Below are positions 1 through 64,000 of a stretch of 64,000 nt of DNA, piece after piece. The notes under the pieces were generated by a model. The model was not told where the DNA came from. It did not search any database and saw only the letters and a list, made by a program, of their open reading frames with translations. Made by a program: the position numbers and the translations under genes. This DNA comes from a phage. The stretch lies in the sequence record NC_100372.1; one strand, given 5' to 3'. Each line of letters begins with the position of its first letter. Within the stretch, counting starts at the first letter, position 1.

Positions 1-32
1 AATACAAAGAGACGATCTGCACACCTAAGAAC

Positions 33-1163
33 GTGGGTCGTGCCAATGAAACTACAGCTGAGCAACAGGCTGAGCTGGAAGCGATCAGTAAGTGGGAAAA
101 ACAAGTCCGTCTGGGGTATGTTGAAAATATGGAAGATTGCGAGCAGGGTGTTGACCTTTTACCCATGCTGGTGCATGACTACCTGAAGCGTGGAAAGGCA
201 CTTAAATTACCTTGCTGGATCTTGCGTAAGTTAGATGGCCTTCGTCTACTGGTTGTTTTCCAAAACGGTGAGCCTAAATTTATTTCCCGTGGTAATAAGT
301 CCTACCCTATTCAAGGAAAGCTTCTGGAGCAACTTCGTTCTTTCCACTTCACCACCGGGATTAAACAGCTCGACGGAGAGATCTATATTCATGGTCTGCC
401 TCTGCAGAAAATAGTGTCTCTTGCTAAACGTTGGCGCACACAGGAAGAGATTCAGGCCGAGATCGATAAAGACTACGAGGCAGATAAAAAACGCCGTCAT
501 GCCGCAATTAAGGCAGGCTTATCAACATACAAAAACTTCAATAAGGTAGATATTCCTGTTGATGTTGAGCCTGTTCGTGATGATTTGCGTTACGGAGGGT
601 ACTGTAGCTATGACTTAGAGTATCATATTTTCGACATCCCTAGTGACAAGGTATGGTGGGATCCGGAAACAGAATCTGGACGATGCAAGGATCTTATGGA
701 TGCAGAAGATACCATTACCACTCTGATGCTTGACCATATCAAGGTTGTTGACGCAGAGCTTGCGTACACAGTTGATCATTGCGAAGAATCTGTTGGTGTA
801 TTCATGTCCGAAGGATATGAAGGTACTATCATGCGTAACTTCTGTGGTAAATACGAATACGGTCAGCGAACATCTGAAGCATTGAAATGGAAAAAGTTCA
901 ACGATGCTGAGGTGAAAGTTATTGACGTTGAGAAAGATAAGAATGATGAAGGTGTTCTTATCTGTGTTGACAAGGAAGGTATCGTTGTTAAAATGAAGAT
1001 GAAAGGTACGCACGAGGAGCGTAGCTATGACAGGATGCAGGAAATGATCGGCAAGTTTGTCACCTTCAAATATCAAGCAAGGACAGAAGACAACAACTAC
1101 CAATTCCCTGTCGGCATCTGCGTCCGAAATGTTAACCCAGACACTTGGGAGGTTCTGGAATGA
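33..1163 (+). CDS. ATP-dependent DNA ligase (possibly 5-prime partial)
   Basis: Motif I KLDGLR (adenylation lysine) and motif V-like LKWKK; reading frame stays open to the window start, so the true start may lie upstream. Confidence 0.75.
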   Translation: MGRANETTAEQQAELEAISKWEKQVRLGYVENMEDCEQGVDLLPMLVHDYLKRGKALKLPCWILRKLDGLRLLVVFQNGEPKFISRGNKSYPIQGKLLEQLRSFHFTTGIKQLDGEIYIHGLPLQKIVSLAKRWRTQEEIQAEIDKDYEADKKRRHAAIKAGLSTYKNFNKVDIPVDVEPVRDDLRYGGYCSYDLEYHIFDIPSDKVWWDPETESGRCKDLMDAEDTITTLMLDHIKVVDAELAYTVDHCEESVGVFMSEGYEGTIMRNFCGKYEYGQRTSEALKWKKFNDAEVKVIDVEKDKNDEGVLICVDKEGIVVKMKMKGTHEERSYDRMQEMIGKFVTFKYQARTEDNNYQFPVGICVRNVNPDTWEVLE

Positions 1164-1190
1164 TGTAGGAAGGTTTAGTAGGTAACGGTA

Positions 1191-1242
1191 GCCAATTGAA
1201 TGATGGTTTTTCAATTGGCACCTGCATAACCACATTATGCAG
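1191..1242 (+). other. Two adjacent perfect inverted repeats (GCCAATTGA..TCAATTGGC and CTGCATAA..TTATGCAG) upstream of the endolysin gene
   Basis: Read directly: 9-bp and 8-bp perfect stems with 11-nt and 5-nt loops; no T-run, so probably not a simple terminator. Confidence 0.5.
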
Positions 1243-1287
1243 TGTTGTTGATCGGGTTAGTTATGAGTAAATTGGAGAGTATGAAAA

Positions 1288-1758
1288 ATGAAACTTGATA
1301 AAAATGTTCAACGAAAAGCTTTCTTGGATATGATCGCATATTCAGAAGGTACAGATAACGGTAGACAACCTACCAAGGATCGGGGCTATGATGTCATAGT
1401 CGGTGGCAAGCTGTTTAGCGATTACAGCAAGCATCCGGGTGTGTACGTTAAGCTAAATGCTAAACTTACCTCCTCTGCTGCGGGGCGCTACCAAGTTTTG
1501 GAGAAGTTTGCTAAACACTATATGAAACAGTTAGGATTACCAGATTTTGGCCCTGCCAGTCAGGATAAGATCGCACTACAATTGATCCGTGAGTGCAAGG
1601 CGCTCGATGATATTGATGAAGGTCGTATTCATCAGGCCATCCATCTTTGCAGATCCCGATGGGCAAGCCTTCCTGGTGCAGGGTACGGTCAGCATGAACA
1701 GAAGATTGAGAAGTTGATCGAGGTGTTTAAAAAGGCAGGCGGCATTGTCCTAGATTAA
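1288..1758 (+). CDS. Endolysin, lambda R-like lytic transglycosylase
   Basis: N-terminus QRKAFLDMIAYSEGTDNGRQ...GYDVIVGG and C-terminal WASLPGAGYGQ closely match the phage lambda R protein as I recall it; catalytic Glu in the SEGT motif. Confidence 0.85.
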   Translation: MKLDKNVQRKAFLDMIAYSEGTDNGRQPTKDRGYDVIVGGKLFSDYSKHPGVYVKLNAKLTSSAAGRYQVLEKFAKHYMKQLGLPDFGPASQDKIALQLIRECKALDDIDEGRIHQAIHLCRSRWASLPGAGYGQHEQKIEKLIEVFKKAGGIVLD

Positions 1759-1761
1759 TCA

Positions 1762-1790
1762 TTGACATGACCACATGGACGTGGTATTGT
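1762..1790 (+). promoter_or_regulatory. Sigma70-like promoter candidate (TTGACA-17-TATTGT)
   Basis: Perfect -35 hexamer, 17 bp spacer, 4/6 -10; upstream of ORF 1822. Confidence 0.35.
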
Positions 1791-1821
1791 TACCTAGTAA
1801 AATGTTAAGAAGGGTTTAACC

Positions 1822-2028
1822 ATGAAAGATTTTCTGTTGGCAATTTTGTTCATGGCAGCATGTCTGGCCTGTGGTGTCGTGTTTGCAGGTGAAACAGCGT
1901 ATCTTGTCGATGTATATCGGGACAATGGTAAACGTATTTGCCTTTATGAAACAAGCCAAGGTGAGCTCTACGAGCTTGTTAAACAAGGCGAGGCTGGATC
2001 TTGTCCTCGGACTCACTTCTTCGAATAA
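1822..2028 (+). CDS. Small protein with N-terminal signal/membrane anchor (possible lysis accessory)
   Basis: Hydrophobic N-terminus LLAILFMAACLACGVVFA directly downstream of the endolysin; RBS-like GAAGGG upstream. Confidence 0.5.
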   Translation: MKDFLLAILFMAACLACGVVFAGETAYLVDVYRDNGKRICLYETSQGELYELVKQGEAGSCPRTHFFE

Positions 2029-2038
2029 GGTTGGTAGT

Positions 2039-2257
2039 ATGGCTTTAGAAGGCACTGATTATATTCACGATTACCGTGGGAGTGCAGTGTATGTGGGCGA
2101 TACTGTTGCAGTATACTACGGTTATGGTTCCCTAGAAACAGCGAAGGTCATACAGATCAAGAATGACCGTGCTAAGCTTGAAGTTTATTACTCTAATGGT
2201 GAAAGATCGATTTCTAAGTGGAAAGATGGTCATTGTATGGTCAAATTGGAGGGCTGA
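2039..2257 (+). CDS. Hypothetical protein
   Basis: ATG preceded by GGTTGGTAG; internal start of track ORF 1871..2257 chosen to avoid overlap. Confidence 0.45.
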   Translation: MALEGTDYIHDYRGSAVYVGDTVAVYYGYGSLETAKVIQIKNDRAKLEVYYSNGERSISKWKDGHCMVKLEG

Positions 2258-2721
2258 TGGAAGACGGACGTTTAATGAAGTCTGAACGCAGGCTTATTGT
2301 GCAGCTGATCCCAGAAACAGCTTGGTATAATAATCTCCGAAACGCTGTGAAGAAGAGTGAGTGGGATAAGATCCGTAAGAAGTGCTACAGAGAAGCCAAC
2401 TATACTTGTGAGGTGTGCGGCGGTAAAGGCAGCAAACATCCGGTGGAGTGTCATGAACTTTACACTTTCGAAGAGGGAGTGATCCGGCTTGTCGGACTGA
2501 TAGCGTTGTGCCCAGATTGTCACACATCGGTGCATCCTGGGTTAGCAAATATCCGTGGAAAGTATGCTCAGGCAGTTAATCAGTTGGCTAAGGTGAATAA
2601 GATCACCAAGGGTATGGCAGAGGCCTATTACCGAGACTGCTTTGCAGAATGGCGGGAGCTTAGCAAAGTTCCTGAATGGAGAACTGACTTTTCGTGGATA
2701 GAGGGTTACCTTGATGGCTAA
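2257..2721 (+). CDS. Cys/His zinc-binding protein, possibly HNH-like nuclease
   Basis: CEVCGG...HPVECHE...CPDCH motif; ATGA start/stop overlap with upstream gene and GGAGGG RBS. Confidence 0.45.
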   Translation: MEDGRLMKSERRLIVQLIPETAWYNNLRNAVKKSEWDKIRKKCYREANYTCEVCGGKGSKHPVECHELYTFEEGVIRLVGLIALCPDCHTSVHPGLANIRGKYAQAVNQLAKVNKITKGMAEAYYRDCFAEWRELSKVPEWRTDFSWIEGYLDG

Positions 2722-3004
2722 GAAACCTGTAAAAGAGAAATTTGATAAGACAGCTTTTGTATTCGATACACCTCTGGACGACATTATTAGAGGTATGCAA
2801 GCACTGTATCGAAAGGCTGAATCTGAGCAGTTGTCTGAATCAGAACTTTACTGGCTTGGTTGGTGGGAGTTAAACCTGCCTAAAGCTGAAAGTTCTTGTC
2901 TGAGAACTGTTAAAACGTGCGCCCAAGAAAACGCCGCACTTGGAATCTACCACAAAAGGAAAAGATCAACAAAAAGCTCTCCAAGAAAGACTAAAAAGTC
3001 TTGA
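2714..3004 (+). CDS. Hypothetical protein with basic C-terminus
   Basis: ATG with GAGGG RBS; lysine/arginine-rich tail. Confidence 0.5.
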   Translation: MAKKPVKEKFDKTAFVFDTPLDDIIRGMQALYRKAESEQLSESELYWLGWWELNLPKAESSCLRTVKTCAQENAALGIYHKRKRSTKSSPRKTKKS

Positions 3005-3030
3005 CAAAAGTGCTATTAATCTGATATTAT
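3001..3030 (+). promoter_or_regulatory. Sigma70-like promoter (TTGACA-18-TATTAT)
   Basis: Perfect -35, 5/6 -10, followed by AGGAGAA RBS and ATG at 3064. Confidence 0.5.
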
Positions 3031-3063
3031 CAGTCAGATATTTATAAACTAGGAGAACTAGAC

Positions 3064-3372
3064 ATGCTTAAAATTTTTATTGTTGAAGATAAAGATATTG
3101 TCCAGTTGTATGCAAACGAGAATCATAAAGGTATGATCCTGAAGAAGGCAAGCAACCTTCATGAAAACACCATTCAACCTGGCGATGTAATTAAGATCTG
3201 TGGCTATCTGATACCAGACTCCTTGATGAAAATAACCCACCACTGGGGGTCTAATCCGTTCCTTTTTGAAAAATATTGGGATGTTGAGTCGCTTATTGCA
3301 GAGAGTGATGATGCATTCCATTACAGCATCCAACCATCTTGCAGAGTAACTAACAGGAGGGTCTTTGAGTAG
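3064..3372 (+). CDS. Hypothetical protein
   Basis: ORF with AGGAGAA RBS downstream of promoter. Confidence 0.55.
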   Translation: MLKIFIVEDKDIVQLYANENHKGMILKKASNLHENTIQPGDVIKICGYLIPDSLMKITHHWGSNPFLFEKYWDVESLIAESDDAFHYSIQPSCRVTNRRVFE

Positions 3373-4504
3373 AGAATATCCGCTTATTGAGTCCATAGAT
3401 TGTCTAGCTGATCTTCTTGAACCTGACGCTATAGTTTATTATGACTTCGATCAGGTTGCATACCAAGCTGCAGCAAGCTGTGAAAAAAGGACAATTGAGG
3501 TAACACATAAAGCCTCCGGACGTAAGAAGGTGTTTAAAACACGAACAGAGTTTTGGGGGAGGCAGAAGAACGCAGTTGGCGGCTGGTTAAAGGCTGAGAA
3601 CACCAACCGTGAAGCTGCATGTAAAAAAGCTGGCAAGGAGTTTATTCCGTGGACACGAGAAGATTTCGATGTCTTGGATATCCAAACCCCTGATCCTGTA
3701 GAGAACTGCTTGCACACAATTAAGTGTAAAGCTAATGCAGTCCTTAACTATCTCGGTATTCCTGAAGATCGGTGCGTAGGGGTGCTTGGAGGAACAGGCA
3801 ATTTCAGACTAGATCTTCCCATGCCGGAACGATATAAAGCCAACCGTAACAATACTCTTCGACCACTGTTGCTTGAAGATGCAAGACAGTATCTACAAAA
3901 GCAATATAACGCTCAAGTGATCAACGGTATTGAAGCTGACGACTGGTTAGCTATCCAGCAATTTGAAGGTTGGAACCACTACCAGAAAACAGGAAAGTTC
4001 AACAAGTTTATTATCTCTATAGATAAGGACCAGCGAACACTTCCTGGGCTTGTATTCGATCCGATGAGGAACGATAAAGGTGATTTTGTAAGAGAGACAC
4101 CTATGCTCATTGATAACGGTATGGGTAACATATTCATGAAACCAAACGGCGATGTTGGTGGGTATGGAATGTTGTTCTTCGGTTATCAAATGCTGTGTGG
4201 TGACTCGGCTGACAATATTAAGCCTTACCAAGGGCTTATTGGTAAAGGAAAGTTTGGAGATGCATCTGCATTCTCCTTACTGTCTCAGTGCAGCACACCG
4301 AAAGAGATGTGGTTAGCAATTATTGATCAGTATAAAAAATGGTTTCCGAAAGGTGCCGTTAAGTATACTGATTTCAATGGTATCGACCGTAGGATTTCCG
4401 TAGGCCAGTGGATGAGTATAATTTTTGACTGTTTGTATATGAAGCGAACATTCAATGATCAAACAAAACTTGTTAACGTTCTTAGAAATGTTGGAGCAAT
4501 TTGA
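3365..4504 (+). CDS. Flap endonuclease / 5-prime to 3-prime exonuclease (T4 RNase H / T5 D15-like)
   Basis: GIEADDWLA motif typical of the FEN family active site, plus acidic clusters; AGGAGG RBS before TTG start. Confidence 0.65.
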   Translation: MSREYPLIESIDCLADLLEPDAIVYYDFDQVAYQAAASCEKRTIEVTHKASGRKKVFKTRTEFWGRQKNAVGGWLKAENTNREAACKKAGKEFIPWTREDFDVLDIQTPDPVENCLHTIKCKANAVLNYLGIPEDRCVGVLGGTGNFRLDLPMPERYKANRNNTLRPLLLEDARQYLQKQYNAQVINGIEADDWLAIQQFEGWNHYQKTGKFNKFIISIDKDQRTLPGLVFDPMRNDKGDFVRETPMLIDNGMGNIFMKPNGDVGGYGMLFFGYQMLCGDSADNIKPYQGLIGKGKFGDASAFSLLSQCSTPKEMWLAIIDQYKKWFPKGAVKYTDFNGIDRRISVGQWMSIIFDCLYMKRTFNDQTKLVNVLRNVGAI

Positions 4505-4827
4505 TGACTAAAAATTCTGTAGATAATGCAATTATGGAAGCTGTTTTTGAGGATGATCATACAACAGGGACCCTTAAAACAAAAAATACATTTATTGTTG
4601 CTACAGGTATGTGGCGGTTGTATGAAGATGACACTATTGCATACATCCTGTATACTGATGATTACGCAGATGATCGTGTATGGTCTGCTGTTTTAAAAGA
4701 AGATTGCGAGCTGATTGAGGGCGAGCGGTTATGCATGTTTACCAGCGTGGAAACAGACGTTAAGCTTTGCTCTCTTGTGCTATTCAAAGACAAAGCTTAT
4801 TCTCCAGATGAAGAGGAAACAGCATGA
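4504..4827 (+). CDS. Hypothetical protein
   Basis: ATGA overlap coupling with upstream gene. Confidence 0.5.
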   Translation: MTKNSVDNAIMEAVFEDDHTTGTLKTKNTFIVATGMWRLYEDDTIAYILYTDDYADDRVWSAVLKEDCELIEGERLCMFTSVETDVKLCSLVLFKDKAYSPDEEETA

Positions 4828-5453
4828 GAGAAAGACTGCTGTCTATAGACCAGTCTCTTACCCACACAGCCTGTGTTGTATGGGACGATGGTAAGCCTGT
4901 TCATAAGATTGTGTTACGCACACAAAGCTCATCTGCAAAAGAGAAGAAACCAGGGACGGTTTCTTTTGCAACAGCTGCTGAGCGTATTGACTGGATCTGC
5001 AAACAGGTTAGATATTATATCCACACGCACGGAGTCGATACTGTGGTTATGGAAGGGCTTTCCTTTGGATCGCGAGGTGATGCCACACGTGAGCTGGCTG
5101 GGTTGTTTTACGGTCTTGAAGTTATGCTTTGGGATGCTTTAGCAGATTGTGAAAATGACGGCCTGTTTAAGGTTCACACAGTGACACCAACAACTGCCAA
5201 AAAGTTTGCTCGTAGTCATCTTCCTGAAGAACTTGCTTTTGAGGAGAAGAAAAAGCTTGACAAAAGGACAGGTAAAGAGCATACTGTGAAGAAACCTGTT
5301 ACGATGGATAAAAAGTTGATGGTTAAGGCCTGCGAAGTATCTGAACCCGGGTTCCTGGATGGGATCAACTTGGTACAAGGTAAGGCCGATCTCGCAGATG
5401 CTTATTGGATAGGCAGGGCGCATCTGGAGGGATTATCGCAAAGCGTAAAATAA
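4824..5453 (+). CDS. RuvC-like Holliday junction resolvase (tentative)
   Basis: LSIDQSLTHTACVV and VMEGLSFGS resemble RuvC/YqgF-fold acidic catalytic motifs. Confidence 0.4.
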   Translation: MRERLLSIDQSLTHTACVVWDDGKPVHKIVLRTQSSSAKEKKPGTVSFATAAERIDWICKQVRYYIHTHGVDTVVMEGLSFGSRGDATRELAGLFYGLEVMLWDALADCENDGLFKVHTVTPTTAKKFARSHLPEELAFEEKKKLDKRTGKEHTVKKPVTMDKKLMVKACEVSEPGFLDGINLVQGKADLADAYWIGRAHLEGLSQSVK

Positions 5454-6010
5454 GAAAGAAAGCTGTCAAAGCCCCCGTTCATAGCGGGTGGCTAAAAGAT
5501 TCTAAGGACATAGCTAACTTTCGGAAAGAATTGTCAGAAGAGCAGGATGGTCTTGATCCGATCTTGTGCGAACCACTTCGTAAGCCTTGTTTAGATCATG
5601 ATCATCTGACTGGTCGTTGCAGGGGTGTTTTGTCCCAATGCACTAATACCTTTGAGGGGTATGTGCTTAAATACTGGATGAAATACTGTAACGAGTATAC
5701 AGATTGCAGTTTATCAGAGGCGTTACGCCGGATGGCTGACTATCTGGAGAAAGACTACAGCGACTTCCCGCTCCACAAAAACTACAGAGATGATATGACA
5801 AAGTTCTTGAGGAGATGCTCTAAAGCTACGATTATTGCACGTGCAGAATCAGATCTCGGTCTTGTCATTAATTCAGAGTATACCAAGCATGAGGCTATTG
5901 AGGCCTACATGCAGGAGTTTATAAAGAAAACTGAGGAGAGAGATTTCTATGGGGACGAAAAAGGTATTCAATCCTTGCGATTCAGTTCTGATCAGGATGA
6001 AATACCGTAA
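5405..6010 (+). CDS. Endonuclease VII-like recombination endonuclease
   Basis: CLDHDHLTGRCRGVLSQCTN matches the T4 gp49 zinc/active-site signature (HLDHDH...VRGLLC..CN); start position uncertain. Confidence 0.65.
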   Translation: MDRQGASGGIIAKRKIRKKAVKAPVHSGWLKDSKDIANFRKELSEEQDGLDPILCEPLRKPCLDHDHLTGRCRGVLSQCTNTFEGYVLKYWMKYCNEYTDCSLSEALRRMADYLEKDYSDFPLHKNYRDDMTKFLRRCSKATIIARAESDLGLVINSEYTKHEAIEAYMQEFIKKTEERDFYGDEKGIQSLRFSSDQDEIP

Positions 6011-6170
6011 CTGGAAAGGTGTTGTTGCAGATCGCTGCGTTACTGAGCCTAATTTATGGTTTGGCTCTACAGAGTATCATAAAGAAGAGCAGTGGTTGAT
6101 GCATGCATTTGACGTAGATAAGGGCGAATACCGTGACTTCGCTTTAAAAGACATTCTTCAGTTTTACTAA
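5997..6170 (+). CDS. Hypothetical small protein
   Basis: Short ORF, weak RBS. Confidence 0.3.
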   Translation: MKYRNWKGVVADRCVTEPNLWFGSTEYHKEEQWLMHAFDVDKGEYRDFALKDILQFY

Positions 6171-6182
6171 GGAATCTTAACG

Positions 6183-7166
6183 ATGATGACAAAGTTAACT
6201 CTTGAGCAAATTTTAACACTAAAGCAACAGGGATACACTAATAGACAAATTGCTCGTGAATTTTTAGGGCGTGAGTCGCGTGAGAGCTGGATCCGACTAC
6301 AGCTTAAACGTGCACAAGAGAATATGTCAGAGATTGTAGGAGAGGCAACGGAGCGCTTCCTTGAAGAACACAAAGGCGCTAAAGTTTGGGTGTATGATAC
6401 AGAGACATCCCCAACAAACGGCTGGTTCTTTGGGCACTATAAGACCAACATTCAAACCTGCGGTATTGAAATTATGCCTTATATGCTAACTTTCGCAGGT
6501 AAATGGTTAGACAGCCCTAGTGTGGTCGACTGTGCTCTTCCTGATTACAAAATGTGGGGCGAGGATATCCACAACGATCTTGAACTGATTCAAGATTTGT
6601 GGTATTATCTGGATAAATGTGATGTTGCAGTAGCGCACAACTCTGGTTTTGACTGTGGATGGGCCAACCAACGATTTGCATTTCACGGTTTACCACCAAC
6701 AAGTCCATACAAAGAGGTTGACACCCTCAAGATGATTAAAAAGGCATTCCGTTTGAATGCAAACACGTTAGAGTATGCATGTAAATACTTCCAACTGGCC
6801 CGACAGAAGCTGATTGACCACACATTTGAAATGTGGATCAAGTGTGTTCATGGTGATCTTGAGGCGTTTAAACAGATGCGGGAGTATAATGTTGGGGACA
6901 TCTTGTCTCTTGAAGGCCTGTATTTGCTGGCGCGTCCGTTTGCTAAGCAGCACCCTAACATGTCGTTGTACTACCAAGATGAGGAGTCAAAAGTTCGTTG
7001 CCCACGTTGTGGTGGAGAACACCTTCACGAGGAAGAAGCTTTGGCGTATACTCAGCTGAGTGCATTTAAAACATACCGCTGCGAAGGTTGTGGATCTGTT
7101 GTTCGTGATCGTAACAACATCCGTACTAGGGAAGAGATGAAAAACACCCTTATTCAGATAATCTAA
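6183..7166 (+). CDS. DnaQ-like 3-prime to 5-prime exonuclease with N-terminal HTH and C-terminal zinc ribbon
   Basis: VYDTETS (Exo I-like) and AHNSGFDCGW (Exo II-like) motifs; CPRCGG...CEGCG zinc ribbon. Confidence 0.5.
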   Translation: MMTKLTLEQILTLKQQGYTNRQIAREFLGRESRESWIRLQLKRAQENMSEIVGEATERFLEEHKGAKVWVYDTETSPTNGWFFGHYKTNIQTCGIEIMPYMLTFAGKWLDSPSVVDCALPDYKMWGEDIHNDLELIQDLWYYLDKCDVAVAHNSGFDCGWANQRFAFHGLPPTSPYKEVDTLKMIKKAFRLNANTLEYACKYFQLARQKLIDHTFEMWIKCVHGDLEAFKQMREYNVGDILSLEGLYLLARPFAKQHPNMSLYYQDEESKVRCPRCGGEHLHEEEALAYTQLSAFKTYRCEGCGSVVRDRNNIRTREEMKNTLIQII

Positions 7167-7174
7167 CAAATAGA

Positions 7175-7200
7175 GGGAGGCTTGCGCCTCCCTTTTCCTT
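7175..7200 (+). terminator. Intrinsic terminator (GGGAGGC-TTGC-GCCTCCC + T-run)
   Basis: 7-bp GC stem, tetraloop, TTTTCCTTTT tail immediately after the exonuclease gene. Confidence 0.6.
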
Positions 7201-7211
7201 TTGGAGGCACT

Positions 7212-8018
7212 TTGAGCAAGAAAGAGTCCAACGACAAATATTACACAGACCCCGAGTATGCAGAATATCTTGTTGGTAAAGTAAAAGGTAAGTATGGGAA
7301 TTGTGCATACGTTGAGCCTTCTGCTGGAAAGGGTTCTTTTTCAAAACTATTTTCAGAGATACTGTCGTATGATTTGGTACCAGATCCTGAATTTGAAGGC
7401 CCAACCCCGTGTATTAAGGCAAACTTCTTAGAGGTGTACCCCAAGGCCGATGTATTCATAGGTAATCCTCCATTCGGCAAAAATTCGTCTTTAGCTTGCA
7501 AGTTCTTTAACCACTGTGCATCATTGCTAGAGCCTGGTGGAGCTATAGCCTTCATCTTGCCACGGACTTTTGAAAAAATATTTTTTGCAAACAAACTGGA
7601 CATGTCGATGCACCTTATTTACAGCGAAAGGTGCCCCAAGAACTCGTTTTTACTTAACGGCAAACCTTATGACGTGCCATGTGTTTTCCAAATTTGGGAG
7701 AAAAAGGTGTGCAATAGGGACCCTGTAGAGATCGGGGAGAATAAGTTATTTTCTTTTAGCACACCGGACGATTACGACTTCTGTATAAGACGTGTTGGGT
7801 ATAATGCTGGGAAAGTATTGGGAGAGGATGACCCAAAATCTGAAGAATCAACATATTTCATAAAATCTTTAGTTGATGGTGTTGACAGAGTGTTTGCTGA
7901 GTGCTATTCTTCTTTTCAAGAAGAAGCAGGTAAGACTGCTGGAATGAAGAGTATAGGCAAGAAAGAACTACAATACATTTTGGAGACCAGGTATGATCAA
8001 AAGTATAGACTTGACTAA
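7212..8018 (+). CDS. DNA N6-adenine methyltransferase
   Basis: YYTDPEY, EPSAGKGSF (AdoMet motif I) and GNPPFG (motif IV); start placed at TTG after GGAGG RBS because the track start sits inside the terminator hairpin. Confidence 0.7.
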   Translation: MSKKESNDKYYTDPEYAEYLVGKVKGKYGNCAYVEPSAGKGSFSKLFSEILSYDLVPDPEFEGPTPCIKANFLEVYPKADVFIGNPPFGKNSSLACKFFNHCASLLEPGGAIAFILPRTFEKIFFANKLDMSMHLIYSERCPKNSFLLNGKPYDVPCVFQIWEKKVCNRDPVEIGENKLFSFSTPDDYDFCIRRVGYNAGKVLGEDDPKSEESTYFIKSLVDGVDRVFAECYSSFQEEAGKTAGMKSIGKKELQYILETRYDQKYRLD

Positions 8019-8451
8019 AGAGCTTACTGATGCAAAAGCTTTTGGTGAGACAGCTGTGCAAAGGGGGCAGGCTATGGGGCTGGCACTACCTTTTGTCTTA
8101 AAAGAGCATTTTACAGATTTTCAGCTTATCCGTGGTGAAAAGGGGATGCTTATTCTGGAGCATAAGCTGAGTAAGAAACGTTATAAAGTTGTTTTTAATT
8201 CTAAAGCTCCAACAAAACTTGGATTCAGAACTTACAATCTCAACCCTTCTTATACTAAGGGTGTTGGAAGAGTGGAACAGCAACATCTCAGTGCTAGAGC
8301 TTCTTTAGCCCCTTTGATGCTAAATTTCTCAGGTGTTGCTTTGGGATACCTGGATAAGAAAAGAGTTCTTCATGTTCGTTTTACAGACTTCGTAACGCTT
8401 TTAGCTAACAACGAAGTAGATGAAAAGGGACGTGTAAAAACAAACTTCTAA
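7993..8451 (+). CDS. Hypothetical protein
   Basis: ORF in operon context. Confidence 0.5.
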   Translation: MIKSIDLTKELTDAKAFGETAVQRGQAMGLALPFVLKEHFTDFQLIRGEKGMLILEHKLSKKRYKVVFNSKAPTKLGFRTYNLNPSYTKGVGRVEQQHLSARASLAPLMLNFSGVALGYLDKKRVLHVRFTDFVTLLANNEVDEKGRVKTNF

Positions 8452-8466
8452 TAACGTGCAGTATGA

Positions 8467-8670
8467 TTGGAGACCGCAATGACACCAGAGTTAACAATTC
8501 CAGACAGCTTTTCAGAAAGCTTTATCCCAGAAATGATGAAGAAGATGCAATCACTGCTTGATCAGATTGAGGAGGCTGTTTGGGAAGACGATGCTGTAGT
8601 AGCTAACGAGCTGGTAGATAAGTGTAAAAGTATTATTGATGCAATTGAAGAATACCACGGAGGTTTTTAA
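8467..8670 (+). CDS. Hypothetical small acidic protein
   Basis: ORF with GGAGACC RBS. Confidence 0.45.
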   Translation: METAMTPELTIPDSFSESFIPEMMKKMQSLLDQIEEAVWEDDAVVANELVDKCKSIIDAIEEYHGGF

Positions 8671-9272
8671 TGGATATTATTGTTCTTAATGCTCCACCAA
8701 GTTCTGGAAAAGACCATATCGCAGATCTTTTGTTGGAAGCCATTCCAAACTCGCATCACCGCGAGGTAAAGGAAATGCTATTCAGTGTGGCAATTAAGGC
8801 AGCGGGTATTTCACCACAGTTGTGGAATGCACTCTATGATCGCCGCTACAAAGAAGAACCGTGCCCGTTCTTAATGATAGACGGCAAGCATGTTTCTCCG
8901 CGAGAATGGATGATCCATTGTAGTGAAAATCTGATTAAACCTATCTTTGGTGAAGACGCTTTCGGTAAGGCCGCAGTCGCATCCTTGAAGAAAGATTTCC
9001 CTGAAGGTAAAGGGGTTGTTGTTTACTCCGATGGTGGCTTCAAAGAGGAGCTGGCATGCCTTGGCGAGTACGCATACAGCACAGGTGGCGATCTTCTACT
9101 GTTCCGTATCCACCGTGCAGGATATGATTGGGGAAATGATTCCAGAACTTACCTTAGCCTAGAGAAGAACGGGATAAAAGGTATCGAGTTTGATGTTGTT
9201 AACCCTGAGGGGTCTCCTTGGGAGTGCGCATCTGAGATTGTGTGCAAGTATATTGATGCTAAAGAGGTCTGA
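8670..9272 (+). CDS. Deoxynucleoside monophosphate kinase-like protein
   Basis: N-terminal VLNAPPSSGKD P-loop-like segment resembling T4 gp1 LSGVKRSGKDT. Confidence 0.5.
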   Translation: MDIIVLNAPPSSGKDHIADLLLEAIPNSHHREVKEMLFSVAIKAAGISPQLWNALYDRRYKEEPCPFLMIDGKHVSPREWMIHCSENLIKPIFGEDAFGKAAVASLKKDFPEGKGVVVYSDGGFKEELACLGEYAYSTGGDLLLFRIHRAGYDWGNDSRTYLSLEKNGIKGIEFDVVNPEGSPWECASEIVCKYIDAKEV

Positions 9273-9277
9273 GAACA

Positions 9278-9871
9278 ATGCTGATCGGAATTGATGTAGA
9301 TTTAACACTGGTAGACTCAGGAACAGCATGGTGGGAGTGGCTAGAGCGTTTATATGGTCCAGCCAGCAAGACAGTCGCTAAACCTTCTAACGGACTGATG
9401 TATTACGATCTGTCAAAGTATTGGCCTGATCGCCCCAAAGAAAACATCATAGGGCCTTTTGATTTCTGGAGTGACCCGTTCCTCTACGACTTTCTTAAGC
9501 CTGAAGAGGGGGCTATTGAGGTTATGAAAGATTTGGTGGCTCGTGGTCACAAGCTTGCATTTATCTCTGTATGCAAGAAAGGTCACCTTGCATCTAAATC
9601 AAGGTTCTTAAAGCGTTGGACCAGCGATTTTATGGATCTGGACGATCACACCCAGGGTCACGGCTTCTACGCCACACATTTCAAAGGTAATGTGGCTGTA
9701 GATGTTATAATTGACGACAGACATGAATACCTGAACCAATTCGCTTCACGCCCTGAAGTTATTAAAATCTTAAAAGACACTCCTTATGAGCAATTCGAGG
9801 AGTTGAAGGTCAGTGTTGACTATACCACCAATAGTTGGTATAAAATAGGAAAGTTTTTAGAAGGTATTTGA
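9278..9871 (+). CDS. HAD-superfamily phosphatase (5-prime deoxyribonucleotidase-like)
   Basis: N-terminal IGIDVDLT fits HAD motif I DxDxT. Confidence 0.5.
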   Translation: MLIGIDVDLTLVDSGTAWWEWLERLYGPASKTVAKPSNGLMYYDLSKYWPDRPKENIIGPFDFWSDPFLYDFLKPEEGAIEVMKDLVARGHKLAFISVCKKGHLASKSRFLKRWTSDFMDLDDHTQGHGFYATHFKGNVAVDVIIDDRHEYLNQFASRPEVIKILKDTPYEQFEELKVSVDYTTNSWYKIGKFLEGI

Positions 9872-9872
9872 A

Positions 9873-10073
9873 ATGGGCAGATGTTCTAAAGGTGGCGATC
9901 CTGTAGTCAGATACGGTGACTGGCTAGAGGTATATGATCTTGGAGGTAAGCTAGTGTATGCCTCCAGGATCACCCAAGACATGTGCTCTGATATGTTTAA
10001 CAGATACCTTGCATTTAAGGCCAACATAAACCCAGACGAAATTTCCAAAATTAAAACAAGGAGAGCTAAATAA
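9873..10073 (+). CDS. Hypothetical protein
   Basis: ORF, start/stop coupling. Confidence 0.45.
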   Translation: MGRCSKGGDPVVRYGDWLEVYDLGGKLVYASRITQDMCSDMFNRYLAFKANINPDEISKIKTRRAK

Positions 10074-11056
10074 TGCTAAAACTGTGCACTGCAAAGATTA
10101 TTGCCGACAGCATTTCCGAGAAAGGTAAGCGTATCACCACTTTTGAGCTAGAGTATCCTCGAATTATTCACTCAGAGCTTATGACACATCGAGTGTTCAG
10201 CCGAAACGCCATGTCTTCTCGTGCAGTTCCTGTCGGTAAGATGCTACAGCAGATCGTGGAGAATCCGGCAATGCCAGTTCGCTTCGGTGTAAATAAGCGA
10301 GGGATGGAAGATGGTGGGGAACACGATCAAAAGATCCGTGTAGAGTATACCGACATGGAGTTAACTCCTGAAGAGTTTTGGAAAGAAGCTGCAAAAAACG
10401 CCGCGTGGCATGCAGAGAAGTTCGCCCTTGCTGGTTACCATAAGCAAGTATGTAATCGCTTAGTGGAGCCGTTTCAGCGCATGAAAACAGTTGTAACAAG
10501 CACCGAGTGGAATAATTTTTTCCATCTGCGTTGCTGGCACGATGCTGATCCTACGATTCAGATGCTGGCTAATTGTATGTGGGATGCTCTTATGAATAGC
10601 ACTCCTGAAACCCTTAAACCAGGCCAATGGCACACCCCATATGTAGAGCACGTTTATTTGGACGGTGAGTTTAACTATGCCGTGCGTGACACAGAAGGGA
10701 AGCTATGCATTCTCGATACTGGAGAAGCTCTATCTATTAGTGCGAGCTGCTGTGCACAAGTATCTTATCGCAATATTGACAGCACGTTTGAAAAAGCAGA
10801 TAGTGTGGCTAAAAAATTGATTGGTGGGGATCGTATTCATGCAAGCCCTTACGAGCACCAGGCGACACCTATGGATCACGATAATGCAATGGAACGTTTA
10901 AACTACTACCTGTCTTCATGTGAAATCACACAAGATAGTTGTGTTTGGCAGGAAGGTGTAACCCATCAAGACCGTGATGGTAAATTCTGGTCTGCCAACT
11001 TTTGTGGGTGGGTTCAGCACAGACAGTTGCTTAATAACCACTTCATGAAAGGGTAA
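10073..11056 (+). CDS. Flavin-dependent thymidylate synthase (ThyX-like)
   Basis: THRVFSRNAMSSRA resembles the ThyX RHR-x7/8-S signature; longer than typical ThyX. Confidence 0.5.
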   Translation: MLKLCTAKIIADSISEKGKRITTFELEYPRIIHSELMTHRVFSRNAMSSRAVPVGKMLQQIVENPAMPVRFGVNKRGMEDGGEHDQKIRVEYTDMELTPEEFWKEAAKNAAWHAEKFALAGYHKQVCNRLVEPFQRMKTVVTSTEWNNFFHLRCWHDADPTIQMLANCMWDALMNSTPETLKPGQWHTPYVEHVYLDGEFNYAVRDTEGKLCILDTGEALSISASCCAQVSYRNIDSTFEKADSVAKKLIGGDRIHASPYEHQATPMDHDNAMERLNYYLSSCEITQDSCVWQEGVTHQDRDGKFWSANFCGWVQHRQLLNNHFMKG

Positions 11057-11085
11057 GCCTATCACAGCGATAGGTAACTTTTGTG

Positions 11086-11114
11086 TTGACTAATAGCATT
11101 AGATAATCTATAAT
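11086..11114 (+). promoter_or_regulatory. Sigma70-like promoter (TTGACT-17-TATAAT)
   Basis: 5/6 -35, perfect -10, 17 bp spacer. Confidence 0.55.
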
Positions 11115-11154
11115 AGTGGCTCACTTTGTTGGTGAGCCAGAAAGGGAGACAGAT

Positions 11155-11616
11155 ATGAGTGATGTTATGATTCCTAAAAAGACATTTATTTCAGTTACTT
11201 TAGATTTCCTATCTACCGTTCCTGGGTTTAACGTTCGCACACGAAACGGTCTTCGAGCTGCACTCTTTGCCGTAGGGTTTGATTTAAAAAATATTGATGT
11301 TCTTCGTGGAAAAAACGTTAGATGCAAAAATAAACCAACTCATTATCGAAAGGCCGATGTATTTGCTGGTGTCATGCGTGCAGACTTTAGATACCCACAA
11401 ATGTATAATGGTGTAGATATTCTAGATGTAGATAAAGCACCCGGTGAGACAATGCTTGTTCAAGATCTTCCGTATGATATCCCCGTAGAGGATCGTGTCA
11501 ATGTAAGAAAGTATACAAAACAATCTGAAAAGGCTGAAGATATTCATATTGTTGATGAACCTTTCAATTTTGAAGATCTGCATCGCCTGGAAAAATTATT
11601 CGGTATTGAAAGCTAA
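11155..11616 (+). CDS. Hypothetical protein
   Basis: ATG after AGGGAGAC RBS; track ORF start at 11116 would precede the predicted transcript start. Confidence 0.5.
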   Translation: MSDVMIPKKTFISVTLDFLSTVPGFNVRTRNGLRAALFAVGFDLKNIDVLRGKNVRCKNKPTHYRKADVFAGVMRADFRYPQMYNGVDILDVDKAPGETMLVQDLPYDIPVEDRVNVRKYTKQSEKAEDIHIVDEPFNFEDLHRLEKLFGIES

Positions 11617-11626
11617 GGTGGTGAAG

Positions 11627-11857
11627 ATGAGTCATAACTCCAAGTGGAAGGATCTTGGTTTTGCAAGTCGGGCAGAATATGTTGGTTGGCTTTGGTTCAA
11701 TGGCCTGACAAACGATATTAAAATGTATGATGATGTTTATTATGACGAGTATACAGGTAAAATTATAAATATCTCTGTAGAAGAGGATACCTTTACCCAA
11801 CAAGATACTGATACCTGCCTTGATAAATACGTTGATGAAGTGGAGGAAGCAAATTGA
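11627..11857 (+). CDS. Hypothetical protein
   Basis: ATG after AAGGTGGTG RBS. Confidence 0.45.
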   Translation: MSHNSKWKDLGFASRAEYVGWLWFNGLTNDIKMYDDVYYDEYTGKIINISVEEDTFTQQDTDTCLDKYVDEVEEAN

Positions 11858-14169
11858 TCACCAAGGTAATTAAAAGCAACGGATGTGAAGTAGCATTCGA
11901 TCCGGAACGTTTAAATAAGGCAGCTATTTTCGGTGACGACGGTAACGGCAATTGGTCACATATTGCACTTGATGCATACAAACGGCTGTATGATGGATGC
12001 ACAACCAAAGAAGTTAACCAAGCTATTATAGACTCCTGTGTTAGCCGTAAGGACGAAGCACATTCTCGTATGGCTGGTCGTGTTCTTATCGGTCAGATTT
12101 ATAAAGAGGCTTTTGGAGGATTCACAAAGATCCCTTCCTTACCATCATTTTACAATACCATGGTTGATAAAGGGTATTGGGAGGATATGGGCTATAGCTT
12201 TACCGAGTTAAACACTTTAGACACTGTTATTGATCACAGTAAAGACCTTGGTTATGGCTATGCAGTCCTTAAACAGTTTCGAGACAAATACGGGATCAAG
12301 GATACTCTTAAAGACACCCTGTTCGAATCTCCACAGATGATGTTTATGGGGATAGCGATGGCTGTCATGAAAAATATGCCGAAAGAACGCCGTATTGACG
12401 ATGTTGTAAAATTATACACTTATCTGTCAGACTTAAAGATCAATGCCCCGACACCGTACTTAAACGGTCTACGCACAGGCAAGACAGGGTATGCATCTTG
12501 TTGTGTAATAAAAGCTGACGATACAGCAAAATCTATTGGTGTGGCACGTGAAGTTGCATACACAATGACGGTTAACCAAGCAGGTATTGGCTACTATTTA
12601 TCATCAAGATCTGCAGGTGATGGTGTTCGTGGTAACACTATTAAACATATGGGCAAGATTCCATATTATCGAGGTATTGATGCTGGAGTTAAGGAGAACA
12701 GACAACAATCACGTGGCGGTTCTGCAACAGTATCATTCCTTGCACTGGACCCGCAGATTGATGAGCTAATCCGTTTGAGAAACCCTATGACTGTTGCTTC
12801 AAAAAGAATCAACACCATGGACTACTCTATAGGTATTAATAGGTCGTTTATCAACCGTGTGGCTAAGAATTTAGATTGGATGCTTGTTTCTTATAAGCAC
12901 GCTCCTCAACTGCATGAGGGTATCTTCACCATGTCTATGGAGGAGTTTGATGCAGAGGTTGATCGTATCGCTAAAGATGACAGTATTCCTAAAACATGGA
13001 TCCGAGCTAGAGATCTTGCTGTTGAGCTGATCACTCAGCGTACCGAGGTTGGAAGGCTGTACGTATACTGGACAGATGAGATGAATAGACATACACCTTT
13101 TAAAGATGTAATCTATTCAAGTAACCTGTGTGCAGAAATAGCCCTCCCGACAAAAGGCTATTCAGATATGCGTAATATCTTCAAGTACGATGTTGATGAT
13201 GGCGAAGTTGCATTGTGCTTCCTGTCATCTCTTGTAGCCGGAAGGGTTACCCCAGAGGAGTATGAGGATGTTGCATACTACACGGTGCTTATGATTGACA
13301 ATGTTATGGAAATCATGACATATCCGTATGAAAATATGGAGAGCACTGTTAAAAAACGCAGATCCATTGGGGTTGGCCTTACTAATGTTGCACATTTTAT
13401 TGCCAGCCACAAGGTTACTTACGGATCTCCTGAAAGTAAACAGCTTGTTCACGATCTTGCAGAACTTCACAGCTACAGCTTGCATAAGGCAAGTTTACGA
13501 TTGGCAAAAGAGCGTGGTGTCTGTGAGTGGATGCATAAAACAAAATACCCGGAGGGTTGGTTACCAATCGACACCTATAACAAAGAGGTCGATAGTGTGG
13601 TGAAAGATCCTTCTCTTAAGCAGGATTGGGAAGGGTTACGTAAAGAAATCATTGAAAATGGTGGGCTACGTAATAGCGTTCTTGAAGCATATATGCCTAA
13701 TGAAAGCTCTTCGCTGGCAACAAACACCACTAACGGGGTTTATCCTGTCCGTGAACACATTATCTTTAAAAAGTCACCACAAGGGCAGGTGCTGTTTATC
13801 GTTCCTGAATATGATGAACTGAAAGAGTATTATACCTCGGCTTGGGACGTTGATACTAGCGACATGATTGATATGTATGCTGTGATTCAAAAATTCACAG
13901 GACAGGCAATCAGTGCTGACCTATATATTGATTACACCAAGTTGAAAGATGGTAAAATTTCAATGAAAGAGCAGCTGGGGTATCTTATCCGTGCTACTAA
14001 ATTCGGGATGAAGACATGGTATTACTTAAACTCTCGGGTTGGTGCTGGTGACTCTTTGACAGAGGAGCTTCACGCGAAGAAACAGGCTGAAGATGAAACC
14101 AGAAAGAACTATCCTTTGATTGCAGATAGTTCAGTTGAAGATCCGTATTGCGAAAGTTGTGCACTGTAA
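11854..14169 (+). CDS. nrdA: Ribonucleoside-diphosphate reductase large subunit (class Ia)
   Basis: ATP-cone N-terminus (VIKSNGCEVAFD), active-site NLCAEIALP, C-terminal CxxC tail. Confidence 0.95.
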   Translation: MITKVIKSNGCEVAFDPERLNKAAIFGDDGNGNWSHIALDAYKRLYDGCTTKEVNQAIIDSCVSRKDEAHSRMAGRVLIGQIYKEAFGGFTKIPSLPSFYNTMVDKGYWEDMGYSFTELNTLDTVIDHSKDLGYGYAVLKQFRDKYGIKDTLKDTLFESPQMMFMGIAMAVMKNMPKERRIDDVVKLYTYLSDLKINAPTPYLNGLRTGKTGYASCCVIKADDTAKSIGVAREVAYTMTVNQAGIGYYLSSRSAGDGVRGNTIKHMGKIPYYRGIDAGVKENRQQSRGGSATVSFLALDPQIDELIRLRNPMTVASKRINTMDYSIGINRSFINRVAKNLDWMLVSYKHAPQLHEGIFTMSMEEFDAEVDRIAKDDSIPKTWIRARDLAVELITQRTEVGRLYVYWTDEMNRHTPFKDVIYSSNLCAEIALPTKGYSDMRNIFKYDVDDGEVALCFLSSLVAGRVTPEEYEDVAYYTVLMIDNVMEIMTYPYENMESTVKKRRSIGVGLTNVAHFIASHKVTYGSPESKQLVHDLAELHSYSLHKASLRLAKERGVCEWMHKTKYPEGWLPIDTYNKEVDSVVKDPSLKQDWEGLRKEIIENGGLRNSVLEAYMPNESSSLATNTTNGVYPVREHIIFKKSPQGQVLFIVPEYDELKEYYTSAWDVDTSDMIDMYAVIQKFTGQAISADLYIDYTKLKDGKISMKEQLGYLIRATKFGMKTWYYLNSRVGAGDSLTEELHAKKQAEDETRKNYPLIADSSVEDPYCESCAL

Positions 14170-14175
14170 TTTAAA

Positions 14176-14197
14176 AAGGGGCTTCGGCCCCATTTTA
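14176..14197 (+). terminator. Intrinsic terminator (GGGGC-TTCG-GCCCC + ATTTTA)
   Basis: GC stem with UUCG tetraloop right after nrdA stop. Confidence 0.55.
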
Positions 14198-14208
14198 GAG
14201 GTAGAATA

Positions 14209-15297
14209 ATGGCTGTATTTAATACTGAGAACACTGCTCATAAAACTGGTGATTATCCGCTGTTTTTAGGACAGCAGATGGGGATGTACGACTCTATTAA
14301 CAAAAAGTACCCACAGCTGTTTGAACTATACAAAAAACAAAAAGAACAAGATTGGGCAGAGGACGAAGTAGATTTGTCACAGTCTATTTCGGATTTCGTA
14401 ACATGCTCAAAGTCAACTTACGATGTAATGGTGCAGACACTGATGTGGCAATGGGAGGCAGACAGTGTTGCAGCAAGATCTATCATTTGTCTGTTTTCAC
14501 CATTTATCACTAATAGTGAACTTTTCACCTTGTTGATGAAGCAGTCTGAGATCGAGGTTCTTCATGCACTAACTTACTCAGAGATTGTTAGACAATGCCT
14601 TCCTAATGCTCGTGAGATTATAGAAGAGATTCAGGAAAACCAGAACGTGCTAAGCAGGTCTGGAGTTATTGTCAAATATATGCAAGAGCTTGAGGTTATT
14701 GGTGCAAAATACCGACTGGATCCTTCCAGTGTTGAAGAAGATGTTGTACGGAAATGTATCCTTAGAGCACTTTTTGCACTTTTAGCTCTAGAGAGTATTG
14801 AGTTTATTGCAAGTTTTGCATGTACGTTCGCAGTAGCTGAGCAAGGTATTTTTGTTCAAGTTGCACAACTCGTTCAAAAAATTATGCTTGATGAGATGCT
14901 GCATTCGAAAGGTGATTTTGCTATCATCGATATCCTGCTTGATGATCCTACATGGGAGCAAAGCTTTCTTGAGATTAAGGGAGAGTTAAAAGAGATTCTT
15001 GACGAAGTACGGATCAAGGAGTACGGTTGGAGTGACTATATTTTCAGCGAAGGAAGGGCGATTATAGGGCTTAACTCACCATTACTTAAAGAATGGGTTG
15101 ACTATAACTGTTCACCGATTTATGATTACTATAACATCGACAAAGACTTTGTGCCGCCAACAAAAGACCCGTTACCGTTTATGCAGGTGTGGATGAAACC
15201 TTCACTGCAACAGACGGCTAACCAGGAAATGTCTAACACCGACTATCGCGTCAACACAACTGTTAATGACGCTGAAGAAGAAATTTGGGAGTTTTAA
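14209..15297 (+). CDS. nrdB: Ribonucleoside-diphosphate reductase small subunit
   Basis: Ferritin-like diiron protein immediately downstream of nrdA, conserved E/H-containing helices, C-terminal acidic tail. Confidence 0.9.
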   Translation: MAVFNTENTAHKTGDYPLFLGQQMGMYDSINKKYPQLFELYKKQKEQDWAEDEVDLSQSISDFVTCSKSTYDVMVQTLMWQWEADSVAARSIICLFSPFITNSELFTLLMKQSEIEVLHALTYSEIVRQCLPNAREIIEEIQENQNVLSRSGVIVKYMQELEVIGAKYRLDPSSVEEDVVRKCILRALFALLALESIEFIASFACTFAVAEQGIFVQVAQLVQKIMLDEMLHSKGDFAIIDILLDDPTWEQSFLEIKGELKEILDEVRIKEYGWSDYIFSEGRAIIGLNSPLLKEWVDYNCSPIYDYYNIDKDFVPPTKDPLPFMQVWMKPSLQQTANQEMSNTDYRVNTTVNDAEEEIWEF

Positions 15298-15300
15298 TAT

Positions 15301-15579
15301 ATGAGCTGTGAAAAATCTTTTTTCATTATCATCTACGGTAAGGATAACTGCCCACATTGTGTAAGAGCAAAAGAATTTGCAGCAAGCAAAGGTATACCTT
15401 TCGTATACAAGACGCTCGGTGAAGGATACACAAAAGAAGAGCTTATTGAGAAGTGTAGTCCATTTGTTCCCAGAACGTTGCCTCAGATCTTCTTGGAAAG
15501 CAACCTTGATAGTGTCCACATAGGTGGTGCTGACGATTTCATCTCTTTTGTTAAGAATGGTTTTGGAGAGAAAAAGTGA
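15301..15579 (+). CDS. Glutaredoxin/thioredoxin-like redoxin (RNR reductant)
   Basis: CPHC active site in a small protein between nrdB and nrdD. Confidence 0.7.
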   Translation: MSCEKSFFIIIYGKDNCPHCVRAKEFAASKGIPFVYKTLGEGYTKEELIEKCSPFVPRTLPQIFLESNLDSVHIGGADDFISFVKNGFGEKK

Positions 15580-17699
15580 AAGTTGTAAAACGGGACGGTA
15601 GAGAAGAGGTCTATAACGGAGTTAAGGTAATCAAGGCGGCAGAGTCCGCCTTACTTGAGTCTGGGCATACTGAAGAAGAAGCTTACCGGATCGCTTGTGC
15701 GATTAATGAAGTTGTTGCCAACAATCTACCAACCGACCAGTGCACGATCTCTGTAAAAAATATCCATATCCTTGTTGAAGATGCTCTTATGGATATGGGT
15801 TTAAAATGTGCAGCCAGAGAATATATCCAGTATAGACAGACAAGAGATAATAACAGAGAGGCAGGTGGAAAACTGCTTGCAGATATTAGTGGCTTCTTGG
15901 ATCGAACTTGTGATGAATTTACAAAAGAAAACGCAAATAAGCCCACTAATCATGTACATACTCATCGTGACCTGCTTGCAGGTATCCTTAGCAAACACCT
16001 TGCATCAACACAGATACTGCCAGATCGTGTCTCCGAAGAGCACAACAAGGGATTCATCCATGTGCATGATCTTGACTATCTGATCAGTCCGTTAACAAAC
16101 TGCTGTTTGGTGAATTATCCGGATATGCTGGAAAACGGATTCAACATTGGCAACGCCCATGTCAGTAAGCCGAAGTCAATAGGGGTTGCAACAACAATCC
16201 TCAGCCAAATCTCTAGTGCAGTAGCTAGTGCTCAATATGGTGGTCAGACCATGAGCCATATTGATCATTATCTGGCGCAGTATGCTGAAGCAACCTATGA
16301 GAAGAATCTTAAATTTTGTCAGGAACATTGGTTGCCGGATGCTGAGACTGTTGCAATGCAAATGACGGATAAAGACGTGTTTGATAGTATGCAAACTTTG
16401 CTATACCAAATCAATACGTTAACTTCTGTCAACGGGCAAACCCCATTCATCACATTAAGTTTAGGACTGGATACCTCAATCTTTGGTAGAATGATTACCA
16501 AAAACTACCTGAAAGTCCACAAAATGGGTCTTGGTGAAGAACGTATCACACCTGTGTTCCCTAAGGTGCTGTTCTTCCTGGAGGAGGGTATCAACATGAA
16601 CCCCGGGGATCCTAACTATGATTTGAAACGATTAGCTCTGGAATGCTCTGCAGAGCGGATTTATCCTGACTTCGTATCTGTACCACTAAATAGAAAAGTG
16701 ACAGGTTCAACAGAAGGTAATGTCACAAGCATGGGTTGCCGGAGTTTTCTTAGCAAATACAATGACTTGGAAACAGGAGAGGAGAAATACCTTGGCAGAT
16801 TTAACTTAGGTGTTGTTAGCCTTAACCTACCAATGATTGCGGCAAAAGCTAAAACGGAAGGTGTTGATTTCTTTGCAGTTCTTGACGAGTACTTGGATCT
16901 GGCATACGAGGCTCATCTTGTAAGGGTTAACCGTCTAAAAGGAACAAAGGCAGGGCAGAACCCCATCATGTGGTGTGAAGGAGCTCTTGCTCGCCTGGAT
17001 CCTGAAGAGAGTATTGATAAACTCTTCTATGACGGGTATGCTTCCATAAGTATTGGATATATTGGTGTGTATGAAACCTGCCAGATTTTAGGCAGAGAGG
17101 GAGACAAGTCCTTAGCTCTTGGGATCCTTCAGCACATGAAAGACGCTTGTGATCGGTACAAAAAAGAAAGTGGTCTGGCATTCAGCTTGTACGGCACTCC
17201 TTCAGAGAGCTTGTGCTATAAGGCTGCAACATGTCTAGATCGTGAATATCCTGAAGTGTTGAAGCACGAGCACGAATACCTTACCAACAGTTTCCACCAG
17301 CCCGTGTGGATCAATAGCTCACCTTTTGACAAGTGGAAGTATGAGGAAGGTTTTGCTATGATCTCTTCTGGCGGTAACATTGGATACATAGAAACACCTA
17401 ACCTGAAAAACAACCTGGATGCTTTGGAATCCCTTGTCGATTTCGGGTATAAACACATTATGTATTTTGGTATTAACCAACCTGTGGATAAATGTCTTAA
17501 GTGCGGATTCTCTGGTGAGTTCAGTGCAACAGCTAAAGGCTTTGTATGCCCAGAGTGCGGAAACCATGAAGAGGGAACGATCAGTGTGATTAGACGTGTA
17601 TCTGGGTATCTGTCCAGTCCAAACTCCCGACCTTACAACAAAGGTAAGCAAGCGGAAGTTATAGAACGGGTTAAGCACTACGGCAGCTGTGGTTGCTGA
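15576..17699 (+). CDS. nrdD: Anaerobic ribonucleoside-triphosphate reductase (class III)
   Basis: C-terminal glycyl-radical motif RVSGYL preceded by a CxxC...CxxC zinc site. Confidence 0.9.
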   Translation: MKVVKRDGREEVYNGVKVIKAAESALLESGHTEEEAYRIACAINEVVANNLPTDQCTISVKNIHILVEDALMDMGLKCAAREYIQYRQTRDNNREAGGKLLADISGFLDRTCDEFTKENANKPTNHVHTHRDLLAGILSKHLASTQILPDRVSEEHNKGFIHVHDLDYLISPLTNCCLVNYPDMLENGFNIGNAHVSKPKSIGVATTILSQISSAVASAQYGGQTMSHIDHYLAQYAEATYEKNLKFCQEHWLPDAETVAMQMTDKDVFDSMQTLLYQINTLTSVNGQTPFITLSLGLDTSIFGRMITKNYLKVHKMGLGEERITPVFPKVLFFLEEGINMNPGDPNYDLKRLALECSAERIYPDFVSVPLNRKVTGSTEGNVTSMGCRSFLSKYNDLETGEEKYLGRFNLGVVSLNLPMIAAKAKTEGVDFFAVLDEYLDLAYEAHLVRVNRLKGTKAGQNPIMWCEGALARLDPEESIDKLFYDGYASISIGYIGVYETCQILGREGDKSLALGILQHMKDACDRYKKESGLAFSLYGTPSESLCYKAATCLDREYPEVLKHEHEYLTNSFHQPVWINSSPFDKWKYEEGFAMISSGGNIGYIETPNLKNNLDALESLVDFGYKHIMYFGINQPVDKCLKCGFSGEFSATAKGFVCPECGNHEEGTISVIRRVSGYLSSPNSRPYNKGKQAEVIERVKHYGSCGC

Positions 17700-17762
17700 T
17701 ACTTGACAAAAGCCACAAGGATGTGGCATATTGTTGTTACACAGTAAACTAGGAGGTGCAGT

Positions 17763-17879
17763 ATGTCGTCAGGTATTTATAAAATTTGCAAGTGTGGTTG
17801 TCATTGCAATCTTCGTTGGTGCAAGGCACTGGATGATTTTATTTGGCATTGTCCTAAATGTGATGCGGAGTACTTATGA
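17763..17879 (+). CDS. Small Cys-rich zinc-ribbon protein (38 aa)
   Basis: AGGAGGTG RBS; CKCGCHC...WHCPKCD; stop overlaps nrdG start (ATGA). Confidence 0.45.
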   Translation: MSSGIYKICKCGCHCNLRWCKALDDFIWHCPKCDAEYL

Positions 17880-18349
17880 ATATTGTCGGATACACAGAAA
17901 TATCCTACACCGAAGGGCCAGGTCTCAGGACGGCCTTGTGGGTATCTGGGTGCCCACACGCTTGTCCTGGTTGCTTTAATCAAGCATTTTGGTCCAAAGA
18001 TAAGGGAAGAGAATTCACCGAAGAAGATTTGCAGAGAATTTTGTCAGATTTGGACAATGAATCTATATGCGGTATTTCTTTGCTTGGTGGAGAGCCTTTG
18101 GCTACGTATAATGAGCCCGGTATTATTAAACTTATGAGGAGAATTAAGGAAAAGTTTGGTGACAAGAAAACTATTCTTGTGTATACTGGGTTCACATTTG
18201 AGCATATCTCTAGTGATGTTCTTGAGCTGGCTGATATCATCATTGATGGCAAGTATGTAAAAGATTTACCAACAAAGAAACCATTCCGAGGCAGCGATAA
18301 CCAAAGAATGTTTAAAAAGGTAGCAGGCGGTTGGGTTCAGGTTGACTAA
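17876..18349 (+). CDS. nrdG: Anaerobic RNR activating enzyme (radical SAM)
   Basis: GCPHACPGCFN radical-SAM cysteine cluster. Confidence 0.85.
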   Translation: MNIVGYTEISYTEGPGLRTALWVSGCPHACPGCFNQAFWSKDKGREFTEEDLQRILSDLDNESICGISLLGGEPLATYNEPGIIKLMRRIKEKFGDKKTILVYTGFTFEHISSDVLELADIIIDGKYVKDLPTKKPFRGSDNQRMFKKVAGGWVQVD

Positions 18350-18352
18350 TCG

Positions 18353-18382
18353 TTGACAAAGCTTTGGTAAGTTGGTTATAAT
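18353..18382 (+). promoter_or_regulatory. Sigma70-like promoter (TTGACA-18-TATAAT)
   Basis: Perfect -35 and -10 hexamers. Confidence 0.5.
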
Positions 18383-18411
18383 TATCGTAATGAAAGCAGA
18401 GGAGGTGCCAA

Positions 18412-18525
18412 ATGGCTAAAAAAGCCTTGAAGAAGGCGTACAAGAAAGAGATTGCGCTTGAGCTTAAGAAAAAACACAAGCGTGAAAAGAAATATCATGA
18501 AGATGAAGAGGGGGTGCAGCAGTGA
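18412..18525 (+). CDS. Small basic protein (37 aa)
   Basis: AGGAGGTG RBS, lysine-rich MAKKALKKAYKK. Confidence 0.4.
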   Translation: MAKKALKKAYKKEIALELKKKHKREKKYHEDEEGVQQ

Positions 18526-18872
18526 CACAAGAGCGTATTGATTTAGCCAGTAAGTTTGTAGATCTCATTTTGCCACGGTTGGTTACTCAACATGCAGACG
18601 CTATTTCTACCAATCTTGATGGCTTACGCCTAATGCTGAACCGAACAGATGACCCACGTATTCGGGCCGATTTAGAGGCCTCTGCCAACAAACTGGAAAA
18701 GTTCTTGCAAGTAGACACGCAAGAAGCCTTGCACAAGATTATGGTGGAAGGTTTCTCTAAAGAATTCACCGTTAAAGAGCTTAAGGAGCTGATCCGCCAA
18801 GAAGAGATGAATATCCGAGTTCAGGCTGTTGCAAGCAGCATGGAAGCGGCTATTGAAAAACTGTTGCAGTAA
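18522..18872 (+). CDS. Hypothetical protein
   Basis: GTG start overlapping upstream stop. Confidence 0.5.
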   Translation: MTQERIDLASKFVDLILPRLVTQHADAISTNLDGLRLMLNRTDDPRIRADLEASANKLEKFLQVDTQEALHKIMVEGFSKEFTVKELKELIRQEEMNIRVQAVASSMEAAIEKLLQ

Positions 18873-18910
18873 AAGTCCTTGACACATCTCAATCTGAAAG
18901 GAGTCCCAAC

Positions 18911-19699
18911 ATGGGTCGAGCTAAAGAAACAAAACGCATGCGTGATGAAGCCAGAGAGGCTCGCAAATCTGATCGCCTGCGTAAGGCTGCTGAGAAATTT
19001 GCTGACGAACGAGAGCACACAGCTCCAGCTCTCCGACCAATGAACAAAAAGCAGCAAAAGTATCTTGATTATCTAGGATCGCGTAAGATTATTATTGTAA
19101 ACGGTGTGTTTGGATCCGGTAAGACATTCATGGCATCCGCATATGCAGGTGATCTTTTGCGTAAGAACGAGATTGATAAGATCATTGTTGCACGCCCTTA
19201 CGTTCAGACAGGAAAGACTTCAGGGTTTAAACCTGGAAACGCAATGCAGAAACTGTGGCCCTATCTCCGAAGCATGATGGACACGATTTGTCGTCGTGTT
19301 GGCAAAGGTGCTTTTGCCGCAATGCTGGGAGATGGTCAGAACAGTCGTATCGAGATCTGTGAAGTTGAAAGCATTCGTGGTCGTAGTTTCGATGAGCGAT
19401 GCTTTGTCCTAATTGACGAGGCACAGCAAACTAACCCTGAAGAGATGTTGTCAATTATCACAAGGATCTCTGATCAGGCCACACTTGTAATCATGGGTGA
19501 TAATAGCCAACGTGACATCCCTGGTAAGTCTGGGCTTGCATGGGTAACGGATTTCTTTACTCGTCATCCAGATCCTGAGGTTGGGATGATTAGCTTTGAT
19601 AGCCCAGATGATGTTGTTCGTTCTGGATTGGGCCGTCAGATTGCACTCAATCTTATTAAGGATCGTGCAAATCATATTTGGACACCTGTTTCCGAGTAA
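18911..19699 (+). CDS. phoH: PhoH-like ATPase
   Basis: Walker A GVFGSGKTF and PhoH-family core; common phage auxiliary gene. Confidence 0.85.
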   Translation: MGRAKETKRMRDEAREARKSDRLRKAAEKFADEREHTAPALRPMNKKQQKYLDYLGSRKIIIVNGVFGSGKTFMASAYAGDLLRKNEIDKIIVARPYVQTGKTSGFKPGNAMQKLWPYLRSMMDTICRRVGKGAFAAMLGDGQNSRIEICEVESIRGRSFDERCFVLIDEAQQTNPEEMLSIITRISDQATLVIMGDNSQRDIPGKSGLAWVTDFFTRHPDPEVGMISFDSPDDVVRSGLGRQIALNLIKDRANHIWTPVSE

Positions 19700-19743
19700 T
19701 ACAAAAGGGTGGTTATTCCACCCTTAAATATCTAAAACAATTA

Positions 19744-19772
19744 TTGACAAACAGATAAGTTTTAGGTATTAT
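19744..19772 (+). promoter_or_regulatory. Sigma70-like promoter (TTGACA-17-TATTAT)
   Basis: Perfect -35, 5/6 -10, followed by AAGGAGAA RBS. Confidence 0.5.
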
Positions 19773-19797
19773 CGAACAAAACAAGGAGAATGACAGT

Positions 19798-20109
19798 ATG
19801 GCTACAATACAAGAGAGACTGAATAAGATATACTGCCTATTTGTCTATAACGGTGAGACAATTTTGGCAAACAAAGGATACAAGAATGTGTGGATTAAGG
19901 ACAGCGGTGGTAACATAATCAACTTGGCGCTACTACGTGAGCGAAGACACCGATTCTTCACTGAGTCCCGTGTTATTGAAAGCAACACATTTTACAGAAC
20001 AGGGGATAAAGTAATTGTTGACAATGACACGTGGTATGTGGTAGACTGGCAATCGTTGACCTGTGATGCTTCTGACAATTGTAAGTATTCCATGGTAATT
20101 GCTAAATAA
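19798..20109 (+). CDS. Hypothetical protein
   Basis: ORF with strong RBS after promoter. Confidence 0.5.
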   Translation: MATIQERLNKIYCLFVYNGETILANKGYKNVWIKDSGGNIINLALLRERRHRFFTESRVIESNTFYRTGDKVIVDNDTWYVVDWQSLTCDASDNCKYSMVIAK

Positions 20110-20170
20110 AGGCAAATGAGAATCAGGTTTAAATAGATCGCTTTTAACTTTCCAACATTAAGGACCTCAC

Positions 20171-21220
20171 ATGAATTTAACACCTCGCAGCACCATGGTA
20201 CACGGCATGAAAGAAAAACAGAACGGCTTCGAACCGATGAGTAATAAAATGTTTGGTATGCCTGGTGGTATTATGGAAACATACAGCTACCCAACGCCAG
20301 TTGTTGACCACGTGCTTTATATTGACGATCTTGATGATTTGCAGGATCATATGTCCCGTTTGCAAACAATTCGTATGGCACGGCCGGAAGAAAGTATCCG
20401 TGTAATTGTTAACAGCCCTGGTGGTTGCGTCCACATTGCTATGGCGTATTTGCAGGCATTCCGCGAGTCTCAGGCAAGCGTTGTTGTACACGCTGAAGGG
20501 ATGTGCTGCTCAGCAGGAACAATCTTATGGCTGGGTTGCAAAGAACGAACTGTGGCTCCGGACACAGAGTTTATGTTCCACTACTATCAAGGTGGCACCT
20601 ATGGCAACGGTGTGAACATGAATACTCAGGTCAACTACTGGAAGAAACGTTTTGAACGCCTGATCGAAAAATACTACGGTGGGGTTCTGACAGAAGATGA
20701 GATCGCATCCATCACGGCTGGTGGAGAAGTGTGGTTGGATGGAGAAGAGCTGGCAGCTCGAACTGGTGCTATCATTCTGGACGATGAAAACATTCAGCGC
20801 ATTCAGAATGGGCAGAAACCGAAAAAGCTTTTGGCAAAAAGTGATGAAGAAGGTGTGCTAGGCGAAGCAGGCCTGCCAGAGATTCACCAATGCACATCTC
20901 TGGACGAGCTGGTCCATGCTGTTGAGTCTGCAAAAGTAAATGGTATGAAAGGTGATGTTCACACTGTGTTCCTGAATCTGCAGATGGAGAGTGGTGAGAC
21001 CGTTAAGATTGCACTGGGTGAGATTACCTCGGAAGATCTGCAGCGATTCTCTGTGGTAGAGCTTCAGGACATTTTGTCCCAATTGAAAACCACCCTGAAC
21101 GGAGGTGAAGAAGTTCAGGTTAAAGATAAGACCCGCAAGCGTCTGGTGGACAATATTATTAAAACAGCAAAAGAGCTCAATGAAAAAATCCTGGGCGCAG
21201 GAATTGTCGAAGAAGCTTAA
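20171..21220 (+). CDS. ClpP-like serine peptidase (S14 fold) with about 150 aa C-terminal extension
   Basis: VIVNSPGG, GMCCSAGTIL (Ser region) and FMFHYYQGG (His region). Confidence 0.6.
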   Translation: MNLTPRSTMVHGMKEKQNGFEPMSNKMFGMPGGIMETYSYPTPVVDHVLYIDDLDDLQDHMSRLQTIRMARPEESIRVIVNSPGGCVHIAMAYLQAFRESQASVVVHAEGMCCSAGTILWLGCKERTVAPDTEFMFHYYQGGTYGNGVNMNTQVNYWKKRFERLIEKYYGGVLTEDEIASITAGGEVWLDGEELAARTGAIILDDENIQRIQNGQKPKKLLAKSDEEGVLGEAGLPEIHQCTSLDELVHAVESAKVNGMKGDVHTVFLNLQMESGETVKIALGEITSEDLQRFSVVELQDILSQLKTTLNGGEEVQVKDKTRKRLVDNIIKTAKELNEKILGAGIVEEA

Positions 21221-21231
21221 ACATTAATCTT

Positions 21232-21256
21232 AAAGCCCTCTTCGGAGGGCTTTTAT
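21232..21256 (+). terminator. Intrinsic terminator (AAGCCCTC-TTCG-GAGGGCTT + TTTTAT)
   Basis: 8-bp stem, UUCG loop, T-run after the ClpP-like gene. Confidence 0.6.
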
Positions 21257-21271
21257 GATCTGGAGATTTGC

Positions 21272-21805
21272 ATGACTTGTGCTAGAAAACCTGACGAACA
21301 ACGTAACGCCTATGATGAATATGTGACACCAGAGTGGTGTGCAGAAGGGTTGTATGACCTCATTCCGTTCCCAGAAGATTGGACCTATTTGGAGCCTTGC
21401 AGGAATAGCGCCTCAGGTGTGTTCTACTCCCGTATGCCGTTAGGATCTGCATGGGGAGAAATCCAAGAAGGTGTTGACTATCTGAATACGGAATACAACC
21501 ATGTTGACTGTATTATCACCAACCCGCCGTACAGCCTGGCTCGTGAGTTTGTGGACAAGGCGTTGAAAGATGCCGACGTAGTTATTATGCTTTTGCGTCT
21601 TAATTTTCTGGAAAGCAAGGCCAGATTTGAATGGTGGCTTGATAATGCCCCTACCACTGTGATCACAATATCTAAGCGTCCATCATTCCAATCGAATGGC
21701 AGAACTGACGGGCAAGCATATGCATATTTTGTGTGGGACAAGAAGAACCGTTTAGACCTACCACCATTTATGTGGTTGGCACCTCCGGAGGCAGACTTGA
21801 AATGA
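21272..21805 (+). CDS. DNA N6-adenine methyltransferase (phage Dam-like)
   Basis: DEYVTPEW and IITNPPY catalytic motif. Confidence 0.7.
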   Translation: MTCARKPDEQRNAYDEYVTPEWCAEGLYDLIPFPEDWTYLEPCRNSASGVFYSRMPLGSAWGEIQEGVDYLNTEYNHVDCIITNPPYSLAREFVDKALKDADVVIMLLRLNFLESKARFEWWLDNAPTTVITISKRPSFQSNGRTDGQAYAYFVWDKKNRLDLPPFMWLAPPEADLK

Positions 21806-22086
21806 AAATGAGTGCTAAGGACAAGTTGCACCAGTTAGCGCTAAAACGTCCTGTAACTCTCCCTGACGAGCTTAACTCCATTTATGATGCGATTGTAGGG
21901 GAGATACAAAATAAGGCGTTAGCAGGCTTTCTGGGATGCGGATTTTCGATAAATCTTCCATCACACCTCTCAGACTACTTCCCACACATCGTTGGGGATT
22001 TGAGGGCAGGAGGTCTGCAGGTGGATGTTGTTGGCATCTCCCCGGAGAAAAATAACACAGTTGCCTACTTGACAGTGACCTGGTAG
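21802..22086 (+). CDS. Hypothetical protein
   Basis: ATGA overlap with upstream gene. Confidence 0.45.
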   Translation: MKMSAKDKLHQLALKRPVTLPDELNSIYDAIVGEIQNKALAGFLGCGFSINLPSHLSDYFPHIVGDLRAGGLQVDVVGISPEKNNTVAYLTVTW

Positions 22087-22122
22087 TAGTGTATTTTGTT
22101 TTCAACAAGAGGGGGGTCATCT

Positions 22123-22362
22123 ATGTATAAGTCATTTTCAATTTACTCAAGACAGGCAAAACACTACACAGAGATTCTGATCACTCAGAAAAAATCTGTG
22201 GAAGGTGAGTGGGAATATCATCATAAAATGTTGCGTCCAGACTGGGTTTTTGATAGGCTTATTGCTATGATCCCTCTTGGAGAAGTATACCCTCTGACAG
22301 GTCATAGGGATGCTTGGGATTTAATTGACTATATAGATTCATTTAAGGAGCCTAGATTATGA
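22123..22362 (+). CDS. Hypothetical protein
   Basis: ATG after GAGGGGGG RBS. Confidence 0.45.
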   Translation: MYKSFSIYSRQAKHYTEILITQKKSVEGEWEYHHKMLRPDWVFDRLIAMIPLGEVYPLTGHRDAWDLIDYIDSFKEPRL

Positions 22363-22757
22363 AGATTGAGATTACTGAAGAAGGTAAGAAAGTCTCTGGT
22401 AACTATGCAACAGTTATCCGTGATGTAATGTTCGAAGTCACTAAGATTGGCACATCCAAGGTTGGTCAAACGGTGAGTGTGCAAGGTAATATCACCGCAG
22501 GAGAGAAGATATTCATCGTGATAAAAGGCCAGGATCCTGTAGAAGGGACAGTTGGACGTGGTGGATACTTGTGTATCTCTGAAGAGCCTCGCATGCTAGT
22601 TGCTGATAACTCCACAGGTAAAAAGCGAGTATGTAACACGGACGAGGTGATGATTATCTATCCAGTCAACCCGGATGATCCGGCAACATGGATTGTGGGA
22701 AATGAAATCTTCTCTTTAGAAGAGCTATCCTTCCCAGCTCCGCGATCTGTTCAGTAA
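22359..22757 (+). CDS. Hypothetical protein (MKIEIT N-terminus)
   Basis: ORF, start/stop coupling. Confidence 0.5.
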   Translation: MKIEITEEGKKVSGNYATVIRDVMFEVTKIGTSKVGQTVSVQGNITAGEKIFIVIKGQDPVEGTVGRGGYLCISEEPRMLVADNSTGKKRVCNTDEVMIIYPVNPDDPATWIVGNEIFSLEELSFPAPRSVQ

Positions 22758-22796
22758 TAATTTATCTTGCCAGGGACGGCAAAAGCAGGAGGTAGC

Positions 22797-23030
22797 ATGA
22801 AAGTTAAATTTCTTACAGATTTAGGGTACCCTTCCTTGGTTGACTGCGTTGGTAAAATTGTGGAAGCAAAACGGCTATCTGCAAACGATAATGTTGTCAT
22901 GGTTAAGGGAAAAGATTTACTAGCTGCAGGTGCAGAGTCTGGCAGGATCTCTCCTGACTATACGTATTACCTGTCTTTAAGTAATCTACCAGAACGAGGC
23001 GGCAAAGGCCTTGAAGTTGTGGAGGAGTGA
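22797..23030 (+). CDS. Small acidic paralog-family protein
   Basis: AGGAGG RBS; MKVKFL N-terminus, VKGKDLLAAGA motif, C-terminal EVVEE. Confidence 0.5.
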   Translation: MKVKFLTDLGYPSLVDCVGKIVEAKRLSANDNVVMVKGKDLLAAGAESGRISPDYTYYLSLSNLPERGGKGLEVVEE

Positions 23031-23572
23031 CAGGTATGCTTCTGATTAACTGGGAAGACCTCTATGGGGACAAAGACCCTGTTGCGTTTGTTGATCGTAG
23101 GTGGAGGTACACTGAAGAACAACTGGCTGCAAAAAATTTAACTGCAAAACGCAGAAAGATCATCCAGTGCAAGTACAAATACGCACAGTTTGCTGCAAAA
23201 GTGTCTCCACAAATCGAGAGTTTTGTACTTAAATTGTATGACGAGTACCTCAAATTCAAATTGGATTTTGTACAGGTATACCGTGCACAGGTACGTCCAG
23301 ATACCAACATCTGTAGATGGAAGGTTGTTTGTGATGGTAAAGATTTGCCGCTCAGTTTGACAATTGAGTGGCGTTGGGGGTATCATGAGTGCGGTTTGTA
23401 TGATATTTGGGATGTCATTGTAGATCCTGCTAAGTACCTGAACACAGAGGAGCTGGAATATATCAATAAGGTTATTCTAGATATGTTTTTCAGCTACACC
23501 CATGAAAACTCTGAGAAAGAACGGGATAATTTTCTTGACACCCTCGGCAACCACCTGCAGTGTACAATTTAA
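23027..23572 (+). CDS. Hypothetical protein
   Basis: ORF in operon. Confidence 0.5.
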   Translation: MTGMLLINWEDLYGDKDPVAFVDRRWRYTEEQLAAKNLTAKRRKIIQCKYKYAQFAAKVSPQIESFVLKLYDEYLKFKLDFVQVYRAQVRPDTNICRWKVVCDGKDLPLSLTIEWRWGYHECGLYDIWDVIVDPAKYLNTEELEYINKVILDMFFSYTHENSEKERDNFLDTLGNHLQCTI

Positions 23573-23590
23573 CCTACAAAGGAGGAGCCA

Positions 23591-23827
23591 ATGAGTATAG
23601 ATGCTGTGCTGATAGGTTACCTGGTAGTAGCTGTTATAACAGCAGTAATCTTGGCAGGTATATGCATCGTGTCTACACGAAGGGTGAAGTTTGATGATTT
23701 TATCACCATCATCACTGCTGCGCCCTTTTGGCCTGTTGTTATCTTCATCGTAATAATGTGCCTAGTTGATTACCACAAGAATATCCGTAAGGAGAAAAAG
23801 GAGAGTAGGGATGGATACCGCACCTAA
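23591..23827 (+). CDS. Small membrane protein
   Basis: Two hydrophobic helices; AAAGGAGGAGCC RBS. Confidence 0.5.
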   Translation: MSIDAVLIGYLVVAVITAVILAGICIVSTRRVKFDDFITIITAAPFWPVVIFIVIMCLVDYHKNIRKEKKESRDGYRT

Positions 23828-23940
23828 AACTGTTTATACTGTTCTTAAAGAGATTGCGTTCTACGCAGATCTTAGCCGGGCACCTTTATGGGAAAAGAAT
23901 ATGTATTTAAAATGGTGCGTGAAATTAGGGGGGCCTTCTA

Positions 23941-24069
23941 ATGTTTCAAGCCATGTTTATTGAAATGCTCTCTGGGGTATTACTGCTGGTAGCCATTTTG
24001 GGTGGCGCGGCACTGATGTATAATTATCTTGAAAAAGGGGACAGTAATGACAAAAAAATAAATCCTTAG
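23941..24069 (+). CDS. Small membrane peptide (42 aa)
   Basis: GGGGGG RBS; hydrophobic core; ends just after an A7 run. Confidence 0.35.
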   Translation: MFQAMFIEMLSGVLLLVAILGGAALMYNYLEKGDSNDKKINP

Positions 24070-24235
24070 AACAGGCTGAAAACCTTCTCCACGAGCTGGT
24101 AAAGGAGTGGAAAGTTGAATACTCAGATTTTAATGCAAGAGAGGGGGAAGATTATTGGCCTACAGAGCGCTCAGAGGGAGAGTGGTATCAAGATTTCATA
24201 GAATGGCTATATCAGACGTGCGATGAGGGGTGACG

Positions 24236-24691
24236 ATGTTTGTTAAATATGTAAAAACGTGCCTCAACAACCTTGGTAGAGAGCATTGGTACACACTGCT
24301 TGAAAAAGGAGAAATTTTAACAAAATCTGGAAAGATAACTTTGATACCTTTGGACGATAAAGACCCGTCACTACTTGTCATAGATGATTACGTTACAGGT
24401 GTGTCGTACGAGGTATCTGTGGAGAGGTTAATACGCAGATCTGGAGGTCCTTATGACCGAAGAGAGTATGTTTTCGATTCCGTTACAGAGAAGGAAGATC
24501 CGTCCCTAATGTTTAGAATGGTAATCAGGGATATGAAATCATCTATAAATAGGATCGTAAAGGACATTAAGGAGCCTTTTAGGGTAAAAGTTAATAAGTT
24601 TTTTGATTCTAAGATCAACATACTCACCGTTGTGCTAGGCGTAATTCAACTTCTGTTAATTTTGCACTATTTTGAACTGTTGTTTAAGTAA
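24236..24691 (+). CDS. Hypothetical protein with C-terminal hydrophobic helix
   Basis: ATG after GAGGGG RBS. Confidence 0.5.
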   Translation: MFVKYVKTCLNNLGREHWYTLLEKGEILTKSGKITLIPLDDKDPSLLVIDDYVTGVSYEVSVERLIRRSGGPYDRREYVFDSVTEKEDPSLMFRMVIRDMKSSINRIVKDIKEPFRVKVNKFFDSKINILTVVLGVIQLLLILHYFELLFK

Positions 24692-24751
24692 TGTGCATTA
24701 TGGCACAAAGGATGTGCCATAATTAAATAAACTAAGAAAGAGGTAGAGAGA

Positions 24752-25099
24752 ATGTCAAAGATTAAATCGATATTAATGTGGGTGGCTGTTGTAGCTTTTG
24801 TAGGATACTGGACTTGGGAAACTGAATTAAAAGATATTGGGTATACCAGCCTTGAGAGCAAGGCGTGCATTGGCATAACCGATGCATTCAGGCAGAATGC
24901 TATGGATCACGAATGTGTCGATGCAGATATAGATGAGAAACTGTCTAAGGACAAAGATTTTTACCATGGTCATGCCTTGCTTGATAGTGGTGACACTGTG
25001 GAATTCTGGTCGTGGTTCCGTGAAGATGGGACAATAAAGACAGCAGTAAAGATTTCCAACAAAGAGTTGATGCTGTTGCAGCAGAAGGAGGTGCAATGA
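24752..25099 (+). CDS. Hypothetical membrane-anchored protein
   Basis: N-terminal TM helix; GAAAGAGG RBS. Confidence 0.5.
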   Translation: MSKIKSILMWVAVVAFVGYWTWETELKDIGYTSLESKACIGITDAFRQNAMDHECVDADIDEKLSKDKDFYHGHALLDSGDTVEFWSWFREDGTIKTAVKISNKELMLLQQKEVQ

Positions 25100-25383
25100 T
25101 CTGGATATCCTACGCTGATGGCACCATGCTGTATACTGCAGGTACTAGATATGAAGTTAAGGAGGACGATAAAAAATTTATCGTAAAAACATTTGACAAG
25201 GACGACAACCTTTTGCTAGAATTGACTTACAAGGTTGGGGATGTATCTAGCATCCAATTAGATTGCGGTCATAAAGATAACCCGCTCAAGAAACCTGGGG
25301 TAGGTAAAGCTTCAGAAGAACGCCTGTCTCGTATTGCAGAAAGCGTTTCTGCACAAAAATCTAAAAAGGGGACTAGAAAATGA
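25096..25383 (+). CDS. Hypothetical protein
   Basis: Coupled ORF. Confidence 0.5.
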   Translation: MIWISYADGTMLYTAGTRYEVKEDDKKFIVKTFDKDDNLLLELTYKVGDVSSIQLDCGHKDNPLKKPGVGKASEERLSRIAESVSAQKSKKGTRK

Positions 25384-25574
25384 AAAACTTACATTTTAAC
25401 ACTTATTACTACAACACTTTGAATGATTTGTATTATATTGTTCGAAGTAAAAATCCTGAAACAGTCCTATTCTGCCGCGAACCTTTCAAAGGAGAGGAAG
25501 TGGAGTCTGAGATGAATGTTAGCCAGATTACCTCTTTGTTGCTCTCAGGTGCAATGGAAGAAGCAATATTCTAA
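25380..25574 (+). CDS. Hypothetical protein
   Basis: Coupled ORF. Confidence 0.45.
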   Translation: MKNLHFNTYYYNTLNDLYYIVRSKNPETVLFCREPFKGEEVESEMNVSQITSLLLSGAMEEAIF

Positions 25575-25592
25575 ACCAGGCGGGAGGGTTTT

Positions 25593-25778
25593 ATGAAGCA
25601 CTATTGTCTGTCTGGTAGGATGGGGGTGGATTGTGATTGGGTTTTCTTAAAACTTGTCAGCGTTCGAGAGTCCATCCCAGAGGAAGAGCAAGAAAGTGAG
25701 CTGATGTCATGGATCAACTATTACGGCAACACTTTCCGGCATGTCAAAATGGAAGAGCTGCCAAACGAGGCTGATTGA
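25593..25778 (+). CDS. Hypothetical protein
   Basis: ORF with GGGAGGG RBS. Confidence 0.4.
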   Translation: MKHYCLSGRMGVDCDWVFLKLVSVRESIPEEEQESELMSWINYYGNTFRHVKMEELPNEAD

Positions 25779-25873
25779 TTATGGTCGCATCAATATTAAC
25801 GTTTATGGGTGGCGTGGCATTCGGATTCATTCTTTGTCTGTTTATAGTTATCATGGCTATGCGAGGCTGAATT

Positions 25874-26158
25874 ATGAAACTGTTCGAGTGGTTTAAAAAG
25901 TTTAAATACCAGGCTGTTGCTGTATCGAAATGGACCGTCCGCTGGGTGGACGATGATGGAACACAAATTCCCGGTGATCAGGATACCGGATACTGGGTTA
26001 TGATGGAGAACGGATTTGGGAAAAGGAAGTTTAAATGTGTTGGTGCTCCTACTCTTTTAAATGTTAGAAGTGTGCCAGGGTACAGCACTATGGTTGTTTG
26101 GGAGCTATCCGGTGTTCCTCCTGCTAATGTGCAATATCTGCCAAACCCAGAAAAATAA
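25874..26158 (+). CDS. Hypothetical protein
   Basis: ORF. Confidence 0.5.
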   Translation: MKLFEWFKKFKYQAVAVSKWTVRWVDDDGTQIPGDQDTGYWVMMENGFGKRKFKCVGAPTLLNVRSVPGYSTMVVWELSGVPPANVQYLPNPEK

Positions 26159-26170
26159 AAGGAGAAGATA

Positions 26171-26455
26171 ATGAGCAATGGTGTTAGCAATAGTGCTGCA
26201 GAGTTTAAAGTGATCTGTAAAGGAACTTATTGGATAGTGAAACAGAAAGTGTACCTATTCGGTTTCATACCGTTTTGGCAGAGATTTTGCTGGGGAGCTA
26301 ACGAGCTTAAGAGATACGCAACCAAGGCTATGGCACTTATTGGTATAGCTGAATACATTGCTGCCAGGGACAGAGAGGGTAAAACTTGTTACTACACTGC
26401 TGACGAGATTCGTAACAGTGTTTACGTTCCACAACCGCCCGATGGAGACCGCTGA
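26171..26455 (+). CDS. Hypothetical protein
   Basis: AAGGAGAAG RBS. Confidence 0.5.
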   Translation: MSNGVSNSAAEFKVICKGTYWIVKQKVYLFGFIPFWQRFCWGANELKRYATKAMALIGIAEYIAARDREGKTCYYTADEIRNSVYVPQPPDGDR

Positions 26456-26679
26456 TGAAAGTTAAAGTTTTAGATTCAAGCTTCTATATTGGTCAGGAGC
26501 CCTTAGTGGGGAAAGTGTTTACCGCTATCCCTAACGAAGATTATCCTGACCTTCTAAAAATAAAAGGTGCAGATCTTATTGCCGCTGGTGCATCCCAGGA
26601 ATGCTTTGACAGTCAGTGGACCTACAACTTTGCCCTAGGAGAGGATGTGGAGATAGTGGAGGACGATCATGAAGGTTAA
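26455..26679 (+). CDS. Small acidic paralog-family protein
   Basis: MKVKVLDS N-terminus, KIKGADLIAAGA motif, acidic C-terminus. Confidence 0.55.
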   Translation: MKVKVLDSSFYIGQEPLVGKVFTAIPNEDYPDLLKIKGADLIAAGASQECFDSQWTYNFALGEDVEIVEDDHEG

Positions 26680-26923
26680 AATTCTTGACTCTAACGTCTA
26701 CTTGGGACAATCCTTCCTGAAAGGAAAGGTAGTACCTGCTGTATACTTCGAAGGGTTGCCGTGGGACGATCCTGTGCGGCAAAATCACAGCCATGTAGGC
26801 CACAATGTGGTGTTCATCTTGGGATCAGACCTGATCGCGGCTGGTGCCCCGGAATATTATTTCGGAGAGGACTCGTATTATGCCTTTGGGGCAGGGTCAG
26901 ATGCAGATATTTTAGAGCTGTGA
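26669..26923 (+). CDS. Small acidic paralog-family protein
   Basis: MKVKILDS N-terminus, ILGSDLIAAGA motif. Confidence 0.55.
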   Translation: MKVKILDSNVYLGQSFLKGKVVPAVYFEGLPWDDPVRQNHSHVGHNVVFILGSDLIAAGAPEYYFGEDSYYAFGAGSDADILEL

Positions 26924-26935
26924 TGGGGAACTGTT

Positions 26936-27334
26936 GTGAAAAATAAACTGTTCAAAGTTACAATGAAAATTCGCGGAGCTTGGAGCGTAAAGCAAGGGCG
27001 TATCCCCGAATTTGAGAAAGACTTCTACGTAGTCTCCACCTCGGAGGAGGCTGCATGCTGGCAGGCTGGCTATGCCTATGCAAGAACCTGGTACGAAGGA
27101 TACCAGACTGGAGGCTATGACGGAGAAATTGTCAGTAAGGGTGTGGAAGAAATTAATGTGTTGACAAGTGAAAAAGTTTTTGTTATAGTGCATCCAGATT
27201 CCAGAGTGAAGCATTACTGGAATGCCAGAACAAAAACCTGGACACCGTTTGCAGATTCTGCTACACCACTTTTAAACCAGAAAGCTCTTGACTCTGCCCC
27301 AAGCTATGGGGTTGTTGAAGAAAAGATAAGCTGA
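26936..27334 (+). CDS. Hypothetical protein (paralog of 29141..29536)
   Basis: Shared VHPDSRVKHYWNARTKTWTP / RHPHSNIAYYWDVLNNEWTP segment. Confidence 0.5.
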   Translation: MKNKLFKVTMKIRGAWSVKQGRIPEFEKDFYVVSTSEEAACWQAGYAYARTWYEGYQTGGYDGEIVSKGVEEINVLTSEKVFVIVHPDSRVKHYWNARTKTWTPFADSATPLLNQKALDSAPSYGVVEEKIS

Positions 27335-27351
27335 AATAGTGGGGTGCTTAC

Positions 27352-27642
27352 ATGATGGATTTAGTTTTGGACGCTGATAACACCGGATCGTTTAAAAAAG
27401 ATGGTGTAATAAGCATGGACCAATCCTGCGATGTCAAGATTGACTCAAAATGGACCTACAAGTTTGACGGTGAGATCTTCGCAAATGATGAGAAGGTCGT
27501 GGATGCTGTAGCCATTTTAAACGCTTTAGGGTATGACCCTGTGAACTCATTGATCAAGGATCCTGTTGAGTTTGCAGAGTATGTTCGTAAAATGGCAGAT
27601 CTTGCAGTAGATATTTTAAAAACTATCGACAACAAGTTGTAA
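27352..27642 (+). CDS. Hypothetical protein
   Basis: ORF. Confidence 0.5.
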   Translation: MMDLVLDADNTGSFKKDGVISMDQSCDVKIDSKWTYKFDGEIFANDEKVVDAVAILNALGYDPVNSLIKDPVEFAEYVRKMADLAVDILKTIDNKL

Positions 27643-27648
27643 AAACTG

Positions 27649-27677
27649 TTGACACAACGCTTCAGATTTAGTATCAT
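27649..27677 (+). promoter_or_regulatory. Sigma70-like promoter (TTGACA-17-TATCAT)
   Basis: Perfect -35, 5/6 -10, directly upstream of the HPF-like gene. Confidence 0.45.
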
Positions 27678-27723
27678 TGTTTTCAAAGAGGGGTTGGTCC
27701 CTCTTCTTTAAAAGGAACACATT

Positions 27724-28041
27724 ATGCAAATTGAAATCACTGGCAACGTAGAGATCACTGAAGGTATGGTGTCTTTCATTTCCAACAAAATGTCCAAGCT
27801 GGAGCGTTTGCACCCCTCTGCCAACTATGCACGTGTGAGTGTAAAAGTTGAAAATGATCACCAGGAAGTTATGGCTTTCATTTTTGACACTTCTGGAAAA
27901 GAAGTTATCGCCAAAGCTAAAGGTAGTGATGCTTACGAGGCAACTGACCGTATGGTAGATGTTGCAGCACGCCAGTTGGCTAAGTGTGGTGGAAAGAAAG
28001 GTAAGGGAAAAGGCAAAGTAAAGATTGACTTTTTAGATTAA
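27724..28041 (+). CDS. Ribosome hibernation promoting factor / RaiA (YfiA) family protein
   Basis: MQIEITGNVEITEGM...KLERL...VSVKVE...ARQLAK aligns along its length with E. coli HPF as I recall it (MQLNITGNNVEITEAL...KLEQY...VVLKVE...ARQLTK); lysine/glycine tail. Confidence 0.8.
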   Translation: MQIEITGNVEITEGMVSFISNKMSKLERLHPSANYARVSVKVENDHQEVMAFIFDTSGKEVIAKAKGSDAYEATDRMVDVAARQLAKCGGKKGKGKGKVKIDFLD

Positions 28042-28178
28042 GGTGCTACAATGGGCACGATTAAGAAATTAATCCCAAATGTAGAGATTGCATGCTTTGA
28101 AATTATGTTTGCAATCGCAGTTGTAGTTAATGTGTTAGGTTACGGCTATTAATATCAAATAATTGAGGAGACCTCTAA

Positions 28179-28448
28179 ATGAAAATTAAATTATTCCAAA
28201 CTGAGCTGGCAGACAAAAACTGTGGACTGGTTGAAGGCATGATCGTTGAAGCACAACCAGTTGACTACATGAAGGTGGTTCGTGATGCCCTGGGTGAAGG
28301 TTTTGATCTGATGGAGCCAGCTCTGCGAGAAGATGTCATCGAAATGGCTAAAAAGCACACACCGGAAGGTTTGGTAGTGTTTGTTGCTCCAGGTAATGGA
28401 GAGGAGTTGATTGTAACTCCGGATGTGTATGAGGTTGTAGAAGAGTAA
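28179..28448 (+). CDS. Small acidic paralog-family protein
   Basis: MKIKLF N-terminus, C-terminal YEVVEE. Confidence 0.55.
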   Translation: MKIKLFQTELADKNCGLVEGMIVEAQPVDYMKVVRDALGEGFDLMEPALREDVIEMAKKHTPEGLVVFVAPGNGEELIVTPDVYEVVEE

Positions 28449-28540
28449 TCCTGCTTGGGTTGGAATACTTTCCTCGACAAGAAAGGTTTATAATTATTTG
28501 TGGGAAAGGAATCCCCATCTCTTACCAGAGGTGATACTAT

Positions 28541-28804
28541 ATGATTGTTTATTTTAAAACTTCAGGTGGATACCCTGATTCTCAAAGCTTGATTGGAAAA
28601 ACGTGCACAGCATACTCACCTCTTGATGAGGAGGTAAGTGGTATCCTACGAGATATGTATCGGATTGATCCACAAGAAGCTTTTGATCAAAACCTTGTAT
28701 TTGTCAAGGGATCAGACATAAAGTCTTTGGGGGCATTCCCTGAAGCAGATGATGATGCTGTTTATTCGTTTATGACACCTTTTGAAGCTATGGTTGTGGG
28801 GTAA
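28541..28804 (+). CDS. Small acidic paralog-family protein
   Basis: FVKGSDIKSLGA motif. Confidence 0.5.
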   Translation: MIVYFKTSGGYPDSQSLIGKTCTAYSPLDEEVSGILRDMYRIDPQEAFDQNLVFVKGSDIKSLGAFPEADDDAVYSFMTPFEAMVVG

Positions 28805-28808
28805 GAAT

Positions 28809-29141
28809 ATGAAAGTACGCTTTATTGGTGAAACAATTCCTGTGCATCTCCGGTCTCCTGAAGACTCTGCAGATCTTGCATCTCAAAAGGCGAGAGGGTA
28901 TGATAAGAAAGTGATCTCAAGCAATGTAGAGCTTGAGGCCACCAGTCTGCCTGACCCAGCTGCATTCTTCAATCATTATGGCTACTATTTTAGCAATCTG
29001 ATGAATATTGGTGAGCTTGTGTTTATTAGTGGTGGAGAGATAGTTAGCAAGCTTGGTGGAGATCCGGATATCTTTCATGAAACCTGTCCTTTTGCATTTG
29101 TGGTGGGTTCAGATGTGGAAGTTATTGAGGAGGTTCGGTAA
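28809..29141 (+). CDS. Small acidic paralog-family protein
   Basis: MKVRFIG start, VVGSDVEVIEE C-terminus. Confidence 0.5.
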   Translation: MKVRFIGETIPVHLRSPEDSADLASQKARGYDKKVISSNVELEATSLPDPAAFFNHYGYYFSNLMNIGELVFISGGEIVSKLGGDPDIFHETCPFAFVVGSDVEVIEEVR

Positions 29142-29536
29142 TGGTAAGTCTATACCGTGTTGAGTATAGCTCGGATACTGTATACAACGTAAGAAGCAAA
29201 GATCGCAGTGATAGAGTGCAAGAAATGTATGTTCTTGCAGATAGTCCGTTATCTGCAGCGTTCAAGGCAGGAGCTCTTGCATCTCGTTGGAAATTTGAGG
29301 GTGGATCTTTCTATGAAGAAACCCTCGAAGATTCTGTTGTTATTTCTTCTGTAGAGGTTTCAACCGACTACGAAGGGAAAAAGTTCGTAATGCGGCACCC
29401 ACACAGCAACATTGCGTACTACTGGGATGTTCTGAACAATGAGTGGACCCCTGATCTTCAGAAGGCCACTGTTCTAACCCCATTCCTGGCAGATAAGTTC
29501 CCACCAGAAGGTAATTTATCTGCACTGTTTCAGTAA
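29141..29536 (+). CDS. Hypothetical protein (paralog of 26936..27334)
   Basis: Shared HP.S..YW....WTP segment. Confidence 0.5.
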   Translation: MVSLYRVEYSSDTVYNVRSKDRSDRVQEMYVLADSPLSAAFKAGALASRWKFEGGSFYEETLEDSVVISSVEVSTDYEGKKFVMRHPHSNIAYYWDVLNNEWTPDLQKATVLTPFLADKFPPEGNLSALFQ

Positions 29537-29554
29537 TTTTATGCCACACAGGTG

Positions 29555-29583
29555 TTGACAACACCAACCCTGTGTGCAATAAT
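29555..29583 (+). promoter_or_regulatory. Sigma70-like promoter (TTGACA-17-AATAAT)
   Basis: Perfect -35, 5/6 -10. Confidence 0.45.
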
Positions 29584-29615
29584 ACCTTCATCTTAACAAG
29601 ATAGGAGACCGACTG

Positions 29616-29873
29616 ATGAAGATTAAATTGAAAAACCTTGAAACGGCAGAGATTCAGGAAGGTGTTGATTTCCGTTCTAAAGATGGAGACATCCTAGAGG
29701 CGAATGTCCCGACATATAAGTTGATTAAAGGTTTTGGCAACGTTCCGGAGGAGGATATTACAGACATTCTTATGATGTTGATCCTTGACGGGACTGTGTT
29801 TGTAGGTGAAGGTGAGAACGCTATTGCAATCCCGAGCCATTTTTATGAAGTAGTTGACGAAGAGGTGCTGTAA
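29616..29873 (+). CDS. Small acidic paralog-family protein
   Basis: MKIKLKNL start, C-terminal YEVVDEEVL. Confidence 0.55.
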   Translation: MKIKLKNLETAEIQEGVDFRSKDGDILEANVPTYKLIKGFGNVPEEDITDILMMLILDGTVFVGEGENAIAIPSHFYEVVDEEVL

Positions 29874-30224
29874 ATGAAAGTAGAGATCACAGGTTTTGAT
29901 ATGAATGCGGTTCCGGAAGATATTTTAGCTAAACTCCCGGAAGGTTTTAGTAACGGTGTTGTGGTGGATGCTGTCCCTCCTACCAAAGACATTCTGCTGC
30001 AGTATGGTGTAGCAGAGGAGGATGTCGATAAAGTTCTTACAATGATGGCAATCGACCGTGTTGTCGTTGTTAAAGGTCTTGAAGGTTTTGATGACGATCC
30101 TCTGATTATTCGTGGTGATGACTATCGCATCATCGACAACGAAGGCCAAGAGTTCTACGAACCTTCTGCTGAAGATGTTCTTAACTTACTACTGGAAGCA
30201 GGCACCGAAGAGGAGGAAGAATAA
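29874..30224 (+). CDS. Small acidic paralog-family protein
   Basis: MKVEITG start, poly-Glu tail. Confidence 0.55.
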   Translation: MKVEITGFDMNAVPEDILAKLPEGFSNGVVVDAVPPTKDILLQYGVAEEDVDKVLTMMAIDRVVVVKGLEGFDDDPLIIRGDDYRIIDNEGQEFYEPSAEDVLNLLLEAGTEEEEE

Positions 30225-30553
30225 TGAAAATTGATCCGTTACTGAAGGCTCGTGCAGAAAAAGCATACACTATCAAGCTGACCTCTCTGGTCCCTACTTG
30301 TCATCCGGATGTAGGTTGGCCTGAAGGCCTGGTAGAGGGGACTGTAACAGCTGCATACCTTCCTAACATCAAATACCTCATGGAGATCTTGGAGATGGAT
30401 GAGGAAACTGCAGAACAGTTCCAGTTAGACATGAAACAAAGTGGGACTCTGGTTATTCACGGGTGGTATAATACTAAAGATGCAGAAGATCCTCTGGTAA
30501 CTTCTAATCTGGCATATGAAATCTTAGGACCTTTGAACTTGGGGGAAGATTAA
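30224..30553 (+). CDS. Hypothetical acidic protein
   Basis: Coupled ORF. Confidence 0.5.
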   Translation: MKIDPLLKARAEKAYTIKLTSLVPTCHPDVGWPEGLVEGTVTAAYLPNIKYLMEILEMDEETAEQFQLDMKQSGTLVIHGWYNTKDAEDPLVTSNLAYEILGPLNLGED

Positions 30554-30840
30554 TGAAAGATTTGGTCAAGATCAAGATTAAAGATACCAATGGAGAACTC
30601 AGCCATTTTGGAATTAACGATGGTGACGAGCTGGTCGCCCACCTGCCTACCAAGGAAGTTGTAAGCAAGGCTGTTGCCGGAGAAGAAGATGCAATGCAGG
30701 CTGCTGGTGTGGATGAAAACTATGTAGCCATGTGCATGTGCCGAGATCAGGTTGTTCTGTATAAAGCGTATCGACCAAATGGAGCACCTGAGTGGCTTGT
30801 TTTCCGACCCGAAGGGTATGAAATTTTAGAGACACTATGA
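30553..30840 (+). CDS. Hypothetical acidic protein
   Basis: Coupled ORF. Confidence 0.5.
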   Translation: MKDLVKIKIKDTNGELSHFGINDGDELVAHLPTKEVVSKAVAGEEDAMQAAGVDENYVAMCMCRDQVVLYKAYRPNGAPEWLVFRPEGYEILETL

Positions 30841-30929
30841 TAAATCTTGCCAAGGTTGCAATGGCACTGCTAATTATTTGCTGGATAGTGACCTTGGCAC
30901 TATGTCTTGTATTTCATTAAGGGGGCTGT

Positions 30930-31193
30930 ATGAACATCTTGGTGTGGGTTGTGGCAGTGGCGTTTGTTGCGTGCCTCTCTTGTTGGGTTGCTGTGAGGAT
31001 TTCTATAGCCACTCTTCGGAAATTAGGGTTCTCAGAGTGGGATATTAATATCCTTTCTTTTCGCAATGAGACAATCTCAGCCGCCCTGCTGTGCAAGAGG
31101 TTTAAGTGGGAACCTTGTGAGGTCATGAACTATCTAAGAACAGGGGATATTCCTGAGAGATTTAAAAAAGTTCTTGACGGCAAAGACAAATGA
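30930..31193 (+). CDS. Small membrane protein
   Basis: N-terminal TM helix; GGGGG RBS. Confidence 0.5.
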   Translation: MNILVWVVAVAFVACLSCWVAVRISIATLRKLGFSEWDINILSFRNETISAALLCKRFKWEPCEVMNYLRTGDIPERFKKVLDGKDK

Positions 31194-31202
31194 TAGTATA
31201 GT
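31174..31202 (+). promoter_or_regulatory. Sigma70-like promoter (TTGACG-17-TATAGT)
   Basis: 5/6 hexamers, followed by AAGAGGTGAGG RBS. Confidence 0.4.
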
Positions 31203-31222
31203 GACTAACAAGAGGTGAGGAA

Positions 31223-31362
31223 TGACTGATTTTACTGAAGCTTTAATGATGGCCTTATCTGTTTTAGCGCTATCGGTGTGTTTTGGAGCGTTATTCACAT
31301 CTCTGGTTAGAGTTTTACATACCATATTATCACCCAAGGAGCACAGTAATGACGAAGATTGA
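31223..31362 (+). CDS. Small membrane peptide (46 aa)
   Basis: Strong RBS, hydrophobic helix. Confidence 0.35.
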
Positions 31363-31627
31363 CTTAAATGCTGGCGACCATTTGTTGTCAAATGCATCGG
31401 GGATTATCTTGGATTCACAATCGGCAACACTTACGAGGCGGTAGTGGCGAAGGTTTATCATGATAAAGTCCTCAGCCTTGTGTTTGACTGTGATGATGAC
31501 GGAGATGACCGTTACGTCTGTGAGGTGCTGGCACGTGACGATAGTGAAGACCAGAAATTCCTGGTTATTGAACTGAACGGTATTTTTGTAGAACGTTAAT
31601 TTAAAACAATATAAGGAGACTCTTACT

Positions 31628-31933
31628 ATGGCTAAATCTAAAGTTGAACTGTTCACCTCTCTGCCTTCTGACACTGCAGAGCGTGATCGCCTCCGTAAAA
31701 CAATTGAAGAGCTGGTGGAACTTCAGCTTCAGATTAAAGATCTGAAAGACGCTATCAAGGATATTATTCTTGTCGAGAAACAGGATCATCTGTATTCTCC
31801 TAAGTTTATCAAGTCATTGGTGGCTACCGAATTCGATATCCGCTACGAAGCTGAAAAACGTCGAGCTAAAATCGAAGAAGAGGTTGAGCACATGTCTGAA
31901 GCAGACATTCTGTTCAAACGCTCTGCAGAATAA
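31628..31933 (+). CDS. Hypothetical coiled-coil-like protein
   Basis: AAGGAGAC RBS. Confidence 0.55.
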   Translation: MAKSKVELFTSLPSDTAERDRLRKTIEELVELQLQIKDLKDAIKDIILVEKQDHLYSPKFIKSLVATEFDIRYEAEKRRAKIEEEVEHMSEADILFKRSAE

Positions 31934-31986
31934 CAACGAGGAGGGGTCTTGGCCCCTATTTTTACTATCTATGGAGAAGATCAGAA

Positions 31987-32313
31987 ATGCTAATGCCGAT
32001 TACTGTAAAAGAGCTAAATGAACGTGATGCAGGGGGCCTGTGGCCTGCACGGAAAATACGCTGCGTTTATATGAAAGAGAATCTTGAGCACCTTGATCAG
32101 CAGATTGCGGTTGGTGATATTTTCGAAGTTCTCTATTCTAATCGTCGCAACTGGGAAACCATTCAACCTTCCGGTTTTGTTCTTGCCAGACTTGATACTG
32201 GAGAAGTGATTATCCCCGGGCTGGATATTGTCTTCGAAATTATCCAGGAGTGGGATCCTGATAAGATTAAATATGAAGAGTTATTCGGTGAAGGTATTAT
32301 CAAGCCTGTGTGA
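31987..32313 (+). CDS. Hypothetical protein
   Basis: ORF. Confidence 0.5.
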   Translation: MLMPITVKELNERDAGGLWPARKIRCVYMKENLEHLDQQIAVGDIFEVLYSNRRNWETIQPSGFVLARLDTGEVIIPGLDIVFEIIQEWDPDKIKYEELFGEGIIKPV

Positions 32314-32621
32314 GGTGGATTATGTCTACAACGACAGCTAAATACTCCTATATGCCAGCAACCTCAGCAGAAATAGACTTCAGTTTCGATGTGTTTCCAT
32401 TGTTTGAGATAGTCCTGGCATACCCAACAATTCTATCTACTCCTGAATCACTTGTACCTGTTAAGTTGCAGAACGCTATGCATTCCATGCACTACAACAA
32501 TAAATGTAGGCACAGATGGTGTCAAGACGAGGAAAAAGATCTGGAGAGTTTGAAAGATTTTGACAGTCACCTTTTGACACCTTTTAGTTACTCAAACCTA
32601 GACAAACCCTCATGGGTATAG
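32310..32621 (+). CDS. Hypothetical protein
   Basis: Coupled ORF. Confidence 0.5.
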   Translation: MRWIMSTTTAKYSYMPATSAEIDFSFDVFPLFEIVLAYPTILSTPESLVPVKLQNAMHSMHYNNKCRHRWCQDEEKDLESLKDFDSHLLTPFSYSNLDKPSWV

Positions 32622-32645
32622 CAAAATATCAAATTTAAGGCACCT

Positions 32646-32672
32646 AGGACGCTCTGTGGCGTCCTTTTCTTT
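32646..32672 (+). terminator. Intrinsic terminator (AGGACGC-loop-GCGTCCT + TTTTCTTT)
   Basis: Hairpin plus T-run after 32621. Confidence 0.55.
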
Positions 32673-32834
32673 ATCTGGTGCACGATTCCATACCTTAGAC
32701 AATTAATCTCCTTACAGAGCGTTTAAAGGCATCCTACAAACAACTCTCTATTTCGAGCGTAGCGAGAACGCACGCCCGTTTTGACCCAAATCACCATACG
32801 CTCGGATTTTAACCAAACCCTCGCGGTGTTTCTG

Positions 32835-32863
32835 TTGACACATTACCGCTCCTGTGATAATAT
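32835..32863 (+). promoter_or_regulatory. Sigma70-like promoter (TTGACA-17-TAATAT)
   Basis: Perfect -35, 5/6 -10. Confidence 0.45.
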
Positions 32864-32895
32864 CCACACATCGTTTGAAGAATATGGGATACACA

Positions 32896-32976
32896 ATGAA
32901 AACATTGTCAGAGGTTTTAGTGGTGATCCTGATGATCATTGCGTCCATAGCGGCTGTTGCCGGAATATGCTTATAG
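32896..32976 (+). CDS. Very small hydrophobic peptide (26 aa, MKTLSEVLVVILMIIASIAAVAGICL)
   Basis: Single TM helix ORF 30 bp downstream of a promoter; weak RBS. Confidence 0.35.
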   Translation: MKTLSEVLVVILMIIASIAAVAGICL

Positions 32977-33051
32977 CATCGACACGTTCCAGCCATATGT
33001 CGATAAAGTCTTATTTTTTAAACATGTTGCCGGAATACTCACGGGTGGAAC

Positions 33052-33237
33052 ATGACCAACACACATGCATCTACAGAAACATCTGAAGGAGTGACAGAGG
33101 AAAACTTCAATTCTGAGGATTCTCTATCTCCGTCCCAGGTGGACCCTGAGGCTGATGACCTAACGTGGGAGGATATCATAGCCATCTGGTTCTCTATTAT
33201 GCCTGAGCACGAAGAGTTCAGAGGTGGGAGACTATGA
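33052..33237 (+). CDS. Hypothetical acidic protein
   Basis: ORF only. Confidence 0.35.
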   Translation: MTNTHASTETSEGVTEENFNSEDSLSPSQVDPEADDLTWEDIIAIWFSIMPEHEEFRGGRL

Positions 33238-33357
33238 AGCACCGAGCCCACATAAGTTTATCATGCTAAAGCATGGCCTGAAGGGGCAAACGTGCATAAT
33301 TCCATCGTATTGGAACGTATAAACCCCGTTCACACTCTCATTTCCAGAGGAGATTTC

Positions 33358-33573
33358 ATGAAAATAGAAATATTTGGTGGGGCTGACAACACTCGTGGCC
33401 TGATTTACCTTGAATTCGATGAATCTTACCTGCCAGAGGTGTTAAATATAGATGCTGTTGCGGAAGCCCTTGATGTAGACCCTAAAGATCTCTACTCCCG
33501 TGCTGAGATTGATGGTTGGGAAGAGACTCTGAACATTGATTTCAGTGAAGTAGTAGATGAACCTTTGGACTGA
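33358..33573 (+). CDS. Hypothetical small acidic protein (MKIEIFGG start)
   Basis: ATG after AGAGGAG RBS. Confidence 0.45.
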   Translation: MKIEIFGGADNTRGLIYLEFDESYLPEVLNIDAVAEALDVDPKDLYSRAEIDGWEETLNIDFSEVVDEPLD

Positions 33574-33936
33574 CACACAAGTCTGCTTTGCAGGTTTAGC
33601 TGCTCAGCTAAGGTTCTGGAGTCACCTATAACATCTTCCAACTAAATTTCCTACCAACACAGTTACTTACCCACCACACATGACTGTTTGCTTGTTTAGT
33701 GAGCAGTCATCCCTTGACATTCTTGCCTATCTTGATAAAATTAAGTTCTTCTCTTTTCTTTTACCGAGTAATTCGGGTTTTCTGTTCTCTTCGGTTTGAA
33801 GGGGTATGGAGATACACCTGAGTGAACAGGGTGAACAACCGAACCTTTAGCTATGGCATTAGCATGGCGAAGCGGACGGGTGACGAAAGAGGGGCCGGAG
33901 GACACCAGTCACTGCCATATAGTATATGGGTGATAA

Positions 33937-34476
33937 CCTGAAGAGTCTGAATAAGTGTTTAAGTACCAGTCAGAGGAAAAGGTGAATGGTAGCCGAAGGG
34001 GGAGGGGGGTTTCTTATATCTTTAATTTGTATACTTTATATACACTTGTAAACCAATTCAATTAGGATCTGTTTACCACACAAAGTGGATGGAGACAAAT
34101 ATCACCTATTAAACTTGAATTATTTATAGAAAATACCACAACACCGCTTAAGTCTTTGATTTTACACACAAATCTTACAAATATCCTACCTCCATATTTA
34201 ACATACTTGTAACATATTCCATATCCTACCTGCCTGATCAATTTACTCCCACCACATTCCCACATTTTCCCTGTCTGTACTACCCCACCCCCGCCGGGAG
34301 TCCCGTCATATCTGGCTTTCCAGCAAATATCACACCCACAAATATCATCACCTGAAGAGGGTTTCATCCCATAATACCTGCCTTACCTGAAGAGCGCTTC
34401 ATACACCACCTAAATTTTTTAATTGACCCCTCCCCGCCGCCGGAGAGGTTGGCTTTTCCCACACAGGCCTGAAGAG
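33937..34476. repeat. Four dispersed copies of CCTGAAGAG (about 33937, 34351, 34386, 34468)
   Basis: Read directly from the sequence. Confidence 0.6.
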
Positions 34477-34491
34477 TCAGCCAGAAATATC
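34097..34491. repeat. Five copies of AAATATC(A/C) in a CA-rich stretch
   Basis: Copies near 34097, 34179, 34325, 34340, 34485. Confidence 0.5.
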
Positions 34492-35023
34492 TGAACAGGT
34501 CCAGTTATGCCCCGATTTTGTGCTTGTCCTACAGGAGTGCTGCCCTGTCAGGAGCCGGTAGCGACTGGAGTGCTGCCAGGCGGACGGAATGGGAATACTT
34601 CTCATTTTTATAATAATTCTCAAATATCGAGGCAGTGAGGCAAATTAATAGGCCAGGCCGTTCACACAGTGGCACAACATTTGCAATCTATCTTGTGGGA
34701 GTGAATGAGAATACCTATCATTGTGAGAATGGTTATCATTACGGGCAATTTAACATAATACCTATTATGCGCACCACTGGCGATACATACAGGGATTGAT
34801 AACATGGGTTACTGTTTACGCACATAACAATTATATTTATTACTATTTGTGTGGGATATAGTTAGCAACCAATAGATTAGATATTGACCTGCAGACTTCT
34901 GACCGTCCAGACGTCTAAACGCCCACACAACAAGGATTATACATACATTCCTGAATGTAAACAGGGCCGCAAAAAATGCTACCATACCAGTTTGTAAATT
35001 TTTCATGCAGCACTTGACAAAGA

Positions 35024-35107
35024 GGAGAAAAACTTGTCTGACACAATGTGACAAAATTGCCACTTTTGACACTTTTACCTTTGACACAATATGACACAAT
35101 AACGGCT
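35024..35107. repeat. Array of TTGACA/TGACAC hexamers including three TGACACAAT
   Basis: Six TGACA(A/C) within 85 bp. Confidence 0.6.
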
Positions 35108-35136
35108 GTTACTATTCCATATCTCACTGTTTACGT

Positions 35137-35190
35137 ATAGACTGTTTACGCCTGAATAGTTTACGCCCAAACTGTTTACACAGAGATGAT
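35137..35190. repeat. Tandem CTGTTTAC(G/A) iteron-like repeats x4 (further copies near 34812 and 35583)
   Basis: actgtttacg, actgtttacg, tagtttacg, actgtttaca in series. Confidence 0.6.
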
Positions 35191-35202
35191 AAGCCATGAC
35201 AT

Positions 35203-35432
35203 TCGTTTGCATGAAAACAATTAACAAGTTAATAATATATGACATAATATAAAAGCAGGGCAACTATTAGAAGATCTATAGTTGCCTTGCTTGTTATGTC
35301 ATGATTAACTAAATACAAGGCAACTATGATCTGAATAATAGATTGCAGAAAAACTATCACGGGGGTGATTGTTACTGCTTTTATATTATGTCGCGACTCC
35401 GTCGCGCCATGCCATTCGTTTGCATAGTTGCC
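35203..35432. repeat. Nested symmetry block: 20-bp direct repeat, 15-bp perfect inverted repeat, four GGCAACTAT copies
   Basis: Direct repeat GCCATGNCATTCGTTTGCAT at 35203 and 35406; inverted arms GACATAATATAAAAG at 35251-35265 and 35378-35392; GGCAACTAT at 35269 and 35329 with reverse complements at 35288 and 35424. Confidence 0.65.
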
Positions 35433-36039
35433 TTATTGTTACAGGTAAAACAATTACATTATTAATTATTTCTTATCTTTCTCTTAGTCATCTAATGATT
35501 CCAGTCAGTATAGTAATGTACAGTAAACATTAGACGACTAAAGATTTCTCTGTGTATAATAACTTATCGTGACAATTTCGAACTGTTTACGAAAAATGTT
35601 GACACCTGAGCTGATTTATGTTATGCAGTTTACACGAATAATTATTTTATGCAGGTATTGACTATTCCGTTATTCTGTGGTTGGAATAAATACTTTGCAG
35701 ACTATAGAATGGCGTGCGTACGTGAATTCTGAGATCTGGCGGCTATAGTTATACTCGATTTTTCGCGTAGAACACGCTTTCGATGCTGTGTAAGTGTATG
35801 ACTTATAAAGATTTTTAGTTGTTGACAAGATATTGGAGATGTGCATCAGGTTAAAATTTGTGCAATAGCGGCATTACGTGCACTTTTGGGAGAGAAAACG
35901 GGTAAAAATGGCCCTGCTACCACACAATGAAAGATTATGCAATGGTTATTTTCCATGTATATTTGTACAGTATGTGGGATTGATGGCTAGTCAATTATTC
36001 CACTTGCCAGGTAGGGCCGTTTATGGTAGGAGAAGAGCA

Positions 36040-36068
36040 GACAAAAAGAAAGGGGCCTTTAAGCCCCT
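36040..36068 (-). terminator. Intrinsic terminator for the leftward block (AAGGGGC-loop-GCCCCTT with U-run on the minus strand)
   Basis: Hairpin followed on the minus strand by TTTCTTTTT, just downstream of gene 36088..36507. Confidence 0.5.
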
Positions 36069-36087
36069 TGATAATTCAGTTAAGAAA

Positions 36088-36507
36088 TTATAATGATTCG
36101 TATATTTCAAAAATCCGATTTGCCAGGTCGTTACGGTAGCGGAATTTTTCATCGCGCTTGATCATTAAATCCTTATAGCCGTACTCTTTAAGCACTTCAT
36201 TAACTTTATAGCGGCATACCTGCATATTATCTTGAGCGTCACCAATAAACTTGTTGCTGTGGTGCATTGCTTTAATTTCTTCTTCCAGGACCAGGGCAAC
36301 TACCCGGACCGGATCAAGCTGGTAGGCGGTAACATCTATGCGGCATTGTAGACGGCTTTTAACGTCTGCCACCGGATATACTGCAACCTCTTCCCCGTCA
36401 ACATTGACAATAATTAGTTTACCATCGATTTCGAATCCTTTCGCCGCCGGACCGTGACAAAAAGCGTTATCAAAGCTATATGCCGGATTATCAGATTTAA
36501 TGTTCAT
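36088..36507 (-). CDS. Hypothetical protein
   Basis: ORF with upstream promoter. Confidence 0.5.
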   Translation of the reverse strand: MNIKSDNPAYSFDNAFCHGPAAKGFEIDGKLIIVNVDGEEVAVYPVADVKSRLQCRIDVTAYQLDPVRVVALVLEEEIKAMHHSNKFIGDAQDNMQVCRYKVNEVLKEYGYKDLMIKRDEKFRYRNDLANRIFEIYESL

Positions 36508-36556
36508 GGTGTTTTTACCTCTTAGTTAATTTTCTTACAACTTCCCTTCAAAAAAG

Positions 36557-36585
36557 AATATAGCAAAACTGCCGATCCCTGTCAA
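36557..36585 (-). promoter_or_regulatory. Sigma70-like promoter on minus strand (TTGACA-17-TATATT)
   Basis: Reverse complement of 36557-36585. Confidence 0.45.
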
Positions 36586-36651
36586 CAAGGGATAGCATAA
36601 TTTTTATGTGATCAAGGGGCTTTATCGCCCCTGACCATGCAACCTGTTGTA

Positions 36652-36915
36652 TTATTTGTTGCTCATCCAGTTTTCCCAAGCTGCCTGATAATCTGCCTCA
36701 CTACGGCGGATCTCTTCTTGTTCTTCAAGCCGGATCTCTTCTTCCAGGTACCCCAAGATATCGGCTTTTTTGGTCTGGCGTAACATCCAATCGTCTTTTT
36801 TGCGAGTAAAGATCTTGTACGCTTTCTCGCAAACTTCTTTTTTGCTACCTTTTTGGACTTCAAGAATTCTGTAAGCCATGTACTGAACTAGTTTGAGCTG
36901 GTCAAGACGTTTCAT
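36652..36915 (-). CDS. Hypothetical protein
   Basis: ORF. Confidence 0.5.
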   Translation of the reverse strand: MKRLDQLKLVQYMAYRILEVQKGSKKEVCEKAYKIFTRKKDDWMLRQTKKADILGYLEEEIRLEEQEEIRRSEADYQAAWENWMSNK

Positions 36916-36971
36916 GATGTTTTCCTCTTTATGTGGTTCGTTTCGATTAGTTGATAATATAGCATGAATTG

Positions 36972-37190
36972 CTATTTACTCACAACAATATCGAAAACAA
37001 ATTTTTCTTTGTTGTCAAAACTCACGTATCCGATTCGACCACGCAATCCCCGAGTAGTGCCGTATTCGTAACCATCAAGGCCTTTAACCTTCCAATCCGT
37101 ACCCATTAAAACCGCATTATATTTCTGACCAACTACAAAAGCGCTACCAGTTGATTCAATGCAAACAACTTTAATTTTACGGGTTGCCAT
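36972..37190 (-). CDS. Hypothetical protein
   Basis: ORF. Confidence 0.45.
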   Translation of the reverse strand: MATRKIKVVCIESTGSAFVVGQKYNAVLMGTDWKVKGLDGYEYGTTRGLRGRIGYVSFDNKEKFVFDIVVSK

Positions 37191-37252
37191 TTTCTTTCTC
37201 TCTTTTTGTGCGGTTCTGATTAGTGGGCCTTTTGGCCCGTGTCATTATCTTA

Positions 37253-37525
37253 TTACTTACGGCGGCAGAATTCAAGCGTTTTTAATTGATAATCTTCCTC
37301 AGCCTGAAGTACAACCGCCTCGATCATTTCGTTGGCATTGTTGAAGCCATACCCTTTAGCGAACTCGTCCGCACCACCTTCGTGATCATGTTCTGCGTTC
37401 ATCGCTTCCACGAAATGGAATTCAAGATTATTGAGATAAGGGCTTGATGTTCCGTCCTCTTTTTCGATGAGATCCCAAATAGTATTAAAACGTGATTCGA
37501 CTTCTTGGTTAATCCAGCTTAACAT
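37253..37525 (-). CDS. Hypothetical acidic protein
   Basis: ORF. Confidence 0.5.
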   Translation of the reverse strand: MLSWINQEVESRFNTIWDLIEKEDGTSSPYLNNLEFHFVEAMNAEHDHEGGADEFAKGYGFNNANEMIEAVVLQAEEDYQLKTLEFCRRK

Positions 37526-37632
37526 GGCGTTTTCCTCTCTTCTGGTTGTTGTGTGGGCACTTTTGCCCCTTCAAGATAAATGTTACCCCACCGCCTGGCA
37601 GGTGTCAACGGTTTTTATAGTTTTTTATATGA

Positions 37633-37676
37633 CAGGCACCCCCGGTGATTGTCTCCCCCCGTCGCCAGGTGCCTGC
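37633..37676 (-). repeat. Conserved GC-rich element, reverse-orientation copy (core GGGAGACAATCACCGGGGGTGCC)
   Basis: Reverse complement matches the elements at 45328 and 45461. Confidence 0.6.
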
Positions 37677-37737
37677 CGTGAAACAAGTATAACAAAAAAC
37701 AGGACCATTACAAGCCCTGTTTTATGGTTTATAAAGA

Positions 37738-37929
37738 TTATATTTTTTCGCCTATATAGTCCGGTCGGTTTTTCTCTGTCATACGCTTAAGCAATTCTTG
37801 CATGTTGCTTATGGCTTGCAGTGTATCCTCTTCAAGGGATGAATCGAGATAATCAGGATCATTCTTCACCTTGCAATGGTTATGGTAACGTAGTACTGCC
37901 AGTACTTTTTTAACTTCTTCTGCTGTCAT
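37738..37929 (-). CDS. Hypothetical protein
   Basis: ORF. Confidence 0.4.
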   Translation of the reverse strand: MTAEEVKKVLAVLRYHNHCKVKNDPDYLDSSLEEDTLQAISNMQELLKRMTEKNRPDYIGEKI

Positions 37930-37937
37930 TATTCCAC

Positions 37938-38072
37938 CTAAAACAATGAGTTAATATATAACATTAGATCGCTGACTACCAGGACAACACTGATCAGCAC
38001 ATACCTAACCATAAGGGGAAAGATCGCCAACATTGCCACCACGATCCCCATGGTAATAATTATCTTTCTCAT
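37938..38072 (-). CDS. Small membrane peptide (44 aa)
   Basis: Hydrophobic ORF tightly coupled to the upstream stop; weak RBS. Confidence 0.3.
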   Translation of the reverse strand: MRKIIITMGIVVAMLAIFPLMVRYVLISVVLVVSDLMLYINSLF

Positions 38073-38074
38073 GG

Positions 38075-38359
38075 TTAACGGTTCACGTAAGTTTTCCCGT
38101 TTACGGTTATCGGCAGATCCTCCAGGTCTGGATCTTCTTTAAGGTCGCGAGCAAGTTCACCGCACCGGACGCCCTCGAATCCGTAGTACTCTGTAGTGCC
38201 GTCCTTAAAAGTTTTTGCGGCAAGGCATAGGCGATAAGTAACCCCGATTTGATTGACGGCATGGATATCAGTTAGATCTACCTCTTTTGCCAACTCTTTA
38301 GCCATTACAGGCGCATTAAGTCCAACAACCAGGGCAACCACTGCGATCATCTTTTTCAT
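38075..38359 (-). CDS. Small secreted protein
   Basis: N-terminal signal peptide MKKMIAVVALVVGLNAPVMA. Confidence 0.5.
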   Translation of the reverse strand: MKKMIAVVALVVGLNAPVMAKELAKEVDLTDIHAVNQIGVTYRLCLAAKTFKDGTTEYYGFEGVRCGELARDLKEDPDLEDLPITVNGKTYVNR

Positions 38360-38450
38360 TGTGTCTATCCTCTTTCTGCTACGTTTAAGGCGGCAGTAAC
38401 CGCCTGTTTATGCTTTGTTGGTTAATTTTCGGGTATCTGTATAAATTAAA

Positions 38451-38666
38451 CTATGCTGTACGCTCAACTATAACAACGGCTTGAGGGATCTCACCTTCAA
38501 CCACTATCAAGGCTTTTTTCTGCGTGATAGATATCTTTACCCGCTTCAGCGTGGCGGTAAAATCTTTCATTTCGTCACGTGGTGTTTTAGTGCAATACCA
38601 GATCTCAGGCTTGCCGATCTGCAAGTTGCGTAAAAATTCTGTTTTGCCTGTTTTGTTGGTGATCAT
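38451..38666 (-). CDS. Hypothetical protein
   Basis: ORF. Confidence 0.45.
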   Translation of the reverse strand: MITNKTGKTEFLRNLQIGKPEIWYCTKTPRDEMKDFTATLKRVKISITQKKALIVVEGEIPQAVVIVERTA

Positions 38667-38722
38667 TTGCCCCTCTTTATTTTTTCATAATTTCAGGAGG
38701 GGCCTTTTCGGCCCCGCCAGGC

Positions 38723-39007
38723 TTATTTATTGATGGCGTGCAACGGGAAAGGTACGCCAGGTTGATAGATAACTTTTACAACCTCATCAGGGCAAAAGAA
38801 GTTGCAAAATTCACCGCAATAGGCTTCGTCTTCTTTTAGCTCTTCATCAACATACTCAAAAAAGTAGTCGATGCTTGGATAATCCTGGCCGGGATTATAG
38901 TCGACCATTGTCAGGACTAGCTCAAGATCGTTGCGTAGGATATGCATACCAGCTTTTAAGTATTTGGCTTCCATTTCTACTACATCGCCAACGGTAACAA
39001 TAGCCAT
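38723..39007 (-). CDS. Hypothetical acidic protein
   Basis: ORF. Confidence 0.5.
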   Translation of the reverse strand: MAIVTVGDVVEMEAKYLKAGMHILRNDLELVLTMVDYNPGQDYPSIDYFFEYVDEELKEDEAYCGEFCNFFCPDEVVKVIYQPGVPFPLHAINK

Positions 39008-39215
39008 GGTTTTAACTCCTATCTATCCGGTTAATGATTGGAGGCCTCACCGCCCCCCCCGACACCCTTTATTATCCATATTGTAGGACTTGATGCAAGT
39101 ACTTCTTTAAAAAATTTTTAAGCGCCTTGGGGCCGCTGTAACGCCAAAATAATAAAGGCCATGCGGGTTGCATAGCCTTTAGATGATTATATCGCTGTAG
39201 GCCCTGCTGGGGGCC

Positions 39216-39566
39216 TTATTTTGCATTATTTCCTATATTGCCGCTACGGTACCAGCGTTTACGGTGAAAATGGTAATAATCGCCATCGGCATTGAACATC
39301 AGATGGTTTTCAATAACCAGCTTACGAAGGTGGGCCGGATCTTGTTCCATTCTTGCCAGACTCTGGCGGCTGTTACGTAAGCGGATAAATTCCATATTCA
39401 GGCCGTTGATTGCAGCATGGATGTCAAAGTAACCACCTTTGAGACGTTCACGCATGGCGTTAATCTCAACACAATATACAGATTTCTCACAAATCAAGGT
39501 ATTAGCCAGGGCGCGGACCTGGGCAAGGGGGTTAAGCTCATTAAGGTAATATAGTTTTACTTTCAT
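39216..39566 (-). CDS. Hypothetical protein
   Basis: ORF. Confidence 0.5.
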   Translation of the reverse strand: MKVKLYYLNELNPLAQVRALANTLICEKSVYCVEINAMRERLKGGYFDIHAAINGLNMEFIRLRNSRQSLARMEQDPAHLRKLVIENHLMFNADGDYYHFHRKRWYRSGNIGNNAK

Positions 39567-39583
39567 AAAATAACCTGCTGAAA

Positions 39584-39883
39584 CTAGTTTGAGAAAACAT
39601 CGTTCACAATAGCGATCACAATGCCGTTCACCTTGTCACGGTCAACAATGCACAAATCGCCATAGATCATGTGGTAGTCTGGATGATCTTTCACGGAATA
39701 ATCAATGAGTGTTTTCTTATCGTCCAGCTTACTAACTTCCATTCTCATAACGATATGAGAATCATCAAAGGCATTATTCCGAAAAGTCATAACCTGACCG
39801 CCAGGGCACCCGGTGATCTCTACTTCCACGCCGTCTACGATCTGACCATCAAAGAAATAAAGATTATTAGCCTGGATAAACAT
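39584..39883 (-). CDS. Hypothetical protein
   Basis: Start moved to the ATG 8 nt after AAGGAG. Confidence 0.5.
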   Translation of the reverse strand: MFIQANNLYFFDGQIVDGVEVEITGCPGGQVMTFRNNAFDDSHIVMRMEVSKLDDKKTLIDYSVKDHPDYHMIYGDLCIVDRDKVNGIVIAIVNDVFSN

Positions 39884-39974
39884 GATCATTACTCCTTTTT
39901 GCACTGATTATTTTAACAGGGTTTAAATTTACTTTATTGATGGCCCTGGAGTCAAGGCCATCTAAAAATAAATT

Positions 39975-40175
39975 TTACAGGCCTACAATCTCTTTAATTC
40001 GTTTTACTGCTGCCTCAGCGCCTTGAGGGTAAAAATTATGGTAACCAATCACGCGGGTAATACTGATCGCCACTTGATGATCTTCATAATCGCCTTTGAA
40101 GATTTCTTGACCGTCAATCAGCACGGCAATTTTTTCTTCTTTTTTGAAGTTAATAACGCGGATATTGTTGCTCAT
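39975..40175 (-). CDS. Hypothetical protein
   Basis: Start at MSNNIRV after AAAGGAGAAACAAA RBS. Confidence 0.45.
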   Translation of the reverse strand: MSNNIRVINFKKEEKIAVLIDGQEIFKGDYEDHQVAISITRVIGYHNFYPQGAEAAVKRIKEIVGL

Positions 40176-40289
40176 TTTGTTTCTCCTTTCTGGTCTTTGT
40201 GTTGGTGGGGATTGCTCCCCGTTGATTGTTATTATCCATATTTCCGGACCGGATTGCAACACCCTAGAAGAAAAATTTTTGAAAAAGTT

Positions 40290-40312
40290 AAGCCCCCAGG
40301 GATTGGGGGCCG
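40290..40312 (-). terminator. Intrinsic terminator candidate (GCCCCCA-loop-TGGGGGC, U-rich tail on minus strand)
   Basis: Hairpin downstream of the small gene 40316..40435. Confidence 0.4.
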
Positions 40313-40315
40313 TTA

Positions 40316-40435
40316 TCAGTTACTTACAGCGATAAAGTACATCCCTACGCCTAACAATATTTCAAGGGCGATGATCTCAAGCCATACCGTAACACGGCGC
40401 ACCTTATCGGTGCGGGGCTTATCCTTGGGTGTCAT
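40316..40435 (-). CDS. Small membrane peptide (39 aa)
   Basis: AGGAGG...GGGGGAG RBS; hydrophobic C-terminal half. Confidence 0.35.
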   Translation of the reverse strand: MTPKDKPRTDKVRRVTVWLEIIALEILLGVGMYFIAVSN

Positions 40436-40601
40436 CGTCTCCCCCTTTCCTCCTGTTAGCAGTGACGTGGTTTGCAATGGCCCCCAGGAGTATTATCACC
40501 ACGCACATTACAAGAAAAATTATCTCTGTCGTTGTTCGATCCATTGTTATAAAATTCCTTAAGATCAGGCCTGAAAATAAAGCTTTCGTTATTGAATCCA
40601 T
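40419..40601 (-). CDS. Small membrane protein
   Basis: ORF with TM helix. Confidence 0.35.
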   Translation of the reverse strand: MDSITKALFSGLILRNFITMDRTTTEIIFLVMCVVIILLGAIANHVTANRRKGGDDDTQG

Positions 40602-40654
40602 CCCGCCAGGCGGCTGGCTTCAAATCTTCACTAAATGGATTAATTAACGTGGTA

Positions 40655-41026
40655 TTATTTAAACGGCTGGCCCACATATTTTCTATTCCTCTCAAATAAG
40701 CGATCCGCCTCAGTTAAACAAATCTCATGGGCGTGATCTCTGGTTTTAGCTTCATCGAAAACCTGTTGTGCAAGGCTGCAACGTAGGGAGACTGGAAGAT
40801 CACTATAATAGGCGTTGACAAACGTTTGAGCGTCGTACAGGTCTGAAAATACTTTACCCTTTCTATTATTCCCCTTGTCAACAATTGCAAGGATAACCAA
40901 TACAATAGTTGCAACCACTCCCAGGAAGATAGATATAATAAACCATAAAAAGGCGGATCTACCCATCTTGCCAGCGATCCAGGCGTTAAACAAGGCAACT
41001 AATATAGCCAAAATAATAAATTCCAT
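40655..41026 (-). CDS. Membrane protein (two TM helices)
   Basis: Start at MEFIIL after AAAGAGG RBS. Confidence 0.5.
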   Translation of the reverse strand: MEFIILAILVALFNAWIAGKMGRSAFLWFIISIFLGVVATIVLVILAIVDKGNNRKGKVFSDLYDAQTFVNAYYSDLPVSLRCSLAQQVFDEAKTRDHAHEICLTEADRLFERNRKYVGQPFK

Positions 41027-41093
41027 TCTATGTACCTCTTTTACAGTTCTGATTAACAATAAGGCGGCAAATATGCCGCCGCCTGTTACCTGA

Positions 41094-41474
41094 TTAAAAA
41101 TTATCGCCGTAAATCTTTCCGCTTTCTACCCATACCACCACGCGGGGCATACTATCCCACACATCTTGTTTTAGATTGAGCGAGTGCAGTTCTTCGGTGG
41201 TGCTCATACCGGGCACGGGCTGATTGTATACTGCAAAACGACCGCCTGCATAATCATAGGCCAGGGTTAAATCACACTGGATCATCTTTTTGATCATGGC
41301 ATTAAGCATAGCGTTAGCCGCGTACTGATCTCGTTTTAATGGCAACTCTTTAATCAGTTTGCGATAGTTTTCGATATGGTCGCACACTGTTTCACGCGGA
41401 AGATCTTTCATATCTTCACGGAATGTAACCAGGTTAAACATAACGGTGTCAATAGCTTTAGTAGTGTTTTTCAT
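41094..41474 (-). CDS. Hypothetical protein
   Basis: Start at MKNTTK after AAGAGGAAAAC RBS. Confidence 0.5.
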   Translation of the reverse strand: MKNTTKAIDTVMFNLVTFREDMKDLPRETVCDHIENYRKLIKELPLKRDQYAANAMLNAMIKKMIQCDLTLAYDYAGGRFAVYNQPVPGMSTTEELHSLNLKQDVWDSMPRVVVWVESGKIYGDNF

Positions 41475-41565
41475 GATGTTTTCCTCTTTGTTTTGTGGGA
41501 GGCAAGTCATCTCGCCCCCTTGAGTTTTAAATATAGCAGGTTTTTAGATTATTGCAACACTTTAT

Positions 41566-42189
41566 TTATGAAAAACTCATCTCACCATATTCATCCACAT
41601 CAAACCGCCAATCATTGGCTTCAATAAGGCCGATCAGGTTTTCGGTAGTAAACTGTTCAAGATAGGCCTCCTCCAGGTCTACATAAACCTTGCGGGATAG
41701 CTCCCGTACCGTCTCGGTGATCAGCTCTTCCAGGTCTTCCACTTTGTTTTCTTGTTTGGCGGTCAGATCTAGCCAGGTGGTATCAATGTATCCGCTTACA
41801 GTGTTTTCATGGCTGTAATGGCTGTACTTGTCGCGTTCAACACTGGCTGATAACTCGCCATCGTGCATTGTGCCGAACAAGTGACGAATTGATCGGAACT
41901 TGGTCAGGGCCTTTACTTTACGCAAGAATTTTTCTAAATCCACGTTTTCAGCACTGATTGACGCGCCGTCACCCTGGCACCAAAAGCCGGACCAATGTAC
42001 TTCGGTATCTTCAAGGCCGTACTCTGGAAAAACTTGTTCTTTATAATATTCAATTACACTTTCTGCGAAAAAATCCTCTCCGCTGTGTTCTTCTCTTTCG
42101 CGGACCATTTCAATAGCTTTTTCTTTTTGTTCGTCGGTCAGCACGTCGAAAGATAAATTGCAACCTGTGGTAATGTTAACGGTGGTCAT
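41566..42189 (-). CDS. Hypothetical acidic protein (207 aa)
   Basis: Glu/Asp-rich, HWSGFWCQGDGASI segment; no confident family assignment. Confidence 0.55.
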   Translation of the reverse strand: MTTVNITTGCNLSFDVLTDEQKEKAIEMVREREEHSGEDFFAESVIEYYKEQVFPEYGLEDTEVHWSGFWCQGDGASISAENVDLEKFLRKVKALTKFRSIRHLFGTMHDGELSASVERDKYSHYSHENTVSGYIDTTWLDLTAKQENKVEDLEELITETVRELSRKVYVDLEEAYLEQFTTENLIGLIEANDWRFDVDEYGEMSFS

Positions 42190-42263
42190 GATATTTTCTC
42201 CTGTTTTCTTTATTAGTGGCGGGAAGTTTTCCCGCCTGTGTGTTTAATTATACTTATTGAGAT

Positions 42264-42524
42264 TTACTTGTCAACACTATTTTTTAAATTATTGTGGCGT
42301 AAAATGTTCAAGATCTCTTCAACGTCATCAACACGGCGGTAATTTTTAAACGCTACCAATTGCCCCATGATTTTAATCACTGGGCGGCCTTGCCAGTGCC
42401 CCTGGAGAAAGCGCGCCTTGACTTTATCGGTGGAGCTATCACGCCACCAAATGGCCTTGTTGTTGCAGTAGTAAAAATTATTCAGGACAACATCAACCTT
42501 ATCAAAATTTTTTAATTTACGCAT
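42264..42524 (-). CDS. Hypothetical protein
   Basis: ORF with upstream promoter. Confidence 0.5.
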   Translation of the reverse strand: MRKLKNFDKVDVVLNNFYYCNNKAIWWRDSSTDKVKARFLQGHWQGRPVIKIMGQLVAFKNYRRVDDVEEILNILRHNNLKNSVDK

Positions 42525-42556
42525 GGCGTTTACTCCTTTCTCTCTTTGATGTGGTT

Positions 42557-42584
42557 AGTATAGCTAACCTGTTTAAGATGTCAA
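42557..42584 (-). promoter_or_regulatory. Sigma70-like promoter on minus strand (TTGACA-16-TATACT)
   Basis: Reverse complement of 42557-42584. Confidence 0.45.
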
Positions 42585-42730
42585 GCTTTAAATAAAATCA
42601 CTGTCAATAATATTTTTAACGCCATAAAACGGCCCTGGGCGATGTTTTCAGGTTAAGAAAGGCGATTGCATAGGTGGGGGCCTTTTCGGCGCTTACAGGG
42701 CCAACCAGGGGCGCTATTCGTAGGATAGAA

Positions 42731-42757
42731 ATAAAAAGCCCCGCACAATGGCGGGGC
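42731..42757 (-). terminator. Intrinsic terminator (GCCCCGC-loop-GCGGGGC with TTTTTATTT on minus strand)
   Basis: Strong hairpin plus U-run immediately after gene 42766..42963. Confidence 0.65.
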
Positions 42758-42765
42758 GTTGGTTG

Positions 42766-42963
42766 TTATTTGTCTTTATGGCGGTATCGTTCTGCCTGTC
42801 GTTCACGTTCCAAAAGTAGGCCAGGCAATTTACGATCATAATGATTTCGCCAGATCTTTCCAAATCTTTTTGGCTTATTTAGTTTATTGTTACGCTGGCG
42901 GCGTTCCGGCAGCTCTTCGGAATCATGAGATCGCTTTACAATCTTCTCAAAATTAATCTTCAT
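42766..42963 (-). CDS. Hypothetical basic protein
   Basis: Start at MKINFEK after AGGGGG RBS. Confidence 0.45.
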   Translation of the reverse strand: MKINFEKIVKRSHDSEELPERRQRNNKLNKPKRFGKIWRNHYDRKLPGLLLERERQAERYRHKDK

Positions 42964-43306
42964 ATATTCCCCCCTTGCTAACTTCAATATTTGCCTGAAT
43001 AGCCCGGATACGGCGCTTTATAACTTCCTGGTCTGTGTGATCGTATCCCCAAAAGTCTACAATTTTTGCGCCCCCCGCCTCCAGGCGGTATAGTGTTTCC
43101 TGCATCTTGTAAGCCGGGACCGGTCGCGGTGTTACTTGGTCACCTTCTTTATTTTTATACTTTATAATATAATCTTCGTTATCGTTGAATGCCCAAAATG
43201 GATATTTTGCAAGGGCGTTGCTTTCTTTTTCGTTCTTAGATTGGATCTTGTTTACAATTAAAGCCGTAGCAATAGCGCCGATAATAAAACTTGCACCGCT
43301 GATCAT
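42953..43306 (-). CDS. Membrane-anchored protein
   Basis: Start at MISGAS after GAAAGGAGAA RBS; N-terminal TM helix. Confidence 0.5.
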   Translation of the reverse strand: MISGASFIIGAIATALIVNKIQSKNEKESNALAKYPFWAFNDNEDYIIKYKNKEGDQVTPRPVPAYKMQETLYRLEAGGAKIVDFWGYDHTDQEVIKRRIRAIQANIEVSKGGIYED

Positions 43307-43381
43307 GTTACTTTCTCCTTTCATGGTGTTAATAAATTATCTTTATAGATGGCCCTGCAGCCAGGACCACCGAAAAAATAA

Positions 43382-43627
43382 CTATTTCACAATGCCCACA
43401 AAACAGATCCCGCCTTCCCCGACGTAGGCAATATCGGTCACTTTGTAGTCGGTTAAGATCTGTTTATTCAGATCATTAATAAAATCGGTCATTGCGTTGG
43501 TGTAGTTGTCTTCCATGTCTAGGGAATAATCCCAGGTGTAAACCTTTTTACGTCCGAAGCCTTTAACAACAACACGGGCACCTTTGGTGTTGGTTGGTGC
43601 ATAGTATTTAGTGATTAGTGCTGCCAT
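43382..43627 (-). CDS. Hypothetical protein
   Basis: ORF. Confidence 0.5.
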   Translation of the reverse strand: MAALITKYYAPTNTKGARVVVKGFGRKKVYTWDYSLDMEDNYTNAMTDFINDLNKQILTDYKVTDIAYVGEGGICFVGIVK

Positions 43628-43716
43628 GGTTTTAACTCCTCTGTATTAGTTCAGTGTTAACAGTGTAAAGTTTACTTTATTGATGGCCCTGGAGTCAAGG
43701 CCATCTAAAAATAAAC

Positions 43717-44121
43717 TTAGTAAGTTTTCAGTACTTTACCGTCCAACCTGTCAAGCTGGATCTCGATAGCTGCAGAAAACCTATTGTACACCACGTCGCC
43801 CATGGAATCCAACCAGTCTATGACGTTATACACCTGCTCTTTGTTCTTGCAGGTCCGGATCCGTTTCATGATGTAAGCCGGATCAATATTGGTACTTTCG
43901 TTGGTGTTCCCCTGTACCTGATTTGCCGTATTAGTTACATCTTTAATGGCCTTTACCACCACCTGGAAGGGCTTTAAGGTGCCTTTTGCGTTCATCTCAC
44001 GCGCTTTTGCGGCGCGGTTGTTATATGTTACACAACGGCGGCAAATGTTCACCAAATGCATGTCAATAATTTTTTCATCGTTTGCCAGTTCGTTCATGAT
44101 GCGGCGTACGTTCTTATTCAT
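43717..44121 (-). CDS. Hypothetical protein
   Basis: ORF. Confidence 0.5.
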   Translation of the reverse strand: MNKNVRRIMNELANDEKIIDMHLVNICRRCVTYNNRAAKAREMNAKGTLKPFQVVVKAIKDVTNTANQVQGNTNESTNIDPAYIMKRIRTCKNKEQVYNVIDWLDSMGDVVYNRFSAAIEIQLDRLDGKVLKTY

Positions 44122-44140
44122 GATCTTTTTCCTTTGTGTT

Positions 44141-44165
44141 GGCGGGAAACATTCCCGCCTTTTGT
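44141..44165 (+). other. Hairpin GGCGGGAA-ACAT-TTCCCGCC with T-run on the plus strand only
   Basis: Sits in the 5-prime leader of a minus-strand gene; near-identical hairpin at about 42203-42222. Confidence 0.4.
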
Positions 44166-44203
44166 GACTAGTTTACTTGAATTTTGCAGCGTGTCAACAA
44201 TTT

Positions 44204-44602
44204 TTATTCGTGGGCGCATGTTACAATGTGCTTTTTATAGCCCAGGTGGTTAGCAAGTGCCGACAAAAACTCTTCTTCATAGATCCAGCCGTTGGCAGTG
44301 ATCCCCATAGCATTTAATGCGCTCTCAAGTGCTGCATTAGCTTTATCGTAACCGTGACCGCTCGCCTTCCCGCCAGTATAACCGTACTTATTGTTCTTGT
44401 TGTCGTGAATCCAAAAAACGCAGTATTGAGTGTTCCCGCTGGCGGCGGCATAATACCGGATCTCAGCTACTTCGTGCAAATTATTGTCATCGTCCAGGCC
44501 CACCAGATTATAAGCCTTGTAAAATCCACGATCACGGCGGCAGTTCTTGACATCAGAAAAAGAAAAGTCCGCATTATCAAAATTAAAGGTAGTGGTTTTC
44601 AT
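44204..44602 (-). CDS. Hypothetical protein
   Basis: ORF. Confidence 0.5.
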   Translation of the reverse strand: MKTTTFNFDNADFSFSDVKNCRRDRGFYKAYNLVGLDDDNNLHEVAEIRYYAAASGNTQYCVFWIHDNKNNKYGYTGGKASGHGYDKANAALESALNAMGITANGWIYEEEFLSALANHLGYKKHIVTCAHE

Positions 44603-44666
44603 GATTTTATCCTCTTAGTGTCTTTTGTGCTTTTAGTGTATTTGGTGTCGGACTGTATGTCAATAC

Positions 44667-44864
44667 TTATTTTTTATTAAACCAGTGGTTGATCTGGCCT
44701 TTTGTCAGGGCGCAACGATTAAGCTGTTGCCGGGTATAGCTCTGACCGCGACGGAATTTATAAAGGCCTTGCCCGTTGTTGATGGTTACGTCCACCTGGC
44801 AAATCATTTGATCGGTGACGGCCTGGCGAGTGTTGCGACGTACTTTAATTCCGTAGGCGTTCAT
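44667..44864 (-). CDS. Hypothetical basic protein
   Basis: ORF. Confidence 0.45.
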   Translation of the reverse strand: MNAYGIKVRRNTRQAVTDQMICQVDVTINNGQGLYKFRRGQSYTRQQLNRCALTKGQINHWFNKK

Positions 44865-44947
44865 GATTTTTATCCTCTCTGTTAATTAGTGTGGTGTTGT
44901 TCACCTTGCGAGGATAAGAATAACAGAACTATCCGAGCTGTCAACCA

Positions 44948-45121
44948 TTAGTTAGAATTATTTTTTGGGCAGAATTCTCCAGCCGCCGCCCCTGCCAGGT
45001 TAACCATCATTTTTTCGTACTCTTCTTTATGTTCCAACGCTCCCGCCATAGCCTTTTCAACCAGGGCGATAGCCTCAGCGTCATTAATCGCTACATTTCC
45101 AGGGATCCTATTACCTTTCAT
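44948..45121 (-). CDS. Small protein (57 aa), below the ORF-track size cutoff
   Basis: Hand-translated MKGNRIPGNVAINDAEAIALVEKAMAGALEHKEEYEKMMVNLAGAAAGEFCPKNNSN with GAGGAGG RBS. Confidence 0.4.
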   Translation of the reverse strand: MKGNRIPGNVAINDAEAIALVEKAMAGALEHKEEYEKMMVNLAGAAAGEFCPKNNSN

Positions 45122-45327
45122 TTTTGTACCTCCTCTTCAATTGTTACCTGCCCTGTAGCATAGGCCTACCAGGTTTGCAAGCTTTCACTCTCTCCTACCT
45201 GGTCAGTCAGGTCCTGCCAGGCTGGCCCCGCCAGGTTGCAGCGGTTGGTGTATTATGTTAGAAAAAATTTTTGAAGAAGTGTTGACAGCGGCCCCGCCAG
45301 GTGGCACAATATACCTATCGAAAGGAC

Positions 45328-45398
45328 GGCAGGCACCGGTGACGGGGGAGACAACCACCGGGGATGGGCGCTGCATAAAATGAGAACGGTTATCATTA
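45328..45398 (+). repeat. Conserved module copy 1: GC-rich element (GGCAGGCACC..GGGAGACAACCACCGGGG) followed by GAGAACGGTTATCATT
   Basis: Read directly; a second copy lies 135 bp downstream and a third element in reverse orientation at 37633. Confidence 0.6.
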
Positions 45399-45460
45399 TC
45401 ATTTAAAAATTTATGCAAAAAATCCTTGCTTTCTTTGTCCTGTGTGATACTATAATAACA

Positions 45461-45533
45461 AGCCGGGGCAACAGGGGCCGGGAGACAATCACCGGGGGTG
45501 CCCGTTATTCTGCAAACGAGAATGATTATCATT
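45461..45533 (+). repeat. Conserved module copy 2: GGGAGACAATCACCGGGGGTGCC followed by GAGAATGATTATCATT
   Basis: 21-bp core identical to the reverse complement of 37641-37661. Confidence 0.6.
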
Positions 45534-45663
45534 CAAAATTCTAAATGAGAACTTTTCGCATTTCATAAATTTAGTTAGCATGCTAATTACCTACCGTGAC
45601 AATTCTATATAAAATAATACCTCCTTAAATATTTCCATATACAAATTTTAAAAATCCATTTCC

Positions 45664-45830
45664 GAAAACGAAAAATCGATTTCGTCCCCAAAAATTTCAG
45701 GTCGAGCTCCGGAACGATTTCCAGAAAATCTGATTCAGAAAACGAAAAACAGATCGAGTACTAAGAAATTTATCGAGAAAAATTTTCAGAAAATTCAATC
45801 TTTGAAACGAAAAACAGATCGAGTACTGAG
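45664..45830. repeat. Three degenerate tandem repeats (about 70 bp) with core GAAAACGAAAAACAGATCGAGTACT
   Basis: Cores at about 45664, 45738, 45804. Confidence 0.55.
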
Positions 45831-46138
45831 AGAGATGTATCAAAACCTGCTGAGAATAATGGGTTTATTGTTATAAAGGGTCAAAGGTAAGCTGGGAAAG
45901 TTCCGGTAGAAGGGTGAGAGTATGTGCGGAAAATCTGGAATAGTAACTTAAAGTACGGTGCGAACGATAGAATGAGCAGCACATCTTATCGCGCCTGTCT
46001 TGAAAAATCCATTTTAGTTTTCGATCCATTTTCTGATTTTCTAAGAATTTTAAAATATCCGGCTAGGTAAAATATCAAAAGGAGGAAATCCATTTTAGAA
46101 ATCCTCCTTATACTTGATGTGCCAGGGATTTTCAAGTA

Positions 46139-46468
46139 TCAACTGTCTTTGTTTTTAGGCTTGTGCATACGTAGAGGTATGGTCTTTATAACATTCCATC
46201 TGCCCAACCCCTCCCAGTTCCAATTGTGAGCGTGATACCCAGTTATGCATGCACTGCTGGCGTGATCATAAGCATAAGAGAACGCTATGCGAACCAGGTG
46301 GGGCCAGTCCCTCCACGGCTGTGGACCGTAAGCCTTTCTCCAACACCGACACAAACTAATTGTCTCAAGAATAGGTAGAATAACAAATCCATATACCGCC
46401 ACCAAAATGGTAAGAGCAATGATTGTCAGGAATACATACCCTGCAGTTGAAATAATGATCTCTGTCAT
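46139..46468 (-). CDS. Membrane protein
   Basis: N-terminal TM helices. Confidence 0.5.
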   Translation of the reverse strand: MTEIIISTAGYVFLTIIALTILVAVYGFVILPILETISLCRCWRKAYGPQPWRDWPHLVRIAFSYAYDHASSACITGYHAHNWNWEGLGRWNVIKTIPLRMHKPKNKDS

Positions 46469-46668
46469 TTGTCATCCCCTTTCTTACGGATATAGATGTG
46501 AGAGCCTGCTTGTACATAAATTTCCCGACCATCTTCTGCAAAGATGTGGAATACACGGTCGCCTTCGTATTCAATACGGGATATCTTCATAACGGTCTTC
46601 CCACCCGGAATGCGGATCTCATCACCCACAGCAATGTTCCATGCAGATTTAAGCTTAAACATCTGCAC
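46465..46668 (-). CDS. Hypothetical protein
   Basis: Coupled ORF. Confidence 0.45.
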   Translation of the reverse strand: MQMFKLKSAWNIAVGDEIRIPGGKTVMKISRIEYEGDRVFHIFAEDGREIYVQAGSHIYIRKKGDDK

Positions 46669-46900
46669 CCCCCTTTGGGAGCTCTAACTCTGGCATAGCC
46701 ATATACGCCACGACAGGGTTGTAATCAAAGTAGAAATGACCGTTAATTATCCCAGTTTTGTGGGCATAGTCACCAGATCCTGCAAGAACAATCTCGCAAA
46801 CTCCGAAATCCACCTCGCCATTCTCATCTGCCATGGCTACAATATACTTTCCTAGAGGCATGTTTTTAACGCCGTCTACAAATGTCCACCCTTTGTTCAT
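46655..46900 (-). CDS. Hypothetical protein
   Basis: ORF. Confidence 0.5.
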   Translation of the reverse strand: MNKGWTFVDGVKNMPLGKYIVAMADENGEVDFGVCEIVLAGSGDYAHKTGIINGHFYFDYNPVVAYMAMPELELPKGGADV

Positions 46901-46920
46901 ACTTTATCTCCTGCACTTTC

Positions 46921-47253
46921 TTAAGGTAACCAGTAAACAATTTCGCCTTTCAGTTCCATGTCGTTACCGACATAGATTTTCCAGCCATCCATTTTAGCCA
47001 CTGCAGGAGTGAAGCCCGTAGAACCACTAACCTCTTTCCAAGTCCCGTAGTCAGGTTGCCAGATATAGAATCCACCTCCCTTGTCCCATGCTCCATATAC
47101 CACATCGAGCAGGTTGCCCATTGCAACAATAGTAGGCCGTGGGAATAATACATCTACAGATGCGCCACAATTTCGGGTAGATTTTAAATTACAATCCCAA
47201 AAGATGTCTGCCAGTGTGGCGGCGATAGCTTTACGTCTTTCTAATGTTACCAT
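46921..47253 (-). CDS. Hypothetical protein
   Basis: ORF. Confidence 0.5.
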   Translation of the reverse strand: MVTLERRKAIAATLADIFWDCNLKSTRNCGASVDVLFPRPTIVAMGNLLDVVYGAWDKGGGFYIWQPDYGTWKEVSGSTGFTPAVAKMDGWKIYVGNDMELKGEIVYWLP

Positions 47254-47263
47254 GGCACGATAC

Positions 47264-47455
47264 TCACTTGTTGTTAAGAAGTTCTAAAACTTTCTGTTTT
47301 ACTTTATCAAGGTCTGTTGATTCAAAAATTGTGCGATATCCCCAACTTTGCCCATAGGAATAACTGCAATCCCCGTAACACCATTGCTCAACTTGATAGT
47401 ATTCAAGGAATGGGTGCTGTCTGACTATGATACCGTCTCGATTAAAAATTACCAT
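47264..47455 (-). CDS. Hypothetical protein
   Basis: ORF. Confidence 0.45.
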   Translation of the reverse strand: MVIFNRDGIIVRQHPFLEYYQVEQWCYGDCSYSYGQSWGYRTIFESTDLDKVKQKVLELLNNK

Positions 47456-47518
47456 AATTTATCCCTCTCTGCTAGTCTATGTTTGTATTATATACTGCAG
47501 TTTTCAGATGTCAACCTT

Positions 47519-47713
47519 TTACAGGTTACTCCAGTATAATCGGCATTTACACTTCGGGCAATGAGGTTCTTTTATGTAATAACCATCAGTCTTTGGAACA
47601 CTTTTTGGTGCAGTTTTAAGATTGTACCGAGTAAAGCACCGGAAGCAGGTTACCTCTCCTACCTGTTGATCGTTTATCCACTCACCAGAGTAAAGCTCTT
47701 TCTTGTTTCTCAT
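47519..47713 (-). CDS. Small zinc-ribbon protein
   Basis: CFRCF...CPKCKC; start at MRNKK after GGGGAGAG RBS. Confidence 0.45.
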   Translation of the reverse strand: MRNKKELYSGEWINDQQVGEVTCFRCFTRYNLKTAPKSVPKTDGYYIKEPHCPKCKCRLYWSNL

Positions 47714-47738
47714 AATTCTCTCCCCAATCCTCTGCAAT

Positions 47739-47910
47739 CTTATACCAGAATCTCCAGCCAGAAAGCACACGGGAACACTTTGAGGATTGAATCTTTACTA
47801 GGCTCGGAAGTTCTTTTTCCGTAGGGCAGGTAGAAATACCCTCCTGCAGATTCAAACATGGCTCCTTCTGTTGTATCTATCACAGCTAGAATTAAGATTT
47901 TAGTCTCCAT
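47739..47910 (-). CDS. Small protein (56 aa), below the ORF-track cutoff
   Basis: Hand-translated METKILILAVIDTTEGAMFESAGGYFYLPYGKRTSEPSKDSILKVFPCAFWLEILV with AGGGGAG RBS. Confidence 0.35.
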
Positions 47911-47964
47911 AGTGCTCCCCTGTCTTAATCGTTGTGGTGACTATACCACCTTAAAATATAGCTG

Positions 47965-48423
47965 TCAACACTCTTTGTACTCCACCACGATAATATCTAT
48001 ATCAAAAGTGGCAAGGTTAATAATGTCCTCTACATGTTCCCACTTCAAACCGCCTATGCCGCACCCGATCTTAGGGATGTAGAATGGTAAAATCGACCCC
48101 TCAAATACTTCATTGACTCGCTCAAAGCCTTTCAGTATTGAGAAATATTCAGCATTAGGCCCTGGGTAGAACTGAGTATACAGATTTATTCCGTAGACAA
48201 TACCTCTCGGAGATAAGTGCTCCCAGCGGGAGAACGCGCCCAGTTTACTTAGGCAACCGTGCATAGTCATTTTATCAGCTTCCAATGCTTGAGGGAACTC
48301 ACGGGCAATCTGTTTTGCTACACCCTTACCCATTGTGTGGAAGCAGTTACAACCGTGGATCAGGTGACCATCACCGCTCTTAAAAAGGGAGATTAAATCT
48401 CCCTCTACAGTATCAATAATCAC
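47965..48423 (-). CDS. Macro-domain protein (ADP-ribose binding/hydrolase-like)
   Basis: HGCNCFHTMGKGVAKQI resembles the macro-domain glycine-rich ADP-ribose pocket; C-terminal IPKIGCGIGGL resembles the second conserved loop; start placed at GTG after GAGGAG RBS. Confidence 0.5.
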   Translation of the reverse strand: MIIDTVEGDLISLFKSGDGHLIHGCNCFHTMGKGVAKQIAREFPQALEADKMTMHGCLSKLGAFSRWEHLSPRGIVYGINLYTQFYPGPNAEYFSILKGFERVNEVFEGSILPFYIPKIGCGIGGLKWEHVEDIINLATFDIDIIVVEYKEC

Positions 48424-48838
48424 GATATTCCAGCTCCTCTTCCACAATTTCAAAAAACTCAGTCCAGCACTGTGGCATATTGGAGTTACCGAAGTGGCTT
48501 TCATAGTAAAGGTTTTTACCGCTCGGAAGATAGAAATCTGTTACCTCATAAAATCCACAATCGTCGCACTCTCCCTCTTCAAACTTGGCCTTAACCTTAA
48601 TGCCGAGGAAGGTGAAAAGTTTATGGATATCTTCGGTCTCGAACTCCCAATTAATGTTGTTTTCCGCATCGGTGTAAAACTGGATCAGTAGGCCATCATC
48701 CATTTTTCCAAAATATTCTGTGAAGTAGCTTCCTTCCCAGAAGTCTTTGTGACAAATAATATCCATGCGCTTGCCCATAATAAAGGTGTGGGCGTTTCGT
48801 GCATCGTCACGAATCAGTTTTGGCATTTCATAAATCAT
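48413..48838 (-). CDS. Hypothetical acidic protein
   Basis: ORF. Confidence 0.5.
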   Translation of the reverse strand: MIYEMPKLIRDDARNAHTFIMGKRMDIICHKDFWEGSYFTEYFGKMDDGLLIQFYTDAENNINWEFETEDIHKLFTFLGIKVKAKFEEGECDDCGFYEVTDFYLPSGKNLYYESHFGNSNMPQCWTEFFEIVEEELEYRDY

Positions 48839-48903
48839 CGTAGTTCTCCAGGATCAATAGGTGGTGCTACAGGAAGATCATAAAACATGGCGATCACATT
48901 CTC

Positions 48904-49101
48904 TTACGCAGGAATTGCTTCAAACAGGCCGTTATCGATACCATCCTTCAAGTAAAGATTATACTCTATGTCAGTATCTGTGTAAAGGGCAGCATCTAGC
49001 ATTCTATCTGTGAGTCCATCCATTGGGTGGAGAAACCACCACCCACGCCAGTCAAAGTAACAACCTGGTGCATCTTCTCTCACACGGATTCGATAAATCA
49101 T
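48904..49101 (-). CDS. Hypothetical protein
   Basis: AGGAGG RBS. Confidence 0.45.
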   Translation of the reverse strand: MIYRIRVREDAPGCYFDWRGWWFLHPMDGLTDRMLDAALYTDTDIEYNLYLKDGIDNGLFEAIPA

Positions 49102-49170
49102 GGGCAGTGGCCTCCTGTTAGTTACACATCCCAGTTTTCTTCGTTCATCACATCCTCCAGCTCAACAAGG

Positions 49171-49202
49171 TTATAATTGCACACCTTACAACCCGTGTCA
49201 AC
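49171..49202 (-). promoter_or_regulatory. Sigma70-like promoter on minus strand (TTGACA-17-AATTAT)
   Basis: Perfect -35, 4/6 -10. Confidence 0.35.
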
Positions 49203-49614
49203 AGAAAACTTCAACAAATTCTTCCACAGTTTTAATGTCATGGGAAAAAGGTTTGCGGCTATAACGGGCAATAGCACTGTCAACCACCGCCCGGTACTCC
49301 AAATCTTCAGAATATTTCATGAAGCATTGCAACGTCTCTGGACAGATAGCCAGATAGCTCCACCACCCCTCTTCAGATTGGTAGTCAAATCCCATACTCT
49401 CTAGCCACGAAGCGTATACACCTGCACCTTCCAGCCAGTGAGTATTTTCATCAAGAAACTTGTTCACAGTCATGTGAGCTTCTAAGCATTTATCCAGCTC
49501 TTTTCCGTTAACCAGCCACGCACTGACAGTGGCGCATCCAAGATCCACAGATTGAGCTGATAGATTGTATTGGTCATAGTTCTCAGGTTTAACAATGATA
49601 TCTTCTAATGTCAT
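49198..49614 (-). CDS. Hypothetical protein
   Basis: ORF. Confidence 0.5.
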   Translation of the reverse strand: MTLEDIIVKPENYDQYNLSAQSVDLGCATVSAWLVNGKELDKCLEAHMTVNKFLDENTHWLEGAGVYASWLESMGFDYQSEEGWWSYLAICPETLQCFMKYSEDLEYRAVVDSAIARYSRKPFSHDIKTVEEFVEVFC

Positions 49615-49631
49615 TTTTCAGTCCTCTATAT

Positions 49632-49660
49632 ACAAAAATGCCCCACCCTTTCGGGTAGGG
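49632..49660 (-). terminator. Intrinsic terminator with GAAA tetraloop (GCCCUACCC-GAAA-GGGUGGGGC + U-run)
   Basis: 9-bp stem with one G-U pair, followed on the minus strand by ATTTTT; downstream of the SSB-like gene. Confidence 0.65.
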
Positions 49661-49676
49661 CTATGTTAACTAGATG

Positions 49677-50903
49677 TTAAAAAGGTATGTCATCATCAAA
49701 GGCGTACTGTGCCGGATTCTGATCCATCGGGTCGTCTTCCGCATCATCTACAGGAGGAGCGTCTACAGTGTTTTGCTGTGGGGCGGCTTCCTGTTTGGCA
49801 GCTTGAGGCTCTTGATGGTCAGTGGCTCCAGCACCGTTCTTGATCCAATCATACAACGGTTCAGCAAGATTAGTCAAGACATCTTTTGCCTCTGCAGTAA
49901 TTGCTACTGCAAAATCATCAACTTTCGTTTTCTTGTCAATACGGCGACAAGCGTTCAATACCGCATTACCAACACTGGCACCTACTTCATCTTCAGTTCG
50001 GTTAGTGGCTTGAGCGTACTCTTTCTTAAGCTCGATGGTGACCACGTGCAGTGTTTTAGCCACATCTAAAGGGCTGTCAATCTTAAACCCGCGATCCAGG
50101 ATGATCTGCAATGCATTGATACTGTGCCCTGTCTCTACACCGATGGGGTCGTAAGAGGATTTACGCTTACCACCAGAACCTTGTGTACCGTTCTCTGCTT
50201 TAGGCGGGTAGGCCTTGAAGCCGCTGATAATATTCCCGGTGTCTTTGTCAACAATAGCTGCAACACGACCACCTACCACCAGGTCTTTAAGCTGCTCATC
50301 AGAGACAACCATAGCACCTTCACCAATCTTGTGATCATTGACAGTAACCACGTTGCCAACAATCTGAGTCACATCGCCATAGATGCGTAAAACGTCCTGA
50401 TTGGCATTCTGCTGAGGTTTCTGCTTCTGGCCTTGTGATTGTGCACCTTGTTGCTGTTTTTGCTGCTGAGTCGCTGCTGGAGCCTCTCCTGCACCCAGCT
50501 TGACCATCTTAGCCAGGGAGCCTTTGTAATAGGTCTTACCGTTATGCTCGTTTGCCTTCAAAGGGATATTTACGATCCATCCTGGCGTTACAGTTTCCCA
50601 CTTGTCATCAATTTTAACAGAGACAGAGTCTTGATGACCCGGTTTAAGCAGCTTATCACCCATACTGATCCAAACTTCTTCACCACCTTGAAGCAGGTTA
50701 TCAGAGGAATCCAGTTCAGAAATCAGTAAAGAGATGGTGTGGCTGGATTCAATTTTCTTACCTTGCCACACAGTGGTTTTAATACCTGTTGTAGGATCAG
50801 CACCTTTGATAGGCTTGATGCTGACACGTTTAATCATGCCGTGAGCCAGTAAAACAGTTTCACGCGGATTCATCGGGTTAGCGAATTGTTGAATAACGCT
50901 CAT
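49677..50903 (-). CDS. Single-stranded DNA-binding protein-like (long form)
   Basis: C-terminal acidic tail ending DDDIPF, as in bacterial SSB; Gln/Gly-rich linker. Confidence 0.55.
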   Translation of the reverse strand: MSVIQQFANPMNPRETVLLAHGMIKRVSIKPIKGADPTTGIKTTVWQGKKIESSHTISLLISELDSSDNLLQGGEEVWISMGDKLLKPGHQDSVSVKIDDKWETVTPGWIVNIPLKANEHNGKTYYKGSLAKMVKLGAGEAPAATQQQKQQQGAQSQGQKQKPQQNANQDVLRIYGDVTQIVGNVVTVNDHKIGEGAMVVSDEQLKDLVVGGRVAAIVDKDTGNIISGFKAYPPKAENGTQGSGGKRKSSYDPIGVETGHSINALQIILDRGFKIDSPLDVAKTLHVVTIELKKEYAQATNRTEDEVGASVGNAVLNACRRIDKKTKVDDFAVAITAEAKDVLTNLAEPLYDWIKNGAGATDHQEPQAAKQEAAPQQNTVDAPPVDDAEDDPMDQNPAQYAFDDDIPF

Positions 50904-51379
50904 TATTTATCTCCTTGTTCTTCGTTAGTGTTTGCCGTGTGTGCAAACCCTGCTTGAATTAATTTGTCCTGAACTTGAGCCAACAGGCCCATTGCAAAAC
51001 TTGTGGTCCCAGAGAGGGCCATCAGCATATCTCGTTGTTGAGCTACCCAACCTAAGGCATAGTCCAAACGACGATATTTTTCTTCTTCACGCAGAGCCTG
51101 GAATAATTGTTCAGCCTCTGGCTGTTGTGTAAGCTCCTGAAGTCTTCCCATGAAAGAAGAAAGCACTAGCAGAAGAGACACTTGATCTTTACTTAACCCT
51201 AAGAAAAATTCTTGAGGTTGTTCTTGCTCGTTCATCGCAACCGACGCTTGATCGTTCATTTGTTCCATTATGGAATCTCCGATTTTATTTGAACAACATA
51301 GAAGGAGACACCATTTTAGCATCTCCTTCTGCAAATTACAACAGGTATTTGTTAGCCAATTACTTCGAAAGTACCCCAA
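50903..51379 (-). CDS. Hypothetical protein
   Basis: Coupled ORF. Confidence 0.5.
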   Translation of the reverse strand: MGYFRSNWLTNTCCNLQKEMLKWCLLLCCSNKIGDSIMEQMNDQASVAMNEQEQPQEFFLGLSKDQVSLLLVLSSFMGRLQELTQQPEAEQLFQALREEEKYRRLDYALGWVAQQRDMLMALSGTTSFAMGLLAQVQDKLIQAGFAHTANTNEEQGDK

Positions 51380-51597
51380 CTCCCGTTCAGCAGGCAGGTG
51401 ATCGGATCACCATCATCGTCAATTATTTCAAAGTTTTCAACATCCAGAATATGGTCATCGAACACAATGCTCTTATCGCCACCACCAGAAATAACAGCGT
51501 ATTCCTTACCTTGTGTTAGGTTCTGGCAACCTTTGCCGCCGAAACCAACTTCAACACAACGTACTTTCTGTCCTGCGCGAGCAACTACTCCAGCCAT
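51352..51597 (-). CDS. Hypothetical protein
   Basis: ORF. Confidence 0.45.
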   Translation of the reverse strand: MAGVVARAGQKVRCVEVGFGGKGCQNLTQGKEYAVISGGGDKSIVFDDHILDVENFEIIDDDGDPITCLLNGSWGTFEVIG

Positions 51598-51614
51598 CTT
51601 AAGGTCTCCTGATA

Positions 51615-51935
51615 TTAATCGTCAAGTTCAAAATAGATTTTAACAGCTTCATCAAAGATTGGAATCCCGATGTTGTTGATAAGCTGCCAAACTACCATAT
51701 CTTTTCCTGGATCTGGGAGAATGTCAACCTTTCTCCATGCGCTGTATATCCAGTTCGGACCGCCTTCTGCACTAACTGGTAGATTTTCACCAGCTTCTTG
51801 TAAATACTTATACAGCAAAAGGTATTCTGGGTACTCTAGAACACTGTCCTCTGTAGTATATAGCAGTTCACGGTATACTTTCAAGAATCCTGTTGGGTTG
51901 ATGTTTTCAGTCTTCATTTGCTGCTTCTCCTGCAT
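51615..51935 (-). CDS. Hypothetical protein
   Basis: ORF. Confidence 0.5.
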   Translation of the reverse strand: MQEKQQMKTENINPTGFLKVYRELLYTTEDSVLEYPEYLLLYKYLQEAGENLPVSAEGGPNWIYSAWRKVDILPDPGKDMVVWQLINNIGIPIFDEAVKIYFELDD

Positions 51936-52311
51936 TCATCAGATCTGCCATAGCGTCACCAACGAAGAGGACAACCACGTCGTTGACAGCGTCAGCATCA
52001 TCTTTATTGATGTTGCTGAATTTGGGGCACACTGCAATGACCATATAGACCCCGTTGCCCAACTGAACAGTGCGTGTAGTGCACATTAGTGTGGTGCTTG
52101 TGCCTTCTTTAAAGGCAAATCCTTGCAGACGTTCTTCCAGAGAGTCACCTGTGGATTTCAACAAGGCAAGATCGCCCAATGCGTAGGTAGTGTCCTCATA
52201 GGTCAGTCCAGAGGTCAATGTTGCCTTTCCATCAGAAACTATAATAACCCCATCGGCACCGTCAAGCTCAGAGGCTTCAAAGATATTAATATCCCAAATG
52301 TTTTTCATCAC
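51907..52311 (-). CDS. Hypothetical acidic protein
   Basis: ORF. Confidence 0.5.
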   Translation of the reverse strand: MMKNIWDINIFEASELDGADGVIIVSDGKATLTSGLTYEDTTYALGDLALLKSTGDSLEERLQGFAFKEGTSTTLMCTTRTVQLGNGVYMVIAVCPKFSNINKDDADAVNDVVVLFVGDAMADLMNAGEAANED

Positions 52312-52628
52312 GCTTCCTCGTCATCTAATGAGTTGAAGATTTCACCGAAGTATTCTAAGACTTCCAGCTCACGGGTGGTGCAGAAAACACAGTCCCCGTT
52401 GTCATCTTCGATAACGGCCTCTTTACCAAGAACATCCACTTCAAATTCGTCGTTTAACAGAACGGAACCTGTGTAAACTTTATCTGCCGTGCAGTCCCGA
52501 AAAGCAGAGTCCTTCTCCAAGTAGTCTGGCTTAACCTTGGCTTTAATTCGTTGATATTGTTTGGTCATTGCTGTGGTCCCCTTTCGTTTTGATAGGGCCA
52601 TTATATTAGGCCCTATCGCTATTGTCAA
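52308..52628 (-). CDS. Hypothetical Cys-containing protein (paralog of 52632..52886)
   Basis: Shared AFRDCT/AFKDCT and DDNGDCVFCT/DDEGDSVWCT segments. Confidence 0.5.
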   Translation of the reverse strand: MTIAIGPNIMALSKRKGTTAMTKQYQRIKAKVKPDYLEKDSAFRDCTADKVYTGSVLLNDEFEVDVLGKEAVIEDDNGDCVFCTTRELEVLEYFGEIFNSLDDEEA

Positions 52629-52631
52629 GTA

Positions 52632-52886
52632 TTAATGCTCAGGTTTTACAAAAACTACTTCGTTAACAGTGCACCAGACAGAATCTCCTTCATCATCTTT
52701 AAAGGTAAGACACTGGGCTGAGTTTTCCAACTCATCGAGCTCTTCTTGTGATAAATAGGTCCCTTCTTCCAGAAGAGCTTTTACCAGAGGGTTCTCACAA
52801 AACTCTGCTTCATAAACTGTACCGATTGTGCAATCTTTAAAAGCTCGGTCATTTGCAACGCACTCTGGCTTCAAAGTGATTTTCAT
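52632..52886 (-). CDS. Hypothetical Cys-containing protein (paralog of 52308..52628)
   Basis: See paralog. Confidence 0.5.
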   Translation of the reverse strand: MKITLKPECVANDRAFKDCTIGTVYEAEFCENPLVKALLEEGTYLSQEELDELENSAQCLTFKDDEGDSVWCTVNEVVFVKPEH

Positions 52887-52962
52887 TTTAGCAGTCTCCT
52901 CAATTATTTAAAAATCAACTCTCTGTTTGTGTGGAGCATCTTATATCCAATCTTACTTCTTG

Positions 52963-53334
52963 TCAATGACTATTTTCAATCATCCACACAGGGTCGAGGT
53001 AAATTTGTTGGCGTTTTGCCCAATGACAAACTTCATTGTACATCTGAATCTCTTTGTCTGTCAATTCACGAATAGGCTCATCTATACCCTCATTTTTGTG
53101 GTAATCCCAGTCGGCATCGATTTCCCACAACCATGACTTACGATCTTCACGCTTACGCACACAAAAGTCCCCAGGACGGCCTGCCAGTGCATTTAAGAAC
53201 TCGTTCTCCGCTCGCTCCTGAAGAATACTAAGGAGCAAAACGTTGGAGCATGACCGTAAAATATGCTTCAGCTCACAATCATCAATCTCAACTTCAATAC
53301 GTTGCTTGACTGTGTGGGTACCTTTTACTAACAT
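52963..53334 (-). CDS. Hypothetical protein
   Basis: Start at MLVKGTH after AGAGGAGG RBS. Confidence 0.5.
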   Translation of the reverse strand: MLVKGTHTVKQRIEVEIDDCELKHILRSCSNVLLLSILQERAENEFLNALAGRPGDFCVRKREDRKSWLWEIDADWDYHKNEGIDEPIRELTDKEIQMYNEVCHWAKRQQIYLDPVWMIENSH

Positions 53335-53344
53335 TCTACCTCCT

Positions 53345-53539
53345 CTATACAAACTCTGCAAGGGTTGTGTTGTTCACCGCACCACAGTAGATGGAATATC
53401 CCAACCCATTATGGTGCAGAAACCACGGCACACCTTGGTCATCCTTCACGTATACATCTCCATTTTCCGTGAAGGGCCAATACTCTTCCCCAAGGGTAAA
53501 ATACCTACTCATACCTTCAGCCAGATACTTTACTTTCAT
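53345..53539 (-). CDS. Small paralog-family protein (WF/WY motif)
   Basis: DDQGVPWFLHHNGLGYSIY resembles the next two genes. Confidence 0.45.
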   Translation of the reverse strand: MKVKYLAEGMSRYFTLGEEYWPFTENGDVYVKDDQGVPWFLHHNGLGYSIYCGAVNNTTLAEFV

Positions 53540-53763
53540 AGATCCTCTTCAACAACTACAAACTTGGCAAGTAGGGTGGTCCCATAGATATGATACTCAC
53601 CATTTGCCAGATGGGAGATATACCAGGAGATACCGTCCTCGTCTTCGATCATATTGTTCCTGCGATCCTTATCGTAATAAACCTTGTAGACCTTACCTTC
53701 TTCAAAGAATGACAGGTCTGTCATCTTTTCTTCTACAAATGTAGCTTTAACCAAAGTTGTCAT
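53536..53763 (-). CDS. Small paralog-family protein
   Basis: DEDGISWYISHLANGEYHIY. Confidence 0.45.
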   Translation of the reverse strand: MTTLVKATFVEEKMTDLSFFEEGKVYKVYYDKDRRNNMIEDEDGISWYISHLANGEYHIYGTTLLAKFVVVEEDL

Positions 53764-54044
53764 TGATCTGTCTCCTTCTTGTTGAGCCGGAACACTGCAA
53801 TAATAGCATTTCCAAGATGCAGTGTCAAATCATTCCCCAGATACCATAACATTCCACGGTCATCTTTGATGAAAGGATAACAATCCGGTGCTTTCCAGAC
53901 ATTATACACTTTGCCGACCTGAAAGAAATCAGGCCCTGTTGGAATTTTAGTACCGGGCCACACTTGAGACACCTGAACGCACTCTACCTGCATAATGACA
54001 GGGATAGTCATAGAAGTAAATGTTTTTGTTGGTTCTACTACCAT
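53760..54044 (-). CDS. Small paralog-family protein
   Basis: DDRGMLWYLGNDLTLHLG; start at MVVEPT after AGAGGAGAC RBS. Confidence 0.45.
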   Translation of the reverse strand: MVVEPTKTFTSMTIPVIMQVECVQVSQVWPGTKIPTGPDFFQVGKVYNVWKAPDCYPFIKDDRGMLWYLGNDLTLHLGNAIIAVFRLNKKETDQ

Positions 54045-54093
54045 AAAAGTCTCCTCTCTGTCTAACAACACTTCCGTGTGTTGATAGTTTACA

Positions 54094-56871
54094 TTAGTGA
54101 CAATCGCCCCAGTTACGACCGCACAAGTATTCACCTGTGATCTGGAACGGAACGCCCATCATTTTAGAAGCCTGCCAGAAGCAATGCACCACCATTTCGC
54201 CCACAGGGCTCCAGATAAGTTCAAGCTTTCCGTCATCGTTCAAGATAGGATCGTATACCGTATTTCCGTCCTTGTCAACCACTTCGTTTCCGTCCTCATT
54301 TTTGCGTGCCTTTTTGTACTTATGACCGTCGAACACATGAAGTTTAGCCTCTTGTTGGGCTTTAAATGTTTCCAGCTCTTCAATTGTGTCGAAGGTGTAT
54401 ACAGTTTTATACTTAGGGGTGTCAGGCACTTGAAGCTGATATTCGTCATGGTAATAAATAATACGACGAACACCTTCATCATACCATCCACGCTTCACCA
54501 TTTGGTGGTGCATGAGGATTCCGACCAAGTCGCACAACGATGCACCGCCATTTTGCTGATATGCATTAAGCAAAGAGTGTTTAGAGCGGGTCCAAATGGC
54601 ATGCCCGTCAAAAGAGTAGATAAATTTCTTACCTGTTGCTTCCCAGAATTTCTCCAGATCCTCTTTGCGCCCCTTAAGACCTGGGTTGGCATCCCAGAGA
54701 GCATCAATTACTCTCTGCCCCAGTTCTGGAGAGATATCCAGCATATCTGCAACTTTATCTTTTTGTGCCCCATACATAACCCCATACGTGATAGGTTTAC
54801 CATCGTTACGAGACACCTCTCTACCTGCTACTTTTGTATATGCCTCAGCATTGTTTTGGTGCGCGTCCCCGTTACTTACAACATCATAATACAGACCGTT
54901 GTCAAACTCAAAGGCACCCCAGGCCCCGATGAGCTGCTCTAAGTTGGACCCGTCAATACCGATCTCAAAGTATCCAGGAGGAACACCCCACAGACTACGC
55001 ATCTCTTTACCCATAACCACTTTAGGAGATGGTTTAGGCATGTTTGCACAAATACTATGTTTCTGTCTGGAAGTGTTTGTTAATCCAGAACTTTTAGCAG
55101 GAAGCTTGTGGTCAATCTTCAAACGTGGATGATTAAGAAGACCAGTATCTACCTTATCTTCCTTGATTGGATCAAGGACCGATCTGCGGTTTCGCAATGA
55201 TAACCACAAAACGATATCTTTAGCCATCTCTCCGTTCAATTTTTCAAGATTCGGGCACAGGTGTCCAAACGTATCTTTCAGTTGCGGAGAAGTAATAAGC
55301 GCTCTGGCTTTTCTACGTATCTTCCCAAACACTTCCTTTTTAATCCTTTCTGAGTTAGGGAAGCTTCGGAACTTGTGCACGGTTGTCTGGAACTTAGCAT
55401 CGGTTTTGTTCCAGAAGTTGATAATCAGGTCACAATACTCTGACTCTAAAAGCTCGTCCATATATGCATATACTCGTGCATCAACATCTGCATCAGGTAG
55501 AGCTTTCTTCTTGCTGTCTTTAGTTACATCCTTAGTTCTCCACATTGTCGGAAGCCAACCAGCACTGATCAGGTATCGCTTAATGTCGTCCTGGTTGCTG
55601 ATTTTCATAGGTATCTTGCAGTCCGGCATTCGCTTCTGCTGTAGATCACTTATTGCCTGATCCATTAGCTCTTTAGGTAAAGGTTGTGGTGTGGAGGTGC
55701 CCTTAATATAGCCTCTCAAGAAATCAGCCATCTTATCGGGGTCTTTGCAGCCCATCTCTTCACACCATTTTATCCCCATCTTGCTGACATCTCCTGTGGA
55801 GGTAAATGCTCGCTTAGGCGGGGCTTTGAACTCTAAAGCGCTCATGTCCACAGGATAGCCAAGCTTATCTTTTAACCATTTCCAACCATTATTGGAGATT
55901 GTCCCATCTTGGTTAAACGGCTTTTCAGGGAACTTGGGCCGCTGAGACATTGACAACTCTTTTAAAGGAAGTTGAGGTTCAACACGATCAGCGATCTCTT
56001 TCATCCACGCATCGCAACGGTCCCGTAAAGCAATAGCCCCATCTATGTCGAAATACACCCCCTGTCGAGCCTGCAGCTCCATCAGAAAGTGCTGTAACAT
56101 GCCTCGGCGTAATGCGTTCTTCCAGGTGATTTTCTTGAAGCCTTTCGGCTTCTCTTTGGCAGGATCGTACATAAAGTTCTGCATGTCAGATTTGCCGTAG
56201 AATACACCTTTTGATTCCGCTACCAACTCCTTCCAGAGCAACTCCTGGATGATAACGTCCTCGAACACACGATCCACATACTTCCACAGAGGAAGCTCAC
56301 GCCAGTCATCGATTTGAACTTTCTGGTTACCAAGGGCATAGCCCCATGCCATAAGGCCATGAGGTCCAACAGGTTGCATTTTCTTGGTAACTGGATTAAA
56401 TACTGCGTCCGGACAACCTTTTGGCAAAGGGCGGTCAGGCCACAAGATTCGACTCATTGCTAACGTATCGAACAGATTAACCTGGTGGTCGTTGATAGTC
56501 CCCATGCATTTAGGATCACGGAACATATCAAAATGAATACCGGATAATCTCTCCATCAGCATAAAGTCGTAGCTGTAGCAGTTATGACAGTTCAAAGCTG
56601 TAGGTGACCAGTCTGAGTTGCCTGTAAGCCAGCCTTCCAACTCTGAAAAATCTGCTATGCGAGCCTCAAAATCTGTATAAAGGGTCTTCTTTGCCAGAAT
56701 GAAGTTCTTAGCTTTCTCCACATCCTCTTCAGAGTAGTGTGTGCGGTCATTTAGAGGAAGGAACAGCATAAAACGGTTCTTATTCAGCTCTTTAAACAAA
56801 CCGCAGTGATAATAAAGATCTGGGTCTTCCAGCAGGCCAGAGGCCTCAAAATCGAACGACCACATGCTCAT
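54094..56871 (-). CDS. Family A DNA polymerase with N-terminal 3-prime to 5-prime exonuclease domain
   Basis: Exo I FDFEASG; motif B KPITYGVMYGAQ; motif C YYHDEYQLQV. Confidence 0.85.
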   Translation of the reverse strand: MSMWSFDFEASGLLEDPDLYYHCGLFKELNKNRFMLFLPLNDRTHYSEEDVEKAKNFILAKKTLYTDFEARIADFSELEGWLTGNSDWSPTALNCHNCYSYDFMLMERLSGIHFDMFRDPKCMGTINDHQVNLFDTLAMSRILWPDRPLPKGCPDAVFNPVTKKMQPVGPHGLMAWGYALGNQKVQIDDWRELPLWKYVDRVFEDVIIQELLWKELVAESKGVFYGKSDMQNFMYDPAKEKPKGFKKITWKNALRRGMLQHFLMELQARQGVYFDIDGAIALRDRCDAWMKEIADRVEPQLPLKELSMSQRPKFPEKPFNQDGTISNNGWKWLKDKLGYPVDMSALEFKAPPKRAFTSTGDVSKMGIKWCEEMGCKDPDKMADFLRGYIKGTSTPQPLPKELMDQAISDLQQKRMPDCKIPMKISNQDDIKRYLISAGWLPTMWRTKDVTKDSKKKALPDADVDARVYAYMDELLESEYCDLIINFWNKTDAKFQTTVHKFRSFPNSERIKKEVFGKIRRKARALITSPQLKDTFGHLCPNLEKLNGEMAKDIVLWLSLRNRRSVLDPIKEDKVDTGLLNHPRLKIDHKLPAKSSGLTNTSRQKHSICANMPKPSPKVVMGKEMRSLWGVPPGYFEIGIDGSNLEQLIGAWGAFEFDNGLYYDVVSNGDAHQNNAEAYTKVAGREVSRNDGKPITYGVMYGAQKDKVADMLDISPELGQRVIDALWDANPGLKGRKEDLEKFWEATGKKFIYSFDGHAIWTRSKHSLLNAYQQNGGASLCDLVGILMHHQMVKRGWYDEGVRRIIYYHDEYQLQVPDTPKYKTVYTFDTIEELETFKAQQEAKLHVFDGHKYKKARKNEDGNEVVDKDGNTVYDPILNDDGKLELIWSPVGEMVVHCFWQASKMMGVPFQITGEYLCGRNWGDCH

Positions 56872-56929
56872 ATACAGTTCTCCTTAAAGGGGAGGCGGTT
56901 GTACTACCCCTCCCACTCTTGGTTAAACA

Positions 56930-59008
56930 TTAAAAAGGTGTTTCGTCGTCTTCAAAACCAGGAACGTGGTTAGAGGACGGATCATCATACTGAAGATCTT
57001 CCTGTGTGTCAACAGGGTTAACAGCAGGGGTTATAACCTTATCAGCCACAACCTTGCCCACAGGTGTTTCTACAACTGCATGCTCCTGATCCTCAAACAT
57101 AGCCTGAGGTCTCCAAACAACCTCCCCACCTTCCCCATCTGTAAACATCTGCATTTCTTTGTCCCAGTACCAGTTGCTGGCATCATGGAACTTGCCTGTG
57201 TGGGGATCCATAACTAGAGTGTCTGCAATACCTAAGGTTTTTGCTGGGCGGTTTTTAAGACCTACCAGTCGGACACGTCCACGGGAACGATCCACCATCT
57301 CCTCTGCCTCTACCCCGACAACCACCCAGCTAAGTTGCTCCAATCCGGCACTACCGCGAAGGTTCTCTTTTCGTACAGGGTACCAGAAAGGTAACGGATT
57401 TCCATCCTTATCCTTCGGAGGTACAATCTCTGTGCGCTTCAGGTGAGCAATCACCAAGATAAACACATTAAACTGCTTACAGAACGCGGCTAGTTGAGTC
57501 ATAGCCATGTCAAGTTCTTTGCGCTCATCCTTAACATTAAGCCCTGAAATCACCATAGACAAGTGATCCAGCACAATGTAACGGCAGTGATACAGGCACA
57601 CCATTTGTTTAAGCTTAGTGATCAGCTCATCTACAGGAATGGAGCCGAAATGCTTGAACACTTTGATTTTTCCGGCCTTGGCCCAAGATTGATGAATCTC
57701 AGCGTGCTCCTGATCGGTCAGGAACTGACTGGGGTCTTCAACAAACTCTTTAACATCAAACCCCAGCTGGTTAGCGTACAGAGAGTTGATTGCTTCCTCA
57801 GGATCCTCTTCAAGGTGAATCAGGCACAGGCGATCATCCTCTTCATAATCATCAGCTTTAGGGCATGTTGGATCCATCAAGTATCTTGCAATGCAATGTT
57901 CCAGCTTCTTGGCTACAGTTGTTTTACCACCGCCAGACGGGCCTGTCAGCATCATCAAGGTGCCTTTGTGGAGTCCTTTCAGCATCTTCTGCAGTTTAGG
58001 GAACTCTGCACTAATATCCACGCCATTGGAAGTCTTCTTACGAAGAGATTCAATGGAGAAGTCTTCTAAATCAGATACAGCATCAGGCACATATTTGACT
58101 GGGTGACGGAACATGTTGACAATATCTTCCAGCTTTTTAGCCTTCAGCATGTCACGAATATCTTTTACACCATCAGGGTCGTTTACCTCACCTGGGTATT
58201 CCACGTGGTAAACGTTGTCAGCCATCAAAAATGCTGCGATATTATGCGTAGCTTCAACACCTTTGATAACGTGTTTTTGCTTCTCTACCTCGTTAGCTGC
58301 ATCGTTGTCCATTGCAAGGACTACTGTTCCGTAGCTACGGATAAATTTCTCATTGTTCGCAAAAGTGTCTACGGCGTTTGCACACCCGCAGTTAATTCCG
58401 ACAAAAGGCAGGCATGGTTTTCCTGCCAGATCACCGCCGTTGATAACTGCATCAATCCCATCCTGGACTTCTTTAGCCCACTGCTTCACCTTCGCCGGGG
58501 CTTTAGCATTGGTGAGAATTCCTTTTACTTGTACCTGATATGCAGCCTGCCACGCTGCAATAACATCTCCTTCCCCCTCACAAACGTTAATCTGCTTGCG
58601 GTTGTTGGAGGATGCACACAGCTTTTGACCAAACATCTGGGAGTTGGCCTTTACTATGCCGACAACCGAGAAATGGCCCCTTTGCTCTTTAGGGATTGTC
58701 CAGTCACGCTTTTTAAAGCCAGATAGATTACCGTAGCGGTCATAATACGGAAAGTAGGTGGCAGTAACAGTTACGCCATCCTCTTGGGATAGCGATGATC
58801 GTACACCAAAATATTGTGCAGCCATCAGTCCAATATTTTGTTGTGGAACAGGGACAATTTTAGTGTTTTCTAAAACAGTCTCCACAGTTTCAACTTCTTT
58901 TTCATCACGATAGTCTCGTTTCACACTTCCCCCACTTTTATACTTAGTTGCTTTCGGGTTTGGCTCACCGAAACGGTTGTATGCAGATGCCATGAATTTA
59001 CTGCCCAT
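56930..59008 (-). CDS. DNA primase/helicase fusion (TOPRIM primase + DnaB-like helicase, T7 gp4-like)
   Basis: TOPRIM VCEGEGD and VLAMDNDAANE; Walker A TGPSGGGKTT; Walker B VLDHLS; start at ATG after AAGGAGAAG RBS. Confidence 0.8.
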   Translation of the reverse strand: MGSKFMASAYNRFGEPNPKATKYKSGGSVKRDYRDEKEVETVETVLENTKIVPVPQQNIGLMAAQYFGVRSSLSQEDGVTVTATYFPYYDRYGNLSGFKKRDWTIPKEQRGHFSVVGIVKANSQMFGQKLCASSNNRKQINVCEGEGDVIAAWQAAYQVQVKGILTNAKAPAKVKQWAKEVQDGIDAVINGGDLAGKPCLPFVGINCGCANAVDTFANNEKFIRSYGTVVLAMDNDAANEVEKQKHVIKGVEATHNIAAFLMADNVYHVEYPGEVNDPDGVKDIRDMLKAKKLEDIVNMFRHPVKYVPDAVSDLEDFSIESLRKKTSNGVDISAEFPKLQKMLKGLHKGTLMMLTGPSGGGKTTVAKKLEHCIARYLMDPTCPKADDYEEDDRLCLIHLEEDPEEAINSLYANQLGFDVKEFVEDPSQFLTDQEHAEIHQSWAKAGKIKVFKHFGSIPVDELITKLKQMVCLYHCRYIVLDHLSMVISGLNVKDERKELDMAMTQLAAFCKQFNVFILVIAHLKRTEIVPPKDKDGNPLPFWYPVRKENLRGSAGLEQLSWVVVGVEAEEMVDRSRGRVRLVGLKNRPAKTLGIADTLVMDPHTGKFHDASNWYWDKEMQMFTDGEGGEVVWRPQAMFEDQEHAVVETPVGKVVADKVITPAVNPVDTQEDLQYDDPSSNHVPGFEDDETPF

Positions 59009-59792
59009 CAATTCTTCTCCTTACTACAGGCTCGTTTGCTAAGAATACAGCTCTTGCCCAGCCACGTGGTGTAAGGCTTCGAATCATCTTCGTCCTTGCA
59101 CTCTTTCCACCTAGCTTAGCGTGTTGCATGGAATAACCACTAACCACATCAACTATTTGCGGGACAGGTTTTGTGGCGGGGATTATAAATCCATTTCCTA
59201 TCCAACCGCAAGTTATTTTTGGGTAGGCATCACGTGGAGCTATAAATTCAGGAAACCATGGGTTTACATCATCCTCTGGTAAATACCCACCATAATCCGA
59301 AGGATGAAAACGGTAATCAGGTTTTCGCCACAGTGTTGACATAACTCCTACAGGGTTCTCTACATGCCACGGGCAATCGTAAATCTCTCCCAACTCTTCT
59401 GCAACCCGAGCATCTTTCACAGCATTAATTTGGATCAGAGGATCCTTAGCCAGCTTTTTCTTAAAGTGTGCAGCTCCGGATACTGCTAAATGCGTGCACG
59501 GAGGAAATGCAAGAATAAAGTCTGGAGCTGGATACATGCAAAAAGTTTCTTGAGGGAACCATGGATCAATCCAATAATCCACATAGTGAATGTTAGGATG
59601 ATCTGTTATCACCTCTGCATAACTACCGTGGTCAGCACCTTCTGCATTAAAGCACAGGCACAGGTACCCAGCTTTTGCCCAGTCAATAACTGCACCACCA
59701 GACCCGTCAAATAGACTCCACACAACACCTTTGTGGTAGTGTTCTTTGTAGATAAATTTCAATTTGCTGTCTCCTAATGCAAAAAGCCCCAC
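58998..59792 (-). CDS. DNA cytosine-5 methyltransferase-like protein (tentative)
   Basis: SLFDGSGG (motif I-like), AFPPCTHLAVSG (PC motif-like), HVENPVG (ENV-like); only 264 aa, so assignment is tentative. Confidence 0.4.
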   Translation of the reverse strand: MGLFALGDSKLKFIYKEHYHKGVVWSLFDGSGGAVIDWAKAGYLCLCFNAEGADHGSYAEVITDHPNIHYVDYWIDPWFPQETFCMYPAPDFILAFPPCTHLAVSGAAHFKKKLAKDPLIQINAVKDARVAEELGEIYDCPWHVENPVGVMSTLWRKPDYRFHPSDYGGYLPEDDVNPWFPEFIAPRDAYPKITCGWIGNGFIIPATKPVPQIVDVVSGYSMQHAKLGGKSARTKMIRSLTPRGWARAVFLANEPVVRRRIDGQ

Positions 59793-59808
59793 CCTTTCGG
59801 GCAGGGCC
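59781..59808 (-). terminator. Intrinsic terminator with GAAA tetraloop, near-identical to the one at 49632
   Basis: GCCCUGCCC-GAAA-GGGUGGGGC + UUUUU on the minus strand; coordinates may be off by 1. Confidence 0.6.
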
Positions 59809-59813
59809 TAGTG

Positions 59814-60296
59814 TTAAACCCGGATACCTATTGTATACTCGGTGGATACCAATGTCAAATCTAAATTTAAAATTTCTTGCATCTCATAGTATGCATCCAG
59901 AGTGAGATACATTTCCCCATCCTCTTCTACATACTTGTCGAGATGTTTGAGGCACTTTGGATAACTATCAAGGGCAGCTTTTAAGCACTCAAACTCCGTG
60001 CTGTTGATGAATCCTTCCATCTTAGCTACCCGTTCTGGAGTAACAATAGCACTGTAGTGAGATTTAGCTTCCTGAATGCAATGGGTCCAAGCATCAACTT
60101 TCTCTTCAAAAAGCCCGAAGAATTTCTTTTTGGTGAGTTTCAGATTTTTTAAGTGCTTAAGCACTCGGTTGCCGATTACAGCCACATCACGAAACTTAAA
60201 GATAACTTTGTCGATATCCTCGCGGCCTATTTTCACAAAGCAGGCCTTGCACATCTCGGGAGCAGCGTAGCCTACCTTCCACATAAAATCTGACAT
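59814..60296 (-). CDS. Hypothetical protein
   Basis: ORF; start verified as ATG. Confidence 0.5.
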   Translation of the reverse strand: MSDFMWKVGYAAPEMCKACFVKIGREDIDKVIFKFRDVAVIGNRVLKHLKNLKLTKKKFFGLFEEKVDAWTHCIQEAKSHYSAIVTPERVAKMEGFINSTEFECLKAALDSYPKCLKHLDKYVEEDGEMYLTLDAYYEMQEILNLDLTLVSTEYTIGIRV

Positions 60297-60308
60297 AACA
60301 CTCTCTCC

Positions 60309-60704
60309 TTATTCCTGAAAAGCAACAATATCATATGCACTTGCAGATGATCCTGGTGAAGAGTGACTCCAGTCTAGGTCATCAGAGTAGTCAGCATACT
60401 GTGCACCGCTACGTAGTTTGTATTTTACCCACTTACCTGGTGCAGGGTTTTCACCACCTTCCCATGCTTCCCAGCCTTCTGGTAGGCCATCCTGAGAGTA
60501 GTCGTCCACCTCACTAATAATCTTAGGGTTTGGCACCAAGATTCCGGCTGGTTCTTCCTTCTTAGCAAGTGTCCACACAATGTATGTGTCTGAACAGGAG
60601 CATGTCAGTAAAGTATACCCACTGTTCAGAACTTCTGAAAGCTCTTTTTCAGCATCTTCTAATTTGGTTAGGTGGTATTGGATAATCTTCACATCTGTAA
60701 TCAT
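60309..60704 (-). CDS. Hypothetical protein
   Basis: ORF. Confidence 0.5.
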   Translation of the reverse strand: MITDVKIIQYHLTKLEDAEKELSEVLNSGYTLLTCSCSDTYIVWTLAKKEEPAGILVPNPKIISEVDDYSQDGLPEGWEAWEGGENPAPGKWVKYKLRSGAQYADYSDDLDWSHSSPGSSASAYDIVAFQE

Positions 60705-61006
60705 TAGAAACCTCCTGTCTCTTCAGCAAATGCAGCCGCTGTCGTCGCTGCATCCAGATAGGACTCTAGTTCACGTGCTGCACGTTTGTAAATCGAGTGG
60801 CGCAGATCATTTGGTAACTGGTGAAAATCAACCTCTTCTCCGTTGTGGTAAACATGCACATCAGTAATCTGTCTAAATCCATAATAATCAACATCAGAAT
60901 CACGGCACTCCGGATCTGGCAACTGGACAACTGCCTGAGCTTCTACAGTGAGCATATCGTCAAGTTCGAAATCGATTTCAAAAGTGTATGGTTTATAACG
61001 CTTCAT
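60704..61006 (-). CDS. Hypothetical acidic protein
   Basis: Coupled ORF. Confidence 0.5.
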   Translation of the reverse strand: MKRYKPYTFEIDFELDDMLTVEAQAVVQLPDPECRDSDVDYYGFRQITDVHVYHNGEEVDFHQLPNDLRHSIYKRAARELESYLDAATTAAAFAEETGGF

Positions 61007-61031
61007 CGTTTGGTGCTCTCCTCAGTTTTGT

Positions 61032-61062
61032 GGGGAGGAGTTCCTCCCCCTTTTTTTTTTTT
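61032..61062 (+). terminator. Plus-strand intrinsic terminator (GGGGAGG-AGTT-CCTCCCC + T12) inside the minus-strand block
   Basis: 7-bp stem followed by 12 T on the plus strand; the minus strand has the A-run before the hairpin. Confidence 0.55.
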
Positions 61063-61076
61063 ATACTCACATCTTA

Positions 61077-61418
61077 CTACTCAAGGTCTTCAGAGTCAAG
61101 CTCAAAAAGAATCAAACTGTGCATGCCTGCAGAGAGATCAACACACCCTGCAACAATAAGGGTTTGATAGTAAGGTTCAGCACCCTCAATATCTTCGTTA
61201 AAATCCACAACAAGGTAGTCACCTTTGTTAAAGGTGTATTTGTCCGATGTAAACGCAAAACCTGCCCAGTCCCCTACTGCAGGATCTTTATCAGTCACCT
61301 TTGTTAGCAGTAGATCTTTTTCACGGGATCTTTTAGTAAAATCGTGAATCACAACATCCTTCTCTTCAGGAGTCGGATTGCCACACACGTAGTTAACGAT
61401 ATTTCTCCACAAACTCAT
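61077..61418 (-). CDS. Hypothetical protein
   Basis: ORF. Confidence 0.5.
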   Translation of the reverse strand: MSLWRNIVNYVCGNPTPEEKDVVIHDFTKRSREKDLLLTKVTDKDPAVGDWAGFAFTSDKYTFNKGDYLVVDFNEDIEGAEPYYQTLIVAGCVDLSAGMHSLILFELDSEDLE

Positions 61419-62785
61419 ACGTCCCCCTTTTCTGCTCTAGTTTCAAAATCTTTCCTGACTTTCTCGTCTAAGCCAGGGAAAGTTGTATTATAAAACTCTA
61501 CGACTCTCGGGTCAACAATAATATCCACCTCTCTTAATGGACGCAACAAGTTTATTCCTTGTATCGTCTTAACCCGACTCAAGGCAACATACGTCATTCC
61601 GGGAGAGAAAGCTCCGTTCTTTCCGAGGTCTAGGTTGTAACAATCTAACGTAAGTCCTTGACTTTTGTGCGATGTTACTGCGTACCCAGATTTCAAAGGA
61701 AGTTGCTCATAAGACCCGATCACAACCCTCTCTATGAACTTCTCCATCTTCCTTTCGGCAATATTGTACCTCTGGGAAGGTTTGTACTCGTTATTCTCCC
61801 ACAATCTCGGCTCAATTTCAACCTGTGTCCCGTCTTCCAGCTCAACCACCACAGACTTGGTCTTGAATTTTACCACTGTGGCGCGTGTCCCGTTGACATA
61901 GTACGGAACTTTGTGTGTCGGGTCAACATCGTTTGAGGTTATCATAACCTTCATCCCTATCTTCAGCCTCATTTCCTGCTCCACAGGCAGTGTGGAGGGG
62001 AACTTACCTTTCATTTTACCAATGTAGGTCTTCTCTGGGGCCTTGATGGCATCATAGAAACGTCTGTTCACCTCCTCTGCTTGCTTATTGGTGGCACAGA
62101 TGGTCAAGGCATCTGTTGGGACACCACCATGATAGCAACGAGTGTTAAGCTCTGCTACAACCTCTTTTATGCGACGACCTTCACGAACACAGTTCAACAT
62201 TGTGGCGAAGCGAACAGATTCCTGACGGAACTGGTCTACTAATGCTATATTGTGAAGATTAAGATCCTCCCAAGATTTTGTATAGCAACACAGGTCTGTG
62301 TGGTAGAAGTTGAAGTAGGCTTCTTTCTCCATAGAAGAGACAACTGGGGGTGCTTGGTAGAAATCTCCAAACAATAACACCTGAATGCCTCCGAAAGGTT
62401 TGTCATTTTTCCGAAGAAAGCGGAGTTTTCTATCCATCTCTATGAACTTGTCAGCACGGATCATAGAGATTTCATCGATAATTAGGATGGTAAATGCCTT
62501 GCTTTTCAGAGGCTTTGCTGTTTTTGCCCTTATTGCTGTCCAGTCTGACTCCATGCTCACACCTGCGGCAAGATCGAAAGTTCGGTGCGCTGTTGCTCCA
62601 TTAACGTTTAAAGCGGCTACCCCTGTCGGGGCAACCGTTATGCAAGAGTCTCCATACATGGACTGGATCATGTTGATAAGATATGTCTTCCCGGTTCCAC
62701 CAGGTCCACTTACGAAGACATTCTCACCGCTCATGATTGCAACAAGGGCAGCATCTGTGCCTACATCGTACTGCCCTTTTTCCAT
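61415..62785 (-). CDS. SF1 DNA helicase, Dda/Pif1/RecD-like
   Basis: Walker A VSGPGGTGKTY, motif Ia VAPTGVAA, Walker B IIDEISMI. Confidence 0.75.
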   Translation of the reverse strand: MEKGQYDVGTDAALVAIMSGENVFVSGPGGTGKTYLINMIQSMYGDSCITVAPTGVAALNVNGATAHRTFDLAAGVSMESDWTAIRAKTAKPLKSKAFTILIIDEISMIRADKFIEMDRKLRFLRKNDKPFGGIQVLLFGDFYQAPPVVSSMEKEAYFNFYHTDLCCYTKSWEDLNLHNIALVDQFRQESVRFATMLNCVREGRRIKEVVAELNTRCYHGGVPTDALTICATNKQAEEVNRRFYDAIKAPEKTYIGKMKGKFPSTLPVEQEMRLKIGMKVMITSNDVDPTHKVPYYVNGTRATVVKFKTKSVVVELEDGTQVEIEPRLWENNEYKPSQRYNIAERKMEKFIERVVIGSYEQLPLKSGYAVTSHKSQGLTLDCYNLDLGKNGAFSPGMTYVALSRVKTIQGINLLRPLREVDIIVDPRVVEFYNTTFPGLDEKVRKDFETRAEKGDV

Positions 62786-63990
62786 TACGCCTCCTCGTAG
62801 ATAATGTCGATAGTATTACCGTCGCGGTCAACCACGTACTCAATTGGGTCGCCATCTTTGCGCGATTCTGGAGCTACTACGATTTCGTAGCGGCATGCAC
62901 GGCACTTGGCGCTGTTGTGTTGGTAAGGTACACTAACTACATCGGCAGGGTCAACCATAACCGTCATCACAGTTCCGTAGCTCTTTGCATACTCTTTGCT
63001 GGCACAGTGCAGGCCATAAGAGCATGCAGCTTCCGGATCATCCTCTACAAAGTTACGAGGCATGGATACAAAAGCCCCCTGGTATTGTGGGACTTTACCA
63101 CTGTGCCAATCCACCCACTTGTCGCCGTTAAACTGAACCCCTTTGTAGCAAATGATTCGACCATCTTCTGCAATCTGAATGTCGTTTGCCTGCATAAAAT
63201 CGTAGAGCATGTTTACAGATTTTGCAGAAGGATTGCGTAGCAGGCGAACGAGGAATTTCACATAGCGGTCATCCAGTGTTCCGTCTGCATAATCTTTCTC
63301 AATTTTCTTTGCAATGGTGGATCGCATCTCTACACCGTAGTAGTAGAGCTTACCGTCTTTCATGATCAGGTTGTCTGCAAGTGTGGTGAACTCATTCTTG
63401 CGTTCCAGCCAGACAAGGATTTCACCAATTGCCTCGTCATATTCCTGAACAGAGATATGGTCGAAAACTTTCTGGTAAACTTCCTCACTTTCACTGCGGC
63501 GAATTTCAAAAATACCTTCGTTGCAGGTGATCTGGAGGAGTTCCCCGCAAATAACCACCAAAGGCTCGATGCTTCGGGTCTGTTGCTGAGACACACTGCT
63601 CACCACCTCCAGCACCGGGTCTTTTACTTCTACTAAAGGTTCTTCTGACTTGATTGCTACCCCAGTGAACCCTACACCGTGAACAACACACAGTGGATAT
63701 ACCACACCCCAACGTTTAACGGAACCTTCTCCTAAATCTAAGATCATGGCGTACTTACCGTTATCTTCCAGCCCATATCGAAATAAACGGGCCTCTTCAC
63801 GGGTTTCAAAATCCTCACGGGTGTAGCAGACGCTGTCACGGTCAGGATCGAACAACTCTGGGGCACCTACTGCCAGTGTCCAGGTTGTGTTACCTTTCTC
63901 AATAGCGCATGTGAAACCCTTCTTCTCAAGCTCTGCACGGCGGTCACGTGCTTCTTTACGAGTTTTGAAATGTTCGTAGATGAAAATCAT
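62785..63990 (-). CDS. Hypothetical protein with duplicated N-terminal segment
   Basis: 401 aa; two similar N-terminal segments (FKTRKEARDRRAELEKKGF / FETREEARLFRYGLEDNGKY); no family recognised. Confidence 0.55.
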   Translation of the reverse strand: MIFIYEHFKTRKEARDRRAELEKKGFTCAIEKGNTTWTLAVGAPELFDPDRDSVCYTREDFETREEARLFRYGLEDNGKYAMILDLGEGSVKRWGVVYPLCVVHGVGFTGVAIKSEEPLVEVKDPVLEVVSSVSQQQTRSIEPLVVICGELLQITCNEGIFEIRRSESEEVYQKVFDHISVQEYDEAIGEILVWLERKNEFTTLADNLIMKDGKLYYYGVEMRSTIAKKIEKDYADGTLDDRYVKFLVRLLRNPSAKSVNMLYDFMQANDIQIAEDGRIICYKGVQFNGDKWVDWHSGKVPQYQGAFVSMPRNFVEDDPEAACSYGLHCASKEYAKSYGTVMTVMVDPADVVSVPYQHNSAKCRACRYEIVVAPESRKDGDPIEYVVDRDGNTIDIIYEEA

Positions 63991-64000
63991 CTTGGTCTCC

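Follow-up and report, generated by a model that had tools for sequence, protein, structure and literature searches.

Cytosine-C5 methyltransferases such as M.HhaI, the catalytic domains of DNMT3A and DNMT3B, and the phage cytosine C5-carboxymethyltransferase CmoX (SpCmoX, PDB 8YF3), which forms 5-carboxymethylcytosine in DNA, are the closest described counterparts of the phage gene considered here. In CmoX, specificity is conferred by an arginine (R350) in place of N304 of M.HhaI, the CmoA protein of E. coli is by itself sufficient as donor of Cx-SAM, and 4257 CmoA genes were counted in the contigs of 5615 candidate CmoX sequences (PMC12783734). Similarly, M.MpeI and M.MedI have been converted by N-to-K changes at the N304 slot (PMC12015181). 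A functional parallel is provided by M.EcoGII, a prophage-encoded adenine methyltransferase, which has no sequence specificity, methylates single-stranded DNA and RNA almost as efficiently as double-stranded DNA and is thought to give broad anti-restriction cover (PMC5778455).

The window, a 64,000-nucleotide stretch of record NC_100372.1 from an rV5-like E. coli phage, contains the open reading frame of 264 amino acids (58998..59792, minus strand) which the original prediction had listed as an unusually small C5-methyltransferase-like gene beside the primase-helicase. While this location stands, the start codon implied by it (GTG at 59792) does not, as it falls within the 3' arm of a hairpin resembling a terminator. 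Translation almost certainly begins at the TTG at 59762, which gives a protein of 254 amino acids and is favoured by a GGAG at 59773-59770, by the RefSeq annotation of rV5 gp226 (254 aa, same TTG start) and by the methionine found at the aligned position in a 79 % identical homolog (P0002). The features of the gene and its upstream region are as follows.

58998..59762, minus strand: coding sequence of the minimal C5-methyltransferase homolog, orthologous to rV5 gp226 (254 aa and a stop codon)
59770..59773, minus strand: ribosome-binding site GGAG, separated by 7 nt from the TTG downstream of it, read from the sequence and in agreement with the RefSeq rV5 start
59784..59809, minus strand: terminator-like hairpin located by scan, with an 11-bp stem, a GAAA loop and a following TTTTT (RNA fold -23.1 kcal/mol)
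59830..59858, minus strand: putative sigma-70-type promoter TTGACA-17-TACAAT, by consensus match (11/12)

The promoter is situated upstream of the hairpin, within the 3' end of the preceding ORF, and matches 'promoter P231' of rV5. As anticipated, the primase-helicase ORF (56930..59011, 693 aa) abuts the methyltransferase gene, with an overlap of approximately 11 nt if the primase start is taken from the rV5 annotation. From this promoter, host RNA polymerase would be expected to transcribe the methyltransferase gene jointly with those for the primase-helicase and the DNA polymerase, and translation of the methyltransferase may be coupled to that of the primase-helicase. The small size of the protein was borne out and is not due to truncation, since the family itself is short (median 233.5 aa among the best 150 representatives of 50 %-identity clusters).

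In the profile search that had been proposed, residues 10-261 of the 264-aa ORF matched positions 3-226 of the 247-position profile of PHROG 757 (E=6.3e-87), while Pfam and NCBIfam gave no match for the window protein. The name of this PHROG family, 'DNA methyltransferase', is to be read as a sequence-derived annotation; existing annotations of its members are based on BLAST or HHpred alone, and no experimental characterisation of any member was found in the searched literature. Using tblastn, 1503 phage records were matched, i.e. approximately 1500 of 50,697 or about 3 % of sequenced phages, and the family comprises 1014 clusters at 50 % identity. It is carried by rV5-like, T1-like and RB49-like coliphages and Klebsiella Webervirus, with relatives also occurring in Arthrobacter phages. 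Purifying selection is evident from the comparison with rV5 (dN/dS of 0.04; 32 synonymous and 5 non-synonymous changes), and the homology and selection signals are far above chance. Against PF00145 the window protein showed no match even at E<=10 (gathering threshold 22 bits), four of 74 relatives matched at E<=0.01 over profile positions 4-94 of 324 only, and three family members exceeded the curated cutoff over motifs I-IV. A sequence search of the PDB with the window protein likewise returned only non-significant matches. The AlphaFold2 model (pLDDT 88, pTM 0.88) has a methyltransferase fold with C5-methyltransferase topology, for which the best 34 Foldseek matches in the PDB were all DNMT3A or DNMT3B, and approximately 187-194 of its 254 residues can be aligned with catalytic domains of known structure. 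Furthermore, hhalign of the family against a CmoX plus M.HhaI profile gave 82-87 % probability (E 1e-5 to 4e-6), placing C89 on the catalytic cysteine.

The three motifs on which the assignment was originally based, FDGSGG, PPC and an ENV-like element, are all present and occur in canonical order within the catalytic core.

59694..59711, minus strand: motif I-like FDGSGG (aa 18-23), the predicted AdoMet-binding loop, aligned to motif I of M.HaeIII, DNMT3B, M.HhaI and CmoX
59646..59648, minus strand: N39, where strand beta-2 ends and motif II would lie, paired by hhalign with the Asn of canonical 'NE'
59493..59507, minus strand: motif IV F-P-P-C-T (aa 86-90), codons checked against the sequence
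59349..59360, minus strand: motif VI E-N-P-V (aa 135-138), with E135 as the equivalent of the ENV glutamate and ENP paired with ENV of CmoX and M.HhaI by greedy hhalign

Conservation of these elements was counted over cluster representatives, of which some are as low as 30-57 % identical. The catalytic Cys89 (codon 59496-59498), which aligns with C81 of M.HhaI and C98 of SpCmoX, shows no exception among 74 full-length relatives and is present in 111/119 representatives, as had been required of a true methyltransferase. Its neighbours F86 and T90, the latter occupying the M.HhaI Q82 slot, are retained in 103/119 and 102/119, respectively. In motif VI, where the valine of ENV is replaced by Pro-Val, E135 is found in 116/120, N136 in 110/120 and P137 in 118/120 representatives. 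The residue at the end of beta-2 is an aspartate in 106/118 divergent relatives and an asparagine, including N39, in the enterobacterial-phage clade. Most of the wider family has a degenerate motif I: FDYTG-type loops with a single conserved glycine occur, and only L17, the G22-type and the W28/G32 positions are kept. The fold, the motif IV cysteine, the motif VI glutamate and their conservation support the minimal methyltransferase suggested in the original prediction, and we consider it somewhat better than an even bet that the gene encodes an orphan DNA cytosine-C5 methyltransferase of which only the large catalytic domain is left. In such an enzyme, AdoMet would be held by the loop of motif I and the Asn/Asp of beta-2. 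Cys89 of PPC would attack C6 of the target cytosine, with N3 protonated by Glu135 of ENP, and once the methyl group had passed to C5, beta-elimination would free the enzyme.

Beyond motif VI, where sequence profiles gave no confident alignment, the protein departs from the canonical layout.

59235..59291, minus strand: family-specific conserved loop insertion GGYLPEDDVNPWFPEFIAP (aa 158-176, 19 residues), between motifs VII and VIII
59202..59234, minus strand: motif VIII-like block RDAYPKITCGW (aa 177-187) over strand beta-7, recognised by conservation
59100..59198, minus strand: sole stretch at the position of the target-recognition domain (TRD) and motif IX (aa 189-221, 33 residues), with variable alignment columns
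59049..59093, minus strand: conserved C-terminal block TKMIRSLTPRGWARA (aa 224-238) running into the last helix, motif X-like by topology and compared with SpCmoX 'GRMVPP'

A check for motifs VIII to X in the sequence and alignments thus revealed a motif VIII-like block, but neither QxRxR, a TRD nor the Gly-Asn of motif X. In the motif VIII-like block, D178, Y180, K182, T184 and W187 are each conserved in more than 90 % of the family. In place of QxRxR a conserved R177-D-A-Y-x-K182-x-T sits in the equivalent strand after the 19-residue insertion, with the 'DYGG' upstream of it paired by greedy hhalign with the canonical 'YGV' which precedes QxRxR, and R177 and K182 may correspond to the canonical motif VIII arginines. 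The insertion itself is highly conserved and modelled with high pLDDT despite being devoid of regular secondary structure, and represents a candidate DNA-contact element. There is, as was foreseen, little room for a TRD, with 38 residues between G189 and R228 as opposed to approximately 131 in M.HhaI (from the end of beta-7 at residue 171 to G303), and residues 201-230 are the least confident part of the model (pLDDT 61-76). In the C-terminal block, which reads I-R-S-L-T-P with R228-S229 in place of the canonical G-N and leads into a modelled helix (233-251), R228 is found in 114/120 and both P232 and G234 in 112/118 representatives; a profile of the C-terminal part alone had no match in the PDB. 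With approximately 33 residues in place of the whole small domain (TRD and motif IX), target selection by an orphan C5-methyltransferase of this kind would have to rest on short loops, the catalytic loop being joined by a variable one (200-215) and by the conserved insertion (158-176), and a very short or relaxed recognition sequence is therefore predicted. Oligomerisation may assist recognition, as it does in DNMT3. Canonical enzymes require the small domain to bind DNA and flip the base, and its loss is counted against this explanation, as are the altered methyl-pocket residues described below and the lack of a confident profile alignment past motif VI.

The residues lining the methyl pocket of M.HhaI, Q82 and G303-N304, appear to be replaced by Thr and Arg-Ser in the phage protein, and the cofactor or the transferred group may consequently differ. 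Changes of Q82 and N304 to alanine in M.HhaI enlarge the cofactor pocket. A quite improbable alternative is that the same covalent Cys-C6 chemistry is used to place a non-methyl group on DNA cytosine, the likeliest concrete case being a carboxymethyl group taken from the carboxy-SAM of host CmoA to yield 5-carboxymethylcytosine. This would agree with the near-invariant R228, which in a comparison of 'I-R-S-L-T-P' with 'G-R-M-V-P-P' of CmoX lies at the R350/N304 slot or one residue before it, and with the small residue at the Q82 slot in both proteins (T90 here, Ser in CmoX). However, profile methods gave no register that places R228 on N304, given that hhalign was significant for motifs I-IV only and greedy hhalign is unreliable past motif VIII, and the better hydrophobic match puts S229 in that slot. 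The SPPC which defines CmoX is FPPC here, CmoX proteins are full-size (approximately 372-385 aa) and all match PF00145, and tblastn with SpCmoA and SpCmoY detected no homologs of CmoA or the CmoY ligase at E<=0.01 in the 64-kb window and 85 related loci (811 kb). Moreover, cmoA is found chiefly in Gram-negative bacteria, whereas the family extends to phages of Arthrobacter. Membership of CmoX was rejected on the basis of the SPPC motif and the CmoA/CmoY context. We hold it similarly doubtful that the protein is a natural 'open-pocket' C5 transferase which, having lost the TRD and exchanged Q82 for Thr and G303-N304 for Arg-Ser, might add a non-methyl group with little or no sequence specificity. 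If a different group is transferred, it would alter the behaviour of phage DNA in sequencing and host-range engineering, and about 3 % of sequenced phages could carry 5-carboxymethylcytosine or a related mark although they encode no cofactor synthase.

Under the preferred reading of an orphan C5-methyltransferase, the mark on replicating phage DNA may permit escape from some of the host's restriction systems or other defences that sense DNA. In the BASEL study, phage methyltransferase genes were not associated with resistance to restriction in the Drexlerviridae, and the Vequintavirinae were 'exceptionally susceptible' to restriction-modification systems, while the DNA of rV5 is cleaved by XbaI. 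These results, together with the degenerate motif I of the wider family, weigh against the preferred reading. A preprint on Druantia in which Drexlerviridae, 5mC and a methyltransferase are co-mentioned proved unconnected to this gene, and the chemistry of 5-hydroxycytosine, which is carried out by thymidylate-synthase homologs, is irrelevant to it.

The gene is an orphan in its genomic settings. Among the Vequintavirus, Hanrivervirus, Webervirus, Krischvirus and Phapecoctavirus loci the methyltransferase is the only gene in common, and in 80 IMG/VR loci, where integrase, GP88, small terminase, ThyX, hydrolase and SNF2 helicase genes are frequent neighbours, the most frequent neighbour family occurs in at most 19. 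A copy on the E. coli chromosome is located in the nin region of a lambdoid prophage, beside a Dam-type methyltransferase, and no nuclease gene was found near it. One relative carries a fused HNH_2 endonuclease domain and the same fold recurs in phage proteins of 1126-1397 aa, one of them annotated as a helicase, both of which are counted as support for a DNA substrate. The latter occurrence, along with the missing TRD and motif IX, could also point to an active C5-methyltransferase whose substrate is something other than duplex DNA of defined sequence, such as single-stranded DNA at the fork, RNA or tRNA, or free deoxycytidine nucleotides, which we judge unlikely. On single-stranded DNA neither base flipping nor a TRD would be needed. 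In support of this alternative, the Vequintavirus gene overlaps and would be co-transcribed with the primase-helicase gene, helicases are encoded near it in the Drexlerviridae and SNF2 helicases in 10/80 environmental loci, and M.EcoGII, with its activity on single-stranded DNA and RNA, offers a precedent. However, no helicase adjoins the gene in Krischvirus, in Phapecoctavirus or in the prophage, and in the environmental loci such adjacency is confined to the 10/80, so that an obligatory helicase association is unsupported across the family. Bulk methylation at the nucleotide level would furthermore result in heavily m5C-substituted DNA, which fits poorly with the XbaI cleavage of rV5 and the restriction sensitivity of the Vequintavirinae.

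The missing recognition domain could also mean that the protein methylates nothing alone, either because it needs a separate specificity or DNA-binding partner from phage or host, as in split C5-methyltransferases, or because it is a non-catalytic binder or decoy for AdoMet, DNA or a defence protein. This is an option of low probability, although it would accommodate the finding of BASEL that phage methyltransferase genes in general do not go with resistance to restriction, and the existence of non-catalytic derivatives, i.e. some remote relatives (P0263, P0265, P0228 and P0189) in which the catalytic Cys and the ENP Glu are lost. The absence of a conserved neighbour in five lineages and 80 loci argues against a phage-encoded partner in cis, and a conserved partner supplying DNA recognition was rejected. 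Furthermore, near-invariant Cys89 and Glu135 and adjoining motifs, maintained at 30-57 % identity and with a dN/dS of 0.04, are hard to reconcile with mere binding.

Members of this family are among the commonest 'methyltransferase' annotations in Enterobacteria phages, including the therapy-relevant rV5-like, T1-like and Klebsiella phages, and are so annotated on distant similarity alone despite the missing specificity domain. If active, the phage protein would represent the smallest known DNA C5-methyltransferase architecture, a natural experiment on the minimal protein for flipping and modifying cytosine, and might serve as a compact tool for footprinting or for placing epigenetic marks. 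To predict how sensitive phages are to restriction and to modification-dependent (McrBC-type) defences, it is important to know what its target is.

In comparison with known systems, the phage protein is approximately 75-95 residues shorter than the PF00145 enzymes M.HhaI, M.HaeIII and the prophage CP-933R methyltransferase 3G7U (324-348 aa), with the TRD and motif IX contracted to approximately 33 residues, an extra conserved insertion of 19 residues before motif VIII, and PCT, ENP and RS in place of PCQ, ENV and GN. The catalytic constructs of DNMT3A and DNMT3B still comprise 263-291 aa, include a recognisable TRD loop and share only 13-15 % identity with it; these are eukaryotic enzymes regulated by extra domains. 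SpCmoX (372 aa; PMC12783734) has a TRD, matches PF00145 and combines SPPC with neighbouring CmoA and ligase genes, while the phage protein has no TRD, an FPPC motif and neither gene. M.EcoGII resembles it by functional analogy only, as a phage- or prophage-encoded orphan methyltransferase, but is an N6-adenine enzyme of the beta class with different chemistry, its homology is limited to the general methyltransferase fold, and it was rejected as a TRD-less precedent since a putative TRD is retained (PMC5778455). Judged by its sequence and predicted structure, the phage protein thus appears to be a C5-methyltransferase variant which keeps the catalytic core without the domain that reads the DNA sequence.

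The window phage is a Vequintavirus (rV5/FV3-like E. coli myovirus), with phages B9-1 and S127 BCL3 sharing 98 % identity with the window across 3 kb. The C5-methyltransferase-like open reading frame (ORF) of the original prediction is present, with FDGSGG, PPC and ENP-V ordered as motifs I, IV and VI, and lies, as proposed, immediately before the 693-aa primase-helicase ORF, which it overlaps by ~11 nt when the rV5-annotated primase start is taken. The proposed start at GTG 59792 (264 aa) is here replaced by TTG 59762, on the basis of the upstream layout (promoter, hairpin, GGAG, TTG), the RefSeq annotation of the rV5 ortholog gp226, which starts at the TTG position and comprises 254 aa, and the 79 %-identical homolog P0002, whose Met start aligns to TTG 59762. 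Residue numbers refer to the 254-aa protein, termed the mini C5-MTase. The features of the region are:

59858-59830, minus strand: sigma-70-type promoter TTGACA-17-TACAAT (11/12 match; P231 in the rV5 annotation)
59809-59784, minus strand: terminator-like hairpin, then a T-run, with GTG 59792 in its 3' arm
59773-59770, minus strand: GGAG, between the hairpin and the TTG start
59762, minus strand: TTG start of the mini C5-MTase, giving 254 aa
58998..59792, minus strand: flagged mini C5-MTase ORF, containing FDGSGG, PPC and ENP-V

Within 59784-59858 (minus strand) a strong terminator-like hairpin and its T-run thus follow the near-consensus promoter within ~20 nt, and the ribosome binding site and start of the methyltransferase/primase-helicase operon come only 3' of the hairpin. 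This promoter, terminator, gene order is unusual, and the hairpin may represent the terminator of the upstream gene's transcript, an attenuator or a 5' stabiliser.

Several differences from rV5 (L001) occur nearby. The 441-aa adenine-methyltransferase-like gp230, encoded between ORF234 and ORF236 in rV5 (L001:7014-8345), is cleanly absent from the window at site 61003-61012 (blastn breakpoints; no tblastn match in the window), which leaves the mini C5-MTase as the sole methyltransferase of this module. The DNA polymerase is encoded by a single uninterrupted ORF of 925 aa (54094-56871, minus strand), while the rV5 equivalent (compared with L001:1-447) comprises two DNA polymerase CDSs with two small ORFs between them, and ~290 nt of the rV5 region is missing from the window; rV5 could have acquired an insertion or a mobile element there, or the split could be an artefact of annotation. 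The rV5-like region is matched by 16 records bearing the name Campylobacter phage (host C. jejuni), of which MG065644, MG065690, MG065654, MG065666 and MG065662 show ~92 % identity across all 3 kb; the records probably represent rV5-like coliphages whose genomes were mislabelled or entered as contaminants.

The mini C5-MTase is a real, functional gene, differing from its rV5 ortholog by 32 synonymous and 5 non-synonymous changes (dN/dS 0.04). Relatives were identified by tblastn in 1503/50,697 phage records, including Vequintavirus, T1-like Drexlerviridae and Webervirus, RB49-like Krischvirus, Phapecoctavirus and Seunavirus, as well as Vibrio and Arthrobacter phages. When 1.84 billion cluster representatives were scanned exhaustively with HMMER, 1014 clusters matched the family (E<=0.001), with a median length of 233.5 aa among the best 150. 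The unusually small size that had been pointed out is therefore a family trait and not a truncation.

Searches of Pfam and NCBIfam with the window protein gave no match, and PF00145 was reached by only 4/74 diverse relatives, solely over profile positions 4-94 of 324 (motifs I-IV). The profile search proposed in the original prediction did recover the phage family PHROG 757 ('DNA methyltransferase'; E=6e-87). When the family profile was compared with that of the phage DNA cytosine C5-carboxymethyltransferase CmoX and M.HhaI (sequence identical to PDB 10MH), a probability of 82-87 % was obtained (E 1e-5 to 4e-6), with Cys89 aligned to the catalytic cysteine (M.HhaI C81, SpCmoX C98); a greedier run paired ENP with ENV and matched 'DYGG' to the 'YGV' preceding canonical motif VIII. 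In the comparison table, the window protein scored 13.4 with DNMT3B, 12.7 with CmoX (8YF3), 12.2 with both the prophage CP-933R methyltransferase (3G7U) and DNMT3A, 10.7 with M.HhaI and 10.6 with M.HaeIII. The original interpretation of the gene is supported.

Conservation was scored over representatives as low as 30-57 % identical and over 74 full-length relatives. The cysteine of the PC motif, as questioned in the original prediction, is conserved in motif IV (F86-P87-P88-C89-T90; C in 111/119 and T in 102/119 representatives), as is motif VI (E135 116/120, N136 110/120, P137 118/120). That the protein requires a partner in trans, or serves as a non-catalytic decoy, is disfavoured by this strict conservation of catalytic residues and is considered very unlikely. 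Five remote relatives (P0263, P0265, P0228, P0269 and P0189; 30-38 % identity, 284-414 aa) carry long N-terminal extensions. The PPC cysteine is replaced (PPS, PPG or PEY) among all but P0269, and the ENP glutamate is also lost in three (ANP, SNP, LNP), yet P0269 retains both; the Cys-lacking proteins resemble derivatives that have lost catalysis.

The methyltransferase is the sole gene common to five unrelated phage lineages (48-58 % identity). In a set of 80 metagenomic viral loci (40-58 % identity), each neighbour family is found in 19 loci at most, the commonest being integrase, PF17338 GP88, small terminase, ThyX, cell-wall hydrolase, a primase-like protein and SNF2 helicase (10/80). Only in Vequintavirus does the gene adjoin the primase-helicase; in Drexlerviridae helicases lie nearby. 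No travelling partner was found among these lineages and loci, and an E. coli chromosomal copy, in a lambdoid prophage nin region beside a Dam-type methyltransferase, has no nuclease gene by it. The behaviour of the mini C5-MTase is thus that of an early orphan gene with horizontal mobility. Fusion to an HNH_2 endonuclease domain (P0253; 348 aa), and occurrence of the fold as a domain in phage proteins of 1126-1397 aa (BFVD A0A6J5SE15, A0A6J5NPY6), of which the 1397-aa protein is annotated 'Helicase/UvrB N-terminal' and the 1126-aa protein is without characterisation, hint at DNA as the substrate; these giants are reminiscent of large anti-restriction methylase-helicase proteins. Action on a substrate different from duplex DNA of defined sequence (RNA, nucleotides, or ssDNA at the replication fork) is rated as rather unlikely.

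The cysteine-rich PF17338 protein lies ~1.5 kb upstream of the mini C5-MTase in 26/80 IMG/VR loci (clusters of 18 and 8) and ThyX occurs in 14/80, so that these phages may possess a module for nucleotide/DNA modification. A second C5-MTase-like segment was detected with the SpCmoX query at L062:4953-5345 and L049:4237-4692 (24-26 % identity, 163-189 aa, ~0.8-1.4 kb from the mini C5-MTase), so the two types can co-occur (2/80 loci).

CmoX, a recently described C5-MTase homolog, installs 5-carboxymethylcytosine, has motif IV SPPC-S, can use Cx-SAM from E. coli CmoA, and owes its cofactor choice to R350 in place of M.HhaI N304 (PMC12783734); N-to-K changes at this slot convert M.MpeI and M.MedI (PMC12015181). 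Comparison of motif X of SpCmoX (from the S-B43 genome; G-R350-M-V-P-P) with the C-terminal block of the family (I-R228-S229-L-T-P232) places the near-invariant R228 at this slot or one residue before, and the M.HhaI Q82 equivalent is small in both (T90; Ser in CmoX). However, profile alignments leave the R228 register ambiguous, motif IV is FPPC and not SPPC, no homolog of the Cx-SAM synthase CmoA or the ligase CmoY occurs in the window or 85 related loci (811 kb in all), and relatives extend to the Arthrobacter phages. Membership of CmoX was thus not accepted, and transfer of a group other than methyl is deemed improbable.

In the proposed check of motifs VIII-X, a motif VIII-like strand (R177-D-A-Y-x-K-x-T-x-x-W) and a C-terminal block (T-K-x-I-R228-S-L/A-T-P232-R-G234-F-A-x-A-V; R228 in 114/120) were conserved. 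Only 38 residues separate G189 (end of strand beta-7) from R228, as opposed to ~131 between the equivalent points of M.HhaI (171 to G303), and this stretch is variable and modelled with the lowest confidence (pLDDT 61-76). There is indeed little room for a target-recognition domain (TRD), and the whole small domain (TRD and motif IX) is effectively missing from the family. The second distinguishing feature of the family is a conserved 19-residue loop-like insertion ahead of motif VIII (GGYLPxDDxHPxFPxxIxP; residues 158-176), a candidate for an element that contacts DNA in place of the small domain.

The literature searched contained no experimental study of a family member. The 'cytosine methylase' of one Vequintavirinae genome paper was inferred from HHpred, and the annotation in a Webervirus genome record from BLASTp similarity. 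In the BASEL study, methyltransferase genes had no simple relation to restriction resistance in Drexlerviridae, and Vequintavirinae were 'exceptionally susceptible' to RM systems; furthermore, XbaI cuts rV5 DNA. Given these findings, it is unlikely that cytosine is replaced wholesale or methylated densely; a modification, if present, must be sparse, confined to a motif or without bearing on the systems tested. Type III Druantia is reported to act most strongly against Drexlerviridae and Vequintavirinae (bioRxiv 10.64898/2026.05.12.722862), the two coliphage groups most often carrying the mini-MTase; that paper draws no causal link. An orphan, AdoMet-dependent DNA m5C methyltransferase reduced to its catalytic domain is the favoured reading, by a little over even chances. 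Such an enzyme would be expressed together with the replication genes, may serve an anti-defence role, and would employ the canonical covalent mechanism via Cys89/Glu135. Target recognition would occur through short loops, so that the target should be very short or relaxed, possibly aided by oligomerisation as in DNMT3. Of this reading, the fold, motifs, selection and orphan context were demonstrated, and the cofactor, substrate, specificity and anti-defence role are inferred.

The broad kind of protein is already known, since many records carry the label 'DNA (cytosine) methyltransferase'. Its architecture is a distinct, very widespread variant, a C5-MTase that is limited to the large domain, has altered pocket residues and lacks a TRD, and among the solved constructs in the fold searches both the DNMT3A/B catalytic constructs (263-291 aa) and the bacterial C5-MTases (324-388 aa) are larger than the mini C5-MTase.

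Follow-up and report, generated by a model that had tools for sequence, protein, structure and literature searches.

PeSL (promoter-early stem-loop) cassettes are known from the T4-type phages RB49/phi1, PST and nt-1 (Arbiol et al. 2010, PMC2839356; Comeau et al. 2014, PMC4122927). In these cassettes AT-rich DNA containing the stop codon of the upstream gene is followed by a sigma70 promoter, a Shine-Dalgarno sequence (SD) and a start codon, and the stem-loop can occupy any of five positions; copies recur between small genes, where they bring about gene indels (Arbiol et al., PMC2839356). A second body of work concerns the 5' end of the message: RppH and RNase E require at least two unpaired 5' nucleotides and prefer three or more, RppH is blocked by a 5'-terminal stem-loop (PMC8833179), and a further paper describes an obstacle to RNase E approaching from the 5' end (PMC11194081). 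We compared three GC-rich hairpins of an rV5-like phage with both systems. Stabilisation by 5' stem-loops was reportedly found by Emory, Bouvet and Belasco in 1992, and work on ompA is said to have been to the same effect.

The window (the whole stretch of 64 kb of phage DNA that was analysed) is 94-98% identical to rV5-like E. coli myoviruses of the genus Vequintavirus, with vB_EcoM-ECP26 as the best match. Homology with annotated relatives identifies the block around position 61032 as the early and replication region, on the minus strand. In order, it contains rIIA, rIIB, helicase (61415-62785), a 113-aa gene, the hairpin, small genes, cytosine methyltransferase, primase/helicase and DNA polymerase, followed by a long run of small genes of unknown function. 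The annotated neighbours in relatives are all located on the minus strand, as the initial annotation had stated for the genes surrounding the hairpins. PHROGs returned no function for any gene flanking the cassettes described below, and Rfam gave no family match anywhere in the 64-kb window. As a side observation on host assignment, 16 GenBank records carry the name 'Campylobacter phage', with C. jejuni as host, and share about 90% identity or more with these E. coli rV5-like phages; the attribution of these records to C. jejuni looks doubtful.

The hairpin at 61032-61049 reads GGGGAGG-AGTT-CCTCCCC on the plus strand, a perfect stem of 7 bp with 6 G:C pairs, and is followed by C and by T12 at 61051-61062, which bears out the 7-bp GC stem with T12 reported earlier. 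Two similar hairpins with a spacer of four nucleotides had been placed at about 42203 and 44141. Both GGCGGGAA/TTCCCGCC pairs exist, but the first is found at 42218-42236 and the spacer is 3 nt long; the pattern GGCGGGAA-N4-TTCCCGCC gave zero matches even at 3 mismatches. Nor do both sites carry the plus-side T-run ascribed to them, as there is only TTTTG at 44160-44164 and none at 42237 (TGTGTGTTT). Their position just upstream of a minus-strand ribosome binding site holds for all three, with SD and ATG 6-15 nt downstream of each hairpin. Perfect stems of at least 7 bp with at least 5 GC occur 14 times in the 64 kb, compared with 2.55 +/- 1.5 expected from dinucleotide shuffles. The stems of 7-8 bp have energies of -13 to -15 kcal/mol, and in folds of the predicted leaders (z = -3.2 to -3.9) the hairpin is the sole stable structure, leaving SD and ATG open. 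The features of the minus-strand block are collected in Table 1.

Table 1. Promoters, hairpins, translation starts and terminators of the minus-strand block in window coordinates.
Feature	Position	Strand	Basis or remark
Promoter-like TTGACT-17-TAAGAT, 9/12	61071..61099	-	also PhagePromoter call in the Gotham record
A12+G on the gene strand (C+T12 on the plus strand)	61050..61062	-	alignment with relatives, A3 there
Leader hairpin GGGGAGG-AACU-CCUCCCC, 7 bp	61032..61049	-	sequence, leader fold, relatives
SD GAGGAG (61023..61018) and ATG (61006..61004) of 100-aa gene 60704..61006	61004..61023	-	unpaired in predicted leader fold
Canonical co-directional terminator with U-run (rV5 t232)	59784..59809	-	contrast to the hairpins
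Canonical terminator (rV5 t213)	49661..49640	-	UUUUU tail
Sigma70 promoter TTGACA-16-TAAACT (rV5 P194), 10/12	44170..44197	-	hairpin 10 nt downstream
Leader hairpin GGCGGGAA-UGU-UUCCCGCC, 8 bp	44141..44159	-	sequence, leader fold
SD AAGGA and ATG of 134-aa gene 43717..44121	44119..44134	-	sequence
Other subclass: stem-loop TGGCC-[TTGACT]CCAG-GGCCA overlapping the -35 of TTGACT-18-TAAACT	43669..43729	-	
Canonical terminator (third site)	42757..42738	-	UUUUU tail
Consensus sigma70 promoter TTGACA-16-TATAAT, 12/12 (rV5 P185)	42247..42274	-	hairpin 10 nt downstream
Leader hairpin GGCGGGAA-AAC-UUCCCGCC, 8 bp	42218..42236	-	sequence, leader fold
SD AGGAG and ATG of 207-aa gene 41566..42189	42187..42202	-	sequence
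Fourth cassette: TTGCAA-16-TATATT, 10 nt, hairpin GGGGGCGAG-AUGA-CUUGCCUCC (41519..41498, two G.U), SD, ATG 41474	41498..41557	-	
Fifth cassette: TTGACA-17-TAACAT (rV5 P168), 11 nt, short hairpin GGGCA-AAAG-UGCCC, ACACAA leader, SD, ATG	37555..37608	-	

A sigma70-type promoter precedes each of the three hairpins by 10-11 nt on the gene strand, the 61032 site being counted as it stands in relatives, and each hairpin is followed by an A/C-rich leader, SD and ATG. P185 and P194 had earlier been predicted independently by the rV5 authors. The promoters are closely interlocked with the ends of the upstream genes. P194 starts 7 nt past the stop codon (44204) of a 132-aa gene, the stop codon of an 86-aa gene (42264) sits between the -35 and -10 of P185, and at 61071..61099 the TAG stop of the 113-aa gene (61079..61077) abuts the -10 hexamer downstream of it. 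AT-rich DNA precedes the 12/12 and 10/12 promoters (AAAAATAGTG and AATAAAAATTG). The promoter at 61032 is the weakest of them, and its conservation is uninformative because it lies largely within coding sequence. An extended -10 or T4-late-like TATAAA promoter was considered at this site and rejected, as a -35 is missing, the TG is in the wrong place and, in relatives, transcription would begin within the stem. Judged by these features, the elements appear to be PeSL-like cassettes with 5' leader hairpins in Vequintavirinae, undescribed but unsurprising. Of the roles that had been suggested for the hairpins, that of leader stabilisers fits the evidence best. We regard it as moderately probable that the three hairpins serve as 5'-proximal stabilisers of early mRNAs within these minus-strand cassettes.

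The most conspicuous feature of the 61032 site, its T12 tail, is peculiar to this genome. Among the genomes compared, only the window carries a 10-nt insertion at this site, AAAAAAAAAG (A9+G on the gene strand). In the aligned Gotham and LL12 genomes the same hairpin is preceded on the gene strand by TATAAA, not by TATA12G. A3 was found in 11 of 11 relatives read directly (Gotham, LL12, HMD-6, Alma, two IMG/VR contigs, three metagenome genomes and others), where the plus-strand sequence after the stem is TTTATAC. Blastn of 60960-61140 against 116 related GenBank records gave none reaching 95% identity, and among the 60 GenBank matches listed all were 8-10 nt shorter over this interval. A scan of metagenomes for an A-run followed by the hairpin gave no match. 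T12 is the only A/T homopolymer of at least 8 nt in the window, and the hairpin itself is kept in all relatives read, with the loop AACT or CACT. Because of the private insertion, the gap between promoter and hairpin at 61032 is 21 nt in the window as compared to 11 nt in relatives, and the predicted 5' overhang of the transcript grows to about 14 nt.

These findings bear directly on the proposal that the hairpins are plus-strand intrinsic terminators halting antisense transcription through the minus-strand block. In the window, 61032-61062 has all sequence features of such a terminator (hairpin of -14.4 kcal/mol, C, U12), and the TTTTG tail after 44141 is kept in most relatives. However, T12 is found in none of the relatives compared, there is no T-run at 42218 nor in the cassettes of Seunavirus, and no promoter-like site above 9/12 is present on the plus strand at 52000-64000. 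Moreover, G.U pairs of related hairpins become A.C mismatches in plus-strand RNA, and the hairpins follow minus-strand promoters at a fixed distance. The likeness to intrinsic terminators is limited to a GC-rich stem of 7-8 bp, a short loop and, at 61032 in this genome, the plus-strand T12; a gene-strand U-tract is missing, the plus-strand tail is unconserved and no plus-strand transcription unit to end is apparent. We thus consider termination of antisense transcription highly improbable; a conserved role of this kind is not supported and, as a conserved function, is already largely refuted. The plus-strand T-runs appear to be merely the complement of an A-rich initial transcribed sequence, and T12 would make a terminator-shaped sequence on the non-coding strand only incidentally, as a side effect of the insertion. 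What looks like a textbook terminator running backwards should not be over-read, since a private insertion produced it incidentally.

On the gene strand the hairpins might act as co-directional attenuators or terminators, stopping or cutting transcription that arrives from the upstream minus-strand genes and thereby insulating the small early genes, as proposed for PeSL. Several observations are in keeping with this: the hairpins are intergenic, 25-45 nt past the upstream stop codon, the promoters overlap the upstream gene ends so that no space is left for a terminator before them, and a PeSL stem-loop lowered lacZ expression about as much as rrnB T1 (PMC2839356). The vB_Eco_Alma record likewise labels the homologues of the 61032 and 44141 hairpins as gene-strand terminators. 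The gene-strand tails of the three hairpins (ACAAAACU, AACACAAA and ACUAAUAA), however, contain no U-tract, whereas the canonical terminators in the same block do (Table 1). Such tails are A/C-rich, with at least 5 T in 8 nt in only 2 of 45 cassette rows. The 20 ARNold terminators of the rV5 authors omit both GGCGGGAA hairpins and the homologue of 61032. An efficient terminator past the predicted start would also abort the cassette's own transcripts, and the fixed spacing of 9-11 nt from the -10 would be unnecessary for this role. A terminating function on the gene strand is in our view unlikely. The existing annotation is now inconsistent, with the rV5 authors ignoring the hairpins and vB_Eco_Alma calling them terminators; a promoter-proximal leader hairpin would offer a consistent reading of early-gene expression in a group widely used in E. 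coli O157 biocontrol and therapy. The terminator t232 itself lies close to a promoter: an 11/12 sigma70 promoter (rV5 P231) is found only 20 nt upstream of this U-run-bearing terminator (59784-59858), and transcripts from P231 should, from this arrangement, meet the terminator almost at once.

We found that the cassette design is not limited to the three flagged sites. Between 37.5 and 61.1 kb there are five cassettes of the leader-hairpin design and one of another subclass (Table 1). When gaps of 6-14 nt were scanned in Vequintavirus, Seunavirus and two other myovirus contigs, promoter and hairpin were separated by 9-11 nt in 40 of 42 rows, many of which are orthologues and not independent cases; an unrestricted scan of 0-30 nt gave 9-12 nt for 5 of 7 gaps. 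In Vequintavirus the hairpins always begin 10-11 nt after the -10. The hairpin is not a general requirement of early promoters, as 48 of the 53 promoter-like sites in the window are without one. Seunavirus (4MG, LNA4, GAP31 and KE22), a separate genus, shows the same design with gaps of 9-10 nt, and in large myovirus contigs (L063, which is 4MG, L070 and L091) the palindrome GGCGGGAA-N3-TTCCCGCC, without gene-strand U-run, lies 9-12 nt after a promoter. Further loci were sought by protein-guided retrieval from IMG/VR, which yielded only 2 and 8 loci, mostly unrelated; the 134-aa gene is limited to the genus. A distant orthologue of the 61032 hairpin after the helicase was found in none of Seunavirus, Mydovirus, Certrevirus and TH18, where the genes are tightly packed with no intergenic element.

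Two further sites deserve mention. In the fourth cassette the mechanically called ORF 41094..41510 starts at an ATG inside the hairpin (41519..41498), and its PHROG profile begins at residue 13; the ATG at 41474..41472, which is preceded by an SD, is probably the true start. On the plus strand, 11086-11139 carries TTGACT-17-TATAAT (rV5 P107), 2 nt, an 8-bp hairpin TGGCTCAC...GTGAGCCA, SD and ATG. The geometry differs here, as the start of transcription would fall inside the stem.

Comparison of orthologous cassettes shows that pairing rather than sequence is conserved. In the orthologous Seunavirus cassette A the stem is GCCGGGA/TCCCGGC in 4MG and GCCAGGG/CCCTGGC in KE22, which amounts to two compensatory double changes, and in Seunavirus cassette B a G:C pair was gained on both arms while a G.U was kept. 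Within Vequintavirus, MiataMamis has at the P194 position a different 9-bp stem, GGCGGUUGA-UAC-UCAGCCGCC, with one G.U, and the isim orthologue of the 44141 hairpin has suffered a 1-nt deletion that leaves 7 bp. These changes were read directly from orthologues anchored on their flanks, since MAFFT either places the difference in length within the 5' arm or aligns the replaced stem wrongly, and an alignment of selected hairpins anchored on the stem would be circular. At P185 the L062 orthologue reads GGTGGGAA...TTCCCGCC (as RNA GGUGGGAA...UUCCCGCC), with a G.U that can pair only on the gene strand. As gene-strand RNA the fourth-cassette hairpin gains 6.7 kcal/mol in stability, and altogether 6 hairpins are more stable on that strand by at least 2.8 kcal/mol as against 1 in the opposite direction; this asymmetry favours gene-strand RNA but is suggestive only, as the count is biased by a search for hairpins on the gene strand, and the cases are not all independent. 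In the P194 hairpin the loop (44149-44151) reads TGT on the gene strand of the window and ACA in L062 (3240-3242), and isim is also ACA-like. TGT and ACA are exact reverse complements, which is what inversion of the loop, or template switching within the palindrome, would be expected to produce. In cassette A the spacer between -35 and -10 contains a second small hairpin, GGCC-GAAA-GGCC in KE22 (L143) and CGGC-AAGAAAA-GCCG in 4MG (L141), which resembles the commonest PeSL subclass.

The palindromes could instead act as DNA, as operators at about +4 to +22 that bind a dimeric repressor of phage or host and switch off a group of early promoters. Their position relative to the start is like that of lacO, two promoters 2 kb apart have identical arms GGCGGGAA/TTCCCGCC around unconstrained centres, and the core CGGGA...TCCCG recurs after promoters in Seunavirus, L070 and L091. 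Against this, orthologous stems change by compensatory substitutions and differ from each other, arm lengths and spacer lengths vary (loops of 3 to 5 nt), and dyad symmetry of a conserved duplex sequence is not seen; G.T 'pairs' break the symmetry in DNA. The other cassettes have unrelated stems (GGGGAGG, GGGGGCGAG, GGGCA), and most occurrences of GGCGGGAA-N3-TTCCCGCC elsewhere, in viral contigs of many unrelated phages, are ordinary terminators with a T7 tail. An operator function is accordingly judged decidedly improbable. The hairpins of GGCGGGAA type, with the core CGGGA...TCCCG at the same position after the start in two genera and two myovirus contigs, may also be sites for an RNA-binding protein or nuclease of phage or host that co-ordinates an early-gene regulon, in place of passive stabilisers; we hold this to be very unlikely. 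If it were true, the control might be, for example, timed shut-off or stabilisation, and the A12 insertion at 61032 would be a natural mutant uncoupling one cassette.

A stabilising leader hairpin, the reading we favour, would work as follows. The cassette consists of an upstream stop in AT-rich DNA, a sigma70-type -35/-10, a gap of 9-11 nt, a GC-rich stem-loop of 7-9 bp, an unstructured A/C-rich leader, SD and ATG. Host RNA polymerase would start about 7-8 nt past the -10, which would place the hairpin at about nt +2/+5 to +22 of the early mRNA, where it would act as RNA. As the hairpin is without U-tract, transcripts from its own promoter would not be terminated by it. A stem-loop a few nucleotides from the 5' end would hinder decay that depends on the 5' end (by RppH, then RNase E) and would also obstruct RNase E coming from that end, so that the downstream early message would live longer while the SD stays free. 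The hairpin may in addition damp upstream read-through or stabilise the 3' ends of upstream RNAs. We infer this function because RppH and RNase E need unpaired 5' nucleotides and RppH is blocked by a stem-loop at the 5' terminus. With a start at one or another purine 6-9 nt past the -10, the predicted 5' overhang would range from 1 to 5 nt. Protection may be partial as a consequence: the modal start 7 nt past the -10 would leave 3-5 nt unpaired, which is borderline for full protection against RppH and RNase E, and better protection would require a start at the conserved CA(A) immediately ahead of the stem. A literature search returned no transcript-mapping data for Vequintavirus.

In comparison with the stem-loops of the ompA and papA 5' UTRs, the hairpins share a simple, stable structure near the (here predicted) 5' end followed by an open SD, as well as a sequence that is free to vary while pairing is kept. 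Conservation of structure and not of sequence, as in ompA, is indeed found here in the form of compensatory double changes, a paired insertion and stem replacement. They differ in that the predicted overhang may exceed the length that allows full protection; in a stabiliser of ompA type the hairpin would be expected to lie about 0-4 nt from the 5' end. With a strong promoter, a 5' hairpin and an open SD, the cassettes would be compact natural parts that could be reused in engineering. The 61032 hairpin has arms that are themselves SD-like (GGAGG) and anti-SD-like (CCUCC) (61018-61049). CUCCUC in its 3' arm is the perfect complement of the SD GAGGAG that follows, so that an alternative pairing might sequester the SD.

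Mainly for 61032 there is a further alternative, an intercistronic processing or stability element in a long polycistronic mRNA, which would hold up 3' exonucleases or cause an endonuclease to cut nearby and would need no local promoter. The hairpin lies within the gene string rIIA-rIIB-helicase...primase-polymerase, is flanked by single-stranded A-rich RNA, and its promoter match is only 9/12; in view of this weak match, the RNase processing site considered from the outset may apply to 61032. RNase III can be dismissed as the enzyme, as stems of 7-9 bp are too short for its sites, the 7-bp stem of 61032 by far. The spacing to TTGACT-17-TAAGAT is the same as in cassettes with consensus promoters, and the tightly packed genes of other genera carry no orthologue. 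We consider this reading distinctly unlikely. Taken as a leader hairpin, 61032 joins the other cassettes, whose relation to PeSL is discussed below.

The likeness to PeSL rests on sequence features; promoter and attenuator activity as well as mini-circles are known from the T4-type cassettes. Shared are the upstream stop in AT-rich DNA, consensus sigma70 -35/-10 elements, a GC-rich stem-loop with occasional G.T, and SD and start codon at its 3' end. A strong promoter with AT-rich, stop-bearing upstream DNA is found at the 12/12 and 10/12 sites, while 61032 has only 9/12. The motif is repeated among small early-region genes of unknown function, and the cassettes flank gene indels. They differ from PeSL in lineage (Vequintavirinae, not T4-type) and in the position of the stem-loop, which in PeSL is mostly located between or overlapping -35 and -10 and hence outside its own transcript, whereas the flagged hairpins lie 9-11 nt past the -10 within the predicted transcript. 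The subclass overlapping the -35 is present here too (43669-43729).

Between close relatives, cassettes are found at the boundaries of indels and replacements. The window is without the module ORF193-P192-ORF192 of rV5 (about 630 bp). In rV5 both edges of this module (L132 2993-3053 and 3625-3685) match the 61 nt at 43729..43669, so that one copy is present in the window and two in rV5; this is the pattern that recombination between cassette repeats leaves behind. The P185 and P192 cassettes are paralogues. As described for PeSL, the repeated cassettes act as recombination substrates by which small genes are added or deleted, and gene shuffling mediated by cassettes, so far described only for T4-type phages, also operates in Vequintavirinae. 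The comparison with relatives shows this evolutionary part. An indel is found right after the 61032 cassette as well: an adenine methyltransferase gene that is present there in most relatives is missing in the window, and the indel extends exactly between the two start codons, flanked by AAAYGATGA as microhomology (window 61002-61010; L006 18660-18700 and 19990-20010).
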